DNA from: a virus
Taxonomy: Duplodnaviria > Heunggongvirae > Uroviricota > Caudoviricetes
Reading direction: 5' to 3' (one strand)
DNA length: 64,000 nucleotides
Virus record (IMG/VR): IMGVR_UViG_2681813421_000002
Coordinates: 22,586 to 86,585 of that record
The position numbers and the translations under genes are program-made. The notes below the pieces were generated by a model. The model did no database searches and was not told the origin of the DNA. It worked only from the letters and a program-made list of their open reading frames with translations. Position 1 is the first letter of the stretch, and each line of letters begins with the position of its first letter. This document shows, piece by piece, positions 1 to 64,000 of this stretch.

Positions 1-775
1 CGTACAATTCGTCGCTGAACGACAAAGCCTTGATACTCATATCGTCATTCAGTCTGAAAAATGCACGGTCTTGCCAGTTAACCGCAACTGTGGTTGCAAC
101 CTTACCAGCTTCTATATGACTCATGATCTCGTCGGATAGCAGGTCCACTTTTTTGCAGCGGACCGCGCCGCCATCATCAAGCAATGCTTTTAAGGTCGCT
201 TCCTCACCGGCACGGAAACCGTTCGGGAAGCCATTTTTAATCCAGCCAGTGATGGTCAGTTCTAATGGGTCTTTCGGAGAGAAGGGGACAACGGGCAAGC
301 TGCCAAGCGATTTCCGTAACAAAGCCAGCTGATCCTCTGCTTTTTTAGCACTGCTGGCCTCGACAAAAACCAGATGATTGCTTCGGTCTATCAGGATTTT
401 AGCTACTGATTTTCTCGTGAAAGCGCGAGGAAGAAGAGAGTGAAGCACTTCATCCTTCAGCGAATCTTTTTCGGTCTTCTTCAGCTTTCTGTCTTGCTCT
501 TCTTCAAGTTTCAGGATTTTTTTCTGTAACTCTTCTTTGAGTACTTGAGAAGGTAGGATTTTTTCCTCTCGTTTATGCTGCATCAGAAGAAAACCCTGGT
601 ATTCATGGGTGAGGTTGTCGCCAAGAACGGGGGTCCAACCAGCTTTAGCCATATCCTGAGAACCGCATGGGGTAAACACAAACTTGCTAAGGGCTGCATT
701 TACTTCTGCAGTATCCCAGCTAACTTCGCGTGAAAGACGATAGATGAAGATATTTTTGAAAGCGACTGATCTCAT
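1..775 (-). CDS. rdgC: RdgC-like recombination-associated protein (partial; C-terminus lies beyond window start)
   Basis: Minus-strand frame open from ATG at 773-775 to position 2; translation [19 protein letters not shown]...[14 protein letters not shown]...REEKILPS closely matches the E. coli RdgC N-terminal region as I recall it. Confidence 0.75.
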
Positions 776-786
776 GTCTCACCATA

Positions 787-824
787 TGTGTTAGAAAATA
801 CATATTAATTATCTAACACAAATG
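787..824. promoter_or_regulatory. Operator-like dyad (TGTGTTAGA ... TCTAACACA) just upstream of rdgC-like start
   Basis: Two copies of the dispersed TTTCTAACA core in inverted orientation, 12 bp upstream of the start codon. Confidence 0.5.
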
Positions 825-834
825 GGTGCATTTT

Positions 835-1488
835 CTATCCTTTCTTGAAATCGAAGTTGCTAGCAGTGGCCTGAAAGGTTCCTCCTGCCTTGAAAGCTAT
901 GTCTCCGTTAGCGGTGACAGCAATATTTTCCCCTTTAACATTGATGTTGTTGGCTGATTTGACGTTAACACTCCCTCCTGCATTCACGATTACATCAGCC
1001 GGACCAATGATATATATCTGCCCGGACTCATTCATGCCAATCCTTGAGCCTGCAGCCGTATTGGCAATTTCATAGCCGCCACCAGCAGTTCGTACTTCAA
1101 GAATATTGTTGCGGTGAATAACGAAGTCTTTCGTTGCTGAGATTTGGGGGCGGGGAGGCGCTCCATCTACTTCCGGCGGCGTCCAGCCGTTGCCTTTGCC
1201 AGATGCTTCTGGTGCAACGTTTGGAATTCCTCCCGGTGCATCCTGAGCGGCACCAACTATCATTGGGCGTCTGGTGTCTATTCGACCGTTAACATCTAAA
1301 TAAGGAAACTCTACCCAGACCAGGTCACCTTTGACTGTGGGTACAAAAGCGTTTCCGATGGGTAACAGGTATTCCGCCCAGGGTAGATCGTCATCAGGAA
1401 CGCCATTCCAGTCAGGTAAAACACGGACTTGAGCACGCATAAGCCCTGCCGGGTGCACAGTTCCAACAATTTGCGCTCTACGCTTCAT
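835..1488 (-). CDS. Baseplate spike/hub-like protein (gpV/gp5-like)
   Basis: 217 aa; N-terminal motif GDLVWVEF...P.IVGAA typical of phage baseplate spike OB-fold, C-terminal short beta-strand repeats (VNVKSANNINVKGENIAVTANGDIAF). Confidence 0.45.
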   Translation of the reverse strand: MKRRAQIVGTVHPAGLMRAQVRVLPDWNGVPDDDLPWAEYLLPIGNAFVPTVKGDLVWVEFPYLDVNGRIDTRRPMIVGAAQDAPGGIPNVAPEASGKGNGWTPPEVDGAPPRPQISATKDFVIHRNNILEVRTAGGGYEIANTAAGSRIGMNESGQIYIIGPADVIVNAGGSVNVKSANNINVKGENIAVTANGDIAFKAGGTFQATASNFDFKKG

Positions 1489-2465
1489 TTGTTCGGCACT
1501 CCCAATATCATTCGTGTTGTGTAGCCTACGCGGTCTTCAAAGTGCGCAACATTTTTTACTATCAGCTTACGGGGCATTGATTCATCAATGCGGTTTTCCT
1601 GGTCATAGCGGTATACGATAATCTCTATCACCATCCCCGGTTTTATATCAGGATTGCCTGCGACTTCTATATCCATTTTGGGGACGAGAGACAGCTGCAT
1701 ATTGCGAAGAGTTTCCATATCAGAGTCGGATATATAACGCACTGGGAGTGAGCTATCGCCATATTCGACGTAGCCATCGGTCATGGAATACCCAACAAAA
1801 CGATATTGATTCTTTGCTGTTGTCGCATGTTCCTGTTGGAGTAGGCGCATTTTGGACAAAGTGTATTCTGCTTTAGGGTTATTCCCCTCGTAGGTAAATG
1901 ATGGCGTTTGCTTCATCAGATCAGCCAGGGTGTAAAAGTTAAATTCCCCCCGGCATACCCAACATAATGCACCTTTGTCTCGCGCTATCTCCGAAAGCAT
2001 TTTTGACGGTTTGTCACCGGCATTCAGATGATATGTAACTGCGCGTTTTAGCACGCTGCTGGTAATTTTAAGCTTGCCGGAATATGCCTTGAATATAGCG
2101 TCTGGTGTTTTGTTGGTATGTAAATTTGTGCGCGGGGAGGGGATCTTAAACCTGCGCACGTCTTCACTGACAGCAATAACGGTAACAACATCACCAGCCA
2201 GCATTGCAGACGTAACAAAGAAATCTGTTTTAAAAGTGCCTGCATTACCGTTTGGATCGCCCATTTCAGCCACCAGCGATGCACCGTATTTGGCTTTCCA
2301 GTCATCAATTACGGTGCCGGTAGCGTCATGAATTTCCAGTTTTAGCAAAGGGGCTTTGAGGCTGGTTTTTTCTACATATACTGCGGTAAAAATCCAGTCT
2401 CGTGGCACTTTGTTATCGTTAATGAGCACTGACTGTAGAAAATATTGTTGTAACTCCTGGGCCAC
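1485..2465 (-). CDS. Hypothetical phage protein, co-oriented with spike-like gene (possible virion/baseplate module)
   Basis: 326 aa ORF with 4-bp start/stop overlap with neighbours, typical of structural operons. Confidence 0.45.
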   Translation of the reverse strand: MAQELQQYFLQSVLINDNKVPRDWIFTAVYVEKTSLKAPLLKLEIHDATGTVIDDWKAKYGASLVAEMGDPNGNAGTFKTDFFVTSAMLAGDVVTVIAVSEDVRRFKIPSPRTNLHTNKTPDAIFKAYSGKLKITSSVLKRAVTYHLNAGDKPSKMLSEIARDKGALCWVCRGEFNFYTLADLMKQTPSFTYEGNNPKAEYTLSKMRLLQQEHATTAKNQYRFVGYSMTDGYVEYGDSSLPVRYISDSDMETLRNMQLSLVPKMDIEVAGNPDIKPGMVIEIIVYRYDQENRIDESMPRKLIVKNVAHFEDRVGYTTRMILGVPNK

Positions 2466-2468
2466 TTA

Positions 2469-3236
2469 TCACCCCATAGATATCGAGGTTTCGGTAATAA
2501 TACGTTTTGCGTCCAACTCCCATGCTGTGATCACGTCTGTAATCACACTTATCGGCGCTTGTGTGGCATAAATACGCTCTTCTCCAATTGGTGCTGAAAC
2601 ATCCGTAAAGCCGACTTCTTTGGCATCCTGTATCGAGCAAATCAGCGGGACCGGGACACGAACAAGGTGAGTGGTTGCTTCAAATTGTGTACCTGTCATC
2701 AGGCGAAGCCGTGCGCCCAGCGAATTACACATCAGACTCATGGTCGCTTTATCAGTTGCCATTAACGTAACGTCATACGTCAGAATGGCCTGGGTGTATT
2801 CCAGTTCTGCTAAAGGCATTCCGGTATCTGGTTCGCAAAAACTGGCTACTTTTTTGCGGTCAATCTGCTGATCATCGTTGATATAATTGATATCCATAGT
2901 GCGTGAGATATTGACCAGGGGGAGAGCATCCCGGTTAATGTTCTGGTTTTCAGGTTTTCTCCCTTGCCCGGCATTTGCGCGACGAACTGCTTTAAGAAAC
3001 TCGATCGCATTGTCGAAACGGGCCATATAGACACGCTCTGCTGGTGGACGATTCAGGAATGACGCAAAGCGTTTTTCTTCCGGCGCGGGGGCCACCAGTA
3101 AGATATCAGAAAAAATGTTGCTGATTAGCGTCGCAAACGCGTTATCCACGTTTTCAAAGCCCGTGGTCTGGAATTTTCCTGTGCGTAAGGTTTGCCATTC
3201 ACCGGTTCGCGCCAGGAGGGTTTTATTTGAAGTCAT
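2469..3236 (-). CDS. Hypothetical phage protein
   Basis: 255 aa ORF, tightly packed with flanking genes. Confidence 0.45.
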   Translation of the reverse strand: MTSNKTLLARTGEWQTLRTGKFQTTGFENVDNAFATLISNIFSDILLVAPAPEEKRFASFLNRPPAERVYMARFDNAIEFLKAVRRANAGQGRKPENQNINRDALPLVNISRTMDINYINDDQQIDRKKVASFCEPDTGMPLAELEYTQAILTYDVTLMATDKATMSLMCNSLGARLRLMTGTQFEATTHLVRVPVPLICSIQDAKEVGFTDVSAPIGEERIYATQAPISVITDVITAWELDAKRIITETSISMG

Positions 3237-4036
3237 TCGATCACTCCGTTTTGAGTCGTATCAAAATTTCTGGCAGGTATGCAGTAGTAAAGCGAACCAA
3301 CATGCTGTGTGCCGTAGCTAAAAATACGGTGCACGTACCACCAGCGGCGGGCTACGCCGTTTACCATCTCTTCATTCCATTCAAGAATTGAGCCGACGGG
3401 GACGTTATTTGCTGCAATACGCAGAATCAGAACATCATCGGTTAAGCCATCCTGCTCACCGTCTGCGTCAATCGCATGGAAAGAGTCACGCCCGTCAGGG
3501 TTATCCAGCACATAAACGATTTCAGGTTCCTGGTAAGTCAGTTCGCGTTGGTTGTTATCCAGTTCAGTGAATGACTCTTCTCCTGTTTCGTCGCTGACTA
3601 CCCCATATGTGCCAACATCTGGTCGATATAAGAGAGCCTGAAACGCGTCTGGGCTGGATTCAATAATCAGCATCCAGTCTGCGCGGATTTGGTCGTTAAA
3701 GGCTTTATGCCCGTTATAGCGTGCTTTTAACTGTGGAGTCGGTTCTCTCCCAGCCAGGGAAGATGGAAGTATGGCTATATCTGATTCGCCAGCATCCGAA
3801 GTAAGGCCACCGTTGCTATCAGCAAAATTATCATGGCTATCAGCTTTGGCGGCGGGTTGCTCTTCCAGAATGCTGAATGAATCCGAACCGGTATTGCCAT
3901 GTTCCGGCGCGCCTCCTGCATTCGCTTCAATCGGTGCTGGCGTTTCTCTCTGCGTGCTGTCATGTTCTGACTCCTTACTTGCCAGGTTTGCATCGTCAGC
4001 AAACCATTCGTCAAAACGGCCCATAAGCATCCTCAA
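3233..4036 (-). CDS. Hypothetical phage protein with acidic, low-complexity N-terminal half
   Basis: 267 aa ORF; N-terminal D/E/S/G-rich region. Confidence 0.45.
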   Translation of the reverse strand: MRMLMGRFDEWFADDANLASKESEHDSTQRETPAPIEANAGGAPEHGNTGSDSFSILEEQPAAKADSHDNFADSNGGLTSDAGESDIAILPSSLAGREPTPQLKARYNGHKAFNDQIRADWMLIIESSPDAFQALLYRPDVGTYGVVSDETGEESFTELDNNQRELTYQEPEIVYVLDNPDGRDSFHAIDADGEQDGLTDDVLILRIAANNVPVGSILEWNEEMVNGVARRWWYVHRIFSYGTQHVGSLYYCIPARNFDTTQNGVIE

Positions 4037-4186
4037 AGGTCGATCTGTCAGGTATCGAAAGGAAGATTTTCGGGAGATTGTGATTTTGGATGAAGGAGGG
4101 GGAATTCATAAAATGCACTTGCGCACAGTGCAACAGTGCGCTATAGTTATGGCATTCGGTAATCATCACGGAGGATCAAATGACTA

Positions 4187-4489
4187 ATGACCAAAAAAAT
4201 TAACATAAAGGATTTCAGGGATGCGTGGCTTGATGATTTTTTTGAATTTTCAACACCACATAGAAAGATACCTCCTGATATTCATATGACATTGTCACGG
4301 AAGTTGGACATTATCAATGCCGCAACTACCTGTAAGGATTTAAGATCACCACCAGGTAATCGGTATGAGGAACTGTCAGGGAAGCTAAATGGCTATTCAT
4401 CAGTAAGGGTGAATAAGCAATATAGGTTAATTTTTAAGTGGGTTAACGGAAAGGCCGAGGACTTGTATCTCGACCCTCACAAATACTAA
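4187..4489 (+). CDS. higB: HigB toxin (plasmid-maintenance killer family, Vibrio/Rts1 type)
   Basis: 100 aa; motifs RKL.I..AA....DLR.PPGNR.E.L.G.L.G..S.RVNKQYRLIF.WV.G...YLDPHKY match HigB-type RelE-fold toxins. Confidence 0.8.
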   Translation: MTKKINIKDFRDAWLDDFFEFSTPHRKIPPDIHMTLSRKLDIINAATTCKDLRSPPGNRYEELSGKLNGYSSVRVNKQYRLIFKWVNGKAEDLYLDPHKY

Positions 4490-4559
4490 AACAGATACCC
4501 GGTTACGGACCGGGTTCTGACCAGAGTCCACTTAATACGCACGCTAGTAAGGGCAAAAA

Positions 4560-4898
4560 ATGAAACAGGCAACCAGAAAACCGACGACCGTAGGTGATAT
4601 CCTGCTGTACGAATACCTGGAGCCGTTAGAGCTGAAGATCAACGAGTTAGCAGAAATACTTCATGTTCATCGTAACACCGTAAGTGCTCTTGTTAATAAT
4701 AATCGTAAGCTAACGATGGATATGGCATATCGCCTGGCAAAAGCATTCGATACTTCTGTAGATTTTTGGATTAATCTCCAGACCGCAGTAGACCTGTGGG
4801 AAGTCGAAAATGACATGCGCGTTCAGGAAGAGTTAAGTCGTATCAATACTGCTGAAAAATTTATTTCTCAGCGGAACCTGAATAAAAAAGCAGCCTGA
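4560..4898 (+). CDS. higA: HigA antitoxin (XRE-type HTH)
   Basis: 112 aa; VGDILLYEYLEPLEL...HVHRNTVSALVNN HTH region, toxin-first gene order characteristic of higBA. Confidence 0.8.
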   Translation: MKQATRKPTTVGDILLYEYLEPLELKINELAEILHVHRNTVSALVNNNRKLTMDMAYRLAKAFDTSVDFWINLQTAVDLWEVENDMRVQEELSRINTAEKFISQRNLNKKAA

Positions 4899-4918
4899 TA
4901 TAGTAAAACACATACAAA

Positions 4919-4948
4919 AAGCCCACTTAACAAGTGGGCTTTCCTTTG
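4919..4948 (+). terminator. Rho-independent terminator after higA
   Basis: Stem AAGCCCACTT/AAGTGGGCTT with 3-nt loop followed by a T-rich tract. Confidence 0.5.
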
Positions 4949-4954
4949 GAATTA

Positions 4955-5314
4955 ATGAACATTAAAACTATCCGTACAGAACAAGATTATGAGGCCGCAC
5001 TGCGTGCGGTAGAACCGATGTTCGATAACGAACCGGAAACGAACACCCCGGAAGGTAATTTCTTGGAGGTTATGTGTCTTCTCATTGAGGAGTACGAGAA
5101 AAAACATTACCCAATTGAGCCGCCATCACCTATTGAAGCCATTAAATCCCGTATGGAATAGCAAGGGTTGACCGTGAAGGATCTGGAACCGGCGATTGGT
5201 AAGTCAAATCGTGTTTACGAAGTGCTAAATGGGACACGAAATTTAACGTTACCTATGATTCGTCGTTTACATTCCCAGTTTGGCATTCCTCTTGAAAGCC
5301 TAGTTGGTGTTTAA
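4955..5314 (+). pseudogene. HigA-family (COG5499-like) antitoxin gene interrupted by in-frame TAG at 5159-5161
   Basis: Upstream part MNIKTIRTEQDYEAALRAVEPMFD...KHYPIEPPSPIEAIKSRME, then TAG, then in the same frame QGLTVKDLEPAIGKSNRVYEVLNGTRNLTLPMIRRLHSQFGIPLESLVGV; the two halves together resemble E. coli K-12 HigA (YgjM)-type antitoxins. Confidence 0.55.
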
Positions 5315-5374
5315 GTTTGGCAGTCTGGAGGGCCGATTTTACATAAAATCAAGGTTTAAATATTTGGTGATTAT

Positions 5375-6115
5375 ATGAGCACTGATTCATCAATAGAAAA
5401 GGAAAATGAAAAATCATCCGCCCAAAATCTGATAGAAGATGCTGTAAAAGATAAGTTGTTTAATAAGGTTTTTGCCTACATTTTTATTTCATTTTTAATT
5501 TCTAACTGGCGAGATATATTTATATTGTTGAAGTCAAAAGATGATGTTATGTATACATTATCTATGGTGTTTGTTGGGGAAAAGATTCCATTATTTGGGA
5601 ATGTTTTTGTACCCTCATTCGTAGCTCATTTTGTCTTGCCTTTTATTTATGGTGTTGTGGCTTCAATATTAGCCCCAATGTTAACTTTACTAATTTCTAT
5701 GGTGACTGGCACAATATACGCTAAATTGAGAGAGATAGATAAAATTGAAGACAAAAAAGAACAAGTAAGAAAAATTAACAGAGACATTAATGATCTTACT
5801 AAGAAACGGAAAGACGTTGAAGAGCGTCTTGAAAAAGAAAAAGAAGAACATGAATCATTAAAAAGAAAGGTAGAAGAAGTTAGGGAACAGATTGAATGTG
5901 TGGATAGCGATATCCGTCATGTTATTAAATTATATAGAGAGAAAGGTGAGAGCTTAAATTCGTTGGATGATTTTTATGAATTTTTTACTGCCGTGAAAAA
6001 CTCATCTTTTCGTTCGGGTGATACAAATGACAGGGAGACACTTGAGGAGATTCTCTCAAAGCTTTCTGATTCACTTGAAAAAATTAAATGCGATGCTAAT
6101 AAAAAGGTGGGATAA
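5375..6115 (+). CDS. Membrane protein with long C-terminal charged coiled-coil (unknown function; AT-rich gene)
   Basis: 246 aa; hydrophobic segments (FAYIFISFLISNW; FVPSFVAHFVLPFIYGVVASILAPMLTLLISMVTGTIY) followed by K/E-rich heptad-like region; visibly AT-rich versus flanks. Confidence 0.6.
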   Translation: MSTDSSIEKENEKSSAQNLIEDAVKDKLFNKVFAYIFISFLISNWRDIFILLKSKDDVMYTLSMVFVGEKIPLFGNVFVPSFVAHFVLPFIYGVVASILAPMLTLLISMVTGTIYAKLREIDKIEDKKEQVRKINRDINDLTKKRKDVEERLEKEKEEHESLKRKVEEVREQIECVDSDIRHVIKLYREKGESLNSLDDFYEFFTAVKNSSFRSGDTNDRETLEEILSKLSDSLEKIKCDANKKVG

Positions 6116-6126
6116 ACCCACCTTTG

Positions 6127-7317
6127 TTAATTTTTTATGTACTCCATGAACATTTTTTCAGCTTGTGCTGGTGGTGTTCCAGCCATGACAAGCGCATCAA
6201 TGAACGCCTGCTTCTTCAGTGCGAACTGATCGGCAAGGCGTTGCTGAAGTTCCTTATTTTTCTGTTTCTCACGTTGCAAGGCCGCTTCTTTTGCAGCCGC
6301 CCGTTTTTTCTGTGCGTCTGACAACTTTCTGGCCCTGGTCAATTGGTCACGTAGCTTGTCGATATTGCCGTTGTCCTTTGCCAGTTTTGTACTTAAAGCT
6401 GCCTGGCGCTTCTGATAGAGCCTCCATTCGCGTTTGGCGGCTTCAACGTTTGTTTTACTGCTTCGATTGCGATTAAACTCCTTCTCGTCTTCTTTTGAGA
6501 AGTGTTTGGTTGTACGGCGGCGATCGTCACCAAATGCAATTTGCGTTGCAGCCTTTTGTAGCGCACGAGCAATACTCATTTGCCAACTGGCGGACTGTAA
6601 CCGCGTCATTGAGTGGATCACGTGTTTACAGGCGACGCCTTGCAGCTTCGGGTTGCGAACTTTTGGATAGGCGTATTCTTTTGGCGGGGCCAGGGCAAAG
6701 TTACCCGCAGTAGCGATGTAACGATACCAGTATTGATGACGACCACAGTCACAATCGAAAGACACTCGCCCGGCGCACAGTGATTTAGTGATTTTGAGAG
6801 CTGATTTATCGTCTTCTGCGATGTCATCGACCATCTGATCCCATTCTTCAAAGCGTATCCGGACGATATGGTGCTGGTGGACGGATATATCCGATGCTTC
6901 TACGCGGATATTAATCACGTTGTGGCGAAGAGATACGGGGGTAGCTCTTTTGATACCAGATCCGTCATCCACGGCGTTATTTGCACGCTTAATATCGATT
7001 GCCTGGCTGGATGCCACCAGCTGGGCGTATGTGATGCCAGCCGTCTTGCTGTCATATTTTTCGCGTGTTTTACTCCGTAGCTTTTCGAAACCTTTCAGGT
7101 CGTCTCGCGTGAAGAACGTGCCGCCTTTTTTCTTCCCTAACTTGAGAATATCTTCGGCGGATTTGTTCCTCAGTCCACCTGGCGTCAGCGTCCGGTGAGC
7201 TTGTCGGCGCTTACGGGTTTGTTCTTTCCTGATAATCTCGAATATACGCGTGAAGTCCTTAGAGGACAGACCGTCAGTGATATAGCGCCCGTCCTGGTTT
7301 TTCAGGAAATCAGGCAT
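6127..7317 (-). CDS. Hypothetical protein with SWIM-like zinc-finger motif and C-terminal basic coiled-coil
   Basis: 396 aa; CDCGRHQYWY...CKHVIHSM (CxC-x-C-x-H pattern), K/R/A/Q-rich C-terminus. Confidence 0.5.
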   Translation of the reverse strand: MPDFLKNQDGRYITDGLSSKDFTRIFEIIRKEQTRKRRQAHRTLTPGGLRNKSAEDILKLGKKKGGTFFTRDDLKGFEKLRSKTREKYDSKTAGITYAQLVASSQAIDIKRANNAVDDGSGIKRATPVSLRHNVINIRVEASDISVHQHHIVRIRFEEWDQMVDDIAEDDKSALKITKSLCAGRVSFDCDCGRHQYWYRYIATAGNFALAPPKEYAYPKVRNPKLQGVACKHVIHSMTRLQSASWQMSIARALQKAATQIAFGDDRRRTTKHFSKEDEKEFNRNRSSKTNVEAAKREWRLYQKRQAALSTKLAKDNGNIDKLRDQLTRARKLSDAQKKRAAAKEAALQREKQKNKELQQRLADQFALKKQAFIDALVMAGTPPAQAEKMFMEYIKN

Positions 7318-7639
7318 TTTCTATCTCCGGTTCCGCGCTTGCGTAATCACGGATCTTGTTCCTCAGCCATGCCACATCAGGAAGAGTTAACGTGGTCCCT
7401 GCGGGCATTTCTTCCATTTCTGACTCATGGCCCACCAGCACCCGGAATACCCAGCGCAAATCTGCATTGCCATACGCCCTGTAGGCTGCAAGGTCTGAAC
7501 GATATACTTCATCAATCTTTATCGTGTACTGGAAATTATCAGAGTGATACTCCGATACCCGCTTAATCATTTCCTGGTGAAACAGCGCACGAAAAATATC
7601 GTCTTCAATGTACCTATCGTCGAGTCTGCTATAGCCCAT
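7310..7639 (-). CDS. Hypothetical protein
   Basis: 109 aa ORF overlapping start of downstream gene by 8 bp. Confidence 0.4.
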   Translation of the reverse strand: MGYSRLDDRYIEDDIFRALFHQEMIKRVSEYHSDNFQYTIKIDEVYRSDLAAYRAYGNADLRWVFRVLVGHESEMEEMPAGTTLTLPDVAWLRNKIRDYASAEPEIENA

Positions 7640-7822
7640 AACAAAGCCTCTCAGTCATAACCTGGTGGAAACTGTATGCAGGGTGTGAAATGCGAGAAAC
7701 AGACAGGCCACCAGTTCAGGGGGATGTGGTTCATAAATCCCCTCACTGGTGACAAGTGACTTTCATTAATCTTTATGCGGGGGCCAGCTTCATTTGCTGG
7801 CATTAGATTAAAAATTAAACGG

Positions 7823-7957
7823 AGTGAATGACATGGATGTTATCTTCGAATTATTAATGCTAATTGATCTGTTTATGAACGCTTCATTGACCACGCAAAT
7901 ACTGGCGTCAATATTTTTGTTACTCTTCTACCTGGTATTGAGGGAGTTAACAAAGCT
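7823..7957 (+). CDS. Small hydrophobic peptide (44 aa), possible membrane-active small protein
   Basis: ATG preceded by GGAG at about 8 nt; MDVIFELLMLIDLFMNASLTTQILASIFLLLFYLVLRELTKLLM; not in the supplied ORF track (below its size cut-off). Confidence 0.25.
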
Positions 7958-7967
7958 ACTAATGTGA

Positions 7968-8621
7968 TCAAAGTATCACGGTATCTTCATCAACTTCTTT
8001 CCCAGCCAGTGACTTTGGCTGGGAGGTGCCTGCTTTAACTTTTTCATGCCCAATAATGGACAGGAACGAAGCGAGTATGCCTGTTTTTTGCTCTTTCTCG
8101 ACTGTACCGATCATCTGCTCTACGTAATCCGCACTGGCAACGTTGTGGTATACGGTCGCGTAGCAACACAGGACCATCAGAATATGTTCCGGCCTGATAT
8201 CCTGCCAGTTCACCCGGTAGACTTCTTCTCCGTTACCGTTGTATTCGGTGTCAACGATGGAGTCAGGGATTTCGAAAGCACCTTTGTTATTTTGCGGCAG
8301 GGATAATAGCTTCTGGAGTTTTAACTCTCTGTATCTTTCCATCCCGACGATGATTGCTGCTCTGCCATCGGCATGACGGGTCTTGAGAGTCACCTGGCTT
8401 GCTCCGGTGCCAGCGGAGATCGTTGGCGTTATTTCGTCTACCAGTACCTTAAATTTGCTTTTCCGCAGGGCTGCTATAGCTGGAGGAATTTTTTGCTTTT
8501 GCTCCAATGCTGACGCGGGAAGGGGTTTTACTTCGTTAATAATGAGAGCACCGTCTTTCAGTATTGCAGTGAGCATTTGAGGCTTGCTGGTGGTCAGGCT
8601 GAATATTGCGATCTTTTCCAT
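7968..8621 (-). CDS. Hypothetical protein
   Basis: ATG at 8619-8621 preceded by GGAGG; the longer track ORF (to 8663) would start on a GTG inside an upstream terminator hairpin. Confidence 0.5.
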   Translation of the reverse strand: MEKIAIFSLTTSKPQMLTAILKDGALIINEVKPLPASALEQKQKIPPAIAALRKSKFKVLVDEITPTISAGTGASQVTLKTRHADGRAAIIVGMERYRELKLQKLLSLPQNNKGAFEIPDSIVDTEYNGNGEEVYRVNWQDIRPEHILMVLCCYATVYHNVASADYVEQMIGTVEKEQKTGILASFLSIIGHEKVKAGTSQPKSLAGKEVDEDTVIL

Positions 8622-8648
8622 TGTCCTTCCTCCACGGATGACGGATAC

Positions 8649-8672
8649 AAAAAAAGGCCGCACATGGCGGCC
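8649..8672 (-). terminator. Rho-independent terminator (minus strand)
   Basis: GGCCGC-ACAT-GCGGCC hairpin followed on minus strand by a 7-T run. Confidence 0.45.
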
Positions 8673-8889
8673 TGCTTTGGCGTTATGACTCCCTACCGCG
8701 CTTCGGCTGAAAGTTAATCGTCAAAAGAACCTTCAACGGGAGCCGTTAGCGCGATGGATTATGTGCAGTTTGTGATTTCCAAAATAGTGTCAACCACTTT
8801 TTGTGGATTTTATTTTTTGACCGAAATTTGGCCTAAATCATGTTGATGTAGTTGATTGTTTTTGTAACATAAAACTTCATTTTGTTTAC

Positions 8890-9513
8890 ATGAAGGACGG
8901 TGTAGTGAAGTTAAGGGTTTTAGGGACCGCGCTCGCGGCTATGTTGGGATGCGTATCTGTTAATACAGCCAATGCAACTGCGTTACCTGCACAATTCAGG
9001 GCAGGGCAGCAGGTTATGAATAACGCTGGTGGGGATCATTCACAAGCGGCAATTATGGACTTTTGCAAGAGAGAGGGCATTCCATTACGGCCTGTTGGAA
9101 CTCAGTTTATTGGTAAAACTGACTTTTGCGTTTTTGCATATACAGCATATCTGACGGACAAAGCTATAACAAAAACAGGTTATTCAACCAAAGATACTCT
9201 TTCCAGATTAAGTCAGGGATGGCAGCAATTCGAAGTGTATCGCCAGCAAGGATTAGGTGAGTTATTACAACCACTTTTTATGCTTGCGTTGGTGCCCGAG
9301 GGGCAGCAATTTTTGGTTAAAAAGGGAATGCTTCGCCAAAGTGATATTGCCGGGTTCGATAGCATGATGGCTTATGAGCGCAAACTAACCGAGCAGCGAA
9401 ATAAAAAACCATCTGCTTCATGTGTGCAAAGTAAAACAGCAGAATACAGTGCAGTAGCCGGGCCTTTAGCCAAACAAATGGCAGAGCAATGGTGTAAAAA
9501 ATACGGGCAATAA
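8890..9513 (+). CDS. Secreted protein with N-terminal signal peptide
   Basis: 207 aa; LRVLGTALAAMLGCVSVNTANA signal-like N-terminus. Confidence 0.5.
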   Translation: MKDGVVKLRVLGTALAAMLGCVSVNTANATALPAQFRAGQQVMNNAGGDHSQAAIMDFCKREGIPLRPVGTQFIGKTDFCVFAYTAYLTDKAITKTGYSTKDTLSRLSQGWQQFEVYRQQGLGELLQPLFMLALVPEGQQFLVKKGMLRQSDIAGFDSMMAYERKLTEQRNKKPSASCVQSKTAEYSAVAGPLAKQMAEQWCKKYGQ

Positions 9514-9533
9514 GTTACGCAGCGGAGGCAGAA

Positions 9534-9926
9534 TTGAAAAGATTGGCTATTGCTTTACTGGCGTCTTTCCCTTTGATCGCGAGCGCCGGAAATTTACAAG
9601 TTAAGTGCGGTCGGTTTGATATAAAAATCTATCCAGATGCCATATTTCTGAATGGGAATAAGGTTGATAACGCACACCGAAAAACTGAATCTGACGTAAT
9701 GAGCTATGTGTTCCAGGAGTATGCGGAGATGGGGGGAACTTACACGCTGTACTCGCTGGATGTTCCTTCTCGCGGTGATATGACATTATCCCATCAATGG
9801 CAGAACGCCGATGGCGAAGCTCTGCGCGAGGTTAAAACAGAAAAATGTGGCACTTTCCATTCTTTTAAAGGGAAAGCGCCAAATGTTAAATCTGTGCTTG
9901 AAAAACAGCGCGCAGGTGAGCTTTAA
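9534..9926 (+). CDS. Secreted/periplasmic small protein with signal peptide
   Basis: 130 aa; MKRLAIALLASFPLIASAGNLQ signal peptide. Confidence 0.5.
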   Translation: MKRLAIALLASFPLIASAGNLQVKCGRFDIKIYPDAIFLNGNKVDNAHRKTESDVMSYVFQEYAEMGGTYTLYSLDVPSRGDMTLSHQWQNADGEALREVKTEKCGTFHSFKGKAPNVKSVLEKQRAGEL

Positions 9927-10234
9927 ACACCTTTAACCACGGAGATGCCGTTTCCTGCACGATAGCGGCGGGGAACGGAATTCTCCATCAGGTCACGAAT
10001 TACTCCCGCCTCATGTAGTTCCTCTGTTTCCCAGTATCTGTTTGTCACCAGATCGAGGCTGGCTATGACCTTGTGCCGGTCATTCGGCATAGCCAATTTT
10101 TCTGCTATAACCATCAGTGAAAACTCTTCATCCAGTAGGATTTGATACCAGACTTTTGACAGTTCCAACTCTCTAATGAGGGTGAAGCGCCGCTCAAGTG
10201 TGGCGGCAGAATAAGTGAAATCTATTTTTTTCAT
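9923..10234 (-). CDS. Hypothetical protein downstream of antirepressor gene
   Basis: 103 aa ORF co-oriented with the ant-like gene. Confidence 0.4.
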   Translation of the reverse strand: MKKIDFTYSAATLERRFTLIRELELSKVWYQILLDEEFSLMVIAEKLAMPNDRHKVIASLDLVTNRYWETEELHEAGVIRDLMENSVPRRYRAGNGISVVKGV

Positions 10235-10293
10235 CGTGCGGATAATCCGATTATTTGGCAGTTAAATCCCCGGCGTCGCCGGGGATGCAGCAT

Positions 10294-11235
10294 TTAACTA
10301 ACAATCCAGTCCATAGCAATAACATCCTCTGGAGCTAAATCAATAGCATGGATTTTCCCGTCACGGATGGTGCGCCAGTGCTTTCGTGATCCACCTTCGG
10401 GCCACACCCATATACCTTCAGGCCAGGAAGAACGACGACACACTGTTGCGTATCCAGTCCTGATCTTCTCTCTGACGGTATGTAGTGACAGATTATCCTT
10501 TGGGCTTTCAGGCACAGGATGGTGGATTGCCTGAAACATCCCCATCTTTGGATGATACCAGCGTTTATTGCGTGGTTCTGCCTCCGACATCACCTGCTTA
10601 AAGGCTTTCCGGAAGGGGGCCAGGGCCACAATGGAGCGTCGCGCAAGCAAACCATCTGGAGTTAAAAACTCATGCGTATCGGTGGGAATCCGGAAAGCGT
10701 TAACCAGGTTGCGACATTTGGCTTCAGTCAGGCCACATTTCGCCGCCAGCTGGCGGTAGCCAATGTAGCCTTCCGGAATATTGCCTTTCTTTATTTGCTC
10801 GAGTGTTTCAGCGACCATCGATACTTGTGCTGATACCTCGGCTACCTGGGCATTTACGGCGTTGATCCGGCGTTCATGCTCAAGATGCATTTGCGCCATT
10901 TCAGCCAGGATTTCGGCTTTTGATTTTAACTGTACCCGGGCATTCTCCAGTTCGCGCCAGCGGTCCACCAGCCGGGCGGTGAATTCCGGAGAGAGCTGCG
11001 CGACGACAATGATGCTGTCTCGTTTTCCTTGTTCGCCTTCAAATATGTAAGCCTTGGAAAATCGACGAGGGCCAACTGATTGTTTATTTTCAATTTCCAC
11101 AGATTGTGGAAATTGGATCACACTCTTTTTAGCCAGTGTTTCGATAGTTCTCTTCACACTATCTTGGCGACTTCCTACCAGTTCCGCGATCTCAATGCTG
11201 GTCATTGTCGCTTTTTGAGAGATGGACAGATTCAT
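10294..11235 (-). CDS. ant: Antirepressor-like protein (Rha-type N-terminal domain) with C-terminal DUF2829-like extension
   Basis: 313 aa; N-terminus MTSIEIAELVGSRQDSVKRTIETL (Rha/antirepressor family), paralog of 49975-50682; last ~65 aa (VCRRSSW...WVWPEGG...DVIAMDWIVS) resemble DUF2829. Confidence 0.6.
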   Translation of the reverse strand: MNLSISQKATMTSIEIAELVGSRQDSVKRTIETLAKKSVIQFPQSVEIENKQSVGPRRFSKAYIFEGEQGKRDSIIVVAQLSPEFTARLVDRWRELENARVQLKSKAEILAEMAQMHLEHERRINAVNAQVAEVSAQVSMVAETLEQIKKGNIPEGYIGYRQLAAKCGLTEAKCRNLVNAFRIPTDTHEFLTPDGLLARRSIVALAPFRKAFKQVMSEAEPRNKRWYHPKMGMFQAIHHPVPESPKDNLSLHTVREKIRTGYATVCRRSSWPEGIWVWPEGGSRKHWRTIRDGKIHAIDLAPEDVIAMDWIVS

Positions 11236-11450
11236 CAGTGCACCTCCACGCAGTTCATTGGCAGATTCCAGTAATTGAGGATCTCCATCGCATCAAGAGT
11301 GAAGCGTGCGGCAAAAATGCAGGGTTCTTCAGGAAGGTATGAACGAGCTTCTGCTTCGGTTGCAGCCATGACGCAGATATACAGGTGTTTTTGGCAGGAA
11401 TAGAAACGCCAGATAAATTCAGAATGAGTTGGGGTAGGGATAGTAGCCAT
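11235..11450 (-). CDS. icd: Icd-like (Ash family) small protein
   Basis: 71 aa; EFIWRF...KH...AATEAEAR motif as in P1 Icd-like proteins; sits between c4-like RNA region and ant, as in P1 immI. Confidence 0.5.
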   Translation of the reverse strand: MATIPTPTHSEFIWRFYSCQKHLYICVMAATEAEARSYLPEEPCIFAARFTLDAMEILNYWNLPMNCVEVH

Positions 11451-11454
11451 ATTG

Positions 11455-11700
11455 GCAGCCTCCTTTTGCTAATTTAAGGAGCTACCGCGTGAGGTTCCAA
11501 TCTCAATGGCGGTAGCACTGACTGGGTTGGAACTACCGGCGCAAAAGGGAACCGGCCTGCCTTTCGGCAGCCCAGCCAGCACTACCATTGATCTCTGAGC
11601 TAAACGCTACGTATGGCTGTGCGATGGCATGACACAAGAAAAGACGCTTTCGGCGTCTGTGTCGCCTTTTGCATTATCCGGGGTTCCAATCCCGGCACCC
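11455..11700 (-). ncRNA. c4: c4-like antisense RNA region (immI-type) with repeated target elements
   Basis: Two hairpins whose loops carry GGTTCCAATC (plus-strand reading, near 11490-11520 and 11678-11695) and an intervening complementary element GGTTGGAACTACC; layout matches P1 c4 with a1/b1 and a2/b2 sites ahead of icd. Confidence 0.4.
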
Positions 11701-11763
11701 GTTTTTCTAAGGTGCCGTAGAAATATACCCCACGATAATGCCAGGGCGCAACAGTCAGTATTT

Positions 11764-11930
11764 TATGCTTTGGCGGATTTCTTCCGGGCTTGCTTGCAGG
11801 CGTAGGCCATTGCTTTAGCTTTCACTTCATCCAGCTTCCCGGTAATCACTTCTTTTCCGAGAGTGACAAACCAGTCATAGCAACCGCCAGTAATGTTCTT
11901 GATTTGAAAGTTGAGGTAGCGAACAGTCAT
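11764..11930 (-). CDS. Small ORF (55 aa), translationally coupled to a 29-codon ORF upstream
   Basis: MTVRYLNFQIKNITGGCYDWFVTLGKEVITGK...; upstream ORF stop overlaps its ATG (ATGA). Confidence 0.25.
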
Positions 11931-12249
11931 TTTGACTCCCCCAGCGCGAATAAAGAATGCAGATTATCGCGTGAGTGGTGGACGACGAGTGATGGGAAAA
12001 GACTGTAGTTGTTCATAGTGTAGTGACTCCTTGCTTTCGGAGCCGCCATCGACTGTTCCACGGTCTGGTGGCGGCGCAATAAAGGCTGGAACACCGTGAG
12101 TCAACGGGGGCTTTTCAGCCACCTATATTGCACCGCCATAGGTATGGCGGGGGCAATAATACGAAAAACTAAACAGTTTGTCTCAAAAAGTTGACCGGTG
12201 TGCCAATCGGTAGTGAATGTACATCGGAGAAATTTACAATTCAACTTAA

Positions 12250-12269
12250 AATGTTAGAAAACTAATTTA
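12250..12269 (-). promoter_or_regulatory. Operator-like motif (AATTAGTTTTCTAACAT on minus strand)
   Basis: Member of dispersed operator family; lies at 3-prime end of ref-like gene, upstream of the small-ORF/c4-like region. Confidence 0.45.
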
Positions 12270-12840
12270 TTAATTCAATCGCCATCTGATACAACGCCAT
12301 TTCATCGGCATTGTGCCGTATGAAATCTGCTTTTCCGCCTATTTTTCCATCAGCATGAACAGGGACCAGCCAGGGATATTGTTCTCGGACCTCGGCTGGC
12401 GCTGCGTACTGGTGGTGCCATTTACACAAAGGGAGGACATATTTATGTGCGTTCTCTGCCGTTCTCCCGAAGATATGGTGCAGGGATACCACTGGGCTAT
12501 GTTGCCCGTGAATATGGCAGGCAATGCAGGGGAGAGTACCGATAGCGGTCTGTATCCGGCGTTCATCGGCTGTGAGTGATCTGCCCTTCAGGCCGCGTGA
12601 CGTGCGTGTTTTTTTGGGCGGAGCGGATACAGCTTTATCTTTTCTCCGCTGTTCATATTGCTTTGCTTTTTCAATTTTCTTTTGCCGATATTCAGGCGAT
12701 GCGGCTTTTTCTCTCGCTCGCTGCTGCTGGCGTTGAGCTTGTTGAAGGCGCTTTGCCCTTTGTTCCTCTCGCCAGGCTGGGTCAGCCAATTTTTGCATGG
12801 CTTTTTGTCTCTGTTTCTCCCAATAGCTCTGTTTCTGCAT
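12262..12840 (-). CDS. ref: Ref-like HNH-type endonuclease (recombination enhancement function)
   Basis: 192 aa; basic K/R/Q-rich N-terminus, RGLKGR, Cys/His cluster (CIACHIHGQHSPVVSLHHI...CKWHH) consistent with P1 Ref architecture. Confidence 0.55.
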   Translation of the reverse strand: MQKQSYWEKQRQKAMQKLADPAWREEQRAKRLQQAQRQQQRAREKAASPEYRQKKIEKAKQYEQRRKDKAVSAPPKKTRTSRGLKGRSLTADERRIQTAIGTLPCIACHIHGQHSPVVSLHHIFGRTAENAHKYVLPLCKWHHQYAAPAEVREQYPWLVPVHADGKIGGKADFIRHNADEMALYQMAIELIN

Positions 12841-12904
12841 GATGGCTGCCTCTTACTTTTCAGCTATTTTTCTATGATTGATCAAAACAGTTAGATATTC
12901 AAAA

Positions 12905-12922
12905 TTGATTTTCTAACACAAA
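12905..12922 (+). promoter_or_regulatory. Operator-like motif (TTGATTTTCTAACACAAA) in divergent promoter region
   Basis: Between ref-like start (12840) and plus-strand operon start (13113). Confidence 0.5.
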
Positions 12923-13112
12923 ACATTAATATCATTCCTGATAACTGTTTGGAGGACATGATGCTTATAGCTTTAAGTGCGATCCACCAGCCATCTGTGA
13001 ATGAGATTGGCCTGTTCTATGTGTTGTTTTTCGGGGCGTTGGCGCTACTTGAACTTGGTATTGAGCTTTTCGCAGTGCTTATGTTTTGCGTCACGATTTT
13101 GGGGAAATTTTG

Positions 13113-13724
13113 ATGGTGAAACGTGTTTTGAAAATTTACATCGCGGGGCCGATGACTGGTTATCCAGATTACAACCGTGCGGCGTTTAATGCGAAAGCGA
13201 GCGAGCTGATGGCTGAAGGGCATATCGTTCTGAATCCAGCGGTGTTACCTGGTGGCCTTTGCCAGAGTGAATACATGGATATTTGCCTGGCAATGGTGCG
13301 TTCTGCTGATGCGATTTATTTGCTCAATCGATGGGAAGAATCGGTTGGTGCTCGTGCAGAGCACGCGCTGGCTGAAAAGCTGGGGCTGACTGTAATTTAT
13401 GAGTCACCAACCAACATTGAATGCCAGGTTGCTCCGCATATTTACCGGGAACTGGTCAATGCACTGCGTGATATCGCTGCTGTATATCACGGCACAGAAC
13501 AGCTTCGTGAGCGTTTAGCCCATACCATTTCCTATTACCTTTCTTTATCTCATGAGCACAAGCTCCGCCAGAAGGTAATGATCAAATTTATCATGAGGTT
13601 ATCGAAATCCCTGGCAAACGCCGATCCAAAGAATCCATTACCGAAAGAGGCAATGAATTACCTGAAGTCCTGCAACGTTGTTTCTGAAGATGGCGTTCTT
13701 TTGGTTAGAAGGAGTTCTGCGTGA
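13113..13724 (+). CDS. Nucleoside 2-deoxyribosyltransferase-like/DUF4406-like protein
   Basis: Start chosen at MVKRVLKIYIAGPMTGYPDYNRAAFN (IYIAGPM.G motif); C-terminal region shares YRELVN.L.D.A....GT.QLRER motif with 21255-22661. Confidence 0.45.
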   Translation: MVKRVLKIYIAGPMTGYPDYNRAAFNAKASELMAEGHIVLNPAVLPGGLCQSEYMDICLAMVRSADAIYLLNRWEESVGARAEHALAEKLGLTVIYESPTNIECQVAPHIYRELVNALRDIAAVYHGTEQLRERLAHTISYYLSLSHEHKLRQKVMIKFIMRLSKSLANADPKNPLPKEAMNYLKSCNVVSEDGVLLVRRSSA

Positions 13725-14038
13725 GCTGGCGGGGATGGGGAAGGGCAGAAATCATGATACTCCGCCAGTGCGCCGGAACTATGACGGTCGAGAGTATTGG
13801 GAAGCTGATCGGTCGTACCGGTGATGCCGTCAGGACTAAAGCGCGGGAGTTGGGGATCAGCATGATTCTGAAAGGAGACTTTCATCCGTCAGTCAAATAC
13901 CGGCAGAGCGATATAGAACTGGCACGGCAGCTTCATCAGTGTGGTGTTCCCCGCCGTGAGATCGCGGAAAAACTCGAAATGCCCCTGGGCATGATTAATC
14001 AGTACGTTTATTTCGAAAGGAGAGTGTATGAAGTCTGA
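13721..14038 (+). CDS. Hypothetical protein
   Basis: 105 aa ORF overlapping neighbours. Confidence 0.4.
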   Translation: MSWRGWGRAEIMILRQCAGTMTVESIGKLIGRTGDAVRTKARELGISMILKGDFHPSVKYRQSDIELARQLHQCGVPRREIAEKLEMPLGMINQYVYFERRVYEV

Positions 14039-14531
14039 AGGTTTAACGCCCGCACAACTGGCAGAGCGTAACGCTGAGTATGTAACGGAAATTTCCCGAC
14101 TTGAGAAAGCGTGTGCTGCGCTGGCGGCGGAGAATGCACTTGCTCGTAAAGCAGTTCAGGCATTCTGCGATGTTGTTGGCGACAACACCGAGGTTATCTG
14201 CGAGGTGGCAGGGAGAGATGGCGTTCTGGTTATTTTGGAGGCCATGAAGGCAACAGGAAATATGCCAGTCACCGATGCTTTCCTGGCTGAAATTCGTGCG
14301 GAGGCTCGCAACGAGGGGATTAACTATACCGCAAGCCGTCTTGCTGCTGCTTTCAACCACGGATTTATCAATAAGTCTTTACGTGAAGTTTTCGACGTTA
14401 CGCGCATGATTCTGTCAGCGAAAGAAGAGTTGGCTAATGAACCGCACCCGATTGATGGCCTGTCCGGTGAATATGCGGAGAAATCCCTTGAAGAATGGGC
14501 GGAACAGATTCGCAAAGGAGCTGACAAGTGA
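14028..14531 (+). CDS. Ead/Ea22-like protein
   Basis: 167 aa; paralogous to 18811-19449 over a near-identical ~180 bp DNA block. Confidence 0.5.
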   Translation: MKSEGLTPAQLAERNAEYVTEISRLEKACAALAAENALARKAVQAFCDVVGDNTEVICEVAGRDGVLVILEAMKATGNMPVTDAFLAEIRAEARNEGINYTASRLAAAFNHGFINKSLREVFDVTRMILSAKEELANEPHPIDGLSGEYAEKSLEEWAEQIRKGADK

Positions 14532-14938
14532 AGAGGATGATTTTTGTGGCGGCATTGCTGACCATTACCCAACAGGCGCAGGCTTCAGCAGTTATTGTGG
14601 CATCTACCGCCGCGACCACGGCTGCTGTAGCTGCTGCGAACTCTGCGAATATCGCAAACCAACAGTCACAGCGTGCTGCCAATGCATCAGCTAGTGTTCA
14701 CCCAATCGCCATTAAGACCGGCAAGAAAAATATAGGTTTCATAACATGCGGCAAACGTTCTGACGAGGCTGTAGGTTCACTTGGATGTACGGTATATGGG
14801 GATAGTGAGAGTAGAGAAATTCCATGGAAAACGTGGCCCGGATACGTTCTCGGCTCGAAGCTTCCTGCCAGCTATGAAGTAAACGCCGTATCGTTTGATC
14901 ACTATAACGGTGTGGCAACTGTCTATTTTGCATATTGA
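14528..14938 (+). CDS. Secreted protein with signal peptide
   Basis: 136 aa; MKRMIFVAALLTITQQAQA signal peptide, Ala/Thr-rich linker. Confidence 0.45.
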   Translation: MKRMIFVAALLTITQQAQASAVIVASTAATTAAVAAANSANIANQQSQRAANASASVHPIAIKTGKKNIGFITCGKRSDEAVGSLGCTVYGDSESREIPWKTWPGYVLGSKLPASYEVNAVSFDHYNGVATVYFAY

Positions 14939-15699
14939 GGCTCCGCATGAAATTCTCCAAATTTTCTGAGTTGGTGAATCGTATTTTGTCCAATAACCAC
15001 AGCCATCGTCGCGATATGGATGTAACGATCGTTGTTCATTCGCCTGGCAGCATTGGTTCAACACCCTCAGTTGAGGTTCAGTCAATTCACGCTGGTTTTG
15101 ATTGGGATTCCGGGAAAGTGCTGATTTTCCCAGCACAGCCACTGACCACGCTAACACCAGAACAGATTACTGATATTACTGATAGTGTGCGCAAAGGTCA
15201 GTCCTGGCACGCATATCAGGAATACAAGAAGCATAAAGAGCAGTTGGAAAAATTATCGATTGAACTTGATGCCGCAAAACAGCGCATTGCAGAGCTGGAG
15301 GGTAATCGCGCGGCGCTGGCGGCGGAGAATGCAGGGCTGAATAAATTTATCGCACAGAGTTGCTACGTGTTTGATGGCGAGCAGGATGAAATATCTGATG
15401 CGTATATCTGCGCAACAGATGGAGGGATGCCGCAAACACCAGCCACCGATGCTTTTCTGGCTGAAGTGAAGACTGAAGCACGCAAGGAGGGCGCTTACTT
15501 TGTGGCGAACAGAATGCTGGCTGCCTGGGAAGCTGGTTTTATTGATGATACTGCGAAGAACGCCGCGGATATTGCCCGGATGATTCTTACCTCTACTGAG
15601 TTTATGGCTAATGCGCCGGAAGGCGATTTTGACCGCTCATTCTCTGATGGCGTTCTCGAAGATATCGCCGCCCAGCTTGGAAAAGGAGGCAAACAGTGA
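14935..15699 (+). CDS. Ead/Ea22-like protein
   Basis: 254 aa; coiled-coil centre and C-terminus ending QLGKGGKQ, as in 18811-19449. Confidence 0.5.
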   Translation: MRLRMKFSKFSELVNRILSNNHSHRRDMDVTIVVHSPGSIGSTPSVEVQSIHAGFDWDSGKVLIFPAQPLTTLTPEQITDITDSVRKGQSWHAYQEYKKHKEQLEKLSIELDAAKQRIAELEGNRAALAAENAGLNKFIAQSCYVFDGEQDEISDAYICATDGGMPQTPATDAFLAEVKTEARKEGAYFVANRMLAAWEAGFIDDTAKNAADIARMILTSTEFMANAPEGDFDRSFSDGVLEDIAAQLGKGGKQ

Positions 15700-15944
15700 G
15701 CAATTCAGCACGACTACAGCTTGGTTTTTCACCGCTATCAAAAACAATCGTGTTGGCAAAAATGCGTGACTTAGGGGATGGAACAAAACGTCGTGTCGGC
15801 AATGATCGCGGTCGCGATGTAACCAACGAGGCCGCACAACTCGTTTGGCATCTAGTCATGGCTGAAGGCGGTGAAATTAATTGGGAGCTGGATGATGGTT
15901 CTCGCATGGTATTAAAGGCAGAAAAGCAGGAGCCACCACAGTGA
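15696..15944 (+). CDS. Hypothetical protein
   Basis: 82 aa ORF in overlapping series. Confidence 0.35.
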   Translation: MSNSARLQLGFSPLSKTIVLAKMRDLGDGTKRRVGNDRGRDVTNEAAQLVWHLVMAEGGEINWELDDGSRMVLKAEKQEPPQ

Positions 15945-16234
15945 ATATCGACACCACGATAACGATTGATACGGCCCTAAATACCGGTCTGGCACTTCTC
16001 GGTTGGCTTTACATCATGTCCAGTACATGGCGATGGCTGGGTTCCATTTTCCTGAAACAGTGGAAAAAACGGCGCAAACAGGAATTACGCCAGAAGGCAT
16101 TAGAAGCGTTCTATGACGCATTTGAACTTAGCCGCATTGAACCAGGCACAACAGCCAGGATAGCGACAAAAGGCGACCTGATGATAGTGATGTTCCGACA
16201 GGAGAAAGCAAATGGCAGCAAAGCGAATGACTAA
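15941..16234 (+). CDS. Hypothetical small membrane protein
   Basis: 97 aa; hydrophobic stretch LALLGWLYIMSS. Confidence 0.35.
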   Translation: MNIDTTITIDTALNTGLALLGWLYIMSSTWRWLGSIFLKQWKKRRKQELRQKALEAFYDAFELSRIEPGTTARIATKGDLMIVMFRQEKANGSKAND

Positions 16235-16436
16235 TCGCGAACTTGTTGATGCCGCGATTGAACTTGCTGGCGATTTTTATTCCATGATGGGGTACACGCA
16301 TCGCCCAGGCTTCAAATATTGGGAGTCTCCGCACCCGCAAGAGCAACGGGTATTTCAAATGGCCTGTCGCGCTTTTGAAGTTATTCGCGGTTCTGATGTG
16401 ATGGACGCGGTTGCTGATTTGGAGGATGAAGAGTGA
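16212..16436 (+). CDS. Hypothetical protein
   Basis: 74 aa ORF. Confidence 0.35.
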   Translation: MAAKRMTNRELVDAAIELAGDFYSMMGYTHRPGFKYWESPHPQEQRVFQMACRAFEVIRGSDVMDAVADLEDEE

Positions 16437-16744
16437 ACACAATTAAAGAAATGCCGGTAGAACGTGATGAATATGGCTGCTGGACACATCCGGAGTATGA
16501 AAAGTTTTGCGCAGGTCGTGAATATATATCCACTGAGGAATTTGACGCCTGGATGAAGGAAAATAATCTTCAGTGGACTATTCGCAGTATGGATGAAGAT
16601 GATTTTGGTCTGGACGCAGCTGGTCCCGATATTGCCGCCTGGGAACCGGAGCGACCAGAGGGTGAAGGCTGGTTTGTTGGCTCTATTCATGACACTGAAG
16701 ATGGTCCAGTTTGTATCTGGCTGCGGGAGAAGGTTGCCGCATGA
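16433..16744 (+). CDS. Hypothetical protein
   Basis: 103 aa acidic protein. Confidence 0.4.
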
Positions 16745-17433
16745 TCCAGGCTATGCATGAAATGAATTTATATAGCCGTATTGATGGTTCTGGCTACAGA
16801 AACATATGGGTTGTTGGTGATCTGCATGGTTGCTACACCAGACTGATGTCCGAACTCCATCGTGTGGATTTTGACCCGACGCAGGATTTACTGATATCGG
16901 TTGGCGACCTTATCGATCGCGGTACTGAAAATGTCGAATGTCTGGAACTATTGCAGATGCCCTGGTTCAGGGCAGTAATGGGGAACCATGAGCGGTTGAT
17001 GCTTGATGCGTTAAGTCCTGATGGCAACGTGAATAACTGGCTAATGAATGGCGGACAATGGTTCTTCATGCTGGACACTGATCAGGAAATATTAGCCAAG
17101 GCGCTGGTGGAGCTGGTAAAGCGTCTGCCATATATCATTGAGTTGAACACCGGGCATGAAACTATCGTTATAGCCCATGCCGACTATCCAGGTGGAGAGT
17201 ACCAGTTCGGTAAGGATGTGTCGCTTTTTGATGTTGTCTGGTCGCGCAGTCGCGTCGGTGATTCGATAGATGGCATTGGTGGAGAAATCACAGGCGCAGA
17301 TCGCTTTATCTTTGGGCACACACCGGTACGAAGACCAAAAGCATACTGGAATCAGCACTACATAGACACGGGCGCGGTTTTTTGCGGAAATCTGACGCTA
17401 ATGCAGGTGAAGGGAGGGCAGCTTAAAGTCTGA
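16741..17433 (+). CDS. Ser/Thr protein phosphatase (metallophosphoesterase, lambda-phosphatase type)
   Basis: Motifs GDLHG, GDLIDRG, GNHE and downstream His residues; start taken at MIQAMHEM. Confidence 0.75.
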
Positions 17434-17473
17434 TCAAATCATTTACGCACTCAAAATCACATTAGAACATTGA

Positions 17474-17493
17474 TTTTAGTTTTCTAACATATT
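17474..17493 (+). promoter_or_regulatory. Operator-like motif (TTTTAGTTTTCTAACATATT)
   Basis: About 40 bp upstream of 17532 start. Confidence 0.5.
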
Positions 17494-17531
17494 ATTTTAC
17501 CGATCGGAACAAAACAGAGTCGGTATGCATT

Positions 17532-18527
17532 ATGAGTGCAATAATCACCCCATATGTCGTAAATGAAACTGGTGTGGCTGTCTTTCCTGTAGATAAGCCC
17601 ACCAGCAATTACATCGGCGCAGGACGCCGTTTTCTTATATCCCCATTGCCGCGTGAACAGGCTGAAAACACCCCTGATGGTGTCGTTGACCTGAATTATT
17701 CACTGGTTGCCAACCAGTCACTGGCACCCTTTTTTCAAAGTGAGCGCGTATTTAACGCGTTAGGTGGTGAGGATTCTCTCGTTCACTGGGTTAGCACCAA
17801 CATTCACGATTGCCAGGCGCATGATAAGCGCGATTGCAGCCACCAGCTAACCACCCATTTCTATAACGGTTCTGCCGTTCGCCTGTGCTGGAAGCATGAT
17901 GCGGAATACATGATGAAGGGATACGGCAAGCTGGAAGACCAACTGTCACTGAATCGCGCCAACTGGATTATGAACTGGGCTGCCAGCGAGTTAAAACTTC
18001 CGCCAGATCGCGATCTGAGCATGGTTGAACTCACCTTTTGGGCCATTCGCCGGAATCTTAAAGACGAACTGCCTGATGAAGCTGGTCGCATTGCATTTTG
18101 TCAGCCAAAAACTGAAATCCCTACCGGTACGCTGAAAGAATCAGATATCACTTGGGAGCACAGTACCCGCGAGCTGGTGGACATAACCGCAGAGCAGATC
18201 GTCAACCTGTCTGTAGATGAGGATTCCGGCCTGCTTTATATGCGCCGACCAAAAGCGGTCCTCGGTAAAAGCCCGGCTTATCTCCGGTTTGTGGTTTCTC
18301 GTCCGTGCATCGGATGCGGTGGCAAAGTTAACCACCCGTTCATGTACCGCGCCCGCTCGTTAAACGAACACGACCGCTGGGCTGTTCCTCTTTGCGATGA
18401 CTGCGCCAGAAGCGCAGAAAACGATGTCCGGGCATGGGAAAAAGCACATGGCATACGCCTTTACGTAGCCGCTAACCAGCTTTTTGACTTCGCCATCGAG
18501 CGCGGAGTAATCACGTTTAATAACTGA
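17532..18527 (+). CDS. Hypothetical protein with C-terminal Cys cluster (possible zinc ribbon)
   Basis: 331 aa; CIGCGG...CDDC near C-terminus; operator-like motif in its promoter. Confidence 0.5.
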   Translation: MSAIITPYVVNETGVAVFPVDKPTSNYIGAGRRFLISPLPREQAENTPDGVVDLNYSLVANQSLAPFFQSERVFNALGGEDSLVHWVSTNIHDCQAHDKRDCSHQLTTHFYNGSAVRLCWKHDAEYMMKGYGKLEDQLSLNRANWIMNWAASELKLPPDRDLSMVELTFWAIRRNLKDELPDEAGRIAFCQPKTEIPTGTLKESDITWEHSTRELVDITAEQIVNLSVDEDSGLLYMRRPKAVLGKSPAYLRFVVSRPCIGCGGKVNHPFMYRARSLNEHDRWAVPLCDDCARSAENDVRAWEKAHGIRLYVAANQLFDFAIERGVITFNN

Positions 18528-18623
18528 TTGGGATAAAGGCATGAGCATGGAGCCAGGCAGCACCATCCGCATTACTACAAAGGGAGGCCTGATAATCATG
18601 ATGTATCGGAAGGAGGAAGCCAA

Positions 18624-18818
18624 ATGAATAAAGCCTCACCAGCAGAGTTAAGAGCAAGTCTAGAGATGGCGCATAGCCTTGCTCAAATTGGAGTCAGGTT
18701 TGTACCAATTCCAGTTGAAACAGATGAAGAATTTCAAATGTTAGCGGCATCAGCAGCACAAAAGCTGGAAATCATGGCGAATAAAGCAGAGAAAGCGGAA
18801 GGAGCAGATAGTGAGTGA
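18624..18818 (+). CDS. Hypothetical protein
   Basis: 64 aa ORF. Confidence 0.35.
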   Translation: MNKASPAELRASLEMAHSLAQIGVRFVPIPVETDEEFQMLAASAAQKLEIMANKAEKAEGADSE

Positions 18819-19449
18819 AACTAACTATCAGGAGTTGCGCGAGGCAGCGGAGCAGGCAACGCAAGATGAATGGGTAGCATATATTTTGCCGGGTCATAAC
18901 GGCATTTATCCTGCGCGCACGTCTGAGGGTAGGCATTGCGGATACTTTATTGACTGGCCTGGCGTCTGTCAGGGGCGGGAGAGCATCAGCATCAGAACCT
19001 ACGCAGTGAATTGCAATGACGCATGGCTAAACACCGAAGGTGATGACATCTCCGGCTCATACGTTAAGTACAAAGACCATCAGGAAGTGGTTGCCGCTCT
19101 TGAGGCCAAGTGCGCGGCGCTGGCAGTGGAGAATGAGCTGGCTCGTAAGGCAGTTCAGGCATTCTGCGATGTTGTTGGCGACAACACTGAGGTTATCGCT
19201 GAGGTGGTTGGGCGAGATGGCGTTCTGGTTATTTTGAAGGCCATGAAGGCAACAGGAAATATGTCAGCCACCGACGCTTTCCTGTCTGAAGTACGGGCGC
19301 AGGGTGTGGAGATGTTTGCACAGTGGTGTAGAGGTGAGCGCGATTTTACTCTCATTGATGAGGATGTTGCTGATGCAGCGGCTTATGAAGAATGCGTAAA
19401 AAGAGCTGAATATTTCGCCGCCCAGCTTCGCAAAGGAGGCAAACAGTGA
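18811..19449 (+). CDS. Ead/Ea22-like protein
   Basis: 212 aa; shares near-identical block with 14028-14531. Confidence 0.5.
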   Translation: MSETNYQELREAAEQATQDEWVAYILPGHNGIYPARTSEGRHCGYFIDWPGVCQGRESISIRTYAVNCNDAWLNTEGDDISGSYVKYKDHQEVVAALEAKCAALAVENELARKAVQAFCDVVGDNTEVIAEVVGRDGVLVILKAMKATGNMSATDAFLSEVRAQGVEMFAQWCRGERDFTLIDEDVADAAAYEECVKRAEYFAAQLRKGGKQ

Positions 19450-20207
19450 GCAAGATTGACTATCAGGCACTGCGTGAGGCGGCAGAGAAGGCTACGAAAG
19501 GTAAGTGGGCTGTTGAATTCGACGATGAGATTTACTCCACTGACGGCATAAACCATGAGCAAATAGCTATGGTGTTCAGTGAAAACGAATCTCGTGATGC
19601 TGAATTCATCGCCGCAGCCAATCCGGCTACCGTCTTGGCGCTTCTGGATGAACGGGAAAGAAACCAGCAATACATAAAACGCCGCGATCAGGAGAACGAG
19701 GATATTGCGCTAACGGTAGGGAAGCTGAGAGTTGAGCTTGAGGAAGTAAAACAACACGCTGAAGAATTATCCGAAACCAAGGCTGTTCGTAACCAATGGC
19801 GGCCAGATATTTGCCCAATAACCGGACGTGCATTTTTCATGTGGATTGAGCATCCAACATTGGGAAATGTGCCGACATATGGTGGCCCATTAGATAGTTA
19901 CACCATTCCAACAAAGGACGGTGACGGTGAGTTTTCATGTGAGCGTTACGATCATGATTTTGGCGGTTGGGTAGAAAGCGAATGTCTTGGGTTATATCTG
20001 ATTGATGATAGAGAACAATGCAGGGTCTACGAACTGGAGGAACGCGTTAAGGAACTGGATGCTCGGGAAATATCGCTCCCGGAACGTAGCAGCATGCTTC
20101 ATCGAACAGATTTTCACGATGATTACCAAACGGTAATGGCATACAAAGTTTCTGAAGTCATCGCTGCAATCCGCGCCGCAGGCATTCGCATCAAAGGAGG
20201 TGAGTAA
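19446..20207 (+). CDS. Ea22-like N-terminal paralog with distinct C-terminal domain
   Basis: 253 aa; N-terminus YQALREAAEKAT parallels 18811-19449 N-terminus. Confidence 0.45.
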   Translation: MSKIDYQALREAAEKATKGKWAVEFDDEIYSTDGINHEQIAMVFSENESRDAEFIAAANPATVLALLDERERNQQYIKRRDQENEDIALTVGKLRVELEEVKQHAEELSETKAVRNQWRPDICPITGRAFFMWIEHPTLGNVPTYGGPLDSYTIPTKDGDGEFSCERYDHDFGGWVESECLGLYLIDDREQCRVYELEERVKELDAREISLPERSSMLHRTDFHDDYQTVMAYKVSEVIAAIRAAGIRIKGGE

Positions 20208-20382
20208 TGCGTGTGGCATGTATCGGCTTGTTACCGTACCCGACTCGTTTTTGGGCTTCTGCGCTAATTGCAAAGCCGTATGTCCTGATGGCTGACAACA
20301 TCATCCCGGCACCAAAGCGCCGCCATACCGGTATTGCAGCGGCACGACGAGCAGCAAAGAGACGCAGGAGAGCAAAGCGATG

Positions 20383-20559
20383 AAAAACCGTAAGGCAAAA
20401 CGACTTTTTTTACAGCGACCTGTGCGTGTGGTGGAGCTGGTTATTAGCAACCATAAGATAGCGGTACTCCATCCATTTGGTCAGGTGGCTTTTGCCGCAA
20501 AGCGTAAGCCTACTGCGTCACAGAACAGGCGGAAGAAAGGGAACGCTGTAAGATGAAAA
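20383..20559 (+). CDS. Small basic protein (tandem paralog 1)
   Basis: MKNRKAK... 58 aa; stop overlaps next ATG. Confidence 0.3.
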
Positions 20560-20741
20560 ACCGTAAAGCAAAGATTCTGTTAGTTCGTAGAAACGCTCCT
20601 GGCGTCTGGCAGTGGGTGAGACTCAGCAACCGACGGATGGGGTTGATGAAATATTACGGGATGATGGATTGTGGTTTTTGCAAAAAGCCCAGCGCGGCGC
20701 AAAACCGCTGGAAAAACCACTTGCGCACTAAAGGAGAGTGA
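20553..20741 (+). CDS. Small basic protein (tandem paralog 2)
   Basis: MKNRKAK... 62 aa with Cys pair. Confidence 0.35.
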   Translation: MKNRKAKILLVRRNAPGVWQWVRLSNRRMGLMKYYGMMDCGFCKKPSAAQNRWKNHLRTKGE

Positions 20742-20742
20742 T

Positions 20743-21258
20743 ATGGCGTTAACACACCGCGAACTCTGTCAGATTGCGTATAAGTTCCTTAAGCGCAACG
20801 GGTTCAAGGTTTGTTTTCATGACCGCTTTATAGCTGTAACCAGTACCGGAGAACAGCCAGATGCTATGGGATTCAGAAATTCAGCATCATGCCTGATAGA
20901 GGCGAAGTGTTCTCGTGCTGACTTGTTGGCAGATAGAAAAAAGCGTTTTCGTAAAAATCCATCTCTTGGAATGGGCGACTGGCGATTCTTTATTAGTGAG
21001 CCGGGAATTATTTCAGTTGAGGATTTACCACCTGGCTGGGGATTACTTCACGTTGTTAACGGAAGAGTACGGAAAGTACATGGGTGGCCCAAGGGTAATT
21101 GCTGTTGGGGTAATCCTGACGATAAGCCATTTACTGGAAATAAGCAGGTTGAATGCGATTACATGTTATCTGCATTAAGGCGCATGGAGTTGAGAGGGCA
21201 CCTTAATGAAATATATGACGGTGTAATTGTTAATAAGAAAGAAGGAAACGCAGCATGA
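20743..21258 (+). CDS. Hypothetical protein (possible PD-(D/E)XK-type nuclease fold)
   Basis: Start taken at MALTHREL; D...IEAK arrangement is suggestive only. Confidence 0.4.
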   Translation: MALTHRELCQIAYKFLKRNGFKVCFHDRFIAVTSTGEQPDAMGFRNSASCLIEAKCSRADLLADRKKRFRKNPSLGMGDWRFFISEPGIISVEDLPPGWGLLHVVNGRVRKVHGWPKGNCCWGNPDDKPFTGNKQVECDYMLSALRRMELRGHLNEIYDGVIVNKKEGNAA

Positions 21259-22661
21259 TCACTATTACCAAAGAACGCCTGCTGACAATCCAGCAGTGGC
21301 GCGAAACATACGGACCTGGTAGCAACGTTGTACTGCCAGCAGAAGAAGCGGAAGAACTGGCACGAATTGCTCTGGCATCGCTGGAAGCAAAACCAGTTGC
21401 TTATATTTTCAAACATCCGGCCGGGAAATTATTCTGGGCTTTAACGGATGAAAGCAATAAAGAGCAAGCGGACGTTATTCCTGTTTATGCTGCCGCGCCT
21501 GCGTCGGTTGTGCCGGATAATGCATCAGAGCCTCTTGCTTATGCTTACAAAGAGCTTACGCCTGAGATTATGCGCAACCATTTAGCTGTATTCGAGCGAT
21601 ATGGAATAGCCCCAAACGATAGCTCTACCACAATTCAGGCACTGCGAATCGCGCTGGATGGTATAGAGCGGAGCGACGCCATGCTTCAGTCCGGAAACTT
21701 TCGGGAAAACAAGAATTCGTCAACCAATAATTTTCGGGAAATCGCGGAAACGTCAACCAACTATCCGGTAATTCCTAGTGAGCTGTTGTCCGCAATCCTG
21801 AAGGTTGCCAAGATTCGTGCCGATTTCGATGATTTTGACGGTGACAGGCGAGGTATCGATGATTGTCTGGATGAGGCTGAGCAAGAGCTTATCGTTACCA
21901 TTAACAAATATGCCAGTCAGTTGGCAGCAGAACCGATAGCGACTAATGACGTTCGAGAGCAAACAGCCGTTCCGCCAGTTCCGGTAATGCAGGCTGATGT
22001 CGCGCAGGCAATTGAAAAACTCAAACGGAAATTAGTGGAATGCAATCGCTATAACTACTGTGCAGATGCAGTTAAAGGCGTAGAGGATGCCTGCCGTGCT
22101 GTTAGCTATAGCCAAGCCGACAATCAGCCAGCATCTGGCAACCAGGCTGCCGAATCCAATCGCGGTAATGAGTGGACCGGCAATCCTGATATTGATAACG
22201 CCATCATCATGCTCGATCGCATAGATACGCTGGAAAGTTGCGATGATGACCGTATTGAGGCTGTTAAGGCTGTTTTGCGTAGACTGGCTGGCAACTATCC
22301 GGATATTCCGGATAGTTCGGTGCCAGCGCCAGGAAAGGGCGTCACCGGTGAACGTATCCGCATTAAGCCGCATGTTTATCGCGAACTGGTTAACCGTCTC
22401 CACGATACAGCGATCAAGTGTGCTGGCACCCAGCAATTACGAGAAAGAATTAGCCGTGTTTTGGGCGACGTTATTACACCAGATCATCATAAACAAGCCG
22501 AGAAAAGTGACCTGGAAAGGTGTCACCTTGAGGCGGCATTAAACATTAAGCCGGGGCATACGCTTGGCATTATTGATGCACTATTGGTTCATAAGATGGC
22601 CAGGGCTTTATTGCCGCTGGTGGCTGAAAAGCATGAGGTGGACCATGCCAACGAAAGCTGA
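21255..22661 (+). CDS. Hypothetical protein with internal tandem repeat and C-terminal motif shared with 13113-13724
   Basis: 468 aa; repeated FRENK/FREIAE segment; YRELVNRLHD...GTQQLRER. Confidence 0.5.
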   Translation: MITITKERLLTIQQWRETYGPGSNVVLPAEEAEELARIALASLEAKPVAYIFKHPAGKLFWALTDESNKEQADVIPVYAAAPASVVPDNASEPLAYAYKELTPEIMRNHLAVFERYGIAPNDSSTTIQALRIALDGIERSDAMLQSGNFRENKNSSTNNFREIAETSTNYPVIPSELLSAILKVAKIRADFDDFDGDRRGIDDCLDEAEQELIVTINKYASQLAAEPIATNDVREQTAVPPVPVMQADVAQAIEKLKRKLVECNRYNYCADAVKGVEDACRAVSYSQADNQPASGNQAAESNRGNEWTGNPDIDNAIIMLDRIDTLESCDDDRIEAVKAVLRRLAGNYPDIPDSSVPAPGKGVTGERIRIKPHVYRELVNRLHDTAIKCAGTQQLRERISRVLGDVITPDHHKQAEKSDLERCHLEAALNIKPGHTLGIIDALLVHKMARALLPLVAEKHEVDHANES

Positions 22662-22929
22662 ATTACAGGTGCGCGTAGATGAGCTTGAAAAAGAGAACGC
22701 GAGCCTCAAAAAAATGCTGTCGCGGGCGGAAAGGGAATTATCAGGCAAATTATTGCCTGAAGAACTGCCACCAGCAGATATACCTGATCGAGTGTCCTGG
22801 TGGATGAAGTATTTCCGTGCACCGTGGGAGGCGTTTTGGTGCTACGACCATCGCAGATGGTGTGATGAACTTGATAGCAATTTTCCCTACTTTGCGGAAG
22901 GGAACACCTGCCCTCAATGCAGGGGATAG
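22645..22929 (+). CDS. Hypothetical protein with C-terminal zinc-ribbon-like motif
   Basis: Start MPTKAELQ; C-terminus CYDHRRWC...CPQC. Confidence 0.4.
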   Translation: MPTKAELQVRVDELEKENASLKKMLSRAERELSGKLLPEELPPADIPDRVSWWMKYFRAPWEAFWCYDHRRWCDELDSNFPYFAEGNTCPQCRG

Positions 22930-23252
22930 CATTTGACGAAATCGATCACCCTATCCTGAACTTCAGAAAGAAGGTCTTTTTCACGCGCCAGGACGTCAGG
23001 ATATTGACGTTCTGGCCTTACCAGATGCCGGAGCAGAATGGCCTCAGAAAACACTTTTACGCTGTGCTTTATCCCCTCTGTTTCACTTTTCAGCGTCAAA
23101 ATAAAGCGCAATTGCTTATTAGCCTGATTCGGATTCAATACACGAATTTGCAGTTCGTCTATGCTGTTCCGCAATGGGATTGATGCCACCACACTGGTGC
23201 AGTCTCTGATTGTCTGAATTGAACGGCTAACATTGAGAACGTTATTGTGCAT
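22914..23252 (-). CDS. Hypothetical protein
   Basis: 112 aa ORF divergent from hot. Confidence 0.4.
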   Translation of the reverse strand: MHNNVLNVSRSIQTIRDCTSVVASIPLRNSIDELQIRVLNPNQANKQLRFILTLKSETEGIKHSVKVFSEAILLRHLVRPERQYPDVLAREKDLLSEVQDRVIDFVKCYPLH

Positions 23253-23284
23253 GTGCCTGATCCACTAACTCCTGGAGGTTTCTT

Positions 23285-23536
23285 GTGTCAGATCGAAATA
23301 TAGCAGCTAAAAGCCAGGAAGAGCGAGACAAGGTGAACGTAGACCTTGCCGCCAGCGGCGTTGCTTACAAAGAACGGCTGAATATACCTGTGATTGCAGA
23401 GCAGGTGGCCCGTGAGCAACCGGAAAACCTGCGCGCCTATTTCATGGAACGGCTACGGCACTACCGGCAGTTAAGCCTCCAGTTGCCAAAAGGGAGCGAT
23501 CCGGTGTATCAGAACGAGGATGCACCAAAAAAATAA
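23285..23536 (+). CDS. hot: Hot, homolog of DNA polymerase III theta subunit (HolE)
   Basis: 83 aa; [43 protein letters not shown] closely parallels E. coli theta. Confidence 0.75.
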
Positions 23537-23623
23537 CGGCAAGATGGGGGAGAAATGTGATTAGCCCCCAGCGTGGCGCGCCTACAAACCCCGCTTTCAC
23601 AAACTATGCCTTTTCAATGTATA

Positions 23624-23639
23624 CTGTATGAATAAACAG
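23624..23639 (+). promoter_or_regulatory. LexA (SOS) box CTGT-N8-ACAG upstream of humD
   Basis: CTGTATGAATAAACAG, 20 bp upstream of the humD start codon. Confidence 0.6.
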
Positions 23640-23659
23640 CATTATTGAGGTAAAACGCT

Positions 23660-24049
23660 ATGGGCTTCCCTTCTCCTGCGGCGGATTATGTTGAAAGCCG
23701 AATTTCTCTTGATCAGCAGATAATTAGACATCCTTCAGCGACCTACTTCATGCGGGCAGCTGATAGCCATCACCGTGAGGGAATATTGCAGGGAGCTTTG
23801 CTGGTGGTTGATTCCTCGCTTACTCCGGTTGATGGTTCTCTGCTTGTGTGCGCTATGGAGGGTGAATATTGCATAAAGAGATACAGGAAGTATCCGCGCC
23901 AGCACCTGGAGGACTTAAGCACCGGGAAGAAAGAGGCGTTACCAGTAGATGACGATGGATACACGGGCAGTAATGCTGTTTTTGGTGTGATCACTCATGT
24001 CATCAATGATGCCCGAAGTGGGGAATTTGATGATTGTCCGGTTATTTAA
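23660..24049 (+). CDS. humD: HumD, UmuD-prime homolog (S24 LexA-like peptidase fold)
   Basis: 129 aa; FPSPAADYVE.RI.L.Q..I.HPSATYF motif of UmuD, lacking the N-terminal pro-segment. Confidence 0.8.
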   Translation: MGFPSPAADYVESRISLDQQIIRHPSATYFMRAADSHHREGILQGALLVVDSSLTPVDGSLLVCAMEGEYCIKRYRKYPRQHLEDLSTGKKEALPVDDDGYTGSNAVFGVITHVINDARSGEFDDCPVI

Positions 24050-24121
24050 GCTGCAAAGTGCTGGTGCTTTATGCCTGTGAAGTTTATAATTGTGTACACA
24101 TAACGAGTACACGAGGTGTTT

Positions 24122-24343
24122 ATGCAATCCATTAACTTCCGTACCGCGCGTGGCAACCTTTCTGAAGTGCTCAACAATGTTGAAGCCGGGGAAGAGGTTG
24201 AAATCACCCGCAGAGGCCGTGAGCCAGCAGTAATTGTCAGCAAGGCTACTTTTGAAGCCTACAAAAAAGCGGCGCTGGATGCCGAATTTGCATCCCTGTT
24301 TGACACCCTGGACTCCACCAACAAGGAACTGGTTAACCGATAA
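24122..24343 (+). CDS. phd: Phd antitoxin
   Basis: [73 protein letters not shown] matches P1 Phd as I recall it. Confidence 0.9.
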
Positions 24344-24723
24344 TGAGGCATATATCACCGGAAGAACTTATTGCGCTTCATGATGCGAATATAAGCCGCT
24401 ACGGCGGCCTGCCGGGAATGTCAGATCCGGGCAGGGCAGAGGCCATTATCGGGAGAGTTCAGGCCAGAGTTGCCTACGAAGAGATCACCGACCTTTTCGA
24501 AGTCTCCGCCACCTACCTGGTGGCTACGGCGAGAGGGCATATATTCAATGATGCCAATAAGCGTACCGCGCTAAACAGTGCGCTGCTATTTCTACGCCGT
24601 AACGGTATACAGGTATATGATGATCCCGTGCTGGTGGAGCTTGCAGTGGGGGCTGCAACTGGTGAAATCCCCGTATCTTCAGTAGCGAAAAAACTACGTG
24701 AACTATATGGTTCCAATATTTGA
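24343..24723 (+). CDS. doc: Doc toxin (Fic-fold kinase)
   Basis: 126 aa, start overlaps phd stop; matches P1 Doc in sequence, length and gene arrangement. Confidence 0.9.
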
Positions 24724-24755
24724 AAAGAAGCCCGCTCAACCAGGCGGGCTTCTTA
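24724..24755. terminator. Hairpin between convergent doc and terminase-like genes (weak bidirectional terminator)
   Basis: GAAGCCCGC...GCGGGCTTC stem; flanking A/T runs are short. Confidence 0.35.
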
Positions 24756-24758
24756 CTA

Positions 24759-25853
24759 TCACTCAATGATTTTTTCTGCTGTCAGCCAGCTAATTTCTTG
24801 CCTGTCTTTCGGCGGTTTTAGCATGTGGGCGTATTCAGCGACATTCTCCCACGGAATTGTTTTTGCCCACTCAACGATAGCATTGTGATCTGCAGTGAAG
24901 AGTGGAATGGTGTGCGATTTCAACCATTCTAATGTCGTGACGCCATGTTTTTTGGCGTGGTGCTGCGCATGATGCCGGGCTATCACTCGTAATGGTATTG
25001 TCCATTCACTACCATCAGGCATCGAAAAGCGCATTGTCTTCGGCATATCTGATTCAAGAACAGCCTCCCTAATACCAGGGAACTCACCAAGAATCATACG
25101 ACGATAGTCATCACTATTTCGCCCGCCATACCTTTCGGCAAAATGATCAAGATATTCTTGGGTAATAAATGGTGAATCCTCCGCACTCAGCTTAATGGCT
25201 TTATATACACCACTCGGATTATCTTCAGCTAAAGCACGTCCATGATGTGAATCATAAAAAAAGCCTATTTCCTCTGGTGACGGAATTGAAGTGAGCAATA
25301 TGCGTGAATCACCACTAGTCATGCTTGCCCACACAATGCTGTATGCCCGATCGCTGATATGTGCGGAATCCACAATAATGAATAAAAGATGGTCGGCGTA
25401 GTGACCTGCAATGCTATCTTCATAGTTAAGGCGGAAGTTACAAAAGCACATTCCCCAAAATTCATTGAACATCAGACCGCTATCACCGACCTTAAAATAC
25501 TCAATGATAAAAGGTTGTTTTTTCAGCAATGCCTCCCAACATTGCCACACATATGCAACAATTCCTCTTTTGCAAACATTTGATTTTGGATAAACAATTA
25601 CTGTCCGGGAATCAGGATACATAATCGTATAAAGGGTACTAATAACAGCAAGCACTTGCGGTCGTCCGATCCCATACGGAGTGGTGACAGTAGCTTTTGC
25701 ATTATTGGGCTGTATAGCTTCAACAATTTGTTGTTGCTGGTGGCTTAAATCAATATCAAACAATTCTTTTGCTGCCAGTACCCAATTGTCTTTATATTTC
25801 TCCACCAGCGACAGCCAGCGCGGATCTTTATAAATATTGCTCTTAGTCGCCAT
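24759..25853 (-). CDS. Terminase large-subunit-like ATPase paralog with degenerate Walker A/B motifs
   Basis: Aligns with PacB-like N-terminal domain (SHQQQQI..., FYDSHH..., NPxG) but Walker A GHGTGKS is replaced by PYGIGRP and Walker B ILDEASGIS by IIVDSAHIS; start taken at MATKSNIYKD. Confidence 0.6.
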   Translation of the reverse strand: MATKSNIYKDPRWLSLVEKYKDNWVLAAKELFDIDLSHQQQQIVEAIQPNNAKATVTTPYGIGRPQVLAVISTLYTIMYPDSRTVIVYPKSNVCKRGIVAYVWQCWEALLKKQPFIIEYFKVGDSGLMFNEFWGMCFCNFRLNYEDSIAGHYADHLLFIIVDSAHISDRAYSIVWASMTSGDSRILLTSIPSPEEIGFFYDSHHGRALAEDNPSGVYKAIKLSAEDSPFITQEYLDHFAERYGGRNSDDYRRMILGEFPGIREAVLESDMPKTMRFSMPDGSEWTIPLRVIARHHAQHHAKKHGVTTLEWLKSHTIPLFTADHNAIVEWAKTIPWENVAEYAHMLKPPKDRQEISWLTAEKIIE

Positions 25854-26610
25854 CTGCCACTTCCTTAACTTCTTCTTTGGCCTGTTCTGCAATCGCCGCA
25901 CGGCATTTCGCCCTGGCTGTAGCGATTGCTTCAGCTCGCACATCGTCTGGAATCGTTGACGTGATATACATATCCAGTTCTTCGGCACGGAATACTGTTT
26001 GGTCCAGATATTCGCGTAGCATCCAGGTAAATTCGAAATCACACGCGATAATCTCTGCGCCACCTTCTGCACCATTTGGGAAATGAATAAATGCCTGTTT
26101 AGCCAAACCGATAACACGACATGCGGTTGCCAAAACAGCGACAACCAGGTTTACATTTTCACACGCTACGGGCTGGTTAACGCCGGAGATTACTCCATTT
26201 AACTGTCGGTTATATGGAAGGTAGTTTGAGATGCGTTCTACGCGCCATGTGCCAGTCAGGCTGCCATTTTTAAATATAATTGGTGTAACGGATAGCCCAA
26301 GCTCGCGTATAAGTCGTTGCGCTATAGCAGGATCATTAAACAGGTCTAATGCTACACATTCGAAAGACTGCGCAAGGGCAAACAGTTCTTCCAGAGAGTA
26401 GTCTTTGCCCCTGGCGGTGATGTAACGACGAACGCCGCTGTCTGCATCACTCCATATAGCTACGCCATGCTCTTCATTCAGCTCTTCATTAAAGCCGAGA
26501 TACGTCATGATAGTGCGTTCAATCGTGTCAAACGGCAGTGACATGTCGGCGTTAACAGCCACCAGCAGGCCATTACGCAAGCGGTATTGAATTGTTTTAG
26601 TGCTTTCCAT
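25843..26610 (-). CDS. Hypothetical protein
   Basis: 255 aa; stop overlaps start of the terminase-like paralog. Confidence 0.45.
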   Translation of the reverse strand: MESTKTIQYRLRNGLLVAVNADMSLPFDTIERTIMTYLGFNEELNEEHGVAIWSDADSGVRRYITARGKDYSLEELFALAQSFECVALDLFNDPAIAQRLIRELGLSVTPIIFKNGSLTGTWRVERISNYLPYNRQLNGVISGVNQPVACENVNLVVAVLATACRVIGLAKQAFIHFPNGAEGGAEIIACDFEFTWMLREYLDQTVFRAEELDMYITSTIPDDVRAEAIATARAKCRAAIAEQAKEEVKEVADGD

Positions 26611-26616
26611 GTCAAA

Positions 26617-27057
26617 TCACTCCACAACAAACCAGTCACAGGCCAGCAGGTCGCCAACTGAAGGCACCCACGGAACAACTACACCTTGTGCATTTTTTAA
26701 GGCGAAATAAGCACCATACGGAACGAGGTCGCCGGGGAAATATCCCTTAATGGCTTCCATTCGTGCCGGGTACTGTCCTTCAGGAACCAGCCAGCAGAAT
26801 TGGTTTTCGCCGTTCCACCCGCGTCGAGCAACTTTCTTGCCTTCCTTCAGCCACATCAGCGCGTCTGAAAAGTCGGCTGCTTCAAGGTCGATTTCTTCTT
26901 GCTGGGTGGTGATGCCACCAGCAGAAATAGTTACGCTCCCGGTAAGATTAATCATCACGCCGTTGTCATCCGTAATGATGACCGTGGTTCCATTTTTTTT
27001 GTGAGCTTTGTATTTGGGACGGAACTTAAAAAGCTCTTTCGTTGCCATGTTATTCAT
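26617..27057 (-). CDS. DUF2829-family protein (Tad2-like fold) with N-terminal extension
   Basis: 146 aa; FSDALMWLKEGKKVARRGWNG ... VGDLLACDWFVVE signature. Confidence 0.55.
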   Translation of the reverse strand: MNNMATKELFKFRPKYKAHKKNGTTVIITDDNGVMINLTGSVTISAGGITTQQEEIDLEAADFSDALMWLKEGKKVARRGWNGENQFCWLVPEGQYPARMEAIKGYFPGDLVPYGAYFALKNAQGVVVPWVPSVGDLLACDWFVVE

Positions 27058-27071
27058 AGTCTTTTCTCTGC

Positions 27072-27566
27072 TTATAACTTTTCGTACTGAAGCGGTGAAC
27101 GCTTAATTTCAAAGTGGCCTTCCGATGTGCTACCAAAGCCACCAGCACCACGCTCCGTTTCGTTGAGTTCCTCAACCTCGACTAGTGAGACTTGTTCAAC
27201 ACGCTCAAAAATTCCTTGCATGACAGCCATTCCAGGCTTGAGACAAACGCCTTCCCCGCCGGGATCAGTAATCAGTTTTGCCATGATTTCGCCGCGATAA
27301 TCGGAGTCGATAATTCCTACGCAGTTAGCCAGGCGAGTATGTTTTTTGCAGCCCAATCCTGATCGCGGATAGAGTTTCAGACACCAGCCGGGCGGGATCT
27401 CCATAGCCAGTCCGGTATACACCCACCAGCTTGAGGAAATTGCACCATTGCTATCGACGCATGGTTTTATTTCAACAGCCTCAAAATCCATCGCCGCCGA
27501 TCCGGAGGTGGCATAAGCTGGAAGTTTTGCTGCCGGATGTAGGCGTTTCACTTTTACGTAAATCAT
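27072..27566 (-). CDS. dut: dUTP diphosphatase (dUTPase)
   Basis: 164 aa; motifs PRSGLG, GIIDSDYRGEI, RGAGGFGSTS. Confidence 0.8.
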   Translation of the reverse strand: MIYVKVKRLHPAAKLPAYATSGSAAMDFEAVEIKPCVDSNGAISSSWWVYTGLAMEIPPGWCLKLYPRSGLGCKKHTRLANCVGIIDSDYRGEIMAKLITDPGGEGVCLKPGMAVMQGIFERVEQVSLVEVEELNETERGAGGFGSTSEGHFEIKRSPLQYEKL

Positions 27567-28039
27567 TGTTTTTTAGCTCTCTGCGTGAAGGTGTAAACCC
27601 GACGTTTGATATGTGGAACGGTAGGAACAGGAAGACAGGAACTTTCAATAACTCCTTGCTCATCCAGCGATCGCACCGCCCGCAAGAACTGCGACGTGTC
27701 GCCGCCAAACTGGCGGGCATAGGTGCTGCCGTTATGAAGTATTTGAGCTATTACCCGAGTTTTTGTCTGGCTGTCACGATATGCGAATAGCCGCACGGCC
27801 TCTTCTGGCGCAATCGCTAACTGATAGCCTTTCCCGGCACGGTGTCGAATGAATCCATGCGCCAGTAGGTTTTTGAGTTCGTTACGAGTGCGAACAGATC
27901 CGTAACCCAGGAAGTGTGGATTGATAACGACTGGCTTAAACCATTCCGTAGGTGCTTTAGCTAATAGAGCTAACAGCTTCCCGGATAATTCTGGATAGGA
28001 AGACGGGTAACAATTCAGAGATGGGTAATAAGTTTTCAC
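27563..28039 (-). CDS. Hypothetical protein
   Basis: 158 aa ORF in operon. Confidence 0.45.
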   Translation of the reverse strand: MKTYYPSLNCYPSSYPELSGKLLALLAKAPTEWFKPVVINPHFLGYGSVRTRNELKNLLAHGFIRHRAGKGYQLAIAPEEAVRLFAYRDSQTKTRVIAQILHNGSTYARQFGGDTSQFLRAVRSLDEQGVIESSCLPVPTVPHIKRRVYTFTQRAKKQ

Positions 28040-28380
28040 CGACGCCCCCTTGCAGGATATCGACCTGCATTAGTATCCGGTGCAATAAAGCCGGTAGTGG
28101 GGCGAGTGAAAGCGAGATTAATCTTCTCGACCATAGTGCGATAATTTTCCTGATAGTGGGCCAGGAGTTTTTCGGCGGCAATGATGGTTACTTTCCGGAC
28201 GTAGCTTTCTGCTTCCTCCAGATTTCGCCAGTTTTTTTCGAGGGTAAACACAGGGACGGCCTCAAGCCCGGTCATGATGCCGAACACAACGACAGCATGA
28301 CTGTTCTTAACACCAGCGGCGAAGGTTACGGTGTAACCATCCACCTTGAAGCGTCTTGATTCCGTGATTTGACTCTGCAA
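28036..28380 (-). CDS. Hypothetical protein (first gene of operon downstream of cre)
   Basis: 114 aa ORF immediately downstream of operator-like motif. Confidence 0.45.
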   Translation of the reverse strand: MQSQITESRRFKVDGYTVTFAAGVKNSHAVVVFGIMTGLEAVPVFTLEKNWRNLEEAESYVRKVTIIAAEKLLAHYQENYRTMVEKINLAFTRPTTGFIAPDTNAGRYPARGRR

Positions 28381-28435
28381 AGCACCCTCCTAAATAGGCG
28401 AGGGTACTTTACAGCAAAGATGTTAATCTAAAAAG

Positions 28436-28455
28436 ATGTGTTAGAAATTTAATTT
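28436..28455 (-). promoter_or_regulatory. Operator-like motif (AATTAAATTTCTAACACATC on minus strand)
   Basis: Between cre stop and start of the 114-aa gene. Confidence 0.5.
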
Positions 28456-29482
28456 ATAAATCCATCAGGCGGCTATTAGCCCCCACAGACACGCCGCCAC
28501 GGCGCAGATACCGCATAAGTGTTTCCGGTTTCTTCCAGGTTCCTTCCTGCATAATCTCCACCATAGAGACCTGCTTTTCAGCCATATCGATAGCGGCCCC
28601 GACGCGTGCACTATGCCCGGTCCACGTCCGGTATCTTCCTTTGTTTGGCGTAGCATCTCCTTTATTCAGCAACACCCAGGCGTCGCTGAATATTTTCTCC
28701 ATTGCAGGTGCAGTAAGGGGCGTTATCGTGATCCTGGCCTTATTGCTACGGTGTATCGGCGGGAACAGCACTGCGTCAGGATGTTCGCGAAGCCCGGAAA
28801 CATCCAGCCAGTCATTCAGCACAGCGGTAGTGCGACGGGAAAGCACCTTATCAAGCCCGGCGGCGGTCGTTATTGTCTTCGTGTGTGAAATATGTAGCGT
28901 GACAGTGTCACCTGTTTGGTCCAGATCTCCTACACGAATACGCGAGATTTCCGACATACGCATCAGCGTATTGTATGCAACAAAGAGAAAAGCCCGGTTG
29001 CGCAGGTCCACCAGCCGTTCAGACCTGGACAACAGGACGTCGAGCAGTTTCAGATCGTCCCACCGCAGCGGTATAGCCTGGCCTGTTCGTTCGCCTTTTT
29101 CAGTTGCCGCTTCGCGCCGGATGCGCCGCATAGCCAGAGAAACACTTTTATCATCCGAAAGTGGTGGAAGGCCACAATGCGAAAGCAGCATGTTCAGCAT
29201 GGCGTAGTGCTTATCAATGGTGGTCGAAGCCAGATCGGCATCATGCAGCTGAAGAAAATACTCGCGGGCCATTTCTGGTGAGATCGGAAACCAGGCAAGC
29301 TGGCGAGCGTGACACCAGCGCGCCCAGGAATGAAACACCAAACGGAGGTCGCGCAGAGTATTCGGCGCATAAGCTCCCTGGTCATTCATGAACCGCATAA
29401 AGTTTTCTGCGGCTTCCTGGTACTCTTTGCCAATGTTGCGCAGAAAACCACCGGAACTGCCAGAGATAATTAATTCACCCAT
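28454..29482 (-). CDS. cre: Cre-family tyrosine recombinase (diverged from P1 Cre)
   Basis: 342 aa; colinear with P1 Cre including catalytic-region motifs (AYNTLMRMSEISRIRVGDL; WTGHSARVGAA; GTW; MRYLR) but many substitutions. Confidence 0.85.
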   Translation of the reverse strand: MGELIISGSSGGFLRNIGKEYQEAAENFMRFMNDQGAYAPNTLRDLRLVFHSWARWCHARQLAWFPISPEMAREYFLQLHDADLASTTIDKHYAMLNMLLSHCGLPPLSDDKSVSLAMRRIRREAATEKGERTGQAIPLRWDDLKLLDVLLSRSERLVDLRNRAFLFVAYNTLMRMSEISRIRVGDLDQTGDTVTLHISHTKTITTAAGLDKVLSRRTTAVLNDWLDVSGLREHPDAVLFPPIHRSNKARITITPLTAPAMEKIFSDAWVLLNKGDATPNKGRYRTWTGHSARVGAAIDMAEKQVSMVEIMQEGTWKKPETLMRYLRRGGVSVGANSRLMDL

Positions 29483-29633
29483 GAAACTATTTGACCTCTA
29501 TATACAGATGACGCTACGCGAAAAATATAAAAATGACAGGGTAGCTATAAGTTAATTTTCAAAATACAAGCCTTTGATTCGAGGCACGTATTTTCAGTGA
29601 TGTCAACACTGTTCATCTACACATGATTATAGC

Positions 29634-29667
29634 CTAACTTTAAATAATGCCAATTATTTAAAGTTAT
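29634..29667. other. lox-like recombination site (13-bp inverted arms, 8-bp spacer)
   Basis: CTAACTTTAAATA-ATGCCAAT-TATTTAAAGTTAT; same architecture and partial identity with loxP, located about 150 bp upstream of cre. Confidence 0.65.
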
Positions 29668-29762
29668 AAAATGCCGATTTTTTTTAATCCATCATAGATT
29701 GATGATGACCAGTAACACGTTGCCTTCATGGTCTTTAATTTGCGAAGTGTGGTTTCTACGGT

Positions 29763-29779
29763 TGGTTTTCTAAAATTGA
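29763..29779 (+). promoter_or_regulatory. Operator-like motif (TTGGTTTTCTAAAATTG)
   Basis: Variant core TTTCTAAAA upstream of repressor-candidate gene. Confidence 0.35.
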
Positions 29780-29845
29780 TGACAAAAAATCACAGTTCGA
29801 TCCTTTACTCACCCTGTTATTCGACATAAATTTGTCATAGTAATT

Positions 29846-29864
29846 TTATGTTAGAAAACTAAAT
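29846..29864 (-). promoter_or_regulatory. Operator-like motif (ATTTAGTTTTCTAACATAAA on minus strand)
   Basis: 13 bp upstream of the start codon of 29877-30914. Confidence 0.5.
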
Positions 29865-29876
29865 CGAGTAGGAATA

Positions 29877-30914
29877 ATGAGTAAGAAGTCGATCGAGAAA
29901 GAGTACAAACGGTTCCTGCAAACCGCTGAACGGTGGAAAGAGCTGGTGGTCGCAAACTCTGTTTTCCATGATACCAGTTATGCTGGCGAGGAATTCCGCC
30001 ATGTTGCATTAACGCATGACCAAAACATATTAGAAGAAGCTGAAAAATGTCTTGCTGAATGGAAAGCCTTCGTTGACATGTGCCGCGATGCCGACGGCAA
30101 AGCGTCGAACATTGTTGAGTCTGTATATTCTCCGATCCCATTCATCATTGAGGACACCAATCAAAGCACGCATGTCGTTGTGCAAAGCGCTACAACAACA
30201 CGTACATTTACACGTGAACAATTGCTAAAAAAATACGACAAAATCATAAAGAAAAGCCTGAAAAATAGGGTTTTTTCTCAAATCGTAGGTGCTCTTGAAG
30301 AAGAACAGCGCTTCTTTGAAGCTGAGCCTGAAGGCGAGATCTACCGGGCGCGTAAAGAGGCATATACAGATGTTGTGCTGACAACAAACATCGAAGGCAG
30401 CAATGCCCTTTCTCGCTTTAGAGTTGGCGCACATGGCGCATTGGTTTTCGCAAGACTACCGAAGACAACGATCCCCGTTGTCAATAATGTTGGTGAACGC
30501 CGGAGCATTACAATTTATTCTGGCGTCGAATCGGTACCATGCAGCCTTCTCGGCGATTTTAACTTATATCGTGTTCGTGACCTGGAAAAACACCAGCCAA
30601 GCTACGTTGCGAAGTCGTACATCTTAAGGAACATCGATATTCGCAATGAAAGCCTTAAGCAGAAATCCGCTAAGATGCTGGAGGATGCCGATCCGGCTAT
30701 TCGCCATATCATTGAACGTAAGATACGTACATCACGTGAAGCAATGGCAAGGTTGGATAAAATGGATCTGGAATTGTTAGACGTAATGATGGCCTCTGGA
30801 GACGACCTGACCGGCATTAAACTGAATGAAGCTCGTAAAAAATACGGCAAAGCAATCGAAGAACGTTACGGATACACATTCCCCCAAACGCAGTACGCCG
30901 CGAAGCTCTGGTAA
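29877..30914 (+). CDS. Candidate C1-type immunity repressor (positional analog of P1 c1)
   Basis: 345 aa; lies between lox/cre and pacB, convergent with pacB, flanked upstream by two operator-like motifs; I do not recognise the protein sequence itself. Confidence 0.4.
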   Translation: MSKKSIEKEYKRFLQTAERWKELVVANSVFHDTSYAGEEFRHVALTHDQNILEEAEKCLAEWKAFVDMCRDADGKASNIVESVYSPIPFIIEDTNQSTHVVVQSATTTRTFTREQLLKKYDKIIKKSLKNRVFSQIVGALEEEQRFFEAEPEGEIYRARKEAYTDVVLTTNIEGSNALSRFRVGAHGALVFARLPKTTIPVVNNVGERRSITIYSGVESVPCSLLGDFNLYRVRDLEKHQPSYVAKSYILRNIDIRNESLKQKSAKMLEDADPAIRHIIERKIRTSREAMARLDKMDLELLDVMMASGDDLTGIKLNEARKKYGKAIEERYGYTFPQTQYAAKLW

Positions 30915-30923
30915 TCACAACCG

Positions 30924-30946
30924 GCCCCGCATCGCGGGGCTTTTAT
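30924..30946 (+). terminator. Rho-independent terminator
   Basis: GCCCCGC-ATC-GCGGGGC followed by TTTTAT. Confidence 0.55.
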
Positions 30947-32451
30947 ATATCCAGATCCGGCATTTCGATATCCGCCAGAACCTGATCTCGGAAAGTTGCC
31001 ATTTCGGCACCAATATCTTCATTAGCAGGCACATAGTCCACCAGCATAGTGAAGCAGTAGGTATCCCATCGGTCAGGCGATTTGATGTTTAGCTTTTGCC
31101 GCATGTGCTCTTTGCGCATCATCGCCATTTTCCCTTCCTCATTCAGTAAAAAGGGGATTTTTGACGCTTGCTCTGCCGTTTTAGGGTCACTGTCTATCCG
31201 CATACGCCCTGACTTTATGGCATCACGCGCCATAATATTTGCGTAGGCACGCTGATTAACAAATCGCTCCCTGTCTTTGTTCGCAAACATGGGTTTTCCC
31301 CACCGAATACGTACCGGGTTCGCACCACGACGTACCAACTGCGCACACGTATCAGAACCAAAACCATCGGCATCAACCGCGATTGTTATATTCGGGTATT
31401 TTTCCGGCGTACATTCGTTATATATAAAGTCAGCAAAGGCCAATGGGTCCATAGTGCCAGGCATCTCCATTACCTTAAAGTTAACAACGCGCCGCTTATC
31501 CCTGTGACCAGATACCTTGCAGATGTTGAGGACCGACTTATCTCGCCCATTACCAACGTCAGCCGTTGCCACCCATCCCCAGTTTTTCTCCAACAACACC
31601 TTGCGGCGAGCAGCGCGATCGCATTCATCACGACCAAGCAAATAGCCGTTAATTTCTCGTGGGAACTGACCAAGCACCTTGACCATATACTCAATAGAAT
31701 CGCGCCCACCATATTCCAGAAGCTTCTGCCTGATGAATTGTGGTGTGACGAACGGTGATTCTTCCGAGTTAAGAACAATTGCTGTCCAGATCCCTTTCGG
31801 GTTGTCTGGGGTTTTTGCTTGAGAATGGTGCGAATCGTAGAAATAACCACTTGGCCTTGTTGGCTGGGATAGCATCAACATCCGGTTATCTTCTTCAGTA
31901 AGAGCACCGGTCATTACGCCGATCGCCTTATCAGATATACCAGATGCTTCATCCAGAATTAGAAGCAAATGTGCCGCATGTTCCCCCGCCAGCGCTTCTT
32001 CGTTGCCGAGTCGATAACCTTTGCAGAGAACTTCCCAAATCCCCTTACGGGAGCGCTCATAAAACATGGTGTCAGAGAGGACAAAATAGGTCTGCAACCA
32101 CCCATGACGCTTAACTGCATTCGCCCAATACTGTTTAACGTATTTGAATACGCCTGTTTTTACCTGGCCTATCTTGTTAGCAACAATGATGACACGGGCA
32201 TCGGGGAACAGGATCATAAAAATCAACAGCAACATCGCGGTAAGGGACGACTTCCCAGTTCCGTGTCCGGACGTGACGGTCGTCCTACTCCCCGTTTCCT
32301 GCACGGACTGAATGATCTGCTGCTGCTGGTGGGAGGGGAACATCCCAAAAATATCGACAACAGCCTGGGTAAAGTTGTAGCGGTATTTGATTACCATATC
32401 GCGCCAGCGTGGATCGCTGGTGACGCATTTAATCTTGCGCCCTCCAGCCAT
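30943..32451 (-). CDS. pacB: Terminase large subunit (PacB-like)
   Basis: 502 aa; Walker A GHGTGKSS, Walker B LLLILDEA, C-terminal nuclease-type acidic residues. Confidence 0.85.
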   Translation of the reverse strand: MAGGRKIKCVTSDPRWRDMVIKYRYNFTQAVVDIFGMFPSHQQQQIIQSVQETGSRTTVTSGHGTGKSSLTAMLLLIFMILFPDARVIIVANKIGQVKTGVFKYVKQYWANAVKRHGWLQTYFVLSDTMFYERSRKGIWEVLCKGYRLGNEEALAGEHAAHLLLILDEASGISDKAIGVMTGALTEEDNRMLMLSQPTRPSGYFYDSHHSQAKTPDNPKGIWTAIVLNSEESPFVTPQFIRQKLLEYGGRDSIEYMVKVLGQFPREINGYLLGRDECDRAARRKVLLEKNWGWVATADVGNGRDKSVLNICKVSGHRDKRRVVNFKVMEMPGTMDPLAFADFIYNECTPEKYPNITIAVDADGFGSDTCAQLVRRGANPVRIRWGKPMFANKDRERFVNQRAYANIMARDAIKSGRMRIDSDPKTAEQASKIPFLLNEEGKMAMMRKEHMRQKLNIKSPDRWDTYCFTMLVDYVPANEDIGAEMATFRDQVLADIEMPDLDI

Positions 32452-33815
32452 TAATCATCCTCCGGCGGTTCTATCGCGATATCTTCATCTCCGGCGTCAT
32501 ACCCTGCATCAGATGCATCATAATCACCGTAAATTTCAGCCGTTGCCGAAGGGTCAATATCCAGCTCTTCGTCGTTGGCCTCGAATTCTCCAGCTTTACG
32601 CTCGCCATTGCGGTCGTAATCTCCGCACCCCAATTCTTCAACAATGGTTGCCACATCCGCCCGGCGCTCTGCCAGCCATTGCGGATGGTTAGCCTGAAGC
32701 GTCGCAAACTCCCTTGCCTCTTTGTCCAGCTGTTCATCATCAACATCATTGACGTCAGAAACAGGTGGTTCGAGAAGAGTGATAGCTTTCGCCGCGCGCG
32801 CCGCGAGGATAGCCGGGACGCTGACCCCCTGGCGCTCGATGTATTCAGCAACACCGATATCATCCAGTTCCTCGCGCTCACGCATACGTATAGCGGCGGC
32901 GATAACTCTGGCTGCGCGTGCGTCAGCGCCAATGCGATATTCAATCTCTTTGCCACGCTGTTCGGCCTGTAGGCGTGCTAATTCGAGTTTTTCTCTGGCC
33001 TCAGCCTCTTTGAATGCTTGCTGGCGAGCGCTCTGACGAAGCTTTTCATCCCCCTGTCGCAGCTTTTGTTCGGACTGATATATAGCTGCCAACCTACTGA
33101 TAAAATCATTCATGTAGTAGGCAGCGTCACTGATTAGACCGAGAAGGCGCTGCCCAGGGTGCATTCCTTCTGGCTCTTTATCGCCCAAGGCGTCTATTTC
33201 CGCCTGTAGACGTTCGGCCTCCTGATCAACAATGCTTTGATACTGAAGTGCGCGCTCTTGCGCCATTTGAATTGCTAACCGCAGGTGTTCTTCTGCGCCG
33301 TTCTTCATCATATCGCGAGCCACATTCGTAGTGGGCAATGTGGCACGCTGCACAGCACCGCCAGGGATCATTGCTGAAGATCCCTCAATTTTTGGGGCGC
33401 TTTTATCTTCTTCGGGGATCATTTTCGCCATTTTTTCGCGCAATGATCTCCTGACAGATTCTTTTATCTCATTGTTATTATTTGCATTATTTTCATGATC
33501 CGAAGTTTTCTTTCTCGGCATACTTCGGAAAGAACCTGCGCCCTGCGAATTGTCAATTTCTGTAAATTTTGTTTTTTCTGCACCCTCTTCCAGCTTTTTT
33601 GTTGCTCTTCCCGCCCGTTTTTTTTCAGGTGATTTGGTGCTTTTTTTTGTTGTCTTTACCTGCGACCGCACCTCATTTTTTTTCATATTGAGATGCTTTC
33701 TGGCTGTATTGAAGCTAAGGCCATGCTCCTCACAGTATTCCTTTACAGTGATCCCTTTTTCTTCACGCAACGCTATAAAGCGGGCGCGGTGCTCCTCCCA
33801 ATTAACCAGACTCAT
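32451..33815 (-). CDS. pacA: Terminase small subunit/pac-recognition protein (PacA-like)
   Basis: 454 aa; N-terminal HTH-like region, acidic C-terminus, 1-bp stop/start overlap with pacB, internal GATC cluster. Confidence 0.7.
   Translation of the reverse strand: MSLVNWEEHRARFIALREEKGITVKEYCEEHGLSFNTARKHLNMKKNEVRSQVKTTKKSTKSPEKKRAGRATKKLEEGAEKTKFTEIDNSQGAGSFRSMPRKKTSDHENNANNNNEIKESVRRSLREKMAKMIPEEDKSAPKIEGSSAMIPGGAVQRATLPTTNVARDMMKNGAEEHLRLAIQMAQERALQYQSIVDQEAERLQAEIDALGDKEPEGMHPGQRLLGLISDAAYYMNDFISRLAAIYQSEQKLRQGDEKLRQSARQQAFKEAEAREKLELARLQAEQRGKEIEYRIGADARAARVIAAAIRMREREELDDIGVAEYIERQGVSVPAILAARAAKAITLLEPPVSDVNDVDDEQLDKEAREFATLQANHPQWLAERRADVATIVEELGCGDYDRNGERKAGEFEANDEELDIDPSATAEIYGDYDASDAGYDAGDEDIAIEPPEDD
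33360..33505. other. pac-like packaging site: cluster of five GATC-containing elements within pacA
   Basis: GATC at 33366, 33379, 33417, 33445 and 33497, several as TGATC(C/T) in both orientations; reminiscent of the P1 pac hexamer repeats. Confidence 0.4.
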
Positions 33816-34204
33816 AAAGCAACACCACGCTTTTTAACGGCGGCATTCCACAGCTTATTCGCCATGTCCACCAGCTCTCGTTGCTCTTTTCGCGCCTGTT
33901 CGACTGATTTCCTGCTACAGTTTTTAACCAGTAAGCTACCGTATTCAGGCGTGCGCCCGCGCACCTTGAACTGATATCCGTTCAGGCCATGCAACCAGTA
34001 TTTCCGTGGGTAAACACGATCATCAAGCTCACAAATAGCTCGGCTTGACCGCACAAAATGCCGAATGATGTTGGTTACACTTACGCGTGAAACATGAAGG
34101 TGAGGATATTTTTCTTTAGCTAGAGTGGTGATTTCGGTGACTGTCAGATAGCAGTCAGCCCTAATCATGATATCCGCAATTTCTGCGCTGCTGATATGCT
34201 CCAT
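33812..34204 (-). CDS. Lpa-like late promoter activator (positional call)
   Basis: 130 aa gene immediately upstream of pacA with an operator-like motif in its promoter, as for P1 lpa. Confidence 0.4.
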   Translation of the reverse strand: MEHISSAEIADIMIRADCYLTVTEITTLAKEKYPHLHVSRVSVTNIIRHFVRSSRAICELDDRVYPRKYWLHGLNGYQFKVRGRTPEYGSLLVKNCSRKSVEQARKEQRELVDMANKLWNAAVKKRGVAL

Positions 34205-34280
34205 TAATCCCCCAGGCAGGAAATGACCGAGGGGATGATAATGAGAATGTTATTTCTGTATAGACTGGCAAAAAGTTGGT

Positions 34281-34315
34281 TATATTAGAAAATTAATTCC
34301 ATTCATCTAACACTA
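34281..34315. promoter_or_regulatory. Operator-like dyad (TATTAGAAAATTAATT ... TCATCTAACACTA)
   Basis: Two core motifs in inverted orientation upstream of the lpa-like gene. Confidence 0.5.
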
Positions 34316-34705
34316 CCAGCGAGATAAGCGAACGACGTGTTTTACCTTAGCGATCCACTTACCACGTGAGTTATTAATTACGGCCTGCGCCACCTTTAAG
34401 CTGACTTCAAAATCAGCCTTACGACCATCAGAATCCACCAGCGTTGCACCGTCTATTTCCGGCAGGCTTAAATAATCCTGTTCTACCTCTAATGGCATTG
34501 ACGGCTCTCTGAATGGTGTCAATTGCCGAGCTTTCCAGATAAAGCGAACTCTCAATCCCCTATAAGCCATTACCATGTAGCCTGTTATCGTGCTCTTATG
34601 GCCTGCATCAGTACGCGCAGCATTACACGATACAATCTTACAGGTGACGATATTCCACTCCACATTGGATACTTCGTGAATGCTTAATTTTGTGGTCTCG
34701 TACAT
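34313..34705 (-). CDS. Hypothetical protein
   Basis: 130 aa ORF. Confidence 0.4.
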   Translation of the reverse strand: MYETTKLSIHEVSNVEWNIVTCKIVSCNAARTDAGHKSTITGYMVMAYRGLRVRFIWKARQLTPFREPSMPLEVEQDYLSLPEIDGATLVDSDGRKADFEVSLKVAQAVINNSRGKWIAKVKHVVRLSRW

Positions 34706-35280
34706 CAGAATGCCTCCCAGTCAGTCGCGATAATATCCACGCCAGTGGCGAACCAGTCTGTCTGTGCCTGTAAGTCTCCATTCATCATTACCAGCCGAGG
34801 CATAACCATCACATCGCACCCTTCCACAATATCGAATGCTTCTTCCGGCAGGAATTCGACGAGCTTTTCTTTGCTGCCTATACTGCCACGGAACATCGAC
34901 ATATAGCTCCCTTTAGGCCATGATGCCCGGCGGGCGTCAAGCCCCTTCATCATCCAGAACACGGCGGCAGAAAAATTGATGTTCTTTTTGGCGATGAAAA
35001 CATTATTGGCTTCTGTTTGCTTCAGAAACTTAATTAGCCTTGCCATCGACTCTGATAACGCTACGTATGGCTCATGATTGGCTGCGGACACGCTCACACC
35101 ATGTAATCCAACACTGACTACCGTCATATCGCCGCTTTGAGCGGTTTCAATGTTGACACCTTTGCGAACTAACGAGGCATAAAGTTCCTCTCGCTTTTGT
35201 GTCCAGCGTTCCCGCTGACCGATGAAGTCACTCAATATGAGATCTGCTTCTGCATACGCGTTATCGTTCGCCGTTAACAT
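34705..35280 (-). CDS. Hypothetical protein
   Basis: 191 aa ORF, 1-bp overlap with downstream gene. Confidence 0.45.
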   Translation of the reverse strand: MLTANDNAYAEADLILSDFIGQRERWTQKREELYASLVRKGVNIETAQSGDMTVVSVGLHGVSVSAANHEPYVALSESMARLIKFLKQTEANNVFIAKKNINFSAAVFWMMKGLDARRASWPKGSYMSMFRGSIGSKEKLVEFLPEEAFDIVEGCDVMVMPRLVMMNGDLQAQTDWFATGVDIIATDWEAF

Positions 35281-35733
35281 AACGTCTCCTTTTTACACGC
35301 GCGACCATCCCTCGGTTAAACCGATAGAGATGTCGAAACTTCGTATTAATTAAGGGTTACAGCCTGAGCGGCTATATGATGAATTGAAAGGAGTTGTGGC
35401 GGTGGTGCCTCCACCTGCCAGGTTAGCCACTCCTGGCGACGTCACTTATCAGAACGTAGTGAATGAAAATGGCTTCGTCACGAGCGCATAGCCGCAATTA
35501 CCACAACGGAAACGGCGCTCACGCTAATTAAACGCCTTTTCCTGTTGTGCGCCGTACTCTTCCGGCTGTCACACCGAATCGCCAGGATGGTGAGTCCTCG
35601 GTCCGACGATATGAACGGGGCTTGCACATTCCGGCTACCTGGTTTGTTGCCTGAGCTAGGGGAAAAGGTAACCCCTTTAACGTCACCAGACCGCTAACGA
35701 CGCATGTGCCAGACGCCGTGTTACAACCAAATA

Positions 35734-35809
35734 TGGTGGCCCCTACCGGACTTGAACCGGTGACCGTGCGATTATGAGTCGCCAGCTCTAACCACTGAGC
35801 TAAAGGGCC
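35734..35809 (-). tRNA. tRNA with CAU anticodon, Ile2 (lysidine) type
   Basis: 76 nt with encoded CCA; near-identical in acceptor, D and anticodon arms to E. coli ileX-type tRNA as I recall it. Confidence 0.75.
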
Positions 35810-35836
35810 GGATTACTGCCAATTTTGCTTACGCTT

Positions 35837-36664
35837 TTATTTCACCGGAACAAACGGAACAGCGGCATTACTGGTCATATACTGCGGTAATGTACCGTTC
35901 CATTTGTTGATCGCTTCCAACTCCATAACACCGGGGTTCTGGCGCAGAGCTTCACCACGTAAACGAATGGCATCAGCTTCGGCCTGGGCTTTTGTGCGAA
36001 TAGCATCAGCCTGTCCGGCAGCTTCCGCGCGCAGCATGTTGGCCTCTGCTTCACGTTGTTTGACCTCTTGCTCGCGTTGCAGGGTTTTTTGGTTTGCCGT
36101 AACTTTGGCGTTAATACTGTCAATAACTGTTGGCGGATATTCTGGCTTACCTACATAAGAGAGGCTCATCACCTGAATGCCGATTGGCGTCATTTCTTCC
36201 TGAATGTCTTTAAGGGCTGCATCAAGCAATTCAGATTTGCCACCGTCGATAAATTTGTCGGTGGTCATTTTGCTGGCTAACCGGTTCAGAGCATCTGCAA
36301 CCTTCTGGCGTAGATCGGTATCAGTAATATCATCTACACCTTTGCGATAGGTCTGAAATACCGTTGTGACTTTTGCTGGATCAACCTTGTAGGCTACGCC
36401 GATGTGGTAACCAATGGTTGTTCCGTCGCTCATCTGGAAGCTGAACGGCTCATCGTATGTCTTCATTTGCTTAAAGGTCGGGAAGATATAAACTTCAGTA
36501 TTCAAGCCTGTCCAGTAGCGACCAACACCAACTACTTCACCGATACCTTTATCATCCCCCAGCTTATTTACTTTGATCCCTACGTTACCTGGCTCTACCC
36601 GATCGCATCCGGTCAGACATAAAGAACCCAAAATAATCGCTGCACTAATCAACGTTTTTTTCAT
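35837..36664 (-). CDS. plp: Prohibitin-like SPFH/band-7 lipoprotein (Plp)
   Basis: 275 aa; lipoprotein signal LISAAIILGSLCLTGC, SPFH-like core and Ala/Glu-rich coiled-coil tail. Confidence 0.75.
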   Translation of the reverse strand: MKKTLISAAIILGSLCLTGCDRVEPGNVGIKVNKLGDDKGIGEVVGVGRYWTGLNTEVYIFPTFKQMKTYDEPFSFQMSDGTTIGYHIGVAYKVDPAKVTTVFQTYRKGVDDITDTDLRQKVADALNRLASKMTTDKFIDGGKSELLDAALKDIQEEMTPIGIQVMSLSYVGKPEYPPTVIDSINAKVTANQKTLQREQEVKQREAEANMLRAEAAGQADAIRTKAQAEADAIRLRGEALRQNPGVMELEAINKWNGTLPQYMTSNAAVPFVPVK

Positions 36665-36881
36665 TAATTAATTTCCTGGTTTTTTCACGAAAAAAGACTA
36701 CTGCGAAAGCCGGGTAAATGAGCGCGAGAAGGACTCCCAACAATACAAGTATTGTGCTGTTAGATGAGATCATATTTGGCAAAAGCCAAACATACAGAAC
36801 CAGTGACACAATCAAACAGAGGACGGCATAAATATATAACCGCACCCATAGCGTTCGACATTTGTTCGGATTGTTCTGCAT
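36645..36881 (-). CDS. upl: Small membrane protein upstream of plp (Upl-like)
   Basis: 78 aa with two hydrophobic helices; overlaps plp start. Confidence 0.5.
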   Translation of the reverse strand: MQNNPNKCRTLWVRLYIYAVLCLIVSLVLYVWLLPNMISSNSTILVLLGVLLALIYPAFAVVFFREKTRKLINEKNVD

Positions 36882-37144
36882 CCTCTCACTCCATTATTTA
36901 ACGAATAAAAAAGCTGCGGTGCCGGGTACCTCCCGGTGTCCTTTGGCTGGTTATCCACCGTGGACGGGGAAACAAGGAGAAATGAATGGACTGATATAAC
37001 CATTTCCCCGCGTGCGCTTAGCCGCATTCACCGCAATGGTAAGAGCACTTGGCTGGCTGGGCGGCGATGACGCCTGTACGCATTTGGTGATCCGGTTCTG
37101 CTTCCGGCATTCGCTTAATTAGCCAAATACTCTTAACGTTGCAC

Positions 37145-37231
37145 TGGCGGAGAGTAATGGAATCGAACCATCATCGCTTGCGCAATGGGACGGTTTTCAA
37201 GACCGCTTGAGCACCATGCTCCCTACTCTCC
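37145..37231 (-). tRNA. Type II tRNA with long variable arm, anticodon UGA (Ser-like)
   Basis: 87 nt; acceptor GGAGAGT/ACTCTCC, anticodon stem GCGGT/ACCGT with loop CUUGAAA, T-arm GATGG-TTCGATT-CCATT, G73 and CCA. Confidence 0.5.
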
Positions 37232-37365
37232 CGTTATTGTGGCGACCGGTGCTGATCTCCGGCTTGCGGTTATTTCAGACTCTCACGGGCGTTTAATTGC
37301 CCCGCCGAACAGCTCTTTTCCGCAATAGCTGCAATGTCTTTCGCGCATCAGCCTGCGCATTCACC

Positions 37366-37457
37366 ACAATGTTGAGAACACTGGTTGTCACGCTGCAACG
37401 CAACATTTATTCATAGATTGGGATATGACCCCGTTACGCCAGTGTTCTCAACGTTGT
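37366..37457. repeat. 19-bp inverted repeat (18/19 match) separated by 54 bp
   Basis: ACAATGTTGAGAACACTGG ... CCAGTGTTCTCAACGTTGT in the tRNA-cluster intergenic region. Confidence 0.55.
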
Positions 37458-37603
37458 AGTGCCGGTTACGGTTCCGGCCAGGCCTCTTCCTCAACGGGGT
37501 GTTCTCCATACGGACTACCGTTTATTGGTCGTTCCTGCGGTTTATGTTGTGAAGCCAGATGCTTATCTTCTGGTTGCTTCAAAGAGCTGCACTTCATCAC
37601 AAC

Positions 37604-37677
37604 GGTAAGGGTACTTCGTAGGGATTCGAACCCTCTGCCAAGCACGGCGATCTCCGACGTCGCAAAATACCCTTACC
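37604..37677 (-). other. tRNA-like element with T-arm motif but non-canonical secondary structure
   Basis: Contains AGGGTTCGAATCCCT and a 10-bp terminal pairing (GGTAAGGGTA/TACCCTTACC) but I could not fit a standard cloverleaf; directly abuts tRNA-Thr. Confidence 0.25.
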
Positions 37678-37685
37678 TGTTGTGT

Positions 37686-37761
37686 TGGTGCCGGTTAACG
37701 GACTCGAACCGCTGACATCCTGCTTACAAGGCAGGCGCTCTACCAACTGAGCTAAACCGGC
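37686..37761 (-). tRNA. tRNA-Thr (anticodon UGU)
   Basis: 76 nt; GCCGGTT acceptor, GCTCAGTTGGTAGAGC D-arm, loop CUUGUAA, T-arm GGTTCGAGTCC, CCA. Confidence 0.8.
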
Positions 37762-37763
37762 AT

Positions 37764-37840
37764 TGGCGATGGTGGGTGGATTCGAACCACCGACCGACAG
37801 CTTAGAAGGCTGCTGCTCTATCCTACTGAGCTACACCATC
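37764..37840 (-). tRNA. tRNA-Arg (anticodon UCU)
   Basis: 77 nt; loop CUUCUAA, T-arm GGTGGTTCGAATCCACC, CCA end. Confidence 0.75.
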
Positions 37841-38300
37841 ACTTGCCGGGTACGTCTCCGGCGAGGGCTTCCACCTCCGTATGCTTTTCGGCGCACCGCG
37901 CCCTGGCTGCAATTCGGTAACAGGGGATGCACAACCCTGGCTTCCAGCGTGATTAGCGCCTTCAGCATGACGGGATATACCCGTAGTAGGATGTTATCCC
38001 AGAAAGCCATTAATCAATGGCTGTTACGCGGGAGGGACGTAACAGGTAAGGGCGCTGACCAGAAAGACCTGACCCTTCTCATTCATCTGGTTAATCACAC
38101 CAGCACCCTTGCCTGTTATGCCTCCCCGTTCCCTAATACACAGACGGGGACACTCTGCGGTCGATTTTTTGACGGGGGACGACTCATACCCCGTGGCGTC
38201 AGGCTTCTTAGGCCGCTACCATCATCAGATCATCGTTTGCATTTACTTTAATGGTCGGGTTCTAAACCGCCGCAAAGTCGCTAACCATGACGAAAACCCT

Positions 38301-38324
38301 AAAAAAGCCCACCCGAAGATGGGC
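38301..38324 (-). terminator. Rho-independent terminator (minus strand)
   Basis: GCCCA-loop-TGGGC followed on minus strand by TTTTTT. Confidence 0.45.
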
Positions 38325-38344
38325 AAATACGCTACATCTCACAC

Positions 38345-38422
38345 AAGAAAGAAGCCGACTGCCTGAGCTGGATTCACTTTCAAATGCCCGCTGAAAGGGA
38401 TCACAAGTCGGCTTCTTTCTTG
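38345..38422. repeat. Perfect 17-bp inverted repeat with 45-nt spacer
   Basis: CAAGAAAGAAGCCGACT ... AGTCGGCTTCTTTCTTG. Confidence 0.55.
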
Positions 38423-38638
38423 ATGCGGCACTCTCTCCGCCCGTCACCGCTCTGTCTCGGTTGTCGCGTTTGCCACGCCAGCCGTAACGAGGTTTAAAGT
38501 CTTTGCACGTTTCCATCACTCGACTGCCGTCTGTGGCTGTTCGTTGCAGCGGGGGTGCCTCCCCCTGGGGATATCCCCGGCCTTACCCCATTCTTTCAAG
38601 ACACAATGCAAGGCCACATCCGCATAGGTGCATTACTG

Positions 38639-38703
38639 CAACATTAAGGAGACTCAGGGCAAAAGGTAACCGCCACAAAAATCCCTATGCCTCCTTAATG
38701 TTG
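38639..38703. repeat. Perfect 13-bp inverted repeat with 39-nt spacer containing an inner stem
   Basis: CAACATTAAGGAG ... CTCCTTAATGTTG. Confidence 0.55.
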
Positions 38704-38905
38704 AAGACGTGCATTGATGATTAGATGCAGCATGTACCGTTACTCTCTGCCGGACCATCATCAATGAACACCTTAAAAAGACCTTCCGTGGCTCAACATG
38801 TATTGTCGTTTACTCCGCAAAGTGCTCTCTCTGAAACCACTTTCCGCACTAAACCTGCTGAACTTTGGCCTGCACGGTGCCAAAGCGTGCTCTTGCGTTA
38901 CTACA

Positions 38906-38921
38906 CTTTTCTAACACTTTA
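38906..38921 (+). promoter_or_regulatory. Operator-like motif (TTTTCTAACACTTTAA)
   Basis: Core TTTCTAACAC inside the structured noncoding region. Confidence 0.4.
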
Positions 38922-39055
38922 ATTTGTTAAATGCTGGTGGGCAAACAATAACCAATAAGTGACTATCAAGCCCAGCAAGCGAAACGTGGGTACCGCCCAC
39001 CAGCAAGGAAAATTCTATGTTAAGTTACCTTCACAATCAATACATTCGAATTGTG

Positions 39056-39076
39056 AATTTAGTTTTCTAACATATT
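39056..39076 (+). promoter_or_regulatory. Operator-like motif (AATTTAGTTTTCTAACATATT)
   Basis: Overlaps the 3-prime end of gene 39075-40283; placed to control minus-strand transcription into the 38.3-39.0 kb noncoding region. Confidence 0.45.
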
Positions 39077-40283
39077 ATTTCCCGTAAAGATCTTCTACAC
39101 CCCCATTCTTCTTATCCCATTCGTTCGCCCATACCCGGCAAGCGTCAATGATTTCCTGACGACGATCTCCTTGCATGAACGGAATGCTTTCATGGAAACA
39201 GCTTGGAATGCAGGCCACACTGAATACAGTATCAAACTCCGTCTGCTTGATTGCCTCCAGCGTCTCCGGACGCATTTTTAATTCATCGATTGGCGCATCC
39301 TTAGAGTCCATAATCCGGCGATATAAGCGCGGAAAATCCGTCTCCAGGTACGCCATAATTTTATCTGCGAGACATTCGTCTATGTCGGTATTCCAGTCCT
39401 TTTCGAAGCCCGGCAGGCGATAGTAAAGCGGCGTTCCCCATACCGATGGGATCACATCCATCGTTAACAGGCGATTAGTTCTGATTTGTTGATGGTAATT
39501 AGCCGTCAGCAGTGCTTCGCCACGCTGCCCAGTTTCCGCAACCAGGCCGTGCGGATACTCATGGATGTAGGCAATGGCATCCCTTCCATCATACATAAGT
39601 GGAAATGTCTCTGGTCTTTGTCCCATGCCACAAGCACGGTTCAGATCGTGACCAAGCTGTGAGCACTCTCGCTTTAATGTTTCGATAATGCTCTGCGCTG
39701 TAGCCAACTTTTTACGCAGTGTGACGCCTTCGCCTTGATAATCAATGCATTGCTGATTGAGCTTGGTTAAACGCTCTTTTAGTTCCCGGCGCTCTCTTTT
39801 CAGCGTGCGGTTATCCTTCTCCGCAACATCCAGCCGCTTTGTCAGGCTTGGCGGATAGTCTTTTTTGTAACGGTTCAAATCGGCTTCGGCAGATTTACGC
39901 AGTGTATTTGCCTGTTCAAGACGCGCTTCCAGATTGCCGATCTCATTACGCATATTCGCGGCAAATTGATTAACTGCATCACCCAGGCTTTCAACTGTCG
40001 CTGATACGCCTGTGACTTGTGAAAAACGGATCAAGCCATCATTAACGGCTTGTTGGTATTCCTCAAACTGATCCACCAGCTTATTGTAATCAACTGCCCC
40101 ATCATCAAGCAGCTTGTTGATTTCCGCCACCAGGTTATCTGTAGTGGCAATGACACTCTCGTGCAGTCGCTTTGACAGGTCATCACCCGGATTCCGTTTC
40201 TGTATAAGAGCGATTTGTGTGCGCAGCGTTTCAATTGCTGTCGAGATAATTTCCAGATTAGAAGTATCAGTGTGTTGACTCAT
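39075..40283 (-). CDS. Hypothetical protein with N-terminal coiled-coil, operator-flanked
   Basis: 402 aa; long heptad-like N-terminal half, globular C-terminal half. Confidence 0.5.
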   Translation of the reverse strand: MSQHTDTSNLEIISTAIETLRTQIALIQKRNPGDDLSKRLHESVIATTDNLVAEINKLLDDGAVDYNKLVDQFEEYQQAVNDGLIRFSQVTGVSATVESLGDAVNQFAANMRNEIGNLEARLEQANTLRKSAEADLNRYKKDYPPSLTKRLDVAEKDNRTLKRERRELKERLTKLNQQCIDYQGEGVTLRKKLATAQSIIETLKRECSQLGHDLNRACGMGQRPETFPLMYDGRDAIAYIHEYPHGLVAETGQRGEALLTANYHQQIRTNRLLTMDVIPSVWGTPLYYRLPGFEKDWNTDIDECLADKIMAYLETDFPRLYRRIMDSKDAPIDELKMRPETLEAIKQTEFDTVFSVACIPSCFHESIPFMQGDRRQEIIDACRVWANEWDKKNGGVEDLYGK

Positions 40284-40304
40284 TGCTGTTCCCGTTACCT
40301 TGTT

Positions 40305-40325
40305 AAATTAGTTTTCTAACATATT
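40305..40325 (+). promoter_or_regulatory. Operator-like motif (AAATTAGTTTTCTAACATATT)
   Basis: 22 bp upstream of the start codon of 39075-40283. Confidence 0.5.
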
Positions 40326-40363
40326 TTATTAGTTTGATGACGGTATCGGAAGATGCAATAAAC

Positions 40364-40390
40364 AAAAAACCCGCTAATTGGCGGGTTTTT
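40364..40390. terminator. Bidirectional rho-independent terminator
   Basis: CCCGC-TAATTG-GCGGG with A-run before and T-run after. Confidence 0.55.
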
Positions 40391-40396
40391 ATGCAA

Positions 40397-40711
40397 TTAC
40401 TGTGTTGCAGCCTGATAAATAAGATACGCGATAAATACAGGTACGATGGCCCATTGCAGCAATGAAAGTAGCCTCATTACTGTTATTGGGGTAACTCCAT
40501 CCACGTATTGTTTCTCTGACATTTTCCCTAACCAACTAACCGACAACAGTGCCGAGTTTTCACCCAATTCCAGCTCTCTGAGAGCTTCACGGATTAACGG
40601 CGCTGTCACAGCCTTAACCGGTGTGCTCAACGTGATACTCCGCGTCCTCCCCGCATCGTCAGCGAACGCCAGACTCACATAATATTTTTTGCTCAATGTA
40701 CAAACTCCCAA
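40397..40711 (-). CDS. Hypothetical small membrane protein (possibly shorter than the track ORF)
   Basis: C-terminal hydrophobic helix LLSLLQWAIVPVFIAYLIY. Confidence 0.3.
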   Translation of the reverse strand: MGVCTLSKKYYVSLAFADDAGRTRSITLSTPVKAVTAPLIREALRELELGENSALLSVSWLGKMSEKQYVDGVTPITVMRLLSLLQWAIVPVFIAYLIYQAATQ

Positions 40712-40893
40712 TCATCAGCGCTTGCACTTTCCGGGGTTATGTGAACCTTATCGCCAGTAACAATATTGCGAGCTTCAAAACTTCCATTGATACGTTTCGA
40801 GATCTCAATACATAGAGCCTGCTGCCATGAGCGACGACGAGCGATAGCATTAGTTCCTGCAGGGATAAGTTCTGCCACGTTAAGTAAACGCAA
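40693..40893 (-). CDS. Hypothetical protein
   Basis: 66 aa ORF. Confidence 0.3.
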   Translation of the reverse strand: MRLLNVAELIPAGTNAIARRRSWQQALCIEISKRINGSFEARNIVTGDKVHITPESASADDWEFVH

Positions 40894-40907
40894 AACGATT
40901 TCTCCGT

Positions 40908-41402
40908 TTAATCAAGACAAACATACTCCGTGATAGCTTTTATGGCTTCAGCGGCACTGCGCGCCTCAAAGCAGTAGTAACCGGCTTCAGTGAGGCGAGT
41001 CATCCAGACGAGTTGTTCGGGAGTCAGGCGATTTCTCCCATGTTTCATCTCAATGCGCATTCCGTGGTATCCCCCACAAGCAAGGTCTATAGAAAGATCG
41101 GGGTATCCCTTCTTTTGGCCCTCTGCCACCATTTTTATTGCCGTCCTTATGCCTCGCAGGCCACCGTTTGGAGTGGCGTGAGTATGCTCATACACATAAC
41201 GCATATTGCGATACAACCAGTCCAGGACGCGAACCTGCTCGTAATGCTCATGGTTCCTTTTGATTAGATCTGGGTTTTTCTCCAGTTCTCTAAGAGCTGC
41301 GGCATGTGGGGATGTTTCAGAATATTCACTGCGACGCCTTCTCTTTTGCGCTATTTTTCTAACACACTCATTGATAGTAAATATGCGAAATAATAACAAC
41401 AA
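40908..41402 (-). CDS. VRR-NUC domain nuclease
   Basis: 164 aa; HATPNGG...GYPDLSIDLACGGYHGMRIEMKHG (PD-(D/E)XK core). Confidence 0.6.
   Translation of the reverse strand: MLLLFRIFTINECVRKIAQKRRRRSEYSETSPHAAALRELEKNPDLIKRNHEHYEQVRVLDWLYRNMRYVYEHTHATPNGGLRGIRTAIKMVAEGQKKGYPDLSIDLACGGYHGMRIEMKHGRNRLTPEQLVWMTRLTEAGYYCFEARSAAEAIKAITEYVCLD
41351..41368 (+). promoter_or_regulatory. Operator-like motif (CTATTTTTCTAACACACT) within 5-prime region of VRR-NUC ORF
   Basis: Exact core TTTCTAACAC; position inside the annotated ORF is unusual. Confidence 0.35.
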
Positions 41403-41538
41403 CGTTAGATTTGTAAAACAAGAGAGATACTACTCAAGGATGGTCTATATGCAACAGGTCGGATTTGCTTTTAGAGTAAAGAGTGACCTTAATCAACAAG
41501 GAGGGTAAATCGCATGGCATTTACCCAACCTGTTATTT

Positions 41539-41799
41539 TTAAAGGGTTATTTTATCCTGTTCGGATAATTCTTTGATTGTCTTGTCGATTGCGATCAACC
41601 AACCTTCATAGGTTAAATCATCAACAAGTTCTACCAACTTATCATCGGTGTGAGGAAAGTATATCCAGCTCCAGTTCGCAGGGTTTTCTGCTTTTCGCAG
41701 CGTAAAAACCTTCTTGTATCGGTGGAACTCAAGGATATACCCCTTCGATATGGAATATTCCTTTAGGTCTTCGACCGTAAACCTACGATTCTTTCGCAT
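41539..41799 (-). CDS. Hypothetical protein
   Basis: 86 aa ORF. Confidence 0.4.
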   Translation of the reverse strand: MRKNRRFTVEDLKEYSISKGYILEFHRYKKVFTLRKAENPANWSWIYFPHTDDKLVELVDDLTYEGWLIAIDKTIKELSEQDKITL

Positions 41800-41801
41800 G
41801 G

Positions 41802-42236
41802 CTACCCCATAATTCGATATTTCTCTATAGACTCGTCGTAACTTGTGTACACGTATGGCTCTGTATCATCGGCATAAGGTGCGACTTCCAGAGCATGAAC
41901 AGGATTGTATACCGCGTCATTTTCCAGGCGATCGCTCGAATACAGATGCCCAGCCAAAACCGTAAGCGCCGGGCGACTCATTTTGTAGATCTCTGCCACA
42001 TCACTATCTACAACTTGTCCAAATGATATGTCGCCGCGCTCCAGCAATAACGTTTTAAGCGCAGGCCACCACGGCCCATAAAGGTGATAAAGCTGTGGAT
42101 CTCGTTTCAGCCTTTCCACCATGCCATTCAGATATGCATCCAGAAACGCCTCTTCACTCCTGCCATTGAGCGCCTGCGGCAAAATGTCCTCAAGGTAGGA
42201 TTCCGTCGGTTTTACAGTGTCAATTAATGTCGTCAT
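41802..42236 (-). CDS. Hypothetical protein
   Basis: 144 aa ORF immediately downstream of darB-like gene. Confidence 0.4.
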   Translation of the reverse strand: MTTLIDTVKPTESYLEDILPQALNGRSEEAFLDAYLNGMVERLKRDPQLYHLYGPWWPALKTLLLERGDISFGQVVDSDVAEIYKMSRPALTVLAGHLYSSDRLENDAVYNPVHALEVAPYADDTEPYVYTSYDESIEKYRIMG

Positions 42237-42272
42237 TCAAATTCGGCCCCAGTTGGGGCCGCTCCTTATCTG

Positions 42273-45200
42273 TTAGGCCGCATCGGCGATTATTTTACGC
42301 AGTTCATCTACCGAGTAACGCGTAGATACCATCCATGCAGGACGGTCAAAGTTCACATCAGCAACCGGGTTTGCTTCAAAATTCCAGAAACGCCCGCCAA
42401 TCTTCTTAATCGCGTCTTTGGCGTTCCGTATTGTCGAGGAACCTGGTTGGTCGGCAATGAGATAAACCGCGCCAACGTCCTCGCTGACGCTCCACCAGCG
42501 CCCGCGAACACGCGCCTTAGCGCGAATCGGCTTATCATTAACCACAATGATATAGTCATCATTCGCCGCTTCATCAGCTCTGGCTTCAGCCACTGCCGCC
42601 TGCTCTTCTCTTTTGCTTTCAGCCTGCTCAAGCCTTTCCGCGATCTCTGATTCAGTGGCCCCGCCGTTTTTCAGCGATACATAGTCCTGCCACGTTGCCG
42701 ATTTGAGCGTATCCGGCAACTCATTCACATAGTCGCCGTCTTTCAACTCACGGGCGCGGCGGGTAGCCATTTCTACCAGGCGATTAACAGAAACAGCATC
42801 AGCAAAATCGTCCTTACTAATGTGTTTTTCATCAAATGCATTGATGACAGCCCCCACCTTAATCCACTGTGCTGCCGGTGATTCCAGGGGGTTATCAGCC
42901 TGAACAATGGCGAGTTTAGCTCCATCTACCCCATTATTCGCCAGCTGTTCCAATGCCGCCCATCCATCTGCATCACTGAGTGATTTATATTGCTCAAACA
43001 ATGCATCGCGCCAGGCCACCAGCGCAGAACGTGTTTTTTCGATCTTCGCCTTAATTTTCGCGATCTTGACCTGATTAAACATCCGTTCAATATCATCGAT
43101 ATTGCTAAAGGCTTTCATCCTGCCCTGGAATAAACGGTATGCCAGCACGGTCCTCCAGAATGATTCCAGACCTTCTCCGGACGGTTTGCGGAACAAGCTA
43201 AGAATATCTTCAGAAGTGACTTTATTAAGCGAACGACCTGACAGACCACGCCCAGCCATCCAGTTTTCGAACTCCTGGGCAACATCATCCATCGTTGCCT
43301 GTGCGCCCCATGCCTGCATTCCCTGGATGTAATCATACCCATACAATGCCTGGAGGAATCCCTCGCCGTCCACGATATTCAGCGGGTTATCACTGGCTTG
43401 TATTTTTGCTACTTCACGCTTCAGCGCCTCGTCGTTGCCATCAGGATATATCCATCGCTCAGGTGCTATATCCGATGCTCGCCCGATTTTTTGGCCTATC
43501 ACGCCATCATAGGCCGATGACAGCGCGATCTGACCATCATCTGTGCGATATGCCCAGTATTTAATAGCTGACCCACCGCCCCATGCATTACCAGGTTTAC
43601 CAGCAATAACATTCATTACCCCATTGCGAATAGCATCATAGAACTGATCGCGAGTAAGTATTGTTGATAGCTGGTGGCACTGAACACCTCGCGCAGCCGT
43701 TGCGCGCGATTCAGCTACCCCCTCTTCAAAAGTTACCGCTTCAATCACAGAGTCAAACGGCAATGTAACGATTGACCCCGGTGCTCGAGCGTAACGACTT
43801 GCTCTATCCAGCCAGGCGATACGGCAGAGGTATTGTGCTTTTTCACCGTCAATTTTTTCCACCCGGACAATCGCTGTTGTTTCGCGATCATCAATGACTG
43901 CACGGTAATAACTACCTTTATGCAACAGGATATTCTTGTCAGTGCGCATATATTCCTGTGGGTTCTGAATAACATCGATACTGATATCCAGCACACCAGA
44001 CTTAATAGCGCGCTCCACATCACCACGAGAGCGTTTCATTATGGTATCCGCGTCTTTTGCCCTGGTGATCGCAAACCGCAGCACCCGCGCACGTTTTCTG
44101 TAGCTACTCAACTGCTCAAGTGCGTATTTTTGCCCATTCCTGTTCGTACCCGCTTTTATCAGGTCGTCAAGATTTCGCTGGTAATACTCTATCTGTTCCA
44201 TCGCGCTTTTCAGTTCTGTCTCCATCATGCCGATATCTTTTCCGGCGGCGTTTGCCGCTTTCAGGTAGATATCGAGAGCATTGTTGGCCTCGCGCTGTGC
44301 TTTCAGTTTCAGACGTTCTTCACGCTCTTGCGCCTGGCGAGCCATGATTGCGCGGCGTTCTTCCGGGTTTGCCGCCAGCATAATGGCGCGTTCATCAGCA
44401 TCATCCGCATCACCATTGGCGATCTCTGACATGTCGGAGGTCATCACCATCTTGATCCAGTCTTTCTTACGTTTCAGCGTATCCAGACGGAAGTCATCGA
44501 ATGTGCCTTTGCCACAATAGTAGTGAACATTGACCTTCTCTTGCGGTGACCCTACGCGCGCACCGCGCCCATTTCGTTGGTCGATACTGGCTGGTGTCCA
44601 GGGTAGTGTCAGGTGGTGGATATCGGTTGTCCCGATGTGCAGGTTAATACCTACTTCAGCCTTCTTGTTACAGATTATGATGCGCGTGCGACCTTCGTTA
44701 TAGTCGGCGGCAATACCTTCCATGCCCTCAAGGCCAGCATCATTTTTAGCTGAGAGATAATCCTCATATTGGGCAAGTTTGCTGTAGTAGGTTTCCCATG
44801 CCCCTTCTTTGTATTCACCGTTTTTATTCGGAGTAGGTTCAGTCGGTTTATTCACCTTCTTCAGCTTGATGCCGCCAGCTTGGCTAACGGTCGTCGCATT
44901 GATAATGCCTATCTCCTGCTCCGGCATTTGCAGTGCACTGGCGATAATACGGCGCAGCTTCTGGTGCTGGGCTTTTTCATCAATGAAGACAATTTGTTTA
45001 CCGTTCTTCAGACCTTCACGAAGGTTTTCGATCAGCGCGGCATACTTCGGTGGGATGGGGTGTGATACCTGCTGCAGATCAATCCCGGCGGCAGCAATGG
45101 CCTTCAGTATTTCAGCTTCCAGTTCAATGCTGGCGCGTATTTCAACATGCGCCGGATGTTCACTAAAGGTGGTCTTCACTACCTTGCTGGTACGCGTACT

Positions 45201-48200
45201 GACCAGTCCACCAGCGCCGTCTTCTTCGGCCTCGTCTGCATCATCTGCCACTTTACCGCCTGCGACTTTTGGCAGGGCATCAGCAATAGCTTTTACCTTG
45301 TCTGCAAGCTCAACGGGGAACTGGAATGTAATCGCACTGGCATACAGATCCGGATCTATAGCAACCTTATCCATGTCGCGGATGATGGAGAAGATGAAAT
45401 CATCCGGTTTGTCGTTAGTGATATGCCCGTTTTCATCGACTGTCAGCTCATCATTGCGACTTAACTCCTGAGCACGCTTACGAAGCTCTTCATAAGCAGC
45501 CTCCTGCTCCCCTGTCATCGGGATCTGCAAGGTGTTCTCGATGATATCGGGAATTTTAACCGTCGCTCCGACATCTGCGGCAGTCTTCAGAGTGGTCCAA
45601 CGGTGGAAAATACCACGCAGACCATCAAGGTTCTGGAAGCCCACCAGCCCCTGCTTCTCTTCCACCTCACCGGAAATTTTCTGAACCTGAACTGTGGCTG
45701 TTTTGCCGAACACGCGAACGAAATCATCCGGCGTAACAATACCCATGCGCATCCACTCTTCCTGCGGAATGACAGTAGACAGCATGTTGAAGGCATCAAT
45801 CGGACTGTTCACCAGCGGAGTTGCCGTCAGCATGACTACACCACGCCCGTTGTTGCGTTTCATCATGTACGCAGCTTTTACAGCCATGTCGCGGGCCATC
45901 TTGGATACTGCCGGGTTAGGCAAATATGCCAGTTGTCCCGCTTCACGCCCGGCATTAAAGGAGTTGCGGTAATTATGCCCCTCGTCGGCAATCACGCTAT
46001 CGAAGTTCATATCCTCAAAGTACGGGATATTCTGCTTCTTCGTTGTACCGGTATTCGCGGCCTGATCCTTAATCTTGTTCTTCTTCTGCGCATCACGGTG
46101 TTTACCGGACGCCAGGTCAAGACGCCCCATTTCCACAGCATTAAAGACAGCTTGCTGTGAGTTCTCCTCGATGGTTTTTTCTCGTAGCGGGATAGACGCG
46201 AATTGTTCTTTTGTCATGATGACCGTTCGCCAATTTGACGACGGGATCATGTTCATACGCTGAACGATAACGGCGCTGGCGGACTCTTTCACAACATTTC
46301 TGGTAAGAGGCTGCCCGTTACTGTCGAGGCGTGGTTCGCCATTTTCATCAAGCACCGGCGCGGTCAGAATATTTCCGCTGTCATCACGAACTTCATCCAA
46401 ACCGATAAACATCATATTGGCGAAGGCATCAGCACTGTAGAAACTCTGTGCCTCGTGATACCAGTTCTGATAAACCGCCTTCGGAACAACAATACACGTG
46501 CGTTTAGTGCGACCTGTTTCGAAGTTATACGCCTCAAGCGCAAGCGCGGTCGTGGTTTTACCCAGCCCGGTACCAAATCCCATGATGCCGCGCCCATCTT
46601 CTGACAAGCGCCGAACTTCTTCATTCTGATAAGTAAGAGGAATGCGCTTTCCACTAAGCCCTTCCAGGCCAAGCGGTGCGTCAGAATGTGTGAACGGAAT
46701 GAAACCATTGAATGCGTCGTTATAGTCACGGGCTATCTGATCCGCCTGCGGGTGGGTGCGTAACCAGTCGTTAAAGCTAACTTCCAGTTGAGCAATTTTA
46801 TCCAGGTACTCGTTAGCGTTCTGCCCACGCGGTTTAACACCGTTCAGGTAGTTTTCTAACTGGTTCAGGAAGCCGTCTTTATTGTTGGCCTTCTTGAACT
46901 CATTCCCGTTTTTGCCGTTTACGGTTCGTAGCTGATAGCCGGTAAATACCCCGTCCTTACCTTCGTAATCGTCCGGAGATACCAGAATGCCATCGACGAC
47001 CTTCAGATCAGGTTCAGTGTACTTAAACTCGTCATAGCCCTGCTCTGCCAGGAACTCTTTTATCAAGCGGCGATCCAGCCAGCGGGCATTCAGATTAACG
47101 GTGACTTTATTTAGTGGCGTGAAAATGCGTTTCTCTTCGATTTTCGCCAACTGACGCTCAAAGTTCGCTTTCTGCTCACCTGTTGACGCATCACGCCAGC
47201 CCACCAGCAGTGCTGTTTTGGTTGCAACATCGCCGCTGGTGGCGCGGTCCATCGGCAGCAGACAGCCATACCCATCAATAGCGATATCATCAAATTTCGC
47301 CAGGTATTCAAGGGCCGCGTCGTCGTCCTCTGGCAGTTCACCAGCAAACGCCTCACGAAAGTCGCCCAGCGTTATAGGATTAAGGGCTACATCACTAAAA
47401 AGATGTGCTATCACTTGTTCAGGACGCGTAAAGTCAATACCGGCAGCGCCATCCGTTACATCAAGTCGCCCTGCCAGAAGGTCAGAAGTGGAACCATCCT
47501 GTTTCACATTGCCAGTGAACGTCATCCAGTTTTTAGCGCCAGCTTCAGCAAGCCCATTCAGCTTAATCGCGTGCGGTGGTCCATACTTCGCAACTTCTGC
47601 TGCCGCCAGGCGGGATGCATCTGCCAGTTTGTCATCAACGTTCACCCCCAGGTTACGCAAATCAAGTGCCTTGTTGATCAACTGACCTATCAGTGCACCG
47701 CGCATAACGCGCTCCCTGTCTTTTTCTCGCTGCTTGCCAGCAAAGCGAATCATTGCTGCCACTTCATCACTGACAACCGATGGATAGTCAGACGCGATCG
47801 CCGATATCTGGTCCCATGACAAAGCCAGAATGCCATTTGTTGACTGAAACGCGATCTGCAGATCGCCAAACGTCGAAACACCATATCGACTTACATCAAG
47901 CGCGGAGGATTTGGTTGTCGTGTCCTTAACCCATTTCAGACCATCAAACTCATGCCAGATACCGCCTACAAGGCGTTTATCGCCCACTTTCGCGCCCTGC
48001 CATGCCTGAGTAGTTACGCCGAGCAAATCCCAATTGATGCGACTATCAAAGCGACGAGATAGCGCGGTTTTCATCGACTCATTGGATACACGACCGTCTT
48101 TTTTCACCACCAGGGTATTGCGGAAGCTGGTACGTTCCATGTCGCCGTAAACAAATCGCTTCCCTTCGGTTGTAAACCATTTTCCTTTGAGGAAGGTATC

Positions 48201-49184
48201 CCAAAGGACGTTTGCCGATTTGAGTGTTGAATCATCCGTGTCGGGGATCATCTCCAGGAAGGTTTCCGGGTGTTTACGCAATACCCATACGTCCACCACG
48301 GTATCTGTACCGGATTCGCTGAACGTACCGGAAGGCATACGATGTGCGCCCAAAAATTCCGCTTTACGGCTGACTTTATCGCGCAATTTTTTATATTTCG
48401 TACCATCGGTCATGCCATTTGGCACCACCAATACGATAAGCCCACCAGGCTTAACCTTGTCGATCGTGCGCAGCACAAAGTAATTGCCAACGTTCTTCTC
48501 GTTTGCATATGCCGGATCAAGCCCGGCAACGCCGGAACGCCCTTCACCAAACGGTACGTTACCAACAGCGTGGTCATACATTGCATCTTTCGCCGCCAGC
48601 GCCTCAAACGCCCCGATATTCACATCGTCTTCCGGGTGCAAAAGCTGGTTTATTCGACCGGAAATCGGAGACAGTTCGGCGCTGGTCATTATCATGCCCT
48701 GTCGTTTTGTCTCCTGGAAAATACCTGTGCCCGCTGATGGTTCCAGTACGTGCCCGCCATCAATACCGTAGTCAGCAAACAGATCCCATATACCTTCAGC
48801 CATAAACTGTGGCGTGTAGTATTCGTATTGGCTGCCCTCTCCATCTGTCAGGCCGCCTTCACCGGTATACCCAGCAAGAATCTGACGTTGTTCGTCAGTT
48901 AATTTCGCCCCATCGAAGCCGGGCGGAAGGGAATTAAGAAGATTTACTGCGGCATTGTTTGCTGCCCGGCGTGTTTTCTGAATACTGACGCCATCGGCTT
49001 TCCTGACGCCAAAGGTCGCAACAGCTCGTAATTTATGCAACCGACTAACAATTTCAATCAGTTCGCCTAAGCTGGAGGCTTCACTGATTGAATGAAGTAG
49101 TTTGTCCAAAGGATTTCCCCCTCTAAACCGTAAAAATTCCGCTATGCGGTACGGTTGAGAGGGTATGGAGAATGTTATTTTCAC
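42273..49184 (-). CDS. darB: DarB-like antirestriction protein (N6-adenine methyltransferase domain plus SF2 helicase)
   Basis: 2303 aa; VLEPSAGTGIF (SAM-binding) and NVPFG near N-terminus; helicase motifs GTGLGKT, DEGHNYRN, TATP further on; size matches P1 DarB. Confidence 0.8.
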   Translation of the reverse strand: MKITFSIPSQPYRIAEFLRFRGGNPLDKLLHSISEASSLGELIEIVSRLHKLRAVATFGVRKADGVSIQKTRRAANNAAVNLLNSLPPGFDGAKLTDEQRQILAGYTGEGGLTDGEGSQYEYYTPQFMAEGIWDLFADYGIDGGHVLEPSAGTGIFQETKRQGMIMTSAELSPISGRINQLLHPEDDVNIGAFEALAAKDAMYDHAVGNVPFGEGRSGVAGLDPAYANEKNVGNYFVLRTIDKVKPGGLIVLVVPNGMTDGTKYKKLRDKVSRKAEFLGAHRMPSGTFSESGTDTVVDVWVLRKHPETFLEMIPDTDDSTLKSANVLWDTFLKGKWFTTEGKRFVYGDMERTSFRNTLVVKKDGRVSNESMKTALSRRFDSRINWDLLGVTTQAWQGAKVGDKRLVGGIWHEFDGLKWVKDTTTKSSALDVSRYGVSTFGDLQIAFQSTNGILALSWDQISAIASDYPSVVSDEVAAMIRFAGKQREKDRERVMRGALIGQLINKALDLRNLGVNVDDKLADASRLAAAEVAKYGPPHAIKLNGLAEAGAKNWMTFTGNVKQDGSTSDLLAGRLDVTDGAAGIDFTRPEQVIAHLFSDVALNPITLGDFREAFAGELPEDDDAALEYLAKFDDIAIDGYGCLLPMDRATSGDVATKTALLVGWRDASTGEQKANFERQLAKIEEKRIFTPLNKVTVNLNARWLDRRLIKEFLAEQGYDEFKYTEPDLKVVDGILVSPDDYEGKDGVFTGYQLRTVNGKNGNEFKKANNKDGFLNQLENYLNGVKPRGQNANEYLDKIAQLEVSFNDWLRTHPQADQIARDYNDAFNGFIPFTHSDAPLGLEGLSGKRIPLTYQNEEVRRLSEDGRGIMGFGTGLGKTTTALALEAYNFETGRTKRTCIVVPKAVYQNWYHEAQSFYSADAFANMMFIGLDEVRDDSGNILTAPVLDENGEPRLDSNGQPLTRNVVKESASAVIVQRMNMIPSSNWRTVIMTKEQFASIPLREKTIEENSQQAVFNAVEMGRLDLASGKHRDAQKKNKIKDQAANTGTTKKQNIPYFEDMNFDSVIADEGHNYRNSFNAGREAGQLAYLPNPAVSKMARDMAVKAAYMMKRNNGRGVVMLTATPLVNSPIDAFNMLSTVIPQEEWMRMGIVTPDDFVRVFGKTATVQVQKISGEVEEKQGLVGFQNLDGLRGIFHRWTTLKTAADVGATVKIPDIIENTLQIPMTGEQEAAYEELRKRAQELSRNDELTVDENGHITNDKPDDFIFSIIRDMDKVAIDPDLYASAITFQFPVELADKVKAIADALPKVAGGKVADDADEAEEDGAGGLVSTRTSKVVKTTFSEHPAHVEIRASIELEAEILKAIAAAGIDLQQVSHPIPPKYAALIENLREGLKNGKQIVFIDEKAQHQKLRRIIASALQMPEQEIGIINATTVSQAGGIKLKKVNKPTEPTPNKNGEYKEGAWETYYSKLAQYEDYLSAKNDAGLEGMEGIAADYNEGRTRIIICNKKAEVGINLHIGTTDIHHLTLPWTPASIDQRNGRGARVGSPQEKVNVHYYCGKGTFDDFRLDTLKRKKDWIKMVMTSDMSEIANGDADDADERAIMLAANPEERRAIMARQAQEREERLKLKAQREANNALDIYLKAANAAGKDIGMMETELKSAMEQIEYYQRNLDDLIKAGTNRNGQKYALEQLSSYRKRARVLRFAITRAKDADTIMKRSRGDVERAIKSGVLDISIDVIQNPQEYMRTDKNILLHKGSYYRAVIDDRETTAIVRVEKIDGEKAQYLCRIAWLDRASRYARAPGSIVTLPFDSVIEAVTFEEGVAESRATAARGVQCHQLSTILTRDQFYDAIRNGVMNVIAGKPGNAWGGGSAIKYWAYRTDDGQIALSSAYDGVIGQKIGRASDIAPERWIYPDGNDEALKREVAKIQASDNPLNIVDGEGFLQALYGYDYIQGMQAWGAQATMDDVAQEFENWMAGRGLSGRSLNKVTSEDILSLFRKPSGEGLESFWRTVLAYRLFQGRMKAFSNIDDIERMFNQVKIAKIKAKIEKTRSALVAWRDALFEQYKSLSDADGWAALEQLANNGVDGAKLAIVQADNPLESPAAQWIKVGAVINAFDEKHISKDDFADAVSVNRLVEMATRRARELKDGDYVNELPDTLKSATWQDYVSLKNGGATESEIAERLEQAESKREEQAAVAEARADEAANDDYIIVVNDKPIRAKARVRGRWWSVSEDVGAVYLIADQPGSSTIRNAKDAIKKIGGRFWNFEANPVADVNFDRPAWMVSTRYSVDELRKIIADAA

Positions 49185-49259
49185 GGGGACGATACTACCG
49201 TCAAAATCACATACTCCCCATAGTTTGCCTACTTATTAACCCATGACCGGGAGAAAAAT

Positions 49260-49745
49260 ATGGCAAACATTGAACCTCGCTGGCTAATTGAAGCCCGTAA
49301 GCACATTGGCCTGACTGAAATAAAAGGCGCTAAACACAACCCTGAAATCGTTCAGTTCTGGCGCGACATCAAGCGCGGCGGAATTAAAGACGATGAAACG
49401 CCGTGGTGCGCAGCATTTGTCGGTGCAATGCTGGAACGTGTAGGCATCCGCTCAACAAGATTTGAGTCGGCAAAATCCTATCTGGATTGGGGCGAGAAAT
49501 TAGATACACCGGCATACGGATGTATCGTTGTATTTACCCGCGTAGGCGGTGGGCACGTAGGCTTCGTTGTCGGACGCCGCGCCAATGGCGATCTGCTTGT
49601 CCTGGGTGGGAACCAGGGGGATGCGGTTAATATTCGCGCATTCCCAACATCAAGAGTGTCTGGCTATCGCTGGCCTGCTGGCGAACCACGCAATACCGCT
49701 TTGTTACCAGTCGGAGACGCAGCAACCTCAACTAATGAGGCATGA
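49260..49745 (+). CDS. Conserved phage protein with Cys/His pair (possible CHAP/NlpC-P60-like hydrolase; TIGR02594-like)
   Basis: 161 aa; ETPWCAAFV ... GGGHVGFVVG. Confidence 0.4.
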   Translation: MANIEPRWLIEARKHIGLTEIKGAKHNPEIVQFWRDIKRGGIKDDETPWCAAFVGAMLERVGIRSTRFESAKSYLDWGEKLDTPAYGCIVVFTRVGGGHVGFVVGRRANGDLLVLGGNQGDAVNIRAFPTSRVSGYRWPAGEPRNTALLPVGDAATSTNEA

Positions 49746-49769
49746 AAAAAGCCCCGGCCAGGCCGGGGC
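49745..49769 (-). terminator. Rho-independent terminator (minus strand)
   Basis: GCCCCGGCC-A-GGCCGGGGC followed on minus strand by a T-run. Confidence 0.5.
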
Positions 49770-49777
49770 ATCACGCT

Positions 49778-49978
49778 TCAAGTCACGATCCAATCATTAC
49801 CGACTATATCAGCCGTCGATAAATAAACTTCCCGGATCTTGAGTCCATTAATACAAAACCATCCGGTAGTAGAGTAATTATCAGGCCAGGCCCATACATC
49901 AATACTCCATGCTTTACGGCGGCACACTTCAGCCTGTCCTTCCCTGATTTTTTTTACCGCCTGCATGATGTCCATCAC
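49778..49978 (-). CDS. DUF2829-like small protein (free-standing counterpart of the ant C-terminal extension at 10294-10490)
   Basis: 66 aa; KIREGQAEVCRRKAWSIDVWAWPDN...DIVGNDWIVT aligns with C-terminus of the 313-aa antirepressor. Confidence 0.5.
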   Translation of the reverse strand: MMDIMQAVKKIREGQAEVCRRKAWSIDVWAWPDNYSTTGWFCINGLKIREVYLSTADIVGNDWIVT

Positions 49979-50682
49979 TCACCTCCCCAACCGATCACCT
50001 GGAATTGCCCCATTTTGGGGTGATACCAGCGTTTTCCTCGGTGTTCAGCCTCCGACATCATCCGGTTAAAAGCATTCATGAAGGGAGATAAGGCCACGAT
50101 GGAACGACGCGACAATACCCCCTCTGGAGTTAAAAACTCATGCGTATCGGTGGGAATCCGGTAAGCGTTGACAAGGTTGCGGCATTTGGCTTCGGTCAGG
50201 CCACATTTCGCAGCCAGCTGGCGGTAGCCAATGTAGCCATCTGGCATATTGCCTTTCTTGATTTGCTCAACGGTTTCAGCGACCTGGCTAACCTTTGACT
50301 CAACAGCATGAAGCCGCTTTTGCTGCTGAACTGCATTTGCAGCCATTGCGGCGATCATCTCTATTTCGGTCAACGGCTGGCGTACTTGTTCTTCCAGTTC
50401 GCGCCAGCGGTCCACCAGCCGGGCGGTGAATTCCGGAGAGAGCTGCGCAACGACAATAATGCTGTCTCGTTTGCCTTGCTCGCCTTCGAAGACGTAGTGT
50501 GAATTTTTAACTTTAAATCCTAAGTTATTGATATTTTCGGAAACCTCCATTGGAGGAAGTGGAATAACACCTGATTTACTCAAGCGTTCAATAGTGCGTT
50601 TAACGTTATCCGGGCGACTTCCCACCAGCTCCGCGATCTCAATGCTGGTCATTGATGGCTTTTCAAGAATGCAGATTTCCAT
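49975..50682 (-). CDS. ant: Antirepressor-like protein (Rha-type), paralog of 10294-11235
   Basis: 235 aa; shares N-terminal (MTSIEIAELVGSR...) and central (YIGYRQLAAKCGLTEAKCRNLVNA) blocks with the other copy. Confidence 0.6.
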   Translation of the reverse strand: MEICILEKPSMTSIEIAELVGSRPDNVKRTIERLSKSGVIPLPPMEVSENINNLGFKVKNSHYVFEGEQGKRDSIIVVAQLSPEFTARLVDRWRELEEQVRQPLTEIEMIAAMAANAVQQQKRLHAVESKVSQVAETVEQIKKGNMPDGYIGYRQLAAKCGLTEAKCRNLVNAYRIPTDTHEFLTPEGVLSRRSIVALSPFMNAFNRMMSEAEHRGKRWYHPKMGQFQVIGWGGE

Positions 50683-50906
50683 CAGTGTGCCTCCGCAATT
50701 CCGGGATTGGTAATATTGCGATACCAGGGATTAGTGTTTGGTTGTGGGGAAGTAGAGAAACGACCAGTAAGAACACCATACTGATCAGGGATCAGAGAAC
50801 GGGCTTCTTTTTCGGTTGCGGCAATTGCGAAGTGATCGCAGTGTTTTTGCAGGGAGTGGAAACGCCAGATAAATTCCGGGCGCGAGCAAGGATTGGCATT
50901 AACCAT
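50682..50906 (-). CDS. icd: Icd-like (Ash family) small protein, second copy
   Basis: EFIWRFHSLQKH...AATEKEAR; the track ORF extends further 5-prime into what I read as noncoding RNA sequence. Confidence 0.45.
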   Translation of the reverse strand: MVNANPCSRPEFIWRFHSLQKHCDHFAIAATEKEARSLIPDQYGVLTGRFSTSPQPNTNPWYRNITNPGIAEAH

Positions 50907-50929
50907 AGTTACGGCCTCATTCGTAGGTT

Positions 50930-51200
50930 TAACAACCTGCGCCCCGCTGCTAAACGGGTGGCAGGACGTGACGGGGTTAGCAGACTGGCACGAATGAAAC
51001 CAGCAGGCCGAAGCCTCCCCATCACGCCCCACCATAATTCGGGCGTAACGTGGTTTTACGGACACAAAAAACCGCAATATCGGATATCTGCGGTTGTCCG
51101 CATTCGTATTCAGGCTGCTAAACCCGGTCGCAGAATTTGCTACGACGACATGAATATAAGCCTGAAAACATGGAAGATCAACTAAAAATTTCAGCAATGG
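50930..51200 (-). ncRNA. Second c4-like antisense RNA region with a different target motif
   Basis: Repeated GCTGCTAAAC elements (near 50935 and 51113) and a partly complementary GGTTAGCAG element between them. Confidence 0.35.
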
Positions 51201-51248
51201 ATGACTTCAGTCGATGATGCAGATCATACATTCCGATTTAGAAACAGC

Positions 51249-51270
51249 AAATTAATTTTCTAACACAAAT
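51249..51270 (+). promoter_or_regulatory. Operator-like motif (AAATTAATTTTCTAACACAAAT)
   Basis: Upstream of the second c4/icd/ant-like module. Confidence 0.5.
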
Positions 51271-51319
51271 TATTGAGCGAGCATTTTCCGATCATTGGGA
51301 TGTTTTGTAGACGCACAGG

Positions 51320-52282
51320 TCATCCCCTAAAGCCAGCCGGGATTGACCAATCCTCACGGTCAAATTCAGACCGATAGCCACGCTGTTTCATCAGGTCAAA
51401 GGCTTCACCAATGGTTGCACACCCCTGGGAGCCAGAATAATCCATTGAGAAATCCAGGGCTCTGGATTGTTTAGGCTTATTCACTGCGGTAGCTGCACTA
51501 CGTATCCATGCAAATTTTTTTGCCAGCTTTTCAGCGGTACGATACAGAGCCTGCCGTTTTGCGTGCCCCTCGTCTGAACGACGCTTTGCAGCTCTCGCTT
51601 TTGCCGCCGCCAGGCAGTGGTTGGTATGTTCTTCCCTGATTACTGGTTTTTTATCCAGTACCCCATTATCCGCTTGAGAACTATCTGCTGGTGAAGCCTT
51701 TGGCTGAACCGCGCATGATCTTTCTCTTCTTTTGGCTATAGAGTGACTCTTATTTTCTATTGGCTGTTCATTTTGAACATGGGGGGACTTGTTCAATTTG
51801 AACAGGGGGGTCCCAGTTTCAAAAAAATAACGAACCTTTGAAATCAACTGCTTAACCAGTTTTGTGGCGTTGGCAAATTTGATGCCCTGCTTACCCCCTA
51901 TCTCCATTGCTACATGAATGAAGTGGAGAAATTGTGTCGTAAACCGATATACGTTACACACCTGGGCATTGTTATTCGCTACCTGATGTTGCTTAACAAG
52001 CATTCCGCACTTCGTCGCTTCAGCAAATGCCCGGCGCACAGTAGAAATACTGCGTCCTGTAATCTCGGACATATCAGCATATGAGCGACGGATCATGTAT
52101 TCATCGGTAGACCCTGCCAGGTTGGCGAACTCGGCAATAATGGCGCTATGTGAAGGGGAAAGAAGACCGCTATGACGAGCAAAAAAACTCAACTGATGAC
52201 CTTTGATTTTTTTGTGGTATTCAGTGTTGTTTTTATACTCAGAAGTGTTGAAAGTTACTGAAACTGAATTTAAAATACTCAC
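51320..52282 (-). CDS. RepL-like replication protein (HTH; tentative)
   Basis: 320 aa; HTH-like segment MSEITGRSISTVRRAFAEATKCGMLV; operator-controlled and adjacent to immI-like module, as for P1 repL. Confidence 0.4.
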   Translation of the reverse strand: MSILNSVSVTFNTSEYKNNTEYHKKIKGHQLSFFARHSGLLSPSHSAIIAEFANLAGSTDEYMIRRSYADMSEITGRSISTVRRAFAEATKCGMLVKQHQVANNNAQVCNVYRFTTQFLHFIHVAMEIGGKQGIKFANATKLVKQLISKVRYFFETGTPLFKLNKSPHVQNEQPIENKSHSIAKRRERSCAVQPKASPADSSQADNGVLDKKPVIREEHTNHCLAAAKARAAKRRSDEGHAKRQALYRTAEKLAKKFAWIRSAATAVNKPKQSRALDFSMDYSGSQGCATIGEAFDLMKQRGYRSEFDREDWSIPAGFRG

Positions 52283-52453
52283 CAGATAGTTCCGTGAAAA
52301 AATCTATCTACCGTATAAATCTATGGCAGTGGATTTATACACCCAAAAAGCCGCTTCTCAGCGGCTTTTGCTTTTTTGGCAGTCGCTACCGGAGCAGTGA
52401 CCGCGATCCTACTCGATCCCATCCACCAGGATCAACAGTGTATATAAATACAC

Positions 52454-52473
52454 TATGTTAGAAATTTAACTTA
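52454..52473 (-). promoter_or_regulatory. Operator-like motif (AGTTAAATTTCTAACATAG on minus strand)
   Basis: Overlaps a candidate promoter upstream of the RepL-like gene. Confidence 0.5.
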
Positions 52474-52482
52474 ACAAGGCGA

Positions 52483-53481
52483 TTACCCCCTTCTGGAAAC
52501 GAAGAGTAACGGGGTAGTGTTTTTGTTCTCCTTCGGTGATAACTCTGGTTCTTTCTTGCCTGATACCGGTAAGCCATAAGTAGCATTTGCCCCAAGAGAT
52601 TCAAGCATCGCAGCCACTATGCGGGCATCATCTTCAGACTGCATACGGCAGAGCGCCCGGCGCTGTTCTGCGCTGATAAAAACAGGCATTTCCTGGATAG
52701 CTTCACGCAAAATCCGGCGGCATTGCTTTGCATTTTCCCCCTGGCTTTCCATCATCGCTGTTTGAGCGCGCAGCTTATCTCGAAGCTGTATGTTTTCCAC
52801 TTCAAGGAGCATCAATTCTGATTCCAGGGCTTCACGATGTGCAGATTCGAGCATGGCTTGCTGATTTTTCATTGCTGAAAAGTGGTGAACCAGATCCGTA
52901 GCAGCGTTATCGGTAAAACCTTGTTCGATAAGTGCTGCATGAATAGCCGCATCGCGCTCTTCTGCTGATTCAAGCATCAGGCTTTTCTTGTCGAGGCTGA
53001 TATAGTTAGGCACAGTTACGTAATCAAAGCCGTGGAAAGACTTTACCAGGGATACCGATGAATCTGGACCAGATGTAGCCCACGACCAACCACCAGCACC
53101 AGAATTAATCATGCCCTGAACAATACGCCCGGTGTCTGTATCCAGTATTTCCTGCGTATGAGTAACAATGCCGTTGTCGTCAATCGAAATGTCGATAGTC
53201 CTGTTTGACGGCACGTTCTCCAATACAACAGGCTTCCCATCTACCATCACAACAGAGACTTCCGGCAAGTTCAGGCTTTTCGTTTTGTTATAGTGCATCG
53301 CCCGGCGACCATGACCGTAATAACCATACATCTCACCCAGCGCGATACGCTCTTTTGTTTCTGGCGAGTTGAATGTGTCTCGTACCGACTGAATGACGTA
53401 ATTTCGGTTGTTCTGCGGTGTGTGTTTGCGGATTTTCTCTACCAGGGAGAAGCGATCCGTAACAGTATTCAGTGATTGCAT
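52483..53481 (-). CDS. Head morphogenesis/prohead protease-like protein (positional call)
   Basis: 332 aa directly downstream of portal-like gene. Confidence 0.35.
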   Translation of the reverse strand: MQSLNTVTDRFSLVEKIRKHTPQNNRNYVIQSVRDTFNSPETKERIALGEMYGYYGHGRRAMHYNKTKSLNLPEVSVVMVDGKPVVLENVPSNRTIDISIDDNGIVTHTQEILDTDTGRIVQGMINSGAGGWSWATSGPDSSVSLVKSFHGFDYVTVPNYISLDKKSLMLESAEERDAAIHAALIEQGFTDNAATDLVHHFSAMKNQQAMLESAHREALESELMLLEVENIQLRDKLRAQTAMMESQGENAKQCRRILREAIQEMPVFISAEQRRALCRMQSEDDARIVAAMLESLGANATYGLPVSGKKEPELSPKENKNTTPLLFVSRRG

Positions 53482-53494
53482 TATTTCCCTCCGG

Positions 53495-55177
53495 TTAATT
53501 GCTCATCACAAATTTTGCAAAGTTTATTAACTGTTCTGGCGTCCAGTTTTCCGGATCGTCACCGGACGACAACGGCGCGGATTCGTACATACCATGCTCG
53601 TTGTTTTGCTCTGATTCATTCGCCTTAAACTCTTTGATCATGGTGTTGAGAGTGTCATCGTCGATGTGCAACTGCTCAGTGAACAGATAACGCATAAACG
53701 CGTCGCTACCAGCCAGTTTCGGGTTGTTCTGGATCTGGTCCATAATTTGGGAGATGACAGCAACAAAGTTGGCGCGTGCATCCAGTTCTCGGTTTTCCTC
53801 TTCCTGGATAGCTGTGTTCATTGAGTTGAATTGCACGTCATAAGGGCGATTTGTTTCGGTGTAAACCTTGCCGTATTTATAAGCGAGGTGAATGTCCAGA
53901 AGCCGATAAATAGTTCGCTGGGCGGCCTGTCTGATCCAGTTCGCACGCAATGCAGCCTGGATAGCAGTTTGCTGCCAGCCGCCTTCTCCAAGCCCTCCGC
54001 TCATCTGATCAGCCCAGCCAAGCATTGTTGCGTCAATGCCGAGGCTTGCAGCAAGCTGCCGGAGGTGAAACATAACGTCTTCGATACCACTGATATCTGC
54101 GGGTATGGATTGCGTATCAATGGTGATGCCGTTCTTCCCGTCTCCCATAACAGGTATCAGATGGTTAAGCACAGTCGGAATAGCGTTGGCATTAATCGAC
54201 CTTTGCGCCACCAGGTCACTATGACGCTTCAATGCCTGGCTGACGCCACGCGTATAGTTCGCCGCATTAACCGGGTCCAGTGTGTTCGTCGTAAGAGCAA
54301 TCAGGCGGTCAATTTTGGCTGCATTATTTCGCGTTGATTTCAGCGCGGCGAGCGAAGCACATAAATTAAGGTAAGGTTCATAGCTGTATTCCAGGAATGA
54401 AGTTCCGTAATTCTGCGTCTCCATTAACGGCTTATCAGCCTGATCACTTAACAGTGAGTACCCTTTTGTGCCGTAGCTAACCGGAATAACTTTATGCTGT
54501 GGCGTCCAATAGGGATTTTTCATGGAAACCAGATTCCACGGTTCGGTTATTACTCTGCGCAAACTATGCGTATCCAGAATGTAATCACCACTGAAACCTA
54601 CCAGCTGGCTACCACGATAAAACTCCTGGACGAAGTGTGGCAGAGTGTAATAACTGGACTCAATGCCTGTTATCCCCCTGCCCTGTTCAGCATAAGGTCG
54701 GACATAAGACACCCCAAAGATCGCCATAATCATGGCCCATGAAGGAAGTCCGTCATTAATCATCGTCCCCAAATCAGCGGTTAACTCTTCACATCTACTT
54801 ACTGCCTCGGCATCGGAACCATCCTTTGGCGAAAGGATGAATGCTTGTCCGGTTTTTTTTGAAGGCGCAAGCGCATGTGCAATGTGAATATTTAAAGCCG
54901 TCGAGATAGTCGGGCTTTTAGCCATCGTTTCCAGGATGTTGTACTTTTGCAGGCGGTCGCCGGGCAGTTCTGCCGAAATTGATACTGTATCTGCCGCGCT
55001 TGTCATGCCATCGCTATTGCCACCCAGTATCCCCGGACGTAAAGCGGACAGACCAGAACGCGCAACGACACTATGACCGCTCGTAAAAACGACCGGATCG
55101 GCAGGCGTGACATCGCCACTGTTGAAGGCTTTCTTCAATGCCGACAGAAAGCCTTTGTTTTTGTCTTTCGTTGCCAT
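53495..55177 (-). CDS. Portal-like protein (positional/size call)
   Basis: 560 aa in morphogenetic block downstream of the Dar operon. Confidence 0.45.
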   Translation of the reverse strand: MATKDKNKGFLSALKKAFNSGDVTPADPVVFTSGHSVVARSGLSALRPGILGGNSDGMTSAADTVSISAELPGDRLQKYNILETMAKSPTISTALNIHIAHALAPSKKTGQAFILSPKDGSDAEAVSRCEELTADLGTMINDGLPSWAMIMAIFGVSYVRPYAEQGRGITGIESSYYTLPHFVQEFYRGSQLVGFSGDYILDTHSLRRVITEPWNLVSMKNPYWTPQHKVIPVSYGTKGYSLLSDQADKPLMETQNYGTSFLEYSYEPYLNLCASLAALKSTRNNAAKIDRLIALTTNTLDPVNAANYTRGVSQALKRHSDLVAQRSINANAIPTVLNHLIPVMGDGKNGITIDTQSIPADISGIEDVMFHLRQLAASLGIDATMLGWADQMSGGLGEGGWQQTAIQAALRANWIRQAAQRTIYRLLDIHLAYKYGKVYTETNRPYDVQFNSMNTAIQEEENRELDARANFVAVISQIMDQIQNNPKLAGSDAFMRYLFTEQLHIDDDTLNTMIKEFKANESEQNNEHGMYESAPLSSGDDPENWTPEQLINFAKFVMSN

Positions 55178-55358
55178 GAGTCACCGCGAAATGTTTTCAG
55201 TTTGCGGCAGCATAATCAGTATGTGATTTTTGATGATGGATCTTTTCAACTAGAAATATTGGCTGGCCCCTCTCGTAACAAAGTGAAGAATAAAACTTGA
55301 ATATGCACATTGTGCGCATTAAGATTGAAAAAGTTGACCACTTTGCTGCGGAGAAATC

Positions 55359-55663
55359 CCATGAAAAGCTCTTTAATTAATTCCAAATTACACCAACTTG
55401 CTATCAAAAATCGAGTTCCTGCATGGTCGGTTTACATGCATATCAGCCGCGCATGTCTGAGCAATGAAAACATTTACAATCTGCAAATTCTAAGCCGGGA
55501 AGGCAGGACTTTGTTTAGCGTTGCAGAGGATTCCTATAAGGCCTGGGATATGCTGGATGACGCGTTAAGCCAATACGCGCAAACAGAAGAATGCCAAAAA
55601 GAATGGGCCAGGTACTGTGATGAAGGGATGCCATGCTGCGGTCTATTCGGCGCAGCTCTGTGA
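55359..55663 (+). CDS. Hypothetical protein (first gene of two-gene plus-strand cassette)
   Basis: Start taken at MKSSLINSK; Cys-rich C-terminus. Confidence 0.4.
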
Positions 55664-55675
55664 ATCGATTCAACG

Positions 55676-55939
55676 ATGATATACTTCGTTGCGAATCACA
55701 GCATTGGCAAAGGGCATATTGTGAAACAACTCCCACCAAACACCCCGGAAACTATAATTGAAATCCGCCAGCGAATGGGGCTAACGCAAACGGAGTTAGC
55801 CCACAAAATGGGGTATCAACTCCGGGCTTGGCAATTCAAAGAAGATAGAAATAAACCGAGACGCCTTATGGCTGGTGAATTTGAGTACCTGTTATTGCTT
55901 GCTGGAGAGCATCCTGAATTTATTCTTACACCACGCTAA
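55676..55939 (+). CDS. XRE-type HTH DNA-binding protein
   Basis: 87 aa; IRQRMGLTQTELAHKMG HTH. Confidence 0.5.
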   Translation: MIYFVANHSIGKGHIVKQLPPNTPETIIEIRQRMGLTQTELAHKMGYQLRAWQFKEDRNKPRRLMAGEFEYLLLLAGEHPEFILTPR

Positions 55940-55960
55940 AAAAACCCGCCTGACGGCGGG
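55938..55960 (-). terminator. Rho-independent terminator (strong on minus strand, weaker on plus)
   Basis: CCCGCC-TGAC-GGCGGG with a 7-T run on minus strand. Confidence 0.55.
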
Positions 55961-55973
55961 ATTATCAATCATA

Positions 55974-56267
55974 TCAATTCACATCAATGTCTTGATATGA
56001 TTCGCCAGTATCGTCTTCGTCGTCAGGATCTCCTTCCACCTCTGGCCACTCAACCTCCCAGCCAACAGTTTCCAGGCTCCGCAGAACAAACACCCCATCG
56101 GCATGAATGGTATTCACGATCCCCATTGCGGAATTTGTGTTGATAAAGCGTAAATCTTGCGCAATATTTTCTTCCGAAATATCGCCTTCAAATATACGCA
56201 ATGTGCCGTCATCAGAGCATTCAACAATCCCTCTAATCCCAGCGGGACTCACAATGCTATACTTCAT
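55974..56267 (-). CDS. Small acidic protein at distal end of Dar operon
   Basis: 97 aa, D/E-rich C-terminus. Confidence 0.35.
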   Translation of the reverse strand: MKYSIVSPAGIRGIVECSDDGTLRIFEGDISEENIAQDLRFINTNSAMGIVNTIHADGVFVLRSLETVGWEVEWPEVEGDPDDEDDTGESYQDIDVN

Positions 56268-59200
56268 TTTGCAACTCCTTCATACATCCCAAGAAAAATT
56301 CCAGCACGCCGTCATTGTTTAATACAGAGTTAGTCGCCTGCTCCGGATCGGCATACATCTGCAAGGCCATAGAAAAAATCTCAGTCGCCCTGCAATTGCT
56401 TAATGCAGGTGGCTTTGATATAAATCTGCCGCTGACAGAACTTACCGTATTTTCCATATAAATTTTAGACATATATCCATGACTTAGGTCGGTTCGCACC
56501 AAATACTCAGCACTGCCACGGCTACCAATATTATGATAAGAAACTTTACCGTTAGTTTTTGATTTAATGAAGGCTTTGGCCCTCTCCAATAGATGGGGAT
56601 TTGAATGTTCTATATGGTGACCTATTTCATGCCATAATACACGCTCGTGATCACTATTAGCATCAATTGTTATATTCCCATTTCGACTTGCAAAAGCACG
56701 AACATTGTTCTTGTGGTTAATATTTTTTAATGTAGATAAAGTCCCTCCTGAAATAATATAGGCTTTTTCAATCGTCTCGCGAATACTGTATGCTTTACGG
56801 GAGAAAGTTTCATTATCGTGACCACTTAACTGCTCTGCTTCATCAGAAATAGCAATCCCACGACTCCATTCCTTAGACTGGTCATGTGACACATTTGACG
56901 ATTCAAGAATCATGTCAAATGCGGCTCTGACTTTTTTATGTACTACATTTTCAAGCGCATTAGGATAGGCTTTTTGTCCACGTGTTAATGAAGCTATTTC
57001 ATATAGTTCTGCTTGCAAGTCTTCCGGTATGTCCAGATTAAAAACAAGCATTTTTTTCAGATCATATCCAATCCCATGATCATTCTGGTGCAAAACCTCA
57101 GCAAGGTAGTCAGTGAGTTTTTCCTTATTTGACCTAACTTTATTGATTTGTTCTATAGTAAAGTCAACACGCTCCTTGATTCCGTAATATGAGGAATGCT
57201 CTGCTAATTCCACTATCTCCTTAAGCCTGACAAGTGTCTCAATATACGCATCAGCGATCTCCTCTGCCGTTAGTTCAGAGCTAACTCCGACACTGGCTGT
57301 TATTTTCCTACCAGCCGCCATAATATCGTCGATATTATGCAAGCTCTTTTTGAATAACTTCAAAGTATTTTGGATTATGCACACCATCTCTTCTGCGCTT
57401 CCAGCTTTATTCATTTCCTTTCTAAATCTTAAAGCTGTTTTCTCTGCAATAGACGCTGGAGATTTTAAATAGTTACCTAACCAAACAAGACAACCATTGC
57501 GCAATTCATCAATACTAAAGTCATCAGGAATATGTTTTGCTGCATTATGTAAAACACGTATAAATTGTTCAGCGGGCACGCCTTCTTCTGATATGTTGCA
57601 AAACGTTTCAATATCACAATCAATATTTCTTTCATCTGCGAGCGAAGGAGCTTCATCTCCTTTTTCAATCGCGTCACGCAGTGCGTTAGCATAAAAATTG
57701 CTGCGTTGATAAGACAATAACATCGTTGTTAACACAGCGTCGCTGTATCCATAACGTTTAGCCCACTCCTTAATCTCATTAACGGTGACATTGCGAATAT
57801 AAAAACCAAGTTCCAAAAATACATTGCGCTTTATTTTTTTTGCGGACTCCTTAATTTTTTCTGACACCTTCACGATTCGGATCAAGTCCTCCACGCTGGT
57901 CGCATCAGCAATTAGCTTTGAAATGTATGGTTCGACATCTCCTGAAACCGATTCAAACATGGCGAAATTAAGCCCTTTACCTTCGCCATACTCAGCCTCA
58001 ATTTCATCAGAAACGGCAGATAAAATGCTACGCAGATCGACATCTCCGCCGCCGAACATATCGCCTAACGCTTGTTGCTGGTGAATAAGTTCATCGTTAA
58101 TTTTTTGCGCCAGTTTCTTGAAAGCTGCCCCCATTCGCTTAGCGCTTCGGTTGTTGGCAACAATAAACAGAGCAAGCGCTTCTGCTTCCGGAGTGCTATC
58201 TCCAAACAATCCACGCTGTGCGATCACCTCTTCTACTGCCTGACCGTTATCTTTTGCTTCACGAACAAGGTTAATTGCTTCCTGTAGCGCGGCAATAGCC
58301 TGTTTATCCAGACCATTCAATTGCTCTATACCGTCTACCAGTCCGGTTACCGTGTCATGGTGAACATCACCTGAAAGCGACTGCATTTGCGCAAAATCGC
58401 TGGCTGCCGTATTTAATGCGGTAAGAATGTTACGCATTTCCGGATCTGGCTCTTCCGCCACCAGCCGAACAAGCCTTTCATCCTTGTACGCTTTGGCAAA
58501 AATTGCATTCTGGATGCGGTCGATAAGTTGTTTCGTTGGACGCCCATCGGCAGTAAGCAAACCTGCCGTCGCCGTATCACCTATTTCGCGCAAAAACGCA
58601 CGAATAAACGCATCATTGGACCGCGCCAGTAGATTTCCATCATCTGAAGGATTAAATAGCGCCATGACGCTCTCAGTGAGAAATTGCGCATCCGCATACG
58701 CTTTTTCACTTGCAGCCATCTCTTGCAGATCGCTGATGTTTGAATCACGGGCAAATTGTGCGCGGTCTACATCTGTGAGTCTTTCTCGCACCAATACGGG
58801 CATAGACATTTGTGAAATGTCGTCAGGATTCAGACCAAACTCTTTTGCATGATCGATCAGGTACTGGCGATATTCATCCGCCTGCCCTTGCTCATAGGCA
58901 CGCCAGATACCCATGCTCCTTCCGTTGCCGGATTCAACAACGTTGTCCGGACCAACTATCGGCGCTCCGTGGCTGCTCATGCCGGAATCCGTTAATTGTG
59001 CCGGGCGTAAATTGGAGGCAATACGGTTAACCTGGAGTTTGCTTGATAGCCGTGTACGGTCACGTGGCTGGAGTTCTTCCGGGAAGGCCGGATTAATCGT
59101 ACCGTCAAGGTTGTTCGAAATGATCAGACTGCTGGCATCAACGACCTTAAAAGCCGTCTTTACCTCTGCCCCTTTACTGGTGACTACGTAACTACTGCGC

Positions 59201-59298
59201 CCCTGGCGTGTTTCTCGCCTCTCTAATGAAGAAACCAGCGCAATAACACTGTTAATGTCTGCTGCTTCGGATAGCGCGGAAGTAACTGACTTGTTCAA
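56257..59298 (-). CDS. ddrB: DdrB-like large virion-associated antirestriction component with C-terminal HExxH motif
   Basis: 1013 aa; position and size match P1 ddrB; WHEIGHHIEH near C-terminus. Confidence 0.5.
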   Translation of the reverse strand: MNKSVTSALSEAADINSVIALVSSLERRETRQGRSSYVVTSKGAEVKTAFKVVDASSLIISNNLDGTINPAFPEELQPRDRTRLSSKLQVNRIASNLRPAQLTDSGMSSHGAPIVGPDNVVESGNGRSMGIWRAYEQGQADEYRQYLIDHAKEFGLNPDDISQMSMPVLVRERLTDVDRAQFARDSNISDLQEMAASEKAYADAQFLTESVMALFNPSDDGNLLARSNDAFIRAFLREIGDTATAGLLTADGRPTKQLIDRIQNAIFAKAYKDERLVRLVAEEPDPEMRNILTALNTAASDFAQMQSLSGDVHHDTVTGLVDGIEQLNGLDKQAIAALQEAINLVREAKDNGQAVEEVIAQRGLFGDSTPEAEALALFIVANNRSAKRMGAAFKKLAQKINDELIHQQQALGDMFGGGDVDLRSILSAVSDEIEAEYGEGKGLNFAMFESVSGDVEPYISKLIADATSVEDLIRIVKVSEKIKESAKKIKRNVFLELGFYIRNVTVNEIKEWAKRYGYSDAVLTTMLLSYQRSNFYANALRDAIEKGDEAPSLADERNIDCDIETFCNISEEGVPAEQFIRVLHNAAKHIPDDFSIDELRNGCLVWLGNYLKSPASIAEKTALRFRKEMNKAGSAEEMVCIIQNTLKLFKKSLHNIDDIMAAGRKITASVGVSSELTAEEIADAYIETLVRLKEIVELAEHSSYYGIKERVDFTIEQINKVRSNKEKLTDYLAEVLHQNDHGIGYDLKKMLVFNLDIPEDLQAELYEIASLTRGQKAYPNALENVVHKKVRAAFDMILESSNVSHDQSKEWSRGIAISDEAEQLSGHDNETFSRKAYSIRETIEKAYIISGGTLSTLKNINHKNNVRAFASRNGNITIDANSDHERVLWHEIGHHIEHSNPHLLERAKAFIKSKTNGKVSYHNIGSRGSAEYLVRTDLSHGYMSKIYMENTVSSVSGRFISKPPALSNCRATEIFSMALQMYADPEQATNSVLNNDGVLEFFLGCMKELQNEV

Positions 59299-59391
59299 AA
59301 TACACTCCCCTTACATAGAAAGCAGGAAGTGTAAAAAGTGTGTGATTTATGGACTTACAGGAAAGTGAAAGGGGCATTTCAGCCCCTTTGA

Positions 59392-59766
59392 TTACCCTGC
59401 ATAACCGTTGGCTTTCACCCAGCTTATGGTCTGCTCTTTAGCCTGTTCCAACGTAAGGAACTCGCCAACATAGTTTGAGATCCCACGCAGCGCATCAATA
59501 AATTCCATTTGTGTGGACTTTGTGAACACACCGCCCAGGAAGTCAGTCACTATCTTAGGAACTTCATCTGCAACAGGATCAGACTGTGGGTGCGGTTGCG
59601 GTTCCGATATCGGTTGAGCGGCAGCACCCAGCCCCAGCTTAAGCATCAGATCAACAATCTGCTTACCAATTGCGACGCGTTGTAATACTGGCGCGGTTTT
59701 CTGCGCCTGCATTAAATCTGATAGCTCTTTACCCAATTTCAGACGGTCTAAAACAGAGATAGTCAT
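59392..59766 (-). CDS. ddrA: DdrA-like protein (positional call)
   Basis: 124 aa between darA-like and ddrB-like genes. Confidence 0.4.
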   Translation of the reverse strand: MTISVLDRLKLGKELSDLMQAQKTAPVLQRVAIGKQIVDLMLKLGLGAAAQPISEPQPHPQSDPVADEVPKIVTDFLGGVFTKSTQMEFIDALRGISNYVGEFLTLEQAKEQTISWVKANGYAG

Positions 59767-61709
59767 TAAGCACCTCCCTGCTGAATTTCAGCCAGGATGT
59801 TGATCAGGTAGTCAACTGCTGCGCCAACCGTTGATTCGTTCTCGTCGTATCGACCAGCACTGATAAGAGCGTTTGCAGCTTCCTGCACATGGTCAAGTTC
59901 GGCACTGATTACCGTCAGATCGCGGGATGTAAACTGCACCGGGACGGATTTAAGGTACTCCAACGCTTTATCTGCTTCCTGATCAGCTTCAGTTGCCGCT
60001 TCTCCAGCGTCTTCCGGCGTTGGCTGTTGCTCTGGTTCTGTTTGTGGGTGGGATTCTGGCTCAACTACAGGTGCTAATTCAGGCTCTGGCGTTGCTTCGT
60101 TTGAATGATTTTGAAGGGCGTTATATACGTCCATAATGAAAAGGTTCTCCCCATCACCAAGCGGATAAGCCACGTTTGGAAACGCTTTGCGGAAAAGAAT
60201 TTTCACTTGCGCCTTGAATGTTTTCAGGTCACTGCCAAACAGGTCTACATAGCCATCAATATGTTTCGACATGCTGGACACAACCAATTGGCCTGCAAAA
60301 TCTTTCAGCTCATCTTCATCAGGAAGATAGAGCAACTCGTACTGGCTGACTTCTTCATCTGTCAGTTTACGGTCATACGTAATGATACCGTGACGAGCAT
60401 ATTCATAATACTGATCAGCCTGGTCAGGACGATCAAGCACGGCTTTATTTCCATCCGGAACAGCACCAACACCAGCCGGACGAGATTGAAGTGCATAGTG
60501 GTATTTACCTACATCCTGGCTCTCTGGTTGTGATACTGGGTTCGTCTCGGGGTCTGTCTGTGGTGGTTCGGGGTCTTCCTGCTGGCCTGGTAACACATCA
60601 ACTTTATATTTATCTGCGTTATGCTCTCGGTAGGCTTTAAGTAATTTGGTTGCAGCATCTGCCAAACTGCCTCCTTTGACAGCACTGGCATCAATACTGA
60701 ATTTACCTTCAGGTGCTACTATCGTAACGAAATTATCACTGCCGGACGTGACATAATTAACTTCAGCGCCATTATCCAGCACTGTTTTTCCGTCAATGGC
60801 AAGATTATGTTTTACATGTCGCAGCTGGTCACTAAACGCTCGTTCTTTCGTTTTTTCACCTTTAGCAGACAACAATTTATCGCGTTTTGCTTGTAATTCC
60901 TCGTTGATGGCTTTCTGGGCATCAAGTTTTTTTTGCATCTCCGTAAGAGCAGCACGCTTTTCAGTCAGCCCACGTTGCGCAACTTCCACCTGATCAATCA
61001 TTATTGACCGTTCTTCTGCCAGTTTATCTGCTTCATTGAGATAACTCTCAATATCTGCCTTCATTTTGTCCTGGCGCTCTTTTGCTTTCTTAAATTTTTC
61101 GCTGTTACGCTCAATCAAATTAGATAGCGCCTGGCATACCTGGCTTAAAGAAACATCTCTCCCACCAATCGGGGCGACAACGTGAGTTACGTTACGTTTA
61201 TTAAGTAAAAACTGAAATGCAACAAGCTCGTCGTTACTCTTTATTTTTGCCCCGTCAGCTGTTGGAGAGTGGAAAATTATGCTTGTACTCTGCCCGTCAG
61301 TAAGCGGTATCTGCGCGGTCAAAACAGGGATATTAGCTACCCGACGTACACGACCGATAATCGCACCTCCAATACAATTACGTCCATTTTCATCGGTCCC
61401 AGCTTCATCAGTCCCTGCCATAATATTCGTACCATTCAGGCCACGATTCAGCGCACGGACGAAAGCTCGCATTGTTTGAGCTAACCGAATTCTGGTTGTA
61501 GTTATGGACTCAAACATAGCTTCGTCAGACACAACCAGAATTTCATTGCCCATATAGGCAAGCTCAATATCTTCTAAGGTCGCCGCCTCAAAAATCAGGT
61601 CATCTTCGCTTAATTCTTCTGAAGACCAGCGACTTGGCATATAGCCGGGGATCGTATCAGCAAAAGTAGACTGAATATTAATTCGTAAAGGATTGTTAAT
61701 CATGCTCAT
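59766..61709 (-). CDS. darA: DarA-like antirestriction/head protein
   Basis: About 647 aa; internal coiled-coil and Pro/Glu-rich linkers; operon position hdf-darA-ddrA-ddrB. Confidence 0.5.
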   Translation of the reverse strand: MSMINNPLRINIQSTFADTIPGYMPSRWSSEELSEDDLIFEAATLEDIELAYMGNEILVVSDEAMFESITTTRIRLAQTMRAFVRALNRGLNGTNIMAGTDEAGTDENGRNCIGGAIIGRVRRVANIPVLTAQIPLTDGQSTSIIFHSPTADGAKIKSNDELVAFQFLLNKRNVTHVVAPIGGRDVSLSQVCQALSNLIERNSEKFKKAKERQDKMKADIESYLNEADKLAEERSIMIDQVEVAQRGLTEKRAALTEMQKKLDAQKAINEELQAKRDKLLSAKGEKTKERAFSDQLRHVKHNLAIDGKTVLDNGAEVNYVTSGSDNFVTIVAPEGKFSIDASAVKGGSLADAATKLLKAYREHNADKYKVDVLPGQQEDPEPPQTDPETNPVSQPESQDVGKYHYALQSRPAGVGAVPDGNKAVLDRPDQADQYYEYARHGIITYDRKLTDEEVSQYELLYLPDEDELKDFAGQLVVSSMSKHIDGYVDLFGSDLKTFKAQVKILFRKAFPNVAYPLGDGENLFIMDVYNALQNHSNEATPEPELAPVVEPESHPQTEPEQQPTPEDAGEAATEADQEADKALEYLKSVPVQFTSRDLTVISAELDHVQEAANALISAGRYDENESTVGAAVDYLINILAEIQQGGA

Positions 61710-62316
61710 CCTCCAGGCGCGCGATTTCTTCTTTAAGAGCACGTGTCTTAGCTACTTCCTGAGACAAGGCAGCTTTAACGTTACCCGTATCTTGTATTAC
61801 TTTGTCTGACTTGCTCTGGAGTTTAGACAGTTTGTCGTTAGCATTAGCGATATCTTCACGGAGTGCATCACGTGATTCTTTCGCTTCAGCTAATTTCTGA
61901 GCGTTAGATTTAACTCCCTGCCGCTTCTTATTTCCGTCATCAATATTTTTTGCTGCACGAGCAAGTTTTCGAGCTAATGACTTCTGGAAAGAAGTTGCTC
62001 CGCGATTAAATAAAGCCGCAAGAGATTGCCCCAAAGCCGACATTGTTTTTACTGGCTTGAACGGTACTGTTTTACCATTCAGTTTGATCCCAGATATATC
62101 ACCGGTATCGTTAACCTGAACTTCCATTGTCTGTTCATCAATACCAATAAGGGTAAACGTGCGCGTCATGATCCCATCTTTCTTCCTGCCATTACTTGCA
62201 GGGATCACCCTCGCTATCTTGTAACCACCTTTGCTGATTTCTTTGACGAGTTTTGCCAGCCCCTTTTCGTTTAACTCATCATAATTAAGAAGAACATAAT
62301 TATTCTTATTTGACAT
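61696..62316 (-). CDS. hdf: Hdf-like protein (positional call)
   Basis: 206 aa between lydB-like and darA-like genes. Confidence 0.4.
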   Translation of the reverse strand: MSNKNNYVLLNYDELNEKGLAKLVKEISKGGYKIARVIPASNGRKKDGIMTRTFTLIGIDEQTMEVQVNDTGDISGIKLNGKTVPFKPVKTMSALGQSLAALFNRGATSFQKSLARKLARAAKNIDDGNKKRQGVKSNAQKLAEAKESRDALREDIANANDKLSKLQSKSDKVIQDTGNVKAALSQEVAKTRALKEEIARLEDEHD

Positions 62317-62752
62317 CCCAGTCTCCTTTACGCTTTTCGATCGTAAACTGGCGCTCTATGCAGTCATTGATAGGGAAAATGCGATAAAGCGGATTCAGTC
62401 GGCAGTTACCGTTAGTCAATGTGACTTTCAGATCCCACTTCGTTGGCTCAAGATATTTCGTATCGATGAGCAAATACTCTTCTCTCTCACCGCGTTTTGA
62501 GGCGTCAACTGGTCGCGTTTTCCCTGAAATAACCACAGATGGATTTTTCAGGTCTTGCAACCAATATTCGATTTGAGCATTGCTGACCCAGCTTCGCTTA
62601 ACACGTAGCGAAACAGGAAATGCTATAGCGGATTCTTTCACTACAGCGTCACCAATACTCAAAATCTCAACACTCTTGCGACGAAAAATGAAACGGTCAA
62701 TGATGGCAACAAATGCCATGATAAAAATGAAATAATTTCCAAAGTTACCCAT
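62306..62752 (-). CDS. lydB: LydB-like antiholin (positional call)
   Basis: 148 aa with N-terminal hydrophobic segment, downstream of holin-like gene. Confidence 0.45.
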   Translation of the reverse strand: MGNFGNYFIFIMAFVAIIDRFIFRRKSVEILSIGDAVVKESAIAFPVSLRVKRSWVSNAQIEYWLQDLKNPSVVISGKTRPVDASKRGEREEYLLIDTKYLEPTKWDLKVTLTNGNCRLNPLYRIFPINDCIERQFTIEKRKGDWDVK

Positions 62753-63078
62753 TATTTCTCTCCACCTTTTCCCCCATTCGCTATTACGCTTAAGAGATTC
62801 AAGACGTTACTAGCTCTGGACTTCAAGCCCTGTAAAATTTCACTACCGTTGTTACTGGCAATCAGAACAACGCAGAAAATGATACCTTCAGGCCATTCTT
62901 GGCTAACCGCCACCCCATACCCCGCAAGCCCGGCTGTTACCGCAGTAAACAATTCACTCGCAAGATTGAGCAGGGACGCAGAAATGCGCCCGTCTCTAAC
63001 TCCGAGAAGGAATACGCCGGTTCCACTTAGTAGGGATGTTATGACTACTACAGCCAGATTTTCATAATCTGCAAACAT
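62752..63078 (-). CDS. lydA: Holin-like membrane protein (LydA-like)
   Basis: 108 aa with three hydrophobic helices and charged C-terminus. Confidence 0.5.
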   Translation of the reverse strand: MFADYENLAVVVITSLLSGTGVFLLGVRDGRISASLLNLASELFTAVTAGLAGYGVAVSQEWPEGIIFCVVLIASNNGSEILQGLKSRASNVLNLLSVIANGGKGGEK

Positions 63079-63181
63079 ACCCCTCCAGAAATAACATCTA
63101 ATGCGCCACTAACTTAGTCAGTTTGTTATTTCCTTACAGGACATCTTCTAGGATCGTATCCTTAGCATACAAGGGAGACAT

Positions 63182-63220
63182 ATGCTTATTGGATACATTC
63201 GCATATCAACAAATGATGAT
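63182..63220 (+). pseudogene. Remnant 5-prime end of a second serine recombinase gene
   Basis: Encodes MLIGYIRISTND with its own AAGGGAG ribosome-binding site, then loses homology; the frame runs antisense into cin. Confidence 0.4.
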
Positions 63221-63294
63221 GCGCCGCGCGATAAATGCACTCTATCTTGTGCGATAAATGGCATCCACGCGGCGTTTCATTATTTGAAAAAGAA

Positions 63295-63867
63295 TTACAT
63301 TTCAGGTTGCGTTATGACAGTCCCAACAGGGTGATAGCGGTAGATCGTTGACAGTCCAATATCATAGATAATTGCCAGCCGCTTTCTGTCATACCCTTTC
63401 TGGAGCAATCTTGCGATCTGCTCATGCTGCTCCTTCGTCAGTTTCGGGCGACGTCCTCCAACTCTTCCTTGTGATCGCGCAGCAGCCAGTCCTGCCAGCG
63501 TGCGCTCAACTATCAGTTCACGCTCCATTTCTGCCAGTGCACCCATCATATGAAAAAAGAACCTTCCCATCGGAGTGCTGGTATCGATTGAATCCGTCAG
63601 ACTGCGAAAATTGACACCTTTTGCGCGTAGCTCTTCTGTGAGAGCAATGAGGTGTTTCATTCTTCTACCCAACCGATCCAGCTTCCAGACCACCAATGTA
63701 TCCCCTCTTTTAAGGCACTTTAAAGCGCGTTTCAGGCCTGGTCGTTCCGACTTGGTTCCGCTCATTTTGTCCTCAAAAATCTGTTCACATCCTGCGCACA
63801 TTAATGCATTGCGTTGCAAATCTGTGTTTTGGTCATTTGTTGACACACGTATGTAGCCAATCAGCAT
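63295..63867 (-). CDS. cin: Cin-type DNA invertase (serine recombinase)
   Basis: 190 aa; MLIGYIRVSTNDQNTDLQRNAL...GDTLVVWKLDRLGR...C-terminal HTH; closely matches P1 Cin/Gin/Hin family. Confidence 0.85.
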   Translation of the reverse strand: MLIGYIRVSTNDQNTDLQRNALMCAGCEQIFEDKMSGTKSERPGLKRALKCLKRGDTLVVWKLDRLGRRMKHLIALTEELRAKGVNFRSLTDSIDTSTPMGRFFFHMMGALAEMERELIVERTLAGLAAARSQGRVGGRRPKLTKEQHEQIARLLQKGYDRKRLAIIYDIGLSTIYRYHPVGTVITQPEM

Positions 63868-64000
63868 TAAAAATACTCCCTTTTGAGTGGTTAAAGTACT
63901 GAGATAATGTGGGGAGGATTTGAGAGATAAACGTTGGTTTGGGGGAAGGCTCGGCGCTGCCCGTTGGTGTACCGGTTCCATGGCCCACCGCCACACCGCC

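Follow-up and report, generated by a model that had tools for sequence, protein, structure and literature searches.

The gene at 29877..30914 of the window (the whole 64,000-nucleotide stretch of DNA that was analysed) very probably codes for a repressor of C1 type, the master repressor of a D6-like plasmid prophage, with a regulon of dispersed operator motifs predicted from the sequence. The gene itself is already known: its product is 100% identical to C1 of phage D6, a plasmid prophage related to P1 (AAV84948.1 / ASR76322.1; GenBank AY753669 and MF356679), the gene for which was deposited in 2004, re-annotated in 2017, and is described in GenBank as "similar to the C1 repressor of phage P1". 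Nucleotide identity to D6 in the c1 region is 99.2-99.5%, and the dre/rox, pacB, pacA, and lpa neighbours are shared. Although the c1 gene shows no difference from that of D6, the element around it is a relative of D6 with a mosaic structure, in which matching blocks across the window are mostly 92-98% identical and some segments have been replaced. What goes beyond the public annotation is the operator consensus and regulon (the D6 GenBank records annotate no operators), the streamlined circuit, and the prediction of a Tus-like fold. The gene and its neighbours are as follows.

29877..30914, + strand: c1 gene, a 345-aa ORF, D6-type C1 repressor
28454..29482, - strand: Cre-like tyrosine recombinase gene upstream of c1 (Pfam Phage_integrase)
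29635..29666, no strand assigned: rox recombination site (TAACTTTAAATAAT-GCCA-ATTATTTAAAGTTA), a perfect 14-4-14 inverted repeat; D6 annotates rox here
30943..32451, - strand: PacB-like terminase gene downstream of c1 and convergent with it
32451..33815, - strand: PacA-like terminase gene downstream of c1 and convergent with it

The initial annotation had located a 345-aa gene between lox/cre and pacB, convergent with pacB, and had likened this position and orientation to those of c1 in P1. Both statements hold, since the ORF lies between the Cre-like recombinase gene with rox and pacB, and the P1 record has the identical gene order and orientation (pacB, then convergent c1), which is the slot occupied by members of the P1/P7 C1 family. 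The order recombinase/c1/pacB/pacA/lpa is kept in P1 and in the five relatives with enough flanking sequence for comparison (L006, L007, L008, L012, and L013). The rox site forms the left boundary of the c1 control region, and it contains a promoter-like sequence that points leftward, toward the recombinase gene (TTGGCA-16-TATAAT, - strand). The signals around c1 are listed here.

29845..29866, + strand: predicted proximal operator in the c1 leader, core TGTTAGAAAACTAA at 29849-29862, 28.4 bits
29758..29779, - strand: distal operator-like site, degenerate, core TTTTAGAAAACC with T replacing the consensus G
29804..29832, + strand: candidate c1 promoter, -35 TTTACT (29804-29809), 17-bp spacer, -10 TAAATT (29827-29832)
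29870..29873, + strand: Shine-Dalgarno-like AGGA before the c1 ATG, read from the sequence
30923..30949, + strand: c1 intrinsic terminator, GGCCCCGC-ATC-GCGGGGC followed by TTTTATAT

Two operator-like motifs had been described ahead of the gene, and they correspond to an inverted repeat of TTAGAAAAC with 15-nt arms at 29762-29776 and 29848-29862 (87% complementary), the start of which coincides with the coordinate given in that annotation. The core of the proximal operator ends 14 nt 5' of the c1 ATG, and its TTATGTTAGAAAA is invariant in 8 relatives. One strong copy of the motif is found in the c1 leader of each relative examined, and the core upstream of c1 is kept even where the relatives' C1 is only 44-51% identical. 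The distal site, inverted with respect to the proximal operator and 87 bp upstream of it, has a matrix score of 4.6 bits, which taken alone is at chance level, but 8 relatives (C1 44-89% identical) have its TTAGAAAA core unchanged at that position, and in L006 and L007 it is a full TGTTAGAAAA at a spacing of 88 bp. A further inverted pair upstream of c1, TGACAAA / TTTGTCA, was considered as an operator and set aside, as it neither recurs in the window nor is conserved in the relatives.

A standard promoter scan returned nothing on the + strand upstream of c1, TTTACT-N17-TAAATT falling under its threshold; in a relaxed (8/12) scan of the operator flanks this was the sole + strand candidate. Within it, T185-A188, T190, T208, A209, T212, and T213 (alignment A4) are invariant across the relatives. 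We prefer this candidate as the c1 promoter because the alternatives, TCGACA-17-TTTTAT and TTGTCA-17-AAAACT, are not conserved in the relatives. At the other end of the gene, the clean terminator reported initially is borne out by an 8-bp stem (7 G-C pairs; 30923-30941) followed by a T-tract, with a folding energy of -15.9 kcal/mol (z = -3.17).

The motif was recovered across the window by an unbiased k-mer count, and a scoring matrix was built on the window. The consensus, TGTTAGAAAAyTAAwTT, is asymmetric and about 18 bp long. There are 14 sites of at least 19 bits in the 64-kb window, as against 0 in 20 Markov simulations, and the complete D6 genome has 17 sites of at least 12 bits. These predicted operators precede c1, lpa, repL, both C4 RNA modules, ref/orf88, and hrdC; the C1 family is characterized by numerous asymmetric operators of about 17 bp scattered over the genome, among them sites in the repressor's own control region and before lpa and other early genes, and such sites are recovered here in silico. 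The proximal operator of c1 is one of the 14 sites, and the other 13 are as follows.

785..822, no strand assigned: two overlapping inverted operators (bivalent, 6-bp overlap), 23.3 and 26.5 bits, just upstream of the hrdC-methylase operon
12248..12269, + strand: operator at the ref 3' end, upstream of the first C4 RNA / icd / antirepressor module
12901..12922, - strand: operator in the divergent ref / orf88 promoter region, a matrix match
17472..17493, - strand: operator upstream of a pdcB-like gene; in D6 paired with a weaker overlapping inverted copy
28435..28456, + strand: operator in the interval from the recombinase stop codon to the leftward orf117-orf116-dut-Tad2-like operon; position conserved in L006-L008
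34279..34300, + strand: operator 75 nt upstream of lpa (late-gene activator), counterpart of P1 Olpa
38899..38920, - strand: operator in a ~1.2-kb unannotated stretch upstream of leftward tRNA genes, a matrix match
39055..39076, - strand: second operator in the same ~1.2-kb stretch upstream of the tRNA genes, overlapping the pmgS stop codon
40304..40325, - strand: operator in the pmgR-pmgS gap, upstream of the pmgS-like gene, a matrix match
41347..41368, - strand: weaker operator at the 5' end of the pmgM-like gene, 19.8 bits
51248..51269, - strand: operator upstream of the second C4 RNA / a1b1 / icd / antirepressor module, a matrix match
52452..52473, + strand: operator ~170 nt upstream of repL (lytic replicon), a matrix match

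The comparison with P1 is instructive. Both systems have dispersed asymmetric operators of 17-18 bp, overlapping inverted pairs, and sites before c1 and lpa, the last at places where the P1 record annotates the C1 operators Oc1a-e and Olpa; P1 Oc1ab is a bivalent pair with a 6-bp overlap, as is the pair at 785-822. The operators at 51248..51269 and 52452..52473 stand where P1 Op51 and Op53, respectively, are reported to be located, and repL, c4-icd-ant, ref, and hrdC-dmt are all reported to be controlled by C1 in P1. The operator sequences themselves differ (P1 ATTGCTCTAATAAATTT versus D6-type TGTTAGAAAAyTAAwTT), and the P1 consensus had 0 matches with up to 3 mismatches in the 64-kb window. 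A 4-mismatch match to it at 29828-29844 was dropped because it does not recur elsewhere.

One might ask whether the TGTTAGAAAA motif is instead the site of another factor, such as an Lpa promoter element or a host protein, with the C1 target lying elsewhere. Some of the sites do stand before annotated morphogenetic genes (pmgS and pmgM), and all of them lie in AT-rich intergenic DNA that is rich in promoter-like hexamers. However, copies front lpa itself, c1, repL, and the immI modules, all of them early genes or genes of lysogeny control; the late-promoter region LPpac of P1 bears no resemblance to the motif; in length, asymmetry, dispersal, and the occurrence of an overlapping inverted pair, the motif matches the C1 operators of P1; and every relative examined carries that strong copy in the c1 leader. 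We therefore regard this explanation as improbable. The link between the motif and C1 is circumstantial, being drawn from position and from analogy with P1; the motif does not co-vary with C1, as the D6-type relatives all keep the same core.

The predicted structure of the repressor raises a second question. In AlphaFold models of both D6-type C1 (AF2, pLDDT 84.9) and P1-type C1, the sole significant PDB match was Escherichia coli Tus (1ECR, 4XR0-2), with TM-scores of 0.34-0.47 and a sequence identity of 8-9%. Alignment of C1 with 80 Tus sequences using hhalign gave a weak signal (probability 32.7%, E 4.7e-4). C1 has no Pfam Tus match and no sequence match in the PDB, a search of which with the C1 family profile yielded noise only. 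Tus and P1 C1 are both monomers that recognize long asymmetric sites, and the long paired beta-strands of the model (residues 99-112 and 155-171) may resemble the interdomain strands that Tus lays in the major groove. The D6-type operator tATGTTAGAAAACTAA shares the blocks ATGTT and AACTAA with Ter ATGTTGTAACTAA, with two extra bases between. Based on these models, we lean slightly toward the view that the whole C1 family of P1/P7/D6-type phage-plasmids is built on the Tus fold.

Tus arrests replication forks at Ter sites, whereas the role ascribed to C1 is transcriptional repression at many promoters. If the likeness in fold extended to mode of action, C1 might work mainly as Tus does, blocking replication forks or RNA polymerase during elongation in a polar manner, instead of being a classical repressor that occludes promoters. 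A consistent orientation of the operators with respect to the downstream genes was looked for and is absent, with roughly half facing each way; no simple polar mechanism emerges from this mixture, which argues against a strictly polar block. The modest TM-scores likewise count against this explanation, as does P1 C1 itself, a transcriptional repressor of defined promoters. It is thus very unlikely, and promoter repression by C1 is the reading that we retain.

The relationship of this protein to P1 C1 is remote but can be traced. By BLASTP the two are 21% identical over 240 aa (E 2e-8), and with so low an identity it is understandable that the initial annotation did not recognize the sequence as P1 C1. 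A search against profiles of C1 repressor families, which had been proposed as a check, was positive: phrog_1678 is matched by both D6-type C1 (E 2.8e-170) and P1 C1 (E 2.6e-140), precomputed Pfam PF27008 "Phage_P7_repressor_C1" falls on the D6-type cluster as well as on P1-type clusters, and hhalign of the two subfamilies gives a probability of 97.2% (E 3.9e-11) over 230 collinear columns. There are 15 positions invariant in both subfamilies, and R41, R157, and R159 are invariant in the family; an exhaustive profile search reaches a P1-type cluster at E 4.6e-6, and intermediate clusters form a continuum between the two. The NCBIfam model for the P1 C1 equivalog (NF041318) scored 25.4 bits (E 8.9e-6) against a cut-off of 500 bits, so functional equivalence with P1 C1 is not guaranteed. 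By these profile comparisons, D6-type C1 is assigned to the P1/P7 C1 family as a member but not as an equivalog.

Homology to P1 C1 covers residues 1 to ~240, and P1/P7 C1 share both these ~240 residues and the equal genomic slot convergent with pacB. Residues ~245 to 345 constitute a subfamily-specific helical extension of ~100 aa; P1 C1, which is ~60 aa shorter, has a short basic tail in place of this conserved C-terminal region. That a repressor of unrelated lineage came to occupy the c1 slot by non-orthologous replacement is the least credible explanation, for although the identity to P1 C1 is only 21%, tblastn of C1 against 50,697 phage records (E <= 0.01) found no match except D6 itself, the local Pfam copy gave no match, and the protein is longer, with another operator sequence and neither Coi nor Lxc, the shared PHROG and PF27008, the hhalign result, the common invariant positions, the intermediate clusters, and the equal top fold match refute it at the level of homology. 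The proposal of an immunity repressor at the c1 position is consequently upheld in silico by homology, synteny, and the dispersed operator motif; the accompanying idea that the gene represents a separate lineage of repressors finds no support, given the homology to P1 C1 and the complete identity to D6 C1. Judged by sequence, D6-type C1 is best placed as a subfamily that is deep and extended, whose operator sequence is its own and whose circuit lacks both Coi and Lxc.

The accessory circuit of the D6-type locus also differs from that of P1, which has coi/imcA/imcB upstream of c1; the D6-type has none of these, and the rox-c1 distance of ~210 bp here compares with ~700 bp in P1. In the rox-c1 interval the longest + strand ORF has 33 aa, and tblastn with P1 Coi gave no match in the window or in D6, in agreement with the earlier remark that no coi-like ORF is seen upstream. 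The same search with Lxc gave no match, so that neither of the two accessory proteins of the P1 family was found. An 86-aa ORF at the lxc position, downstream of ulx (41539-41799, - strand), was considered as Lxc and rejected, since it has no similarity and belongs to a different PHROG. A fusion of Lxc to C1 as the C-terminal extension was ruled out at the sequence level (hhalign probability 0.3%; no Pfam match for the extension). D6-like plasmids have been reported to possess a C1 homologue and two c4/icd regions, with no Lxc (PMC6799933).

As to mechanism, we propose that C1 binds each motif, probably as a monomer; a Tus-like two-domain clamp is predicted for both C1 types. Monomeric binding is how P1 C1 recognizes its operators. 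Lytic replication, production of the antirepressor, and the late activator Lpa would all be shut off by this binding, which would thereby keep the plasmid lysogenic and confer superinfection immunity. The c1 gene would be autoregulated through the proximal operator, ~10-25 nt downstream of the start predicted for TTTACT-N17-TAAATT. The conserved inverted distal site, ~87 bp upstream, may assist by looping, which has been reported for c1 autoregulation in P1; or it may instead face transcription that runs leftward, like Oc1e of P1. The D6-type system is expected to be heteroimmune to P1 because the operator sequence differs and Coi and Lxc are missing, and the two immI modules would be its sole source of antirepression. 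A surface for self-association or for binding a partner may be supplied by the conserved helical extension at the C terminus.

Should the Tus-like fold prove true, it would explain in structural terms, for the first time, how a monomeric C1 repressor recognizes a long asymmetric operator. A common ancestor of Tus and the phage-plasmid repressors would then also suggest itself, the Enterobacterales fork trap perhaps having arisen by domestication of a DNA-binding protein from a mobile element, or the other way round; confirmation would connect a classic repressor of phages to the fork trap of bacterial replication. Within the literature library that was searched, no paper linked C1 with Tus, and the connection may be noted somewhere already.

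An explicit operator consensus and a predicted regulon are now available for D6-type prophages, and the consensus may serve for predicting immunity groups and for engineering control circuits alongside the Dre/rox tool of the same locus. The streamlined circuit (no Coi, no Lxc, two c4-antirepressor modules, and an added C-terminal domain) makes a natural comparison for the P1 paradigm. As plasmids, D6-type prophages are common among E. coli, Salmonella, and Shigella, with 140 PLSDB records matching the c1 locus.

The product of c1 (C1), a 345-aa candidate immunity repressor, is well supported as a repressor: it is homologous to C1 of phage P1, its gene sits in a syntenic position, and the window has a family of 14 predicted operator sites that stands out statistically. 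Its mechanism is very probably that of a C1-type repressor acting on a dispersed early/lytic regulon and autoregulating its own gene. The surroundings of the gene are as follows:

28454..29482, - strand, tyrosine recombinase gene (342 aa, Pfam Phage_integrase), left of c1
29635-29666, perfect 14-4-14 inverted repeat, left of c1
29877..30914, + strand, c1 ORF, 345 aa
starting 9 nt past the c1 stop codon, terminator hairpin with a G+C-rich 8-bp stem, followed by a T run
30943..32451, - strand, PacB-like large terminase gene, right of c1

As the initial annotation had described, c1 lies between the recombinase with its recombination site and pacB, and is convergent with pacB; a PacA-like and an lpa-like gene follow beyond it in the same convergent arrangement. 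The clean terminator that had been proposed is borne out by a free energy of -15.9 kcal/mol (z = -3.2), with none of 200 shuffles folding as well. Only ~210 bp separate the inverted repeat from the c1 ATG, and this interval holds no + strand ORF longer than 33 aa; tblastn detects no homologue of Coi or Lxc in the window or in phage D6, so that the reported lack of a coi-like ORF stands.

The window protein is 100% identical to C1 of Escherichia phage D6, which is annotated as [quoted passage not shown] (GenBank AY753669) and as "prophage repressor" (MF356679), and a published survey of D6-like plasmids (PMC6799933) describes two c4/icd regions along with a homologue of C1, and likewise lists no Lxc. 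The gene is therefore already known as D6 c1, and was recognized correctly from sequence alone. The recombinase is Dre, the inverted repeat is rox, and the 1.46-kb c1 segment is 99.2-99.5% identical to D6. Over its full length the window is a D6-like plasmid prophage of mosaic make-up, with matching blocks mostly 92-98% identical and some segments replaced. Similar loci are present in 140 PLSDB plasmids, with mostly E. coli, Salmonella, and Shigella as hosts. Within rox, a near-consensus sigma-70 promoter (TTGGCA-16-TATAAT, 11/12; 29626-29653, - strand) points toward the recombinase gene; lox in P1 likewise carries a cre promoter.

The suggestion of a distinct repressor lineage fails, and the profile search proposed to check it is positive. 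BLASTP against P1 C1 gives an E value of 2e-8 with 21% identity across 240 residues, and PHROG 1678 is matched end to end by both the D6-type (E 2.8e-170) and P1 (E 2.6e-140) proteins. Pfam PF27008 (Phage_P7_repressor_C1) is precomputed on all clusters retrieved of the D6-type and of the shorter P1-type subfamily; a Pfam scan of the window protein found no match because the version scanned lacks this family. Aligning nine D6-type with ten P1-type sequences using hhalign yields a probability of 97.2% (E 3.9e-11) over 230 collinear columns, and 15 positions do not vary in an alignment of both subfamilies together (Y10, F13, D32, G37, R41, P86, P88, I90, L140, R157, R159, V183, G187, Y214, and C222). 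An exhaustive HMM search collected 83 clusters, ranging from ~350 aa (D6-type) to ~250-290 aa (P1-type), with a P1-type cluster reached at E 4.6e-6. Set against these strong family matches, the NCBIfam equivalog model of P1 C1 scores only 25 bits, with a cut-off of 500; the protein is thus a distant relative of P1 C1, a family member but no equivalog.

In the alignment, D6-type C1 proteins form a deep subfamily, which carries an additional C-terminal region of strong conservation (residues ~245-345) where P1 C1 has a short basic tail. This extension (30609-30911; MD.EL..M.SGD.L...L..AR..YG..IEE..G.TF) is the best conserved part of D6-type C1, is predicted to fold as a long helical hairpin with a small bundle, and has no Pfam match. 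The idea that it is a fused Lxc was rejected (hhalign probability 0.3%). In P1, lxc (82 aa) lies right downstream of ulx, where the window has an 86-aa ORF (41539-41799, - strand) with no detectable similarity to Lxc (PHROG 6844 versus 2160); this ORF may be unrelated, or may be an analogue that does the work of Lxc without being homologous to it.

When 11-13-mers are counted without bias, allowing one mismatch, a single AT-rich word stands far above background in the window, TGTTAGAAAATTA. A matrix derived from this word settles on 14 sites scoring 19-33 bits, separated by a wide gap from the next best (<10 bits), and 20 first-order Markov simulations of the window produced no site of at least 19 bits. 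The consensus, AATgTGTTAGAAAAyTAAtTTa, is asymmetric. Placed with the D6 gene map and Rfam, the sites are:

785-822, overlapping inverted pair, directly before the hrdC and methylase genes
12248-12269, upstream of the first C4 RNA/icd/antirepressor module
12901-12922, divergent ref/orf88 region
17472-17493, before a pdcB-like gene
28435-28456, before the orf117-dut-Tad2-like operon
29845-29866, within the c1 leader
34279-34300, 75 nt upstream of lpa
38899-38920 and 39055-39076, two sites ahead of the leftward tRNA genes
40304-40325 and 41347-41368, before pmgS-like and pmgM-like genes
51248-51269, upstream of the second C4 RNA/icd/antirepressor module
52452-52473, ~170 nt upstream of repL

In the complete D6 genome, 17 sites reach at least 12 bits, none of them marked in records AY753669 and MF356679; the D6-type operator consensus and regulon map thus go beyond public annotation.

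Reading the motif as an Lpa element instead finds no footing in the annotated P1 late-promoter region LPpac, which does not resemble it. For C1 operators, the P1 record shows Olpa ahead of lpa and Oc1a-e around c1, among them a "bivalent" overlapping inverted pair with a 6-bp overlap, the same as in the pair at 785-822. In P1, further operators of this kind lie ahead of ref, the c4 region, kilA-repL, and dmt. From these matching places, the predicted D6-type regulon corresponds by analogy to that of P1. Nothing in the window matches the P1 operator consensus ATTGCTCTAATAAATTT at up to three mismatches, which predicts that the D6-type system is heteroimmune with P1.

Several observations accompany these sites. 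Two complete immI-type modules lie downstream of a C1-type operator each, and in both the icd/antirepressor genes are preceded by a C4 antisense RNA; the window also has one a1b1 target and one isrK-like sRNA match (RNA matches at 11505-11592, 50954-51039, 51107-51159, and 11637-11715, all - strand). A Tad2-like (anti-Thoeris) protein (26617-27057, - strand; PF11195, E 5.9e-23) is encoded with dUTPase in a leftward operon that begins just past the operator at 28435-28456, so this anti-defense gene may be under C1 control. Between the tRNA genes and pmgS, ~1.2 kb (37840-39075) has neither a convincing ORF nor D6 annotation, and its right end carries the two strong operators at 38899-38920 and 39055-39076; this stretch may serve the leftward tRNA/tciA-tciB unit as a leader under C1 control, or may encode an unrecognized RNA.

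The two operator-like motifs noted before c1 are indeed present, as 15-nt arms of one inverted repeat (29762-29776 and 29848-29862, 87% complementary). When the recombinase-c1 intergenic region is aligned with that of seven relatives (C1 89% to 44% identical), four blocks besides rox are conserved:

29766-29773, TTTTCTAA, the distal motif, reading TTAGAAAA on the - strand
29804-29809, TTTACT
29827-29832, TA..TT
29845-29858, TTATGTTAGAAAA

The distal motif scores only 4.6 bits because a T stands for the consensus G, and about twenty sites that good are expected by chance in 64 kb. Two diverged relatives (L006 and L007) have the full TGTTAGAAAAA at the same place, in the same inverted orientation and with a spacing of 88 bp (87 bp in the window); we therefore regard the distal motif as a probable real, weakened operator. 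In P1, Oc1e is inverted relative to the other Oc1 operators and faces cre. The sole + strand σ70-like candidate upstream of c1 in a relaxed scan is TTTACT-N17-TAAATT (8/12), which is under the standard threshold, yet its key positions are invariant across relatives; we infer that it is the c1 promoter. Relative to the start predicted from this promoter, the proximal operator core would lie ~10-25 nt downstream and the distal one ~70 nt upstream, a geometry compatible with C1 autoregulating its own synthesis by occlusion or roadblock at the proximal operator. A DNA loop joining both operators might assist, as has been reported for autoregulation of c1 in P1.

Also beyond public annotation, and the most interesting open lead, is a predicted Tus-like fold for the whole C1 family. 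The AlphaFold2 model of the window protein, built from a 19-sequence family alignment (mean pLDDT 84.9, pTM 0.52), has an alpha/beta region (residues 1 to ~232) in which two strands, 99-112 and 155-171, are very long, a long helical hairpin (233-307), and a small helical bundle (316-342). Like it, a separate P1-type model (pLDDT 78.6) matches Tus, the E. coli replication terminus-binding protein (E 3.3e-9 to 1.1e-8, TM 0.40-0.47); these TM-scores are below 0.5, both models come from the same shallow alignment, and the fold itself is a prediction. A sequence search of the PDB with the family profile gives no matching chain. A weak, collinear hhalign match joins 96 C1-family to 80 Tus sequences (probability 32.7%, E 4.7e-4, 162 columns), with reversed-sequence controls at E 0.11-0.16 over 16-20 columns. 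The match would make mechanistic sense because Tus binds its long asymmetric site as a monomer, and P1 C1 reportedly does likewise. In the literature searched, no paper linking C1 to Tus was found. The operator core tATGTTAGAAAACTAA (e.g., 39055-39076, - strand, and 29845-29866, + strand) has ATGTT and AACTAA blocks in common with the E. coli Ter core ATGTTGTAACTAA, with the blocks two bases closer in Ter than in the D6-type operator; this likeness is curious in view of the predicted Tus-like fold, but in AT-rich DNA it may be mere coincidence.

The window is very strongly enriched in Chi (GCTGGTGG), with 16 copies on the + and 30 on the - strand versus ~0.8-0.9 expected per strand, one of them inside c1 at 29942; P1 is also Chi-rich. 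ARAGORN and Rfam place tRNA genes Thr, Arg-tct, Ser-tga, and Met on the - strand (37686-37840, 37145-37231, and 35734-35809), whereas the collinear D6 GenBank record has them on the + strand with one called tRNA-Asn, so the D6 annotation is probably in error in both strand and identity.

Follow-up and report, generated by a model that had tools for sequence, protein, structure and literature searches.

A conserved array of GATC-containing repeats inside pacA as the probable packaging-initiation region of D6-type P1-related phage-plasmids

A cluster of five GATC sites lies within pacA in the 64,000-nt stretch of DNA analysed here (hereafter the window), and it is likely to be the pac (packaging-initiation) recognition region of D6-type P1-related phage-plasmids. 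Judged by its homologous position and surroundings, it would act in packaging and be under Dam control. The D6-type element probably does for the D6 lineage what pac does for P1, using a word that has diverged and a simpler layout, and as such represents expected biology. In our reading the decisive evidence is the conservation of the cluster in relatives, not its density.

Results

The phage element and its pacase genes

By its sequence, the source stretch is a D6-like, P1-related plasmid prophage. The preliminary description had placed the cluster inside pacA and this stands, the open reading frame in question being 99.3% identical at the DNA level to pacA of Escherichia phage D6 (AY753669, MF356679). 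Its product carries an HTH-like region at the N-terminus. D6-type PacA shares 21% identity with P1 PacA (pairwise E=6e-10) and is not recovered by tblastn at 1e-5. According to a published survey, the D6-like P1-g2 group has no pacA (PMC7969092); in contrast to that survey, a true PacA is present in the D6 group, with what would be its own recognition word. The group is widespread among E. coli, Salmonella and Shigella, with 121 plasmid records showing a match. A PacB profile search of the genome contigs returned a single locus.

The gene order lpa-pacA-pacB-c1 is annotated in both D6 and P1, and this synteny is kept here (Table 1). The stop of lpa overlaps the start of pacA, leaving no intergenic room for a P1-style LPpac promoter, and hence the pacase is probably made together with the early gene lpa. 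No pac feature is annotated in the GenBank records of D6, and an earlier mention of a D6 pac in the literature is possible. The repA-like and repL genes of D6 are located elsewhere, away from the cluster.

Table 1. Coordinates of the candidate pac region, its repeats and the surrounding genes
Feature	Window position	Strand	pacA nt	GATC in window (first pacA nt)	Description
lpa	33812-34204	minus			late-promoter activator; Pfam BPP1_LPA, PF25716, E=1.4e-56
pacA	32451-33815	minus			454 codons, 1365 nt; recognition (small) subunit of the pacase
Distal single copy	33747-33755	plus	61-69	33750-33753	AGTGATCCC, 8/9
Conserved DNA block	33550-33570	minus	246-266		AAAATTTACAGAAATTGACAA; upstream of the cluster
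Whole GATC-repeat element	33364-33502		314-452		candidate pac recognition region; codons of the variable PacA linker
Site 1	33494-33502	plus	314-322	33497-33500 (316)	CATGATCCG, 7/9 against AATGATCCC
Site 2	33442-33450	plus	366-374	33445-33448 (368)	AATGATCTC, 8/9
Inner spacer	33424-33441	unstranded			18 bp; holds the dyad centre (~33432.5-33433) of the four copies
Site 3	33415-33423	minus	393-401	33417-33420 (396)	AATGATCCC, 9/9; Met-Ile-Pro
Site 4	33379-33382	unstranded	434-437	33379-33382 (434)	GATC; gene strand GGGATCT, reverse GAAGATCCC 7/9
Site 5	33364-33372	minus	444-452	33366-33369 (447)	AATGATCCC, 9/9; Met-Ile-Pro
pacB	30943-32451	minus			large terminase subunit, 502 aa; 56% identical to P1 PacB

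GATC density in the window

The five GATCs, which had been described as falling within about 140 bp in two groups (33366-33420 and 33445-33500), were found at exactly these positions and span 135 bp. Several had also been assigned a TGATC(C/T) context in opposing orientations, and this is the case for four of the five (three TGATCC and one TGATCT), two on each strand: the minus strand reads TGATCC at 33365 and 33416, and the plus strand TGATCT at 33444 and TGATCC at 33496, so that the two GATC groups are oppositely oriented. The fifth site (33379) is GGATCT/AGATCC and not TGATC.

Comparison with the background density, proposed earlier as a check on the cluster, gave a mixed answer. The window contains 232 GATCs (~1 per 276 bp), for which shuffling gives a slightly higher mean of 254, and the totals of GATC and TGATCY are both at expectation. 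The density of the cluster is ~10 times the background, and it is the tightest group of four and of five GATCs in the window, the next independent group of five covering 349 bp. Yet an equally tight group of five appears somewhere in 24% of uniform random placements and in 26% of dinucleotide shuffles, and hence the window-wide density is not significant (p about 0.25) nor compelling by itself. For the stretch specified beforehand as equivalent to P1 pac (pacA nt 130-540), GATC frequency is 12.2/kb versus 3.6/kb (binomial p=0.023). No rival cluster of GATCs or of P1-type hexamers was found elsewhere in the window, nor in the 27 kb of D6 that lie beyond it.

Conservation of the five sites in D6 lineages

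We gathered pacA genes of the D6 lineage from plasmids and from IMG/VR. Diverged elements from Shigella, E. coli, E. marmotae and E. fergusonii show 71-75% identity over pacA as a whole and 60-63% across the linker (pacA nt 150-480). An alignment of 7 D6-lineage sequences, whose identity to the window over this stretch goes down to 61-62%, shows the five GATCs at the same place in the gene in every one. All five are kept in 24 of 26 distinct sequences, and each of the other two lacks a single site; the GATC of site 1 is present in 26/26, and the GGATCA in which it is embedded is invariant among the 7 aligned. GATCs located farther downstream in pacA are not common to these relatives. Over pacA nt 150-480, 42% of the columns and 34% of the third positions are invariant. 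Counting only tetramers clear of the GATCs, 16/292 positions (5.5%) are invariant, compared to 5/5 for the GATCs; the naive joint probability of this is ~5e-7, and phase-matched controls gave a similar result. The longest invariant runs of the linker are AAATGATCCC, AATGATCCC, AATTTACA and GATCATT, and GGATCA also ranks among them.

From the density data one could suspect a local excess of GATCs that arose by chance and has no function, given that a cluster this tight occurs in ~25% of shuffled windows while GATC and TGATCY totals remain at expectation. We regard this as extremely improbable: the full set of sites is invariant between lineages that are locally ~60% identical, it survives in nearly all the sequences collected, it is located in the 0.6% of the window that matches P1 pac, and clusters of this kind recur in nine loci (see below). 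It is the positional conservation across lineages that excludes chance.

Constraint acts on the DNA rather than on the peptide

The repeated unit is the 9-bp word AATGATCCC, copies of which run in either direction and fall in more than one reading frame, showing that the constraint is on the DNA and not on the peptide. Read forward the word encodes Met-Ile-Pro, and reversed, in another frame, Gly/Arg-Ser-Leu/Phe; at site 1 the gene strand carries GGATCA, with codons Asp-His. The synonymous third positions that fall inside the GATCs are invariant in 5/5 cases, against 34% of third positions in the region. Past site 3, Pro is encoded by any of CCC, CCA, CCT and CCG, and yet Ile is always ATC. 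Relatives have undergone Arg-to-Gly at site 2 and Gly-to-Arg at site 4, and the GATC is kept in both.

Conservation could in principle reflect a need for particular residues in the PacA linker (Asp-His, Ser and two Met-Ile-Pro), the GATCs then arising as a side effect of the codons used. The residues that the repeats encode are indeed the conserved ones of the linker, and the Enterobacter PacA described below also contains Met-Ile-Pro twice. However, a requirement for residues does not account for the invariance of all five synonymous positions, for an Ile codon fixed as ATC beside a free Pro codon, for Arg/Gly exchanges that preserve the GA of GATC, or for a single DNA word that encodes unrelated peptides in two frames and both orientations. 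Moreover, P1 hexamers can be recoded synonymously and PacA still functions in trans (PMC10028697). A peptide-level explanation is thus very unlikely; the GATC sites are under strong purifying selection as DNA, and the element is conserved beyond coding constraint, as expected of cis-acting DNA.

Anatomy of the repeats

Exact and one-mismatch copies of the word were recovered independently by a repeat search, as direct and inverted repeats. The inner and the outer pair are centred on the same point (33432.5 and 33433, respectively), and within each arm 51-52 bp, or some five turns of the helix, lie between one copy and the next. Successive GATCs are spaced by 52, 28, 38 and 13 bp, the last value separating the last copy from the fifth GATC (33379); the inner gap is 24 bp between GATCs and 18 bp between 9-mers. 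The inner spacer is conserved in length and not in sequence.

In diverged lineages, sites 2 to 5 deviate less from the perfect word than they do in this window. Site 2, for instance, is the perfect word AAATGATCCC in diverged lineages, and site 3 is located within the longest invariant run of the linker, AAATGATCCC. In one relative (L008), sites 4 and 5 together form the near-palindrome GGGATCATTGCAAATGATCCC.

Two features upstream of the cluster may be related to it. The conserved block at 33550-33570 has a core, TTACA.AA..TGACAA, that D6 lineages share with an Enterobacter locus (L011) even though the encoded amino acids differ, and the block may be part of the pac region, as an alternative cut or binding site. 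The GATC of the distal single copy is found in 26/26 distinct D6-lineage sequences and is absent from the same Enterobacter locus, which encodes the same Gly-Ile; this copy is a doubtful member of the element.

Some other candidates were discarded. The complementary arms of an inverted repeat at 33315-33348 are apparently not kept in an aligned relative (L007), as judged by eye. The A-runs upstream (pacA nt 133-244), considered as a source of A-tract bending, come from Lys codons; they are in the least conserved stretch of the linker and diverged lineages encode fewer Lys, so that no conserved feature is left. A weak terminator-like hairpin is present in the cluster on the non-gene strand and was disregarded.

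Possible methylation control and the putative binding protein

D6 encodes a Dam-family methylase, orf63 (TIGR00571, 249 bits with a cut-off of 115; Pfam MethyltransfD12, E=1.9e-56). This Dam homologue of D6 maps just before the start of the window, so that the element studied here may carry it as well; no DPPY-type (Dam) open reading frame is present in the 64,000 nt. A GATC in every repeat together with a Dam-family methylase of D6's own suggests that cutting is probably gated by methylation, as in P1.

The same sites could serve a conserved Dam/SeqA-responsive element with a role other than packaging, such as sequestering newly replicated DNA or a methylation-dependent control of pacA/pacB expression. 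Invariant GATCs reveal selection on Dam sites and not the purpose of that selection, spacings of 13 and 28 bp would fit SeqA bound to paired hemimethylated sites, and the coupling of pacA to the early gene lpa would make some control useful. Nevertheless, there is no promoter-like site within the cluster, the flanks change with the PacA lineage, and the GATC clusters that correspond to it in P1 are those mapped as pac. What is conserved is not GATC alone but a 9-bp word found in either orientation, which implies a sequence-specific protein and not SeqA or Dam alone. For these reasons a Dam/SeqA role is less parsimonious, and we consider it unlikely.

Discussion

A model for packaging initiation

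If the cluster is a pac site, PacA, through its N-terminal HTH-like region, and PacB would bind the repeated AATGATCCC copies, each of which includes a Dam site. The four copies would act as two outward-pointing pairs about ~33433, with the fifth GATC adjoining the last copy. The pacase would then cut within or just beside the cluster, starting a headful packaging series. An adenine-methylation gate is probable, as in P1: the site would be bound and yet remain uncut until fully methylated. A methylation gate on cutting has been proposed for P1 (PMC10028697), and here it would delay packaging despite the translational coupling of pacA to lpa. PacA binding, the position of the cut, the direction of packaging and its control by methylation are all projected from the homologous system.

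The 18-bp inner spacer is one candidate cut position, the stretch 33487-33496 and the conserved block at 33550-33570 being others. In one IMG/VR draft genome, two contigs end and begin at pacA nt 329/320 with a 10-bp overlap, right after site 1, which would come about by chance with a probability of ~10% and is thus compatible with chance. As a proxy for virion ends, contig ends are too weak and were set aside: 27 other IMG/VR loci span the site and 7 metagenome matches are uninformative.

GATC clusters in other pacA-pacB loci

Nine pacA-pacB loci were compared: this window, P1, one from Enterobacter, one from Serratia, two from Citrobacter, two from Vibrio and one from Photobacterium. GATC is enriched 3-6-fold in pacA nt 130-540 in 9/9 of them, in contrast with an Ideonella outgroup with a different small terminase, which shows no GATC enrichment. 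The usual form among the nine is two arms 75-200 bp apart with lineage-specific flanks, as in GTGATCA for Serratia and TGATCG for V. cholerae. These other clusters of the P1 supercluster (Enterobacter p60214CZ_1, Serratia PL17, Citrobacter, Vibrio and Photobacterium) are unannotated, lie in the same gene context, and often show a 12-bp spacing inside an arm.

In the Enterobacter locus, PacA is 55% identical to D6-type PacA. The locus has sites 2, 3, (4) and 5 in common with D6, as well as the TTACA..TGACAA block and TGATCC as the word. Three further GATCs (nt 157-181) form a left arm ~200 bp upstream that has no equivalent in D6, and the TTACA.AA..TGACAA block lies between its two arms. The absence of this left arm from D6 means that the D6 cluster may correspond to one arm only, the right one. 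Hence the D6 cluster may be the whole site, or it may be a right arm with the cut farther upstream, near 33550-33570.

Significance

We tentatively propose, as a more specific reading that we hold to be possible and somewhat doubtful, that D6 pac is a single compact dyad-symmetric array of the polar 9-bp AATGATCCC, lacking an IHF-bent spacer or a left arm, and that a GATC core with lineage-specific flanks is ancestral to the P1 supercluster, from Escherichia to Vibrio. If the core is ancestral, Dam-gated packaging would be a trait of the family, with pac specificity co-evolving with a fast-diverging PacA. A GATC core kept from Escherichia to Vibrio suggests that methylation-gated packaging is old in this phage-plasmid family.

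If confirmed, the element would define the pac site of the widespread D6 group. A defined site would open the way to D6-based phagemids and to transduction tools orthogonal to those of P1, and synonymous recoding, already applied to P1 (PMC10028697), could serve to disable D6 helper phages. Its use would thus be in engineering and in understanding pacase specificity, and it would hold no surprise for the specialist.

Comparison with known systems

The pac site of P1 (Sternberg & Coulby; annotated in NC_005856, with a summary in PMC10028697) provides the closest comparison. P1 pacA carries TGATCA/G at nt 195, 202, 214, 229 and at 325, 337 and 348 (7/7 sites), and the annotation gives nt 256-268 for an IHF site and nt 276-285 for the cuts, which fall halfway between the arms. 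Synonymous recoding of these hexamers lowered phage titre about 9-fold (PMC10028697). In both phages the element is in the 5' third of pacA within the lpa-pacA-pacB operon, where the repeats fall in the codons for the variable PacA linker that follows the HTH-like N-terminus; in both it is made of short repeated words, each with a Dam site GATC, arranged in two groups; and both phages encode their own Dam-type methylase. The earlier view that the cluster has the organisation of P1 pac was therefore right in loose terms, as to location in pacA, Dam sites and the two groups.

It does not extend to the finer architecture. P1 pac has seven hexamers in tight arms (four within 39 bp and three within 27 bp) that are ~90 bp apart, while the D6-type element has five GATCs loosely dispersed over 135 bp, in 2+3 oppositely oriented groups symmetric about ~33433 versus the 4+3 of P1. 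Instead of a ~90-bp central spacer holding the IHF site and the cuts, there is a gap of 24 bp between the inner GATCs. No match to the IHF consensus WATCAANNNNTTR with <=1 mismatch was found in pacA nt 1-570, in a consensus scan that weak sites may escape, and a candidate at pacA nt 574-586, the sole perfect match, is lost in relatives, leaving no conserved IHF consensus. The D6-type cluster also lies ~100 nt farther downstream in the gene, with its GATCs at pacA nt 316-450 and the P1 hexamers at nt 195-353. Finally, the word itself differs: (A)ATGATCC(C) is polar, in a <- <- -> <- -> arrangement, and no D6-type hexamer is TGATCA/G when read in the AATGATCCC orientation. The preliminary description had noted a difference from the P1 consensus TGATC(A/G), and it was correct: the hexamers are TGATCC/T here and TGATCA/G at all seven sites of P1.

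Beyond the P1 supercluster, location of pac within the phage's own small-terminase gene, as proposed here, is common to several headful phages: P22 (gene 3), SPP1 (pacL/pacC/pacR) and Sf6. To our knowledge, the pac sites of these three phages are not built from Dam sites and no methylation gating is known for them, and the families of their small subunits differ. Dense and conserved GATCs through which methylation gates a DNA transaction are also found in E. coli oriC and in the GATC-containing heptamer repeats of P1 oriR. These origin clusters adjoin DnaA boxes, or iterons and an initiator gene; the D6-type cluster, in contrast, is inside pacA and has no iterons.

Conserved DNA in pacA outside the GATC cluster

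Among D6-lineage pacA genes, those related to phage D6, a 32-nt run (AGAAAGCATCTCAATATGAAAAAAAATGAGGT) shows zero changes, in genes that are 71-95% identical elsewhere. Within the first 660 nt of pacA, no other invariant run in this comparison comes close to it in length; it contains an A8 tract and is positioned at the end of the HTH-like region. The HTH-coding region also holds AGTGATCCC, an isolated copy of the 9-bp GATC-containing word that is repeated in the candidate pac cluster. The GATC of this copy is present in 26/26 distinct D6-lineage sequences, and GGGATCAC, at the same position, is unchanged in all seven of the aligned ones (7/7). In Enterobacter these two residues, Gly-Ile, are likewise encoded, but by GGC ATT, so that no GATC is formed. 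The pacA of Salmonella plasmid pSa1423-90k (L006, NZ_MK356557.1) was left out of the conservation tests; it shows 18 in-frame stops and numerous small indels compared to its relatives, most likely sequencing error rather than the marks of a pseudogene.

Features in and around pacA and minor GATC groups in the window
Feature	Window	pacA nt	Description
Single repeat copy AGTGATCCC	33747-33755	61-69	8/9 match to repeat word
Invariant run AGAAAGCATCTCAATATGAAAAAAAATGAGGT	33670-33701	115-146	32 nt
Conserved block AAAATTTACAGAAATTGACAA	33550-33570	246-266	core TTACA.AA..TGACAA, upstream of cluster
GATC group	52405-52433		3 sites in 29 bp
GATC group	50783-50837		3 sites in 55 bp
GATC group	47676-47864		4 sites in 189 bp

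Variation and contig ends at the cluster

Two D6-lineage sequences out of 26 distinct ones have each lost one of the five cluster GATC sites: site 2 in L022 and site 3 in L046, both D6-like IMG/VR contigs that are otherwise 95-100% identical to the window in the cluster region. Natural pac-down variation, decay of the prophage and sequencing error are possible explanations. In draft genome 2537562191 (IMG/VR), one contig (L049) ends and another (L040) starts inside pacA, with a 10-bp overlap (nt 320-329). This break is equivalent to window 33487-33496, directly past GATC site 1; it may mark physical ends of the DNA at pac or have arisen by coincidence.

GATC groups and D6 collinearity elsewhere in the window

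No common flanking word was found among the three minor GATC groups, which collinearity with D6 puts close to the regions of pro, repL/icd and darB. Comparison of window 1-1200 with D6 61500-64500 shows that the window begins within an hrdC-like gene, identity to D6 being only about 90% over this stretch vs about 96% around pacA. In D6, the methylase genes orf63 (Dam-family) and orf64 (putative cytosine) immediately precede the position of the window start.

Comparison with the P1 supercluster

GATC clusters recur in the 5' third of pacA (nt 130-540) in P1-supercluster elements (loci L003 and L011-L017) of Enterobacter, Serratia, Citrobacter, Vibrio and Photobacterium. Sites of one arm are frequently spaced by 12 bp, and the flanks vary by lineage: Serratia has GTGATCA, V. 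cholerae has TGATCG, and D6 and Enterobacter have TGATCC. Upstream of the cluster, the core of AAAATTTACAGAAATTGACAA is kept as DNA in D6 lineages and in the Enterobacter relative L011, over differing peptides (TKFTEIDN / SKLTKADK). In this relative the block lies midway between two GATC arms, the location that the IHF site and the cuts occupy in P1.

What the first reader, a model, noticed from the sequence alone, without database searches (positions are those of the whole stretch)
37366..37457. 19-bp near-perfect inverted repeat with a 54-bp spacer in the tRNA-cluster intergenic region
An 18/19 inverted repeat is too long for a typical transcription terminator stem and is not followed by a T-run. 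It could be a recombination site, a protein-binding site, or the stem of a structured RNA processed with the tRNAs.
Basis: seen in the sequence. Interest (0 to 1): 0.5.

Follow-up and report, generated by a model that had tools for sequence, protein, structure and literature searches.

The report
Conserved RNA hairpin in phage tRNA/sRNA array
The inverted repeat is real and is one copy of a widespread, previously unnamed phage RNA hairpin that sits directly in front of a conserved small structured RNA in untranslated operon leaders. It most likely acts as a cutting or insulating stalk when the long transcript carrying tRNAs and small RNAs is processed.

Summary
The repeat is confirmed and is longer than reported: 23-nt arms at 37362-37384 and 37439-37461, 21/23 complementary, with a 54-nt loop. 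It is the only repeat of this quality in the 64-kb window; about 0.0004 are expected by chance.

The window is a P1-like phage-plasmid, and the repeat lies in the untranslated leader of the ban operon. That leader is read on the minus strand, like the tRNA genes.

It is one of three hairpin-plus-module units in this leader. In each, a long hairpin abuts a roughly 125-145-nt structured RNA. One of these modules is a sub-threshold relative of the prophage sRNA STnc100.

The same pairing occurs in unrelated phages and prophages of Gamma- and Betaproteobacteria. There it sits in leaders after cI-like repressors or between Q antiterminators and holins. Across 52 distinct hairpins the stem sequence changes while pairing is kept, with strong covariation. 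G·U outnumbers A·C by 96 to 31, which identifies the minus strand as the folded one.

The hairpin is missing where the module starts right at a promoter. The best reading is therefore an RNA processing or insulating stalk, probably cut by RNase III, that also carries a structured loop. No cleavage has been shown.

The parts
37439..37461 (-). Hairpin B (the finding), 5' arm in the transcript: CACUACAACGUUGAGAACACUGG. Its first six bases, CACUAC, could also close the preceding module.
37385..37438 (-). Hairpin B apical region, 54 nt. It is predicted to form two small hairpins, one like a degenerate T-arm (GGGGUCAUAUCCC). It is conserved among P1-likes, and a related loop occurs inside differently sequenced stems in other phages.
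37362..37384 (-). Hairpin B, 3' arm: CCAGUGUUCUCAACAUUGUGGUG. Its last six bases, GUGGUG, are also the first six bases of the downstream module.
37239..37367 (-). Type-1 module, 129 nt. It has a closing stem GUGGUG/CGCCAC, a first hairpin GCGCA-GGCUGA-UGCGC, a variable middle, and a second hairpin GCCGG-AGAUCAGCA-CCGGU. It is 97-99% identical to copies in lambdoid phages.
37145..37231 (-). tRNA-Ser(UGA), starting 7 nt after the end of the module.
37456..37600 (-). Third module variant: GUGAUGAAGUGCAG ... GCCGGAACCGUAACCGGC-ACUAC. It lies between hairpin A and hairpin B.
   Evidence: read from the sequence by analogy with the family. Not tested separately.
37598..37684 (-). Hairpin A, a paralogue of the finding: ACACAAC-A-GGUAAGGGUAUUUUG ... 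CGAAGUACCCUUACC-GUUGUG. Its loop carries a canonical T-arm, AGGGUUCGAAUCCCU.
37033..37142 (-). Hairpin C, a paralogue: arms 37121-37142 and 37033-37054 with a 66-nt loop. It lies directly after tRNA-Ser.
36908..37035 (-). Type-2 module: GCGGUGAAUGCGG ... CACCGGGAGGUACCCGGCACCGC, followed by a U-run. It matches Rfam STnc100 partially, at 35.1 bits against a gathering score of 47.
37686..37840 (-). tRNA-Arg(UCU) and tRNA-Thr(UGU), upstream in the same transcript. The tRNA-Thr CCA end is followed directly by hairpin A.
38031..38127 (-). Hairpin D, with 29-nt arms (GGCAAGGGUGCUGG type). It is a further long hairpin of the same style, upstream of the tRNAs.

Best explanation
The repeat is the stem of an RNA hairpin made from the window's minus strand. 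It is part of the long untranslated leader of the P1-type ban operon, which also carries tRNA-Arg, tRNA-Thr and tRNA-Ser. It belongs to a widespread phage family in which a helix of about 19-23 bp, with a variable and often structured loop, ends exactly where a conserved small structured RNA begins. That RNA is a relative of STnc100.

Shown here: the helix exists, it is conserved by covariation, it is selected on the transcribed strand, and it is coupled to the module.

Inferred: the helix works as a processing or insulating stalk. It folds as soon as it is transcribed. At roughly two helical turns of near-perfect duplex it is a natural substrate for RNase III. Cutting would separate the upstream RNAs (tRNAs or the previous module) from the downstream module. 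It would free the GUGGUG strand, which the hairpin base shares with the module's closing stem. It would also release the apical stem-loop as a piece of about 75-100 nt. What that loop does is unknown.
For: Context:
- The window is P1-like.
- The P1 and P7 annotations place this stretch between the C1-controlled ban promoter and ban, on the strand of the tRNA genes.
- Three hairpin-plus-module units lie in series here.

Folding:
- Hairpin B folds better as minus-strand RNA: -51.0 against -44.7 kcal/mol, z = -5.1.
- It persists when the whole 561-nt array is folded.

Family:
- 114 of 156 distinct sequence contexts upstream of the module carry a helix of at least 14 bp that ends at the module start. 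The median is 19 bp and the median loop is 46 nt.

Covariation on 52 distinct hairpins:
- 16 of 23 pairs show changes on both sides.
- There are 129 double-change cells, against 50.5 +/- 5.7 in shuffles.
- The covariation score is 0.352 against 0.173, reached by 0 of 500 shuffles. Slid controls give 0.11-0.17.

Strand and orientation:
- G·U 96 against A·C 31.
- All 21 nearby tRNAs are on the same strand.

Placement:
- The units sit in untranslated leaders after cI-like repressors, or between Q antiterminators and holins. Often they lie just past a terminator.
- Where a promoter-like sequence (read from the sequence, not tested) lies right before the module, there is no hairpin (loci L015/L054 and L021/L044 types).

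The partner module is itself a structured RNA. Its second hairpin has compensatory variants, and variants of its closing stem are wobble-compatible.

Precedent: RNase III cuts dsRNA leaving 2-nt overhangs, and it releases the tRNA in the metY-nusA-infB transcript (PMC5371410 and its reference 46).
Against: - No transcript, RNA end or cleavage data were available, so RNase III is inferred from helix length and context only.
- The commonest family type keeps a bulged A and a U·U mismatch, and the stem sequence (GGUAAGAGCA/UGCUCUUU) is more conserved than pairing alone requires. That hints at a sequence-specific partner.
- Loops are conserved within subfamilies and are enriched in T-arm-like hairpins (17 of 114, against 2 expected). 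The loop may therefore be the functional part rather than a by-product.
- Within the P1 clade the few stem substitutions are mixed: two give G·U, one repairs a mismatch and three create mismatches.
- The covariation alignment used hairpins with their loops excised, chosen for having a stable duplex. This leans towards the structure.
Confidence: 0.6

Rival explanations
1. The hairpin is mainly a carrier for its loop. The stem presents or releases a small stable RNA, tRNA-sized and sometimes with a true T-arm, that has its own job. That job could be as a decoy for tRNA-binding or tRNA-cutting host factors, or as a regulatory RNA. This overlaps with the best explanation rather than excluding it.
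For: Loops are enriched in T-arm-like motifs, 17 of 114 against 2.0 expected. Hairpin A's loop has a canonical T-arm next to the 3' strand. The loop of hairpin B is as conserved as its stem among P1-likes. A related loop occurs inside different stems in P1 unit C' and in L033/L069/L133. In Massilia (L138) and in L109 a whole tRNA-like gene occupies the hairpin slot.
Against: Loop length ranges from 3 to 159 nt and most loops share no sequence. No single cargo function can therefore explain why the stem is conserved. ARAGORN and Rfam call no tRNA in hairpin B.
Confidence: 0.2
2. The hairpin is a cis-acting transcription element in a long untranslated leader. It could be a sequestered boxA-like sequence, since the commonest 3' arm reads UGCUCUUU like the rrn boxA. 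Alternatively its structure could simply keep Rho off the RNA.
For: The units lie in leaders of antiterminated operons (PL and late leaders) and in the roughly 2-kb untranslated ban leader. Most 3' arms contain GCUCUU. The majority type keeps UGCUCUUU even at the cost of a U·U mismatch (columns 16/56).
Against: The boxA-like run lies in the 3' strand of a stable helix, so it would be paired as soon as it is made. About a third of the hairpins, hairpin B included (UGUUCUCAAC), lack the motif yet keep the helix. There is no sequence or architectural similarity to HK022 putL. The boxA resemblance is recalled from memory and was not tested.
Confidence: 0.08
3. The repeat is a DNA-level element: a recombination or cassette-boundary site (attC-like or MITE-like), or a single-strand DNA hairpin used in replication.
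For: Mosaic breakpoints between P1, D6, P7, RCS47 and Ro157c2 fall at the repeated hairpin and module ends. The 133-nt module is 97-99% identical between P1-likes and unrelated lambdoid phages. The stem base reads ..AAC/GUU.., which is reminiscent of attC core sites. A G·T bias would also fit a hairpin in single-stranded DNA of the same strand.
Against: No dedicated recombinase travels with the units, whose neighbours fall into about 75 unrelated gene clusters. There are no target-site duplications, and the copies do not share an internal sequence as MITE copies would. Orientation always follows the transcription of tRNAs and downstream genes. The hairpin is absent exactly where the module is promoter-proximal. 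That makes sense for RNA but not for a DNA site.
Confidence: 0.05
4. The conservation reflects a protein gene on the opposite strand (P1 'plp', a putative lipoprotein), and the repeat is incidental.
For: The P1 and RCS47 records annotate plp and upl over this stretch on the plus strand. The window has a 96-aa plus-strand ORF at 37425-37715.
Against: The upl region is absent from the window, and the plp frame has a stop before its P1 start. The D6 and P7 records annotate no gene here. The ORF runs antisense through tRNA-Thr. Coding cannot explain compensatory changes in hairpins from unrelated phages.
Confidence: 0.02

Closest known systems
RNase III processing stems in polycistronic stable-RNA or leader transcripts: E. 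coli metY-nusA-infB (releases the tRNA), the rrn 16S/23S stalks, the lambda N-leader site and the T7 early R1.1-R5 sites
   Same: A duplex of about 20 bp or more sits in an untranslated part of a long transcript, next to tRNAs or other stable RNAs. It is not followed by a U-run. As in the rrn stalks, the stem brackets a structured RNA. As in the lambda N-leader site, it occurs in PL leaders of lambdoid phages.
   Different: Cleavage is not shown here. The stem is coupled to one specific downstream module and shares a strand with that module's closing helix. The commonest type also has a conserved sequence, a bulged A and a U·U mismatch. The metY example is cited through PMC5371410; the lambda, T7 and rrn examples are from general knowledge.
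STnc100 (Rfam RF02076) and PasD, prophage-encoded Hfq-binding sRNAs
   Same: The modules that follow the hairpins share the STnc100 outline: a UGGUG/CACCA closing stem, AAU plus a first hairpin, and a CCGG..CCGG hairpin before the closing strand. They also share its prophage late- and early-leader neighbourhoods (bioRxiv 10.64898/2026.05.13.724894).
   Different: Hairpin B itself matches no Rfam family. The window's type-2 module scores 35 bits, below the gathering score of 47. The type-1 module is not detected by the STnc100 model at all. The papers found do not describe the upstream hairpin.
Stable RNAs of unknown function inside phage tRNA clusters (T4 species 1 and 2, rnaC/rnaD)
   Same: Non-tRNA structured RNAs are co-transcribed and co-processed with phage tRNAs.
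   Different: No sequence relation was tested. This comparison is from memory only.
HK022 put RNAs (cis-acting antiterminator RNAs at the start of PL and PR transcripts)
   Same: Structured RNA at or near the start of the PL transcript in lambdoid phages that lack N.
   Different: The putL sequence read from HK022 has no similarity. put is a 70-nt two-stem RNA (PMC9378689), not a 20-bp perfect stem followed by a closed multi-branch module.
Integron attC sites and MITEs
   Same: Imperfect inverted repeats of about 60-140 bp at the boundaries of exchangeable modules, with AAC...GTT at the stem base.
   Different: There is no integrase or transposase partner, no target duplication and no shared interior. 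Orientation follows transcription.

Membership tests
Intrinsic (Rho-independent) terminator | A short G+C-rich stem, a small loop and a U-run directly after the stem | tested here: not met
   The stem is 23 bp, the loop 54 nt, and no T-run follows on either strand. The terminator scan gives no call at this site.
RNase III processing stem | About two helical turns (roughly 20 bp) of mostly uninterrupted dsRNA | tested here: met
   22 of 23 positions pair as minus-strand RNA. The family median is 19 bp.
RNase III processing stem | Lies within a transcribed, untranslated stretch between separately matured RNAs | tested here: inconclusive
   The position between tRNA-Thr and the module plus tRNA-Ser, on the tRNA strand within the annotated ban operon of P1/P7, fits. 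No transcript data were available.
RNase III processing stem | Staggered cleavage in the stem that depends on rnc | not testable with these tools
   This needs end mapping in wild-type and rnc hosts, or in vitro cleavage.
Rfam STnc100 (RF02076) | A score at or above the family's gathering threshold of 47 bits | tested here: not met
   There is no STnc100 hit on 37362-37461. The neighbouring 36915-37035 scores 35.1 bits over model positions 31-147. A full hit of 49.1 bits exists only in locus L015.
tRNA or tRNA-like gene | Cloverleaf with acceptor, D, anticodon and T arms | tested here: not met
   ARAGORN and the Rfam tRNA models call nothing in hairpin B. Only a degenerate T-arm-like hairpin, GGGGUCAUAUCCC, is present in the loop.
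Conserved structured RNA (general criterion) | Pairing is kept through compensatory changes in independent sequences, above controls | tested here: met
   16 of 23 pairs have changes on both sides, and the covariation score is 0.352 against 0.173 (0 of 500 shuffles), with slid controls at 0.17 or below. Caveat: the loops were excised and the hairpins were pre-selected for a stable duplex.
Integron attC site | An associated IntI integrase, and conserved R''/R' cores with extrahelical bases | tested here: not met
   No recombinase is common to the roughly 75 neighbourhood types. Only AAC/GTT at the stem base is shared. Extrahelical-base geometry was not examined.
MITE | Many near-identical copies with terminal inverted repeats and target-site duplications | tested here: not met
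   The copies differ completely in their interior and show no flanking duplications.
HK022-type put RNA | A two-stem RNA of about 70 nt with the conserved put sequence at the start of the PL/PR transcript | tested here: not met
   The HK022 putL sequence was retrieved and shares nothing with the hairpin or the module. The architecture differs (PMC9378689).

The most novel reading that the evidence does not exclude
The hairpin and its partner may form an undescribed, horizontally mobile phage RNA system. The partner would be a tRNA-shaped scaffold: an acceptor-like closing stem plus two hairpins whose loops, GCUGAU and AUCAGC, can kiss. Its 25-nt 5' end is invariant from Escherichia to Janthinobacterium, and it carries a hypervariable 'cargo' arm that sometimes holds a whole tRNA. 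The long hairpin in front of it would be a second cargo carrier. Under this reading, phages use the pair to display or release diverse small RNAs from the leaders of their early and late operons. Those RNAs could be decoys against tRNA-targeting or RNA-sensing host defences, or regulators of host genes.
Probability: 0.2. Interest if true: 0.85.

Novelty: new variant of a known kind. Interest (0 to 1): 0.6.

Why it matters
P1 is a classic model phage, yet about 2 kb in front of its ban gene is annotated only with tRNAs, a 'dicF-like region' and two doubtful opposite-strand ORFs.

This analysis shows that the stretch is a dense array of conserved structured RNAs. The flagged hairpin is a member of a family found in hundreds of phages and prophages, including Shiga-toxin phages. 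It sits exactly in the leaders where early and late transcription is controlled.

If it is a processing stalk, it explains how tRNAs and STnc100-like small RNAs are cut out of one long transcript. If its variable loops and those of its partner are functional cargo, the family would be a new way for phages to deliver diverse small RNAs. Either way it gives a concrete, testable handle on how prophage small RNAs are made.

Tried and rejected
- **Rfam, both strands, permissive thresholds.** The hairpin gives only meaningless microRNA-precursor hits of 24-27 bits.
- **put RNA.** HK022 putL was retrieved and compared. It is unrelated.
- **P1 C1 operator consensus.** No match in the window.
- **Literature.** Searches on the P1 ban operon and tRNAs found nothing, one search failed on a too-short term, and the P1 genome paper is not held.
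- **PasA guess.** I guessed that PasA is the RNA just after the module in Q-holin loci. The PasA probe and seed sequences in the supplements of PMC8550237 do not match that sequence, so I dropped it.
- **A family member in E. coli K-12.** I looked in CPS-53, hoping to use published RNase III maps. The leader is not retained there.
- **RNA.duplexfold energies as a measure of hairpin presence.** Real and shuffled arms were poorly separated, -27 against -19 kcal/mol. I replaced this with explicit helix tracing and pair counting.
- **tRNA association.** Only 9 of 120 modules have a tRNA within 1.5 kb. The element is therefore not a tRNA-cluster feature as such.

Full report
**Observation.** The sequence contains the repeat as described. 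The repeat finder extends it to 23-nt arms, 37362-37384 and 37439-37461, at 91% complementarity with 54 nt between them. No T-run follows on either strand, and the terminator scan is silent here. With a 10-nt seed, arms of at least 18 nt and at most 200 nt between them, the whole 64-kb window holds only five inverted repeats, and this is the cleanest. A 21/23 repeat with a loop of 200 nt or less is expected about 0.0004 times per window. Repeats with 19-nt arms and at most one mismatch occur once in the real sequence and in none of 20 shuffles.

**Where it lies.** The window is a P1-like phage-plasmid (Punavirus); the best matches for this stretch are D6, P7, P1 and RCS47. In the annotated relatives the stretch lies in the ban operon, downstream of the C1-controlled ban promoter, the 'dicF-like region' and the two tRNA genes trnA and trnT. 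It lies upstream of tciABC or a putative serine protease, then trnI and ban, all on the strand that is the window's minus strand. P1 and RCS47 annotate two small ORFs, upl and plp, on the opposite strand over it. D6 and P7 annotate nothing there. In the window, tRNA-Arg(UCU) lies at 37764-37840, tRNA-Thr at 37686-37761 and tRNA-Ser(UGA) at 37145-37231, all on the minus strand.

**Local anatomy.** The finding is not a lone hairpin. On the minus strand the leader contains a series of long hairpins of one style:
- hairpin D at 38127-38031;
- hairpin A at 37684-37598;
- hairpin B, the finding;
- hairpin C at 37142-37033.

A, B and C share their flanks: (C)ACAAC, then the stem, loop and stem, then GUUGYGRUGAAKGCG. 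Each is followed at once by a structured stretch of about 125-145 nt. That stretch begins GUGGUGAAUGCG... or a close variant. It ends with a CCGG...CCGG hairpin and a strand complementary to its own first six bases. The module after hairpin C matches Rfam STnc100 over model positions 31-147 at 35.1 bits, below the 47-bit gathering score, and ends in a U-run. All three hairpins fold better as minus-strand RNA than as plus-strand RNA; for B the values are -51.0 against -44.7 kcal/mol with z = -5.1. Hairpins A and B persist in the minimum-energy fold of the 561-nt stretch 37140-37700.

**Relatives and mosaicism.** Hairpin B is present at 95-100% identity in about 545 P1-like plasmids of Escherichia, Salmonella, Shigella and Klebsiella, and in all sequenced P1-like phages. 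The order of units differs between relatives. P1 replaces 37048-37342. RCS47 places the type-1 module after hairpin A. Some plasmids join hairpin B directly to tRNA-Thr. All breakpoints sit at the repeated hairpin or module ends. The 133 nt downstream of hairpin B are 97-99% identical to a segment in unrelated lambdoid phages such as mEp460 and Stx2 phages. Roughly 720 chromosomal and 540 plasmid places in complete E. coli genomes match part or all of the 249-nt hairpin-plus-module query; chromosomal hits cover mainly the module and none is annotated.

**The family.** It also retrieved 50 species-representative genomes. These include Enterobacterales, Aeromonas, Marinobacterium and the betaproteobacteria Janthinobacterium, Massilia, Undibacterium and Xenophilus.

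Modules keep their ends and vary completely in a middle part; overall length is about 62-200 nt. Three observations support the module as a structured RNA:
- The second hairpin shows compensatory variants, such as GCAGG/CCUGC, GCCAG/CUGGC, GUCGG/CCGAC and GUUGG/CCAAC.
- Variants of the closing strand are nearly all wobble-compatible transitions.
- The second loop keeps AUCAGC, the complement of the first loop's GCUGAU, in 85 of 137 modules.

In 114 of 156 distinct upstream contexts a helix of at least 14 bp ends exactly at the module start. The median helix is 19 bp and the median loop 46 nt, with loops ranging from 3 to 159 nt. Stem sequences differ widely: GGUAAGAGCAUUG, GAUGAGAGCAUUG, GUUGAGAACACUGG (the finding), GGGAAGGACACUGG, CUGUAACGACGCUUC, AUCAAAGAGCGCGGGC, and AUGGCUGCUGA in Janthinobacterium.

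**Covariation and strand.** I aligned 52 distinct hairpins with their loops excised and counted pairs for the 23-bp helix of the finding.
- 16 of 23 pairs have changes on both sides.
- There are 129 double-change cells, against 50.5 +/- 5.7 when partners are shuffled.
- The covariation score is 0.352 against 0.173, reached by 0 of 500 shuffles. Sliding the partner by 1-3 columns gives 0.11-0.17.
- The three outermost pairs (columns 4-6 with 65-67) pair in under half of the sequences, so the conserved helix is about 20 bp.

Among non-Watson-Crick cells, G·U outnumbers A·C by 96 to 31. The helix is therefore selected on the strand equivalent to the window's minus strand.

Three caveats apply. 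The hairpins were pre-selected for a stable duplex. Cells are not independent events. A G·T bias would also fit single-stranded DNA of that strand.

**Context across phages.** tRNA genes lie within 1.5 kb of only 9 of 120 modules, but all 21 such tRNAs are on the module's strand. The commonest neighbours are cI-like repressors upstream and a YfdP-like first gene downstream, which marks the PL early-left leader. The alternative is Q antiterminators upstream and holins downstream, which marks the late leader. In the late-leader cases a terminator hairpin with a T-run often ends 5-15 nt before the hairpin. Other copies sit between structural genes together with tRNAs; KlebP_265 has its own promoter there, and IME207, Tyrion and BUCT554 are further examples.

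In two independent classes a promoter-like sequence, read from the sequence and not tested, lies right in front of the module. One is TTGACA-17-CTACAT between operator-like palindromes (L015, L054, L062, L101, L134). The other is an extended -10, TGTGATAAT (L021, L044, L100, L116). In both the long hairpin is absent, and the predicted start falls 0-10 nt before GUGGUG. The hairpin therefore appears where the module is embedded in a longer RNA, and not where the module already lies at the RNA's 5' end.

**Mechanism.** Shown: a conserved RNA helix of about two turns, on the transcribed strand, fused to a conserved structured RNA, in untranslated leaders.

Inferred: it is a processing or insulating stalk. 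E. coli RNase III cleaves such duplexes leaving 2-nt overhangs, and a known RNase III site releases the tRNA from the metY-nusA-infB transcript (PMC5371410 and its reference 46). The lambda N-leader, T7 early and rrn stalks are further analogues from general knowledge.

Cutting hairpin B would detach tRNA-Arg, tRNA-Thr and the preceding module from the type-1 module and tRNA-Ser. It would free the GUGGUG strand, which the hairpin base shares with the module's closing stem. It would also release the apical stem-loop. I put 0.6 on this reading.

The main rival, which overlaps with it, is that the loop is the functional product:
- T-arm-like motifs occur in 17 of 114 loops, against 2.0 expected.
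- Hairpin A has a canonical T-arm.
- Whole tRNA-like genes occupy the slot in Massilia and in L109.
- Loop families recur inside different stems.

Less likely are:
- a boxA-like or anti-Rho role, because the motif is buried in the helix and is absent from a third of members, including B;
- a DNA recombination site, because there is no partner enzyme and orientation follows transcription;
- the plp ORF, which is broken in this window.

**What is known.** STnc100 and PasD are described as prophage-encoded Hfq-binding sRNAs of common origin, frequent near Q, esterase and holin genes (bioRxiv 10.64898/2026.05.13.724894; PMC8550237). Neither paper describes the upstream hairpin or the type-1 module, and Rfam 15 has no model that detects them. 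HK022 put RNA is unrelated in sequence and architecture (PMC9378689).

I rate the finding as a new variant of a known kind: an RNA processing-type stem, but part of an undescribed, widely distributed hairpin-plus-module unit.

Noticed in passing
window 38200-38300, minus strand; also L001-L005 and L012 ~1900-2040: There is a tmRNA-like tag reading frame: ...UAAAU GCA AAC GAU GAU CUG AUG AUG GUA GCG GCC UAA = ANDDLMMVAA*. For comparison the E. coli ssrA tag, from memory, is ANDENYALAA. It is preceded by GGUUAGCGAC..UUUGCGG, which resembles the 5' part of ssrA. The frame is the same in D6, P1, RCS47 and Ro157c2, one residue different in P7 (ANDDLMMAAA), and reads ANEEMYLAVA* in Klebsiella phage KlebP_265, just after that phage's own promoter. 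Rfam gives only weak tmRNA_permuted hits of 22-26 bits. ARAGORN calls no tmRNA, and I found no acceptor/T-arm/CCA partner.
   Followed up: partly
window 38307-38422, minus strand: An sRNA-like unit: a perfect 17-bp hairpin (CAAGAAAGAAGCCGACU...AGUCGGCUUCUUUCUUG) followed by an intrinsic terminator (GCCCAUCUUCGGGUGGGCUUUUUU). It corresponds to the stretch P1 annotates as 'dicF-like region'. Only weak Rfam hits (MicA, STnc240).
   Followed up: no
window 37764-37840: The first tRNA of the array is tRNA-Arg(UCU) here, but tRNA-Asn(GUU) at the same position in P1, D6, P7 and RCS47. Ro157c2 has an extra tRNA-Tyr. The tRNA complement of this leader is swapped cassette-wise between close relatives.
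   Followed up: partly
window 37185-37328 and 37425-37715 (plus-strand ORFs); L002 1667-2236: The P1 genes upl and plp are annotated antisense to this RNA array. The upl segment is missing from the window. The plp frame has a stop before its P1 start and runs antisense through tRNA-Thr. They are probably not real genes.
   Followed up: partly
module 37239-37367; loci L016-L186: The module's first 25 nt were found as an exact match in prophages of Enterobacterales, Aeromonas, Marinobacterium and several Betaproteobacteria, while its middle is hypervariable. Its two hairpin loops, GCUGAU and AUCAGC, are complementary, so a kissing contact is possible. In L149 and L118 the variable middle contains a complete tRNA-like sequence.
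   Followed up: partly
window 38636-38780, minus strand: Two further overlapping long hairpins with 24-25-nt arms, one with the same CAACAUUAAGGAG... style, lie in the roughly 550-nt non-coding stretch below the pmgS-like ORF (39075-40283).
   Followed up: no
window ~10946-11000 and ~50393-50450, plus strand: Two copies of a stretch of at least 55 nt (…TCCAGTTCGCGCCAGCGGTCCACCAGCCGGGCGGTGAATTCCGGAGAGAGCTGCGC…) lie 39.4 kb apart. They are nearly identical at the start and diverge afterwards. I saw them only as by-catch of a motif search.
   Followed up: no
whole window: No match to the P1 C1 operator consensus ATTGCTCTAATAAATTT with up to 3 mismatches. The immunity and ban-promoter control of this plasmid apparently differ from P1 and P7.
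   Followed up: no
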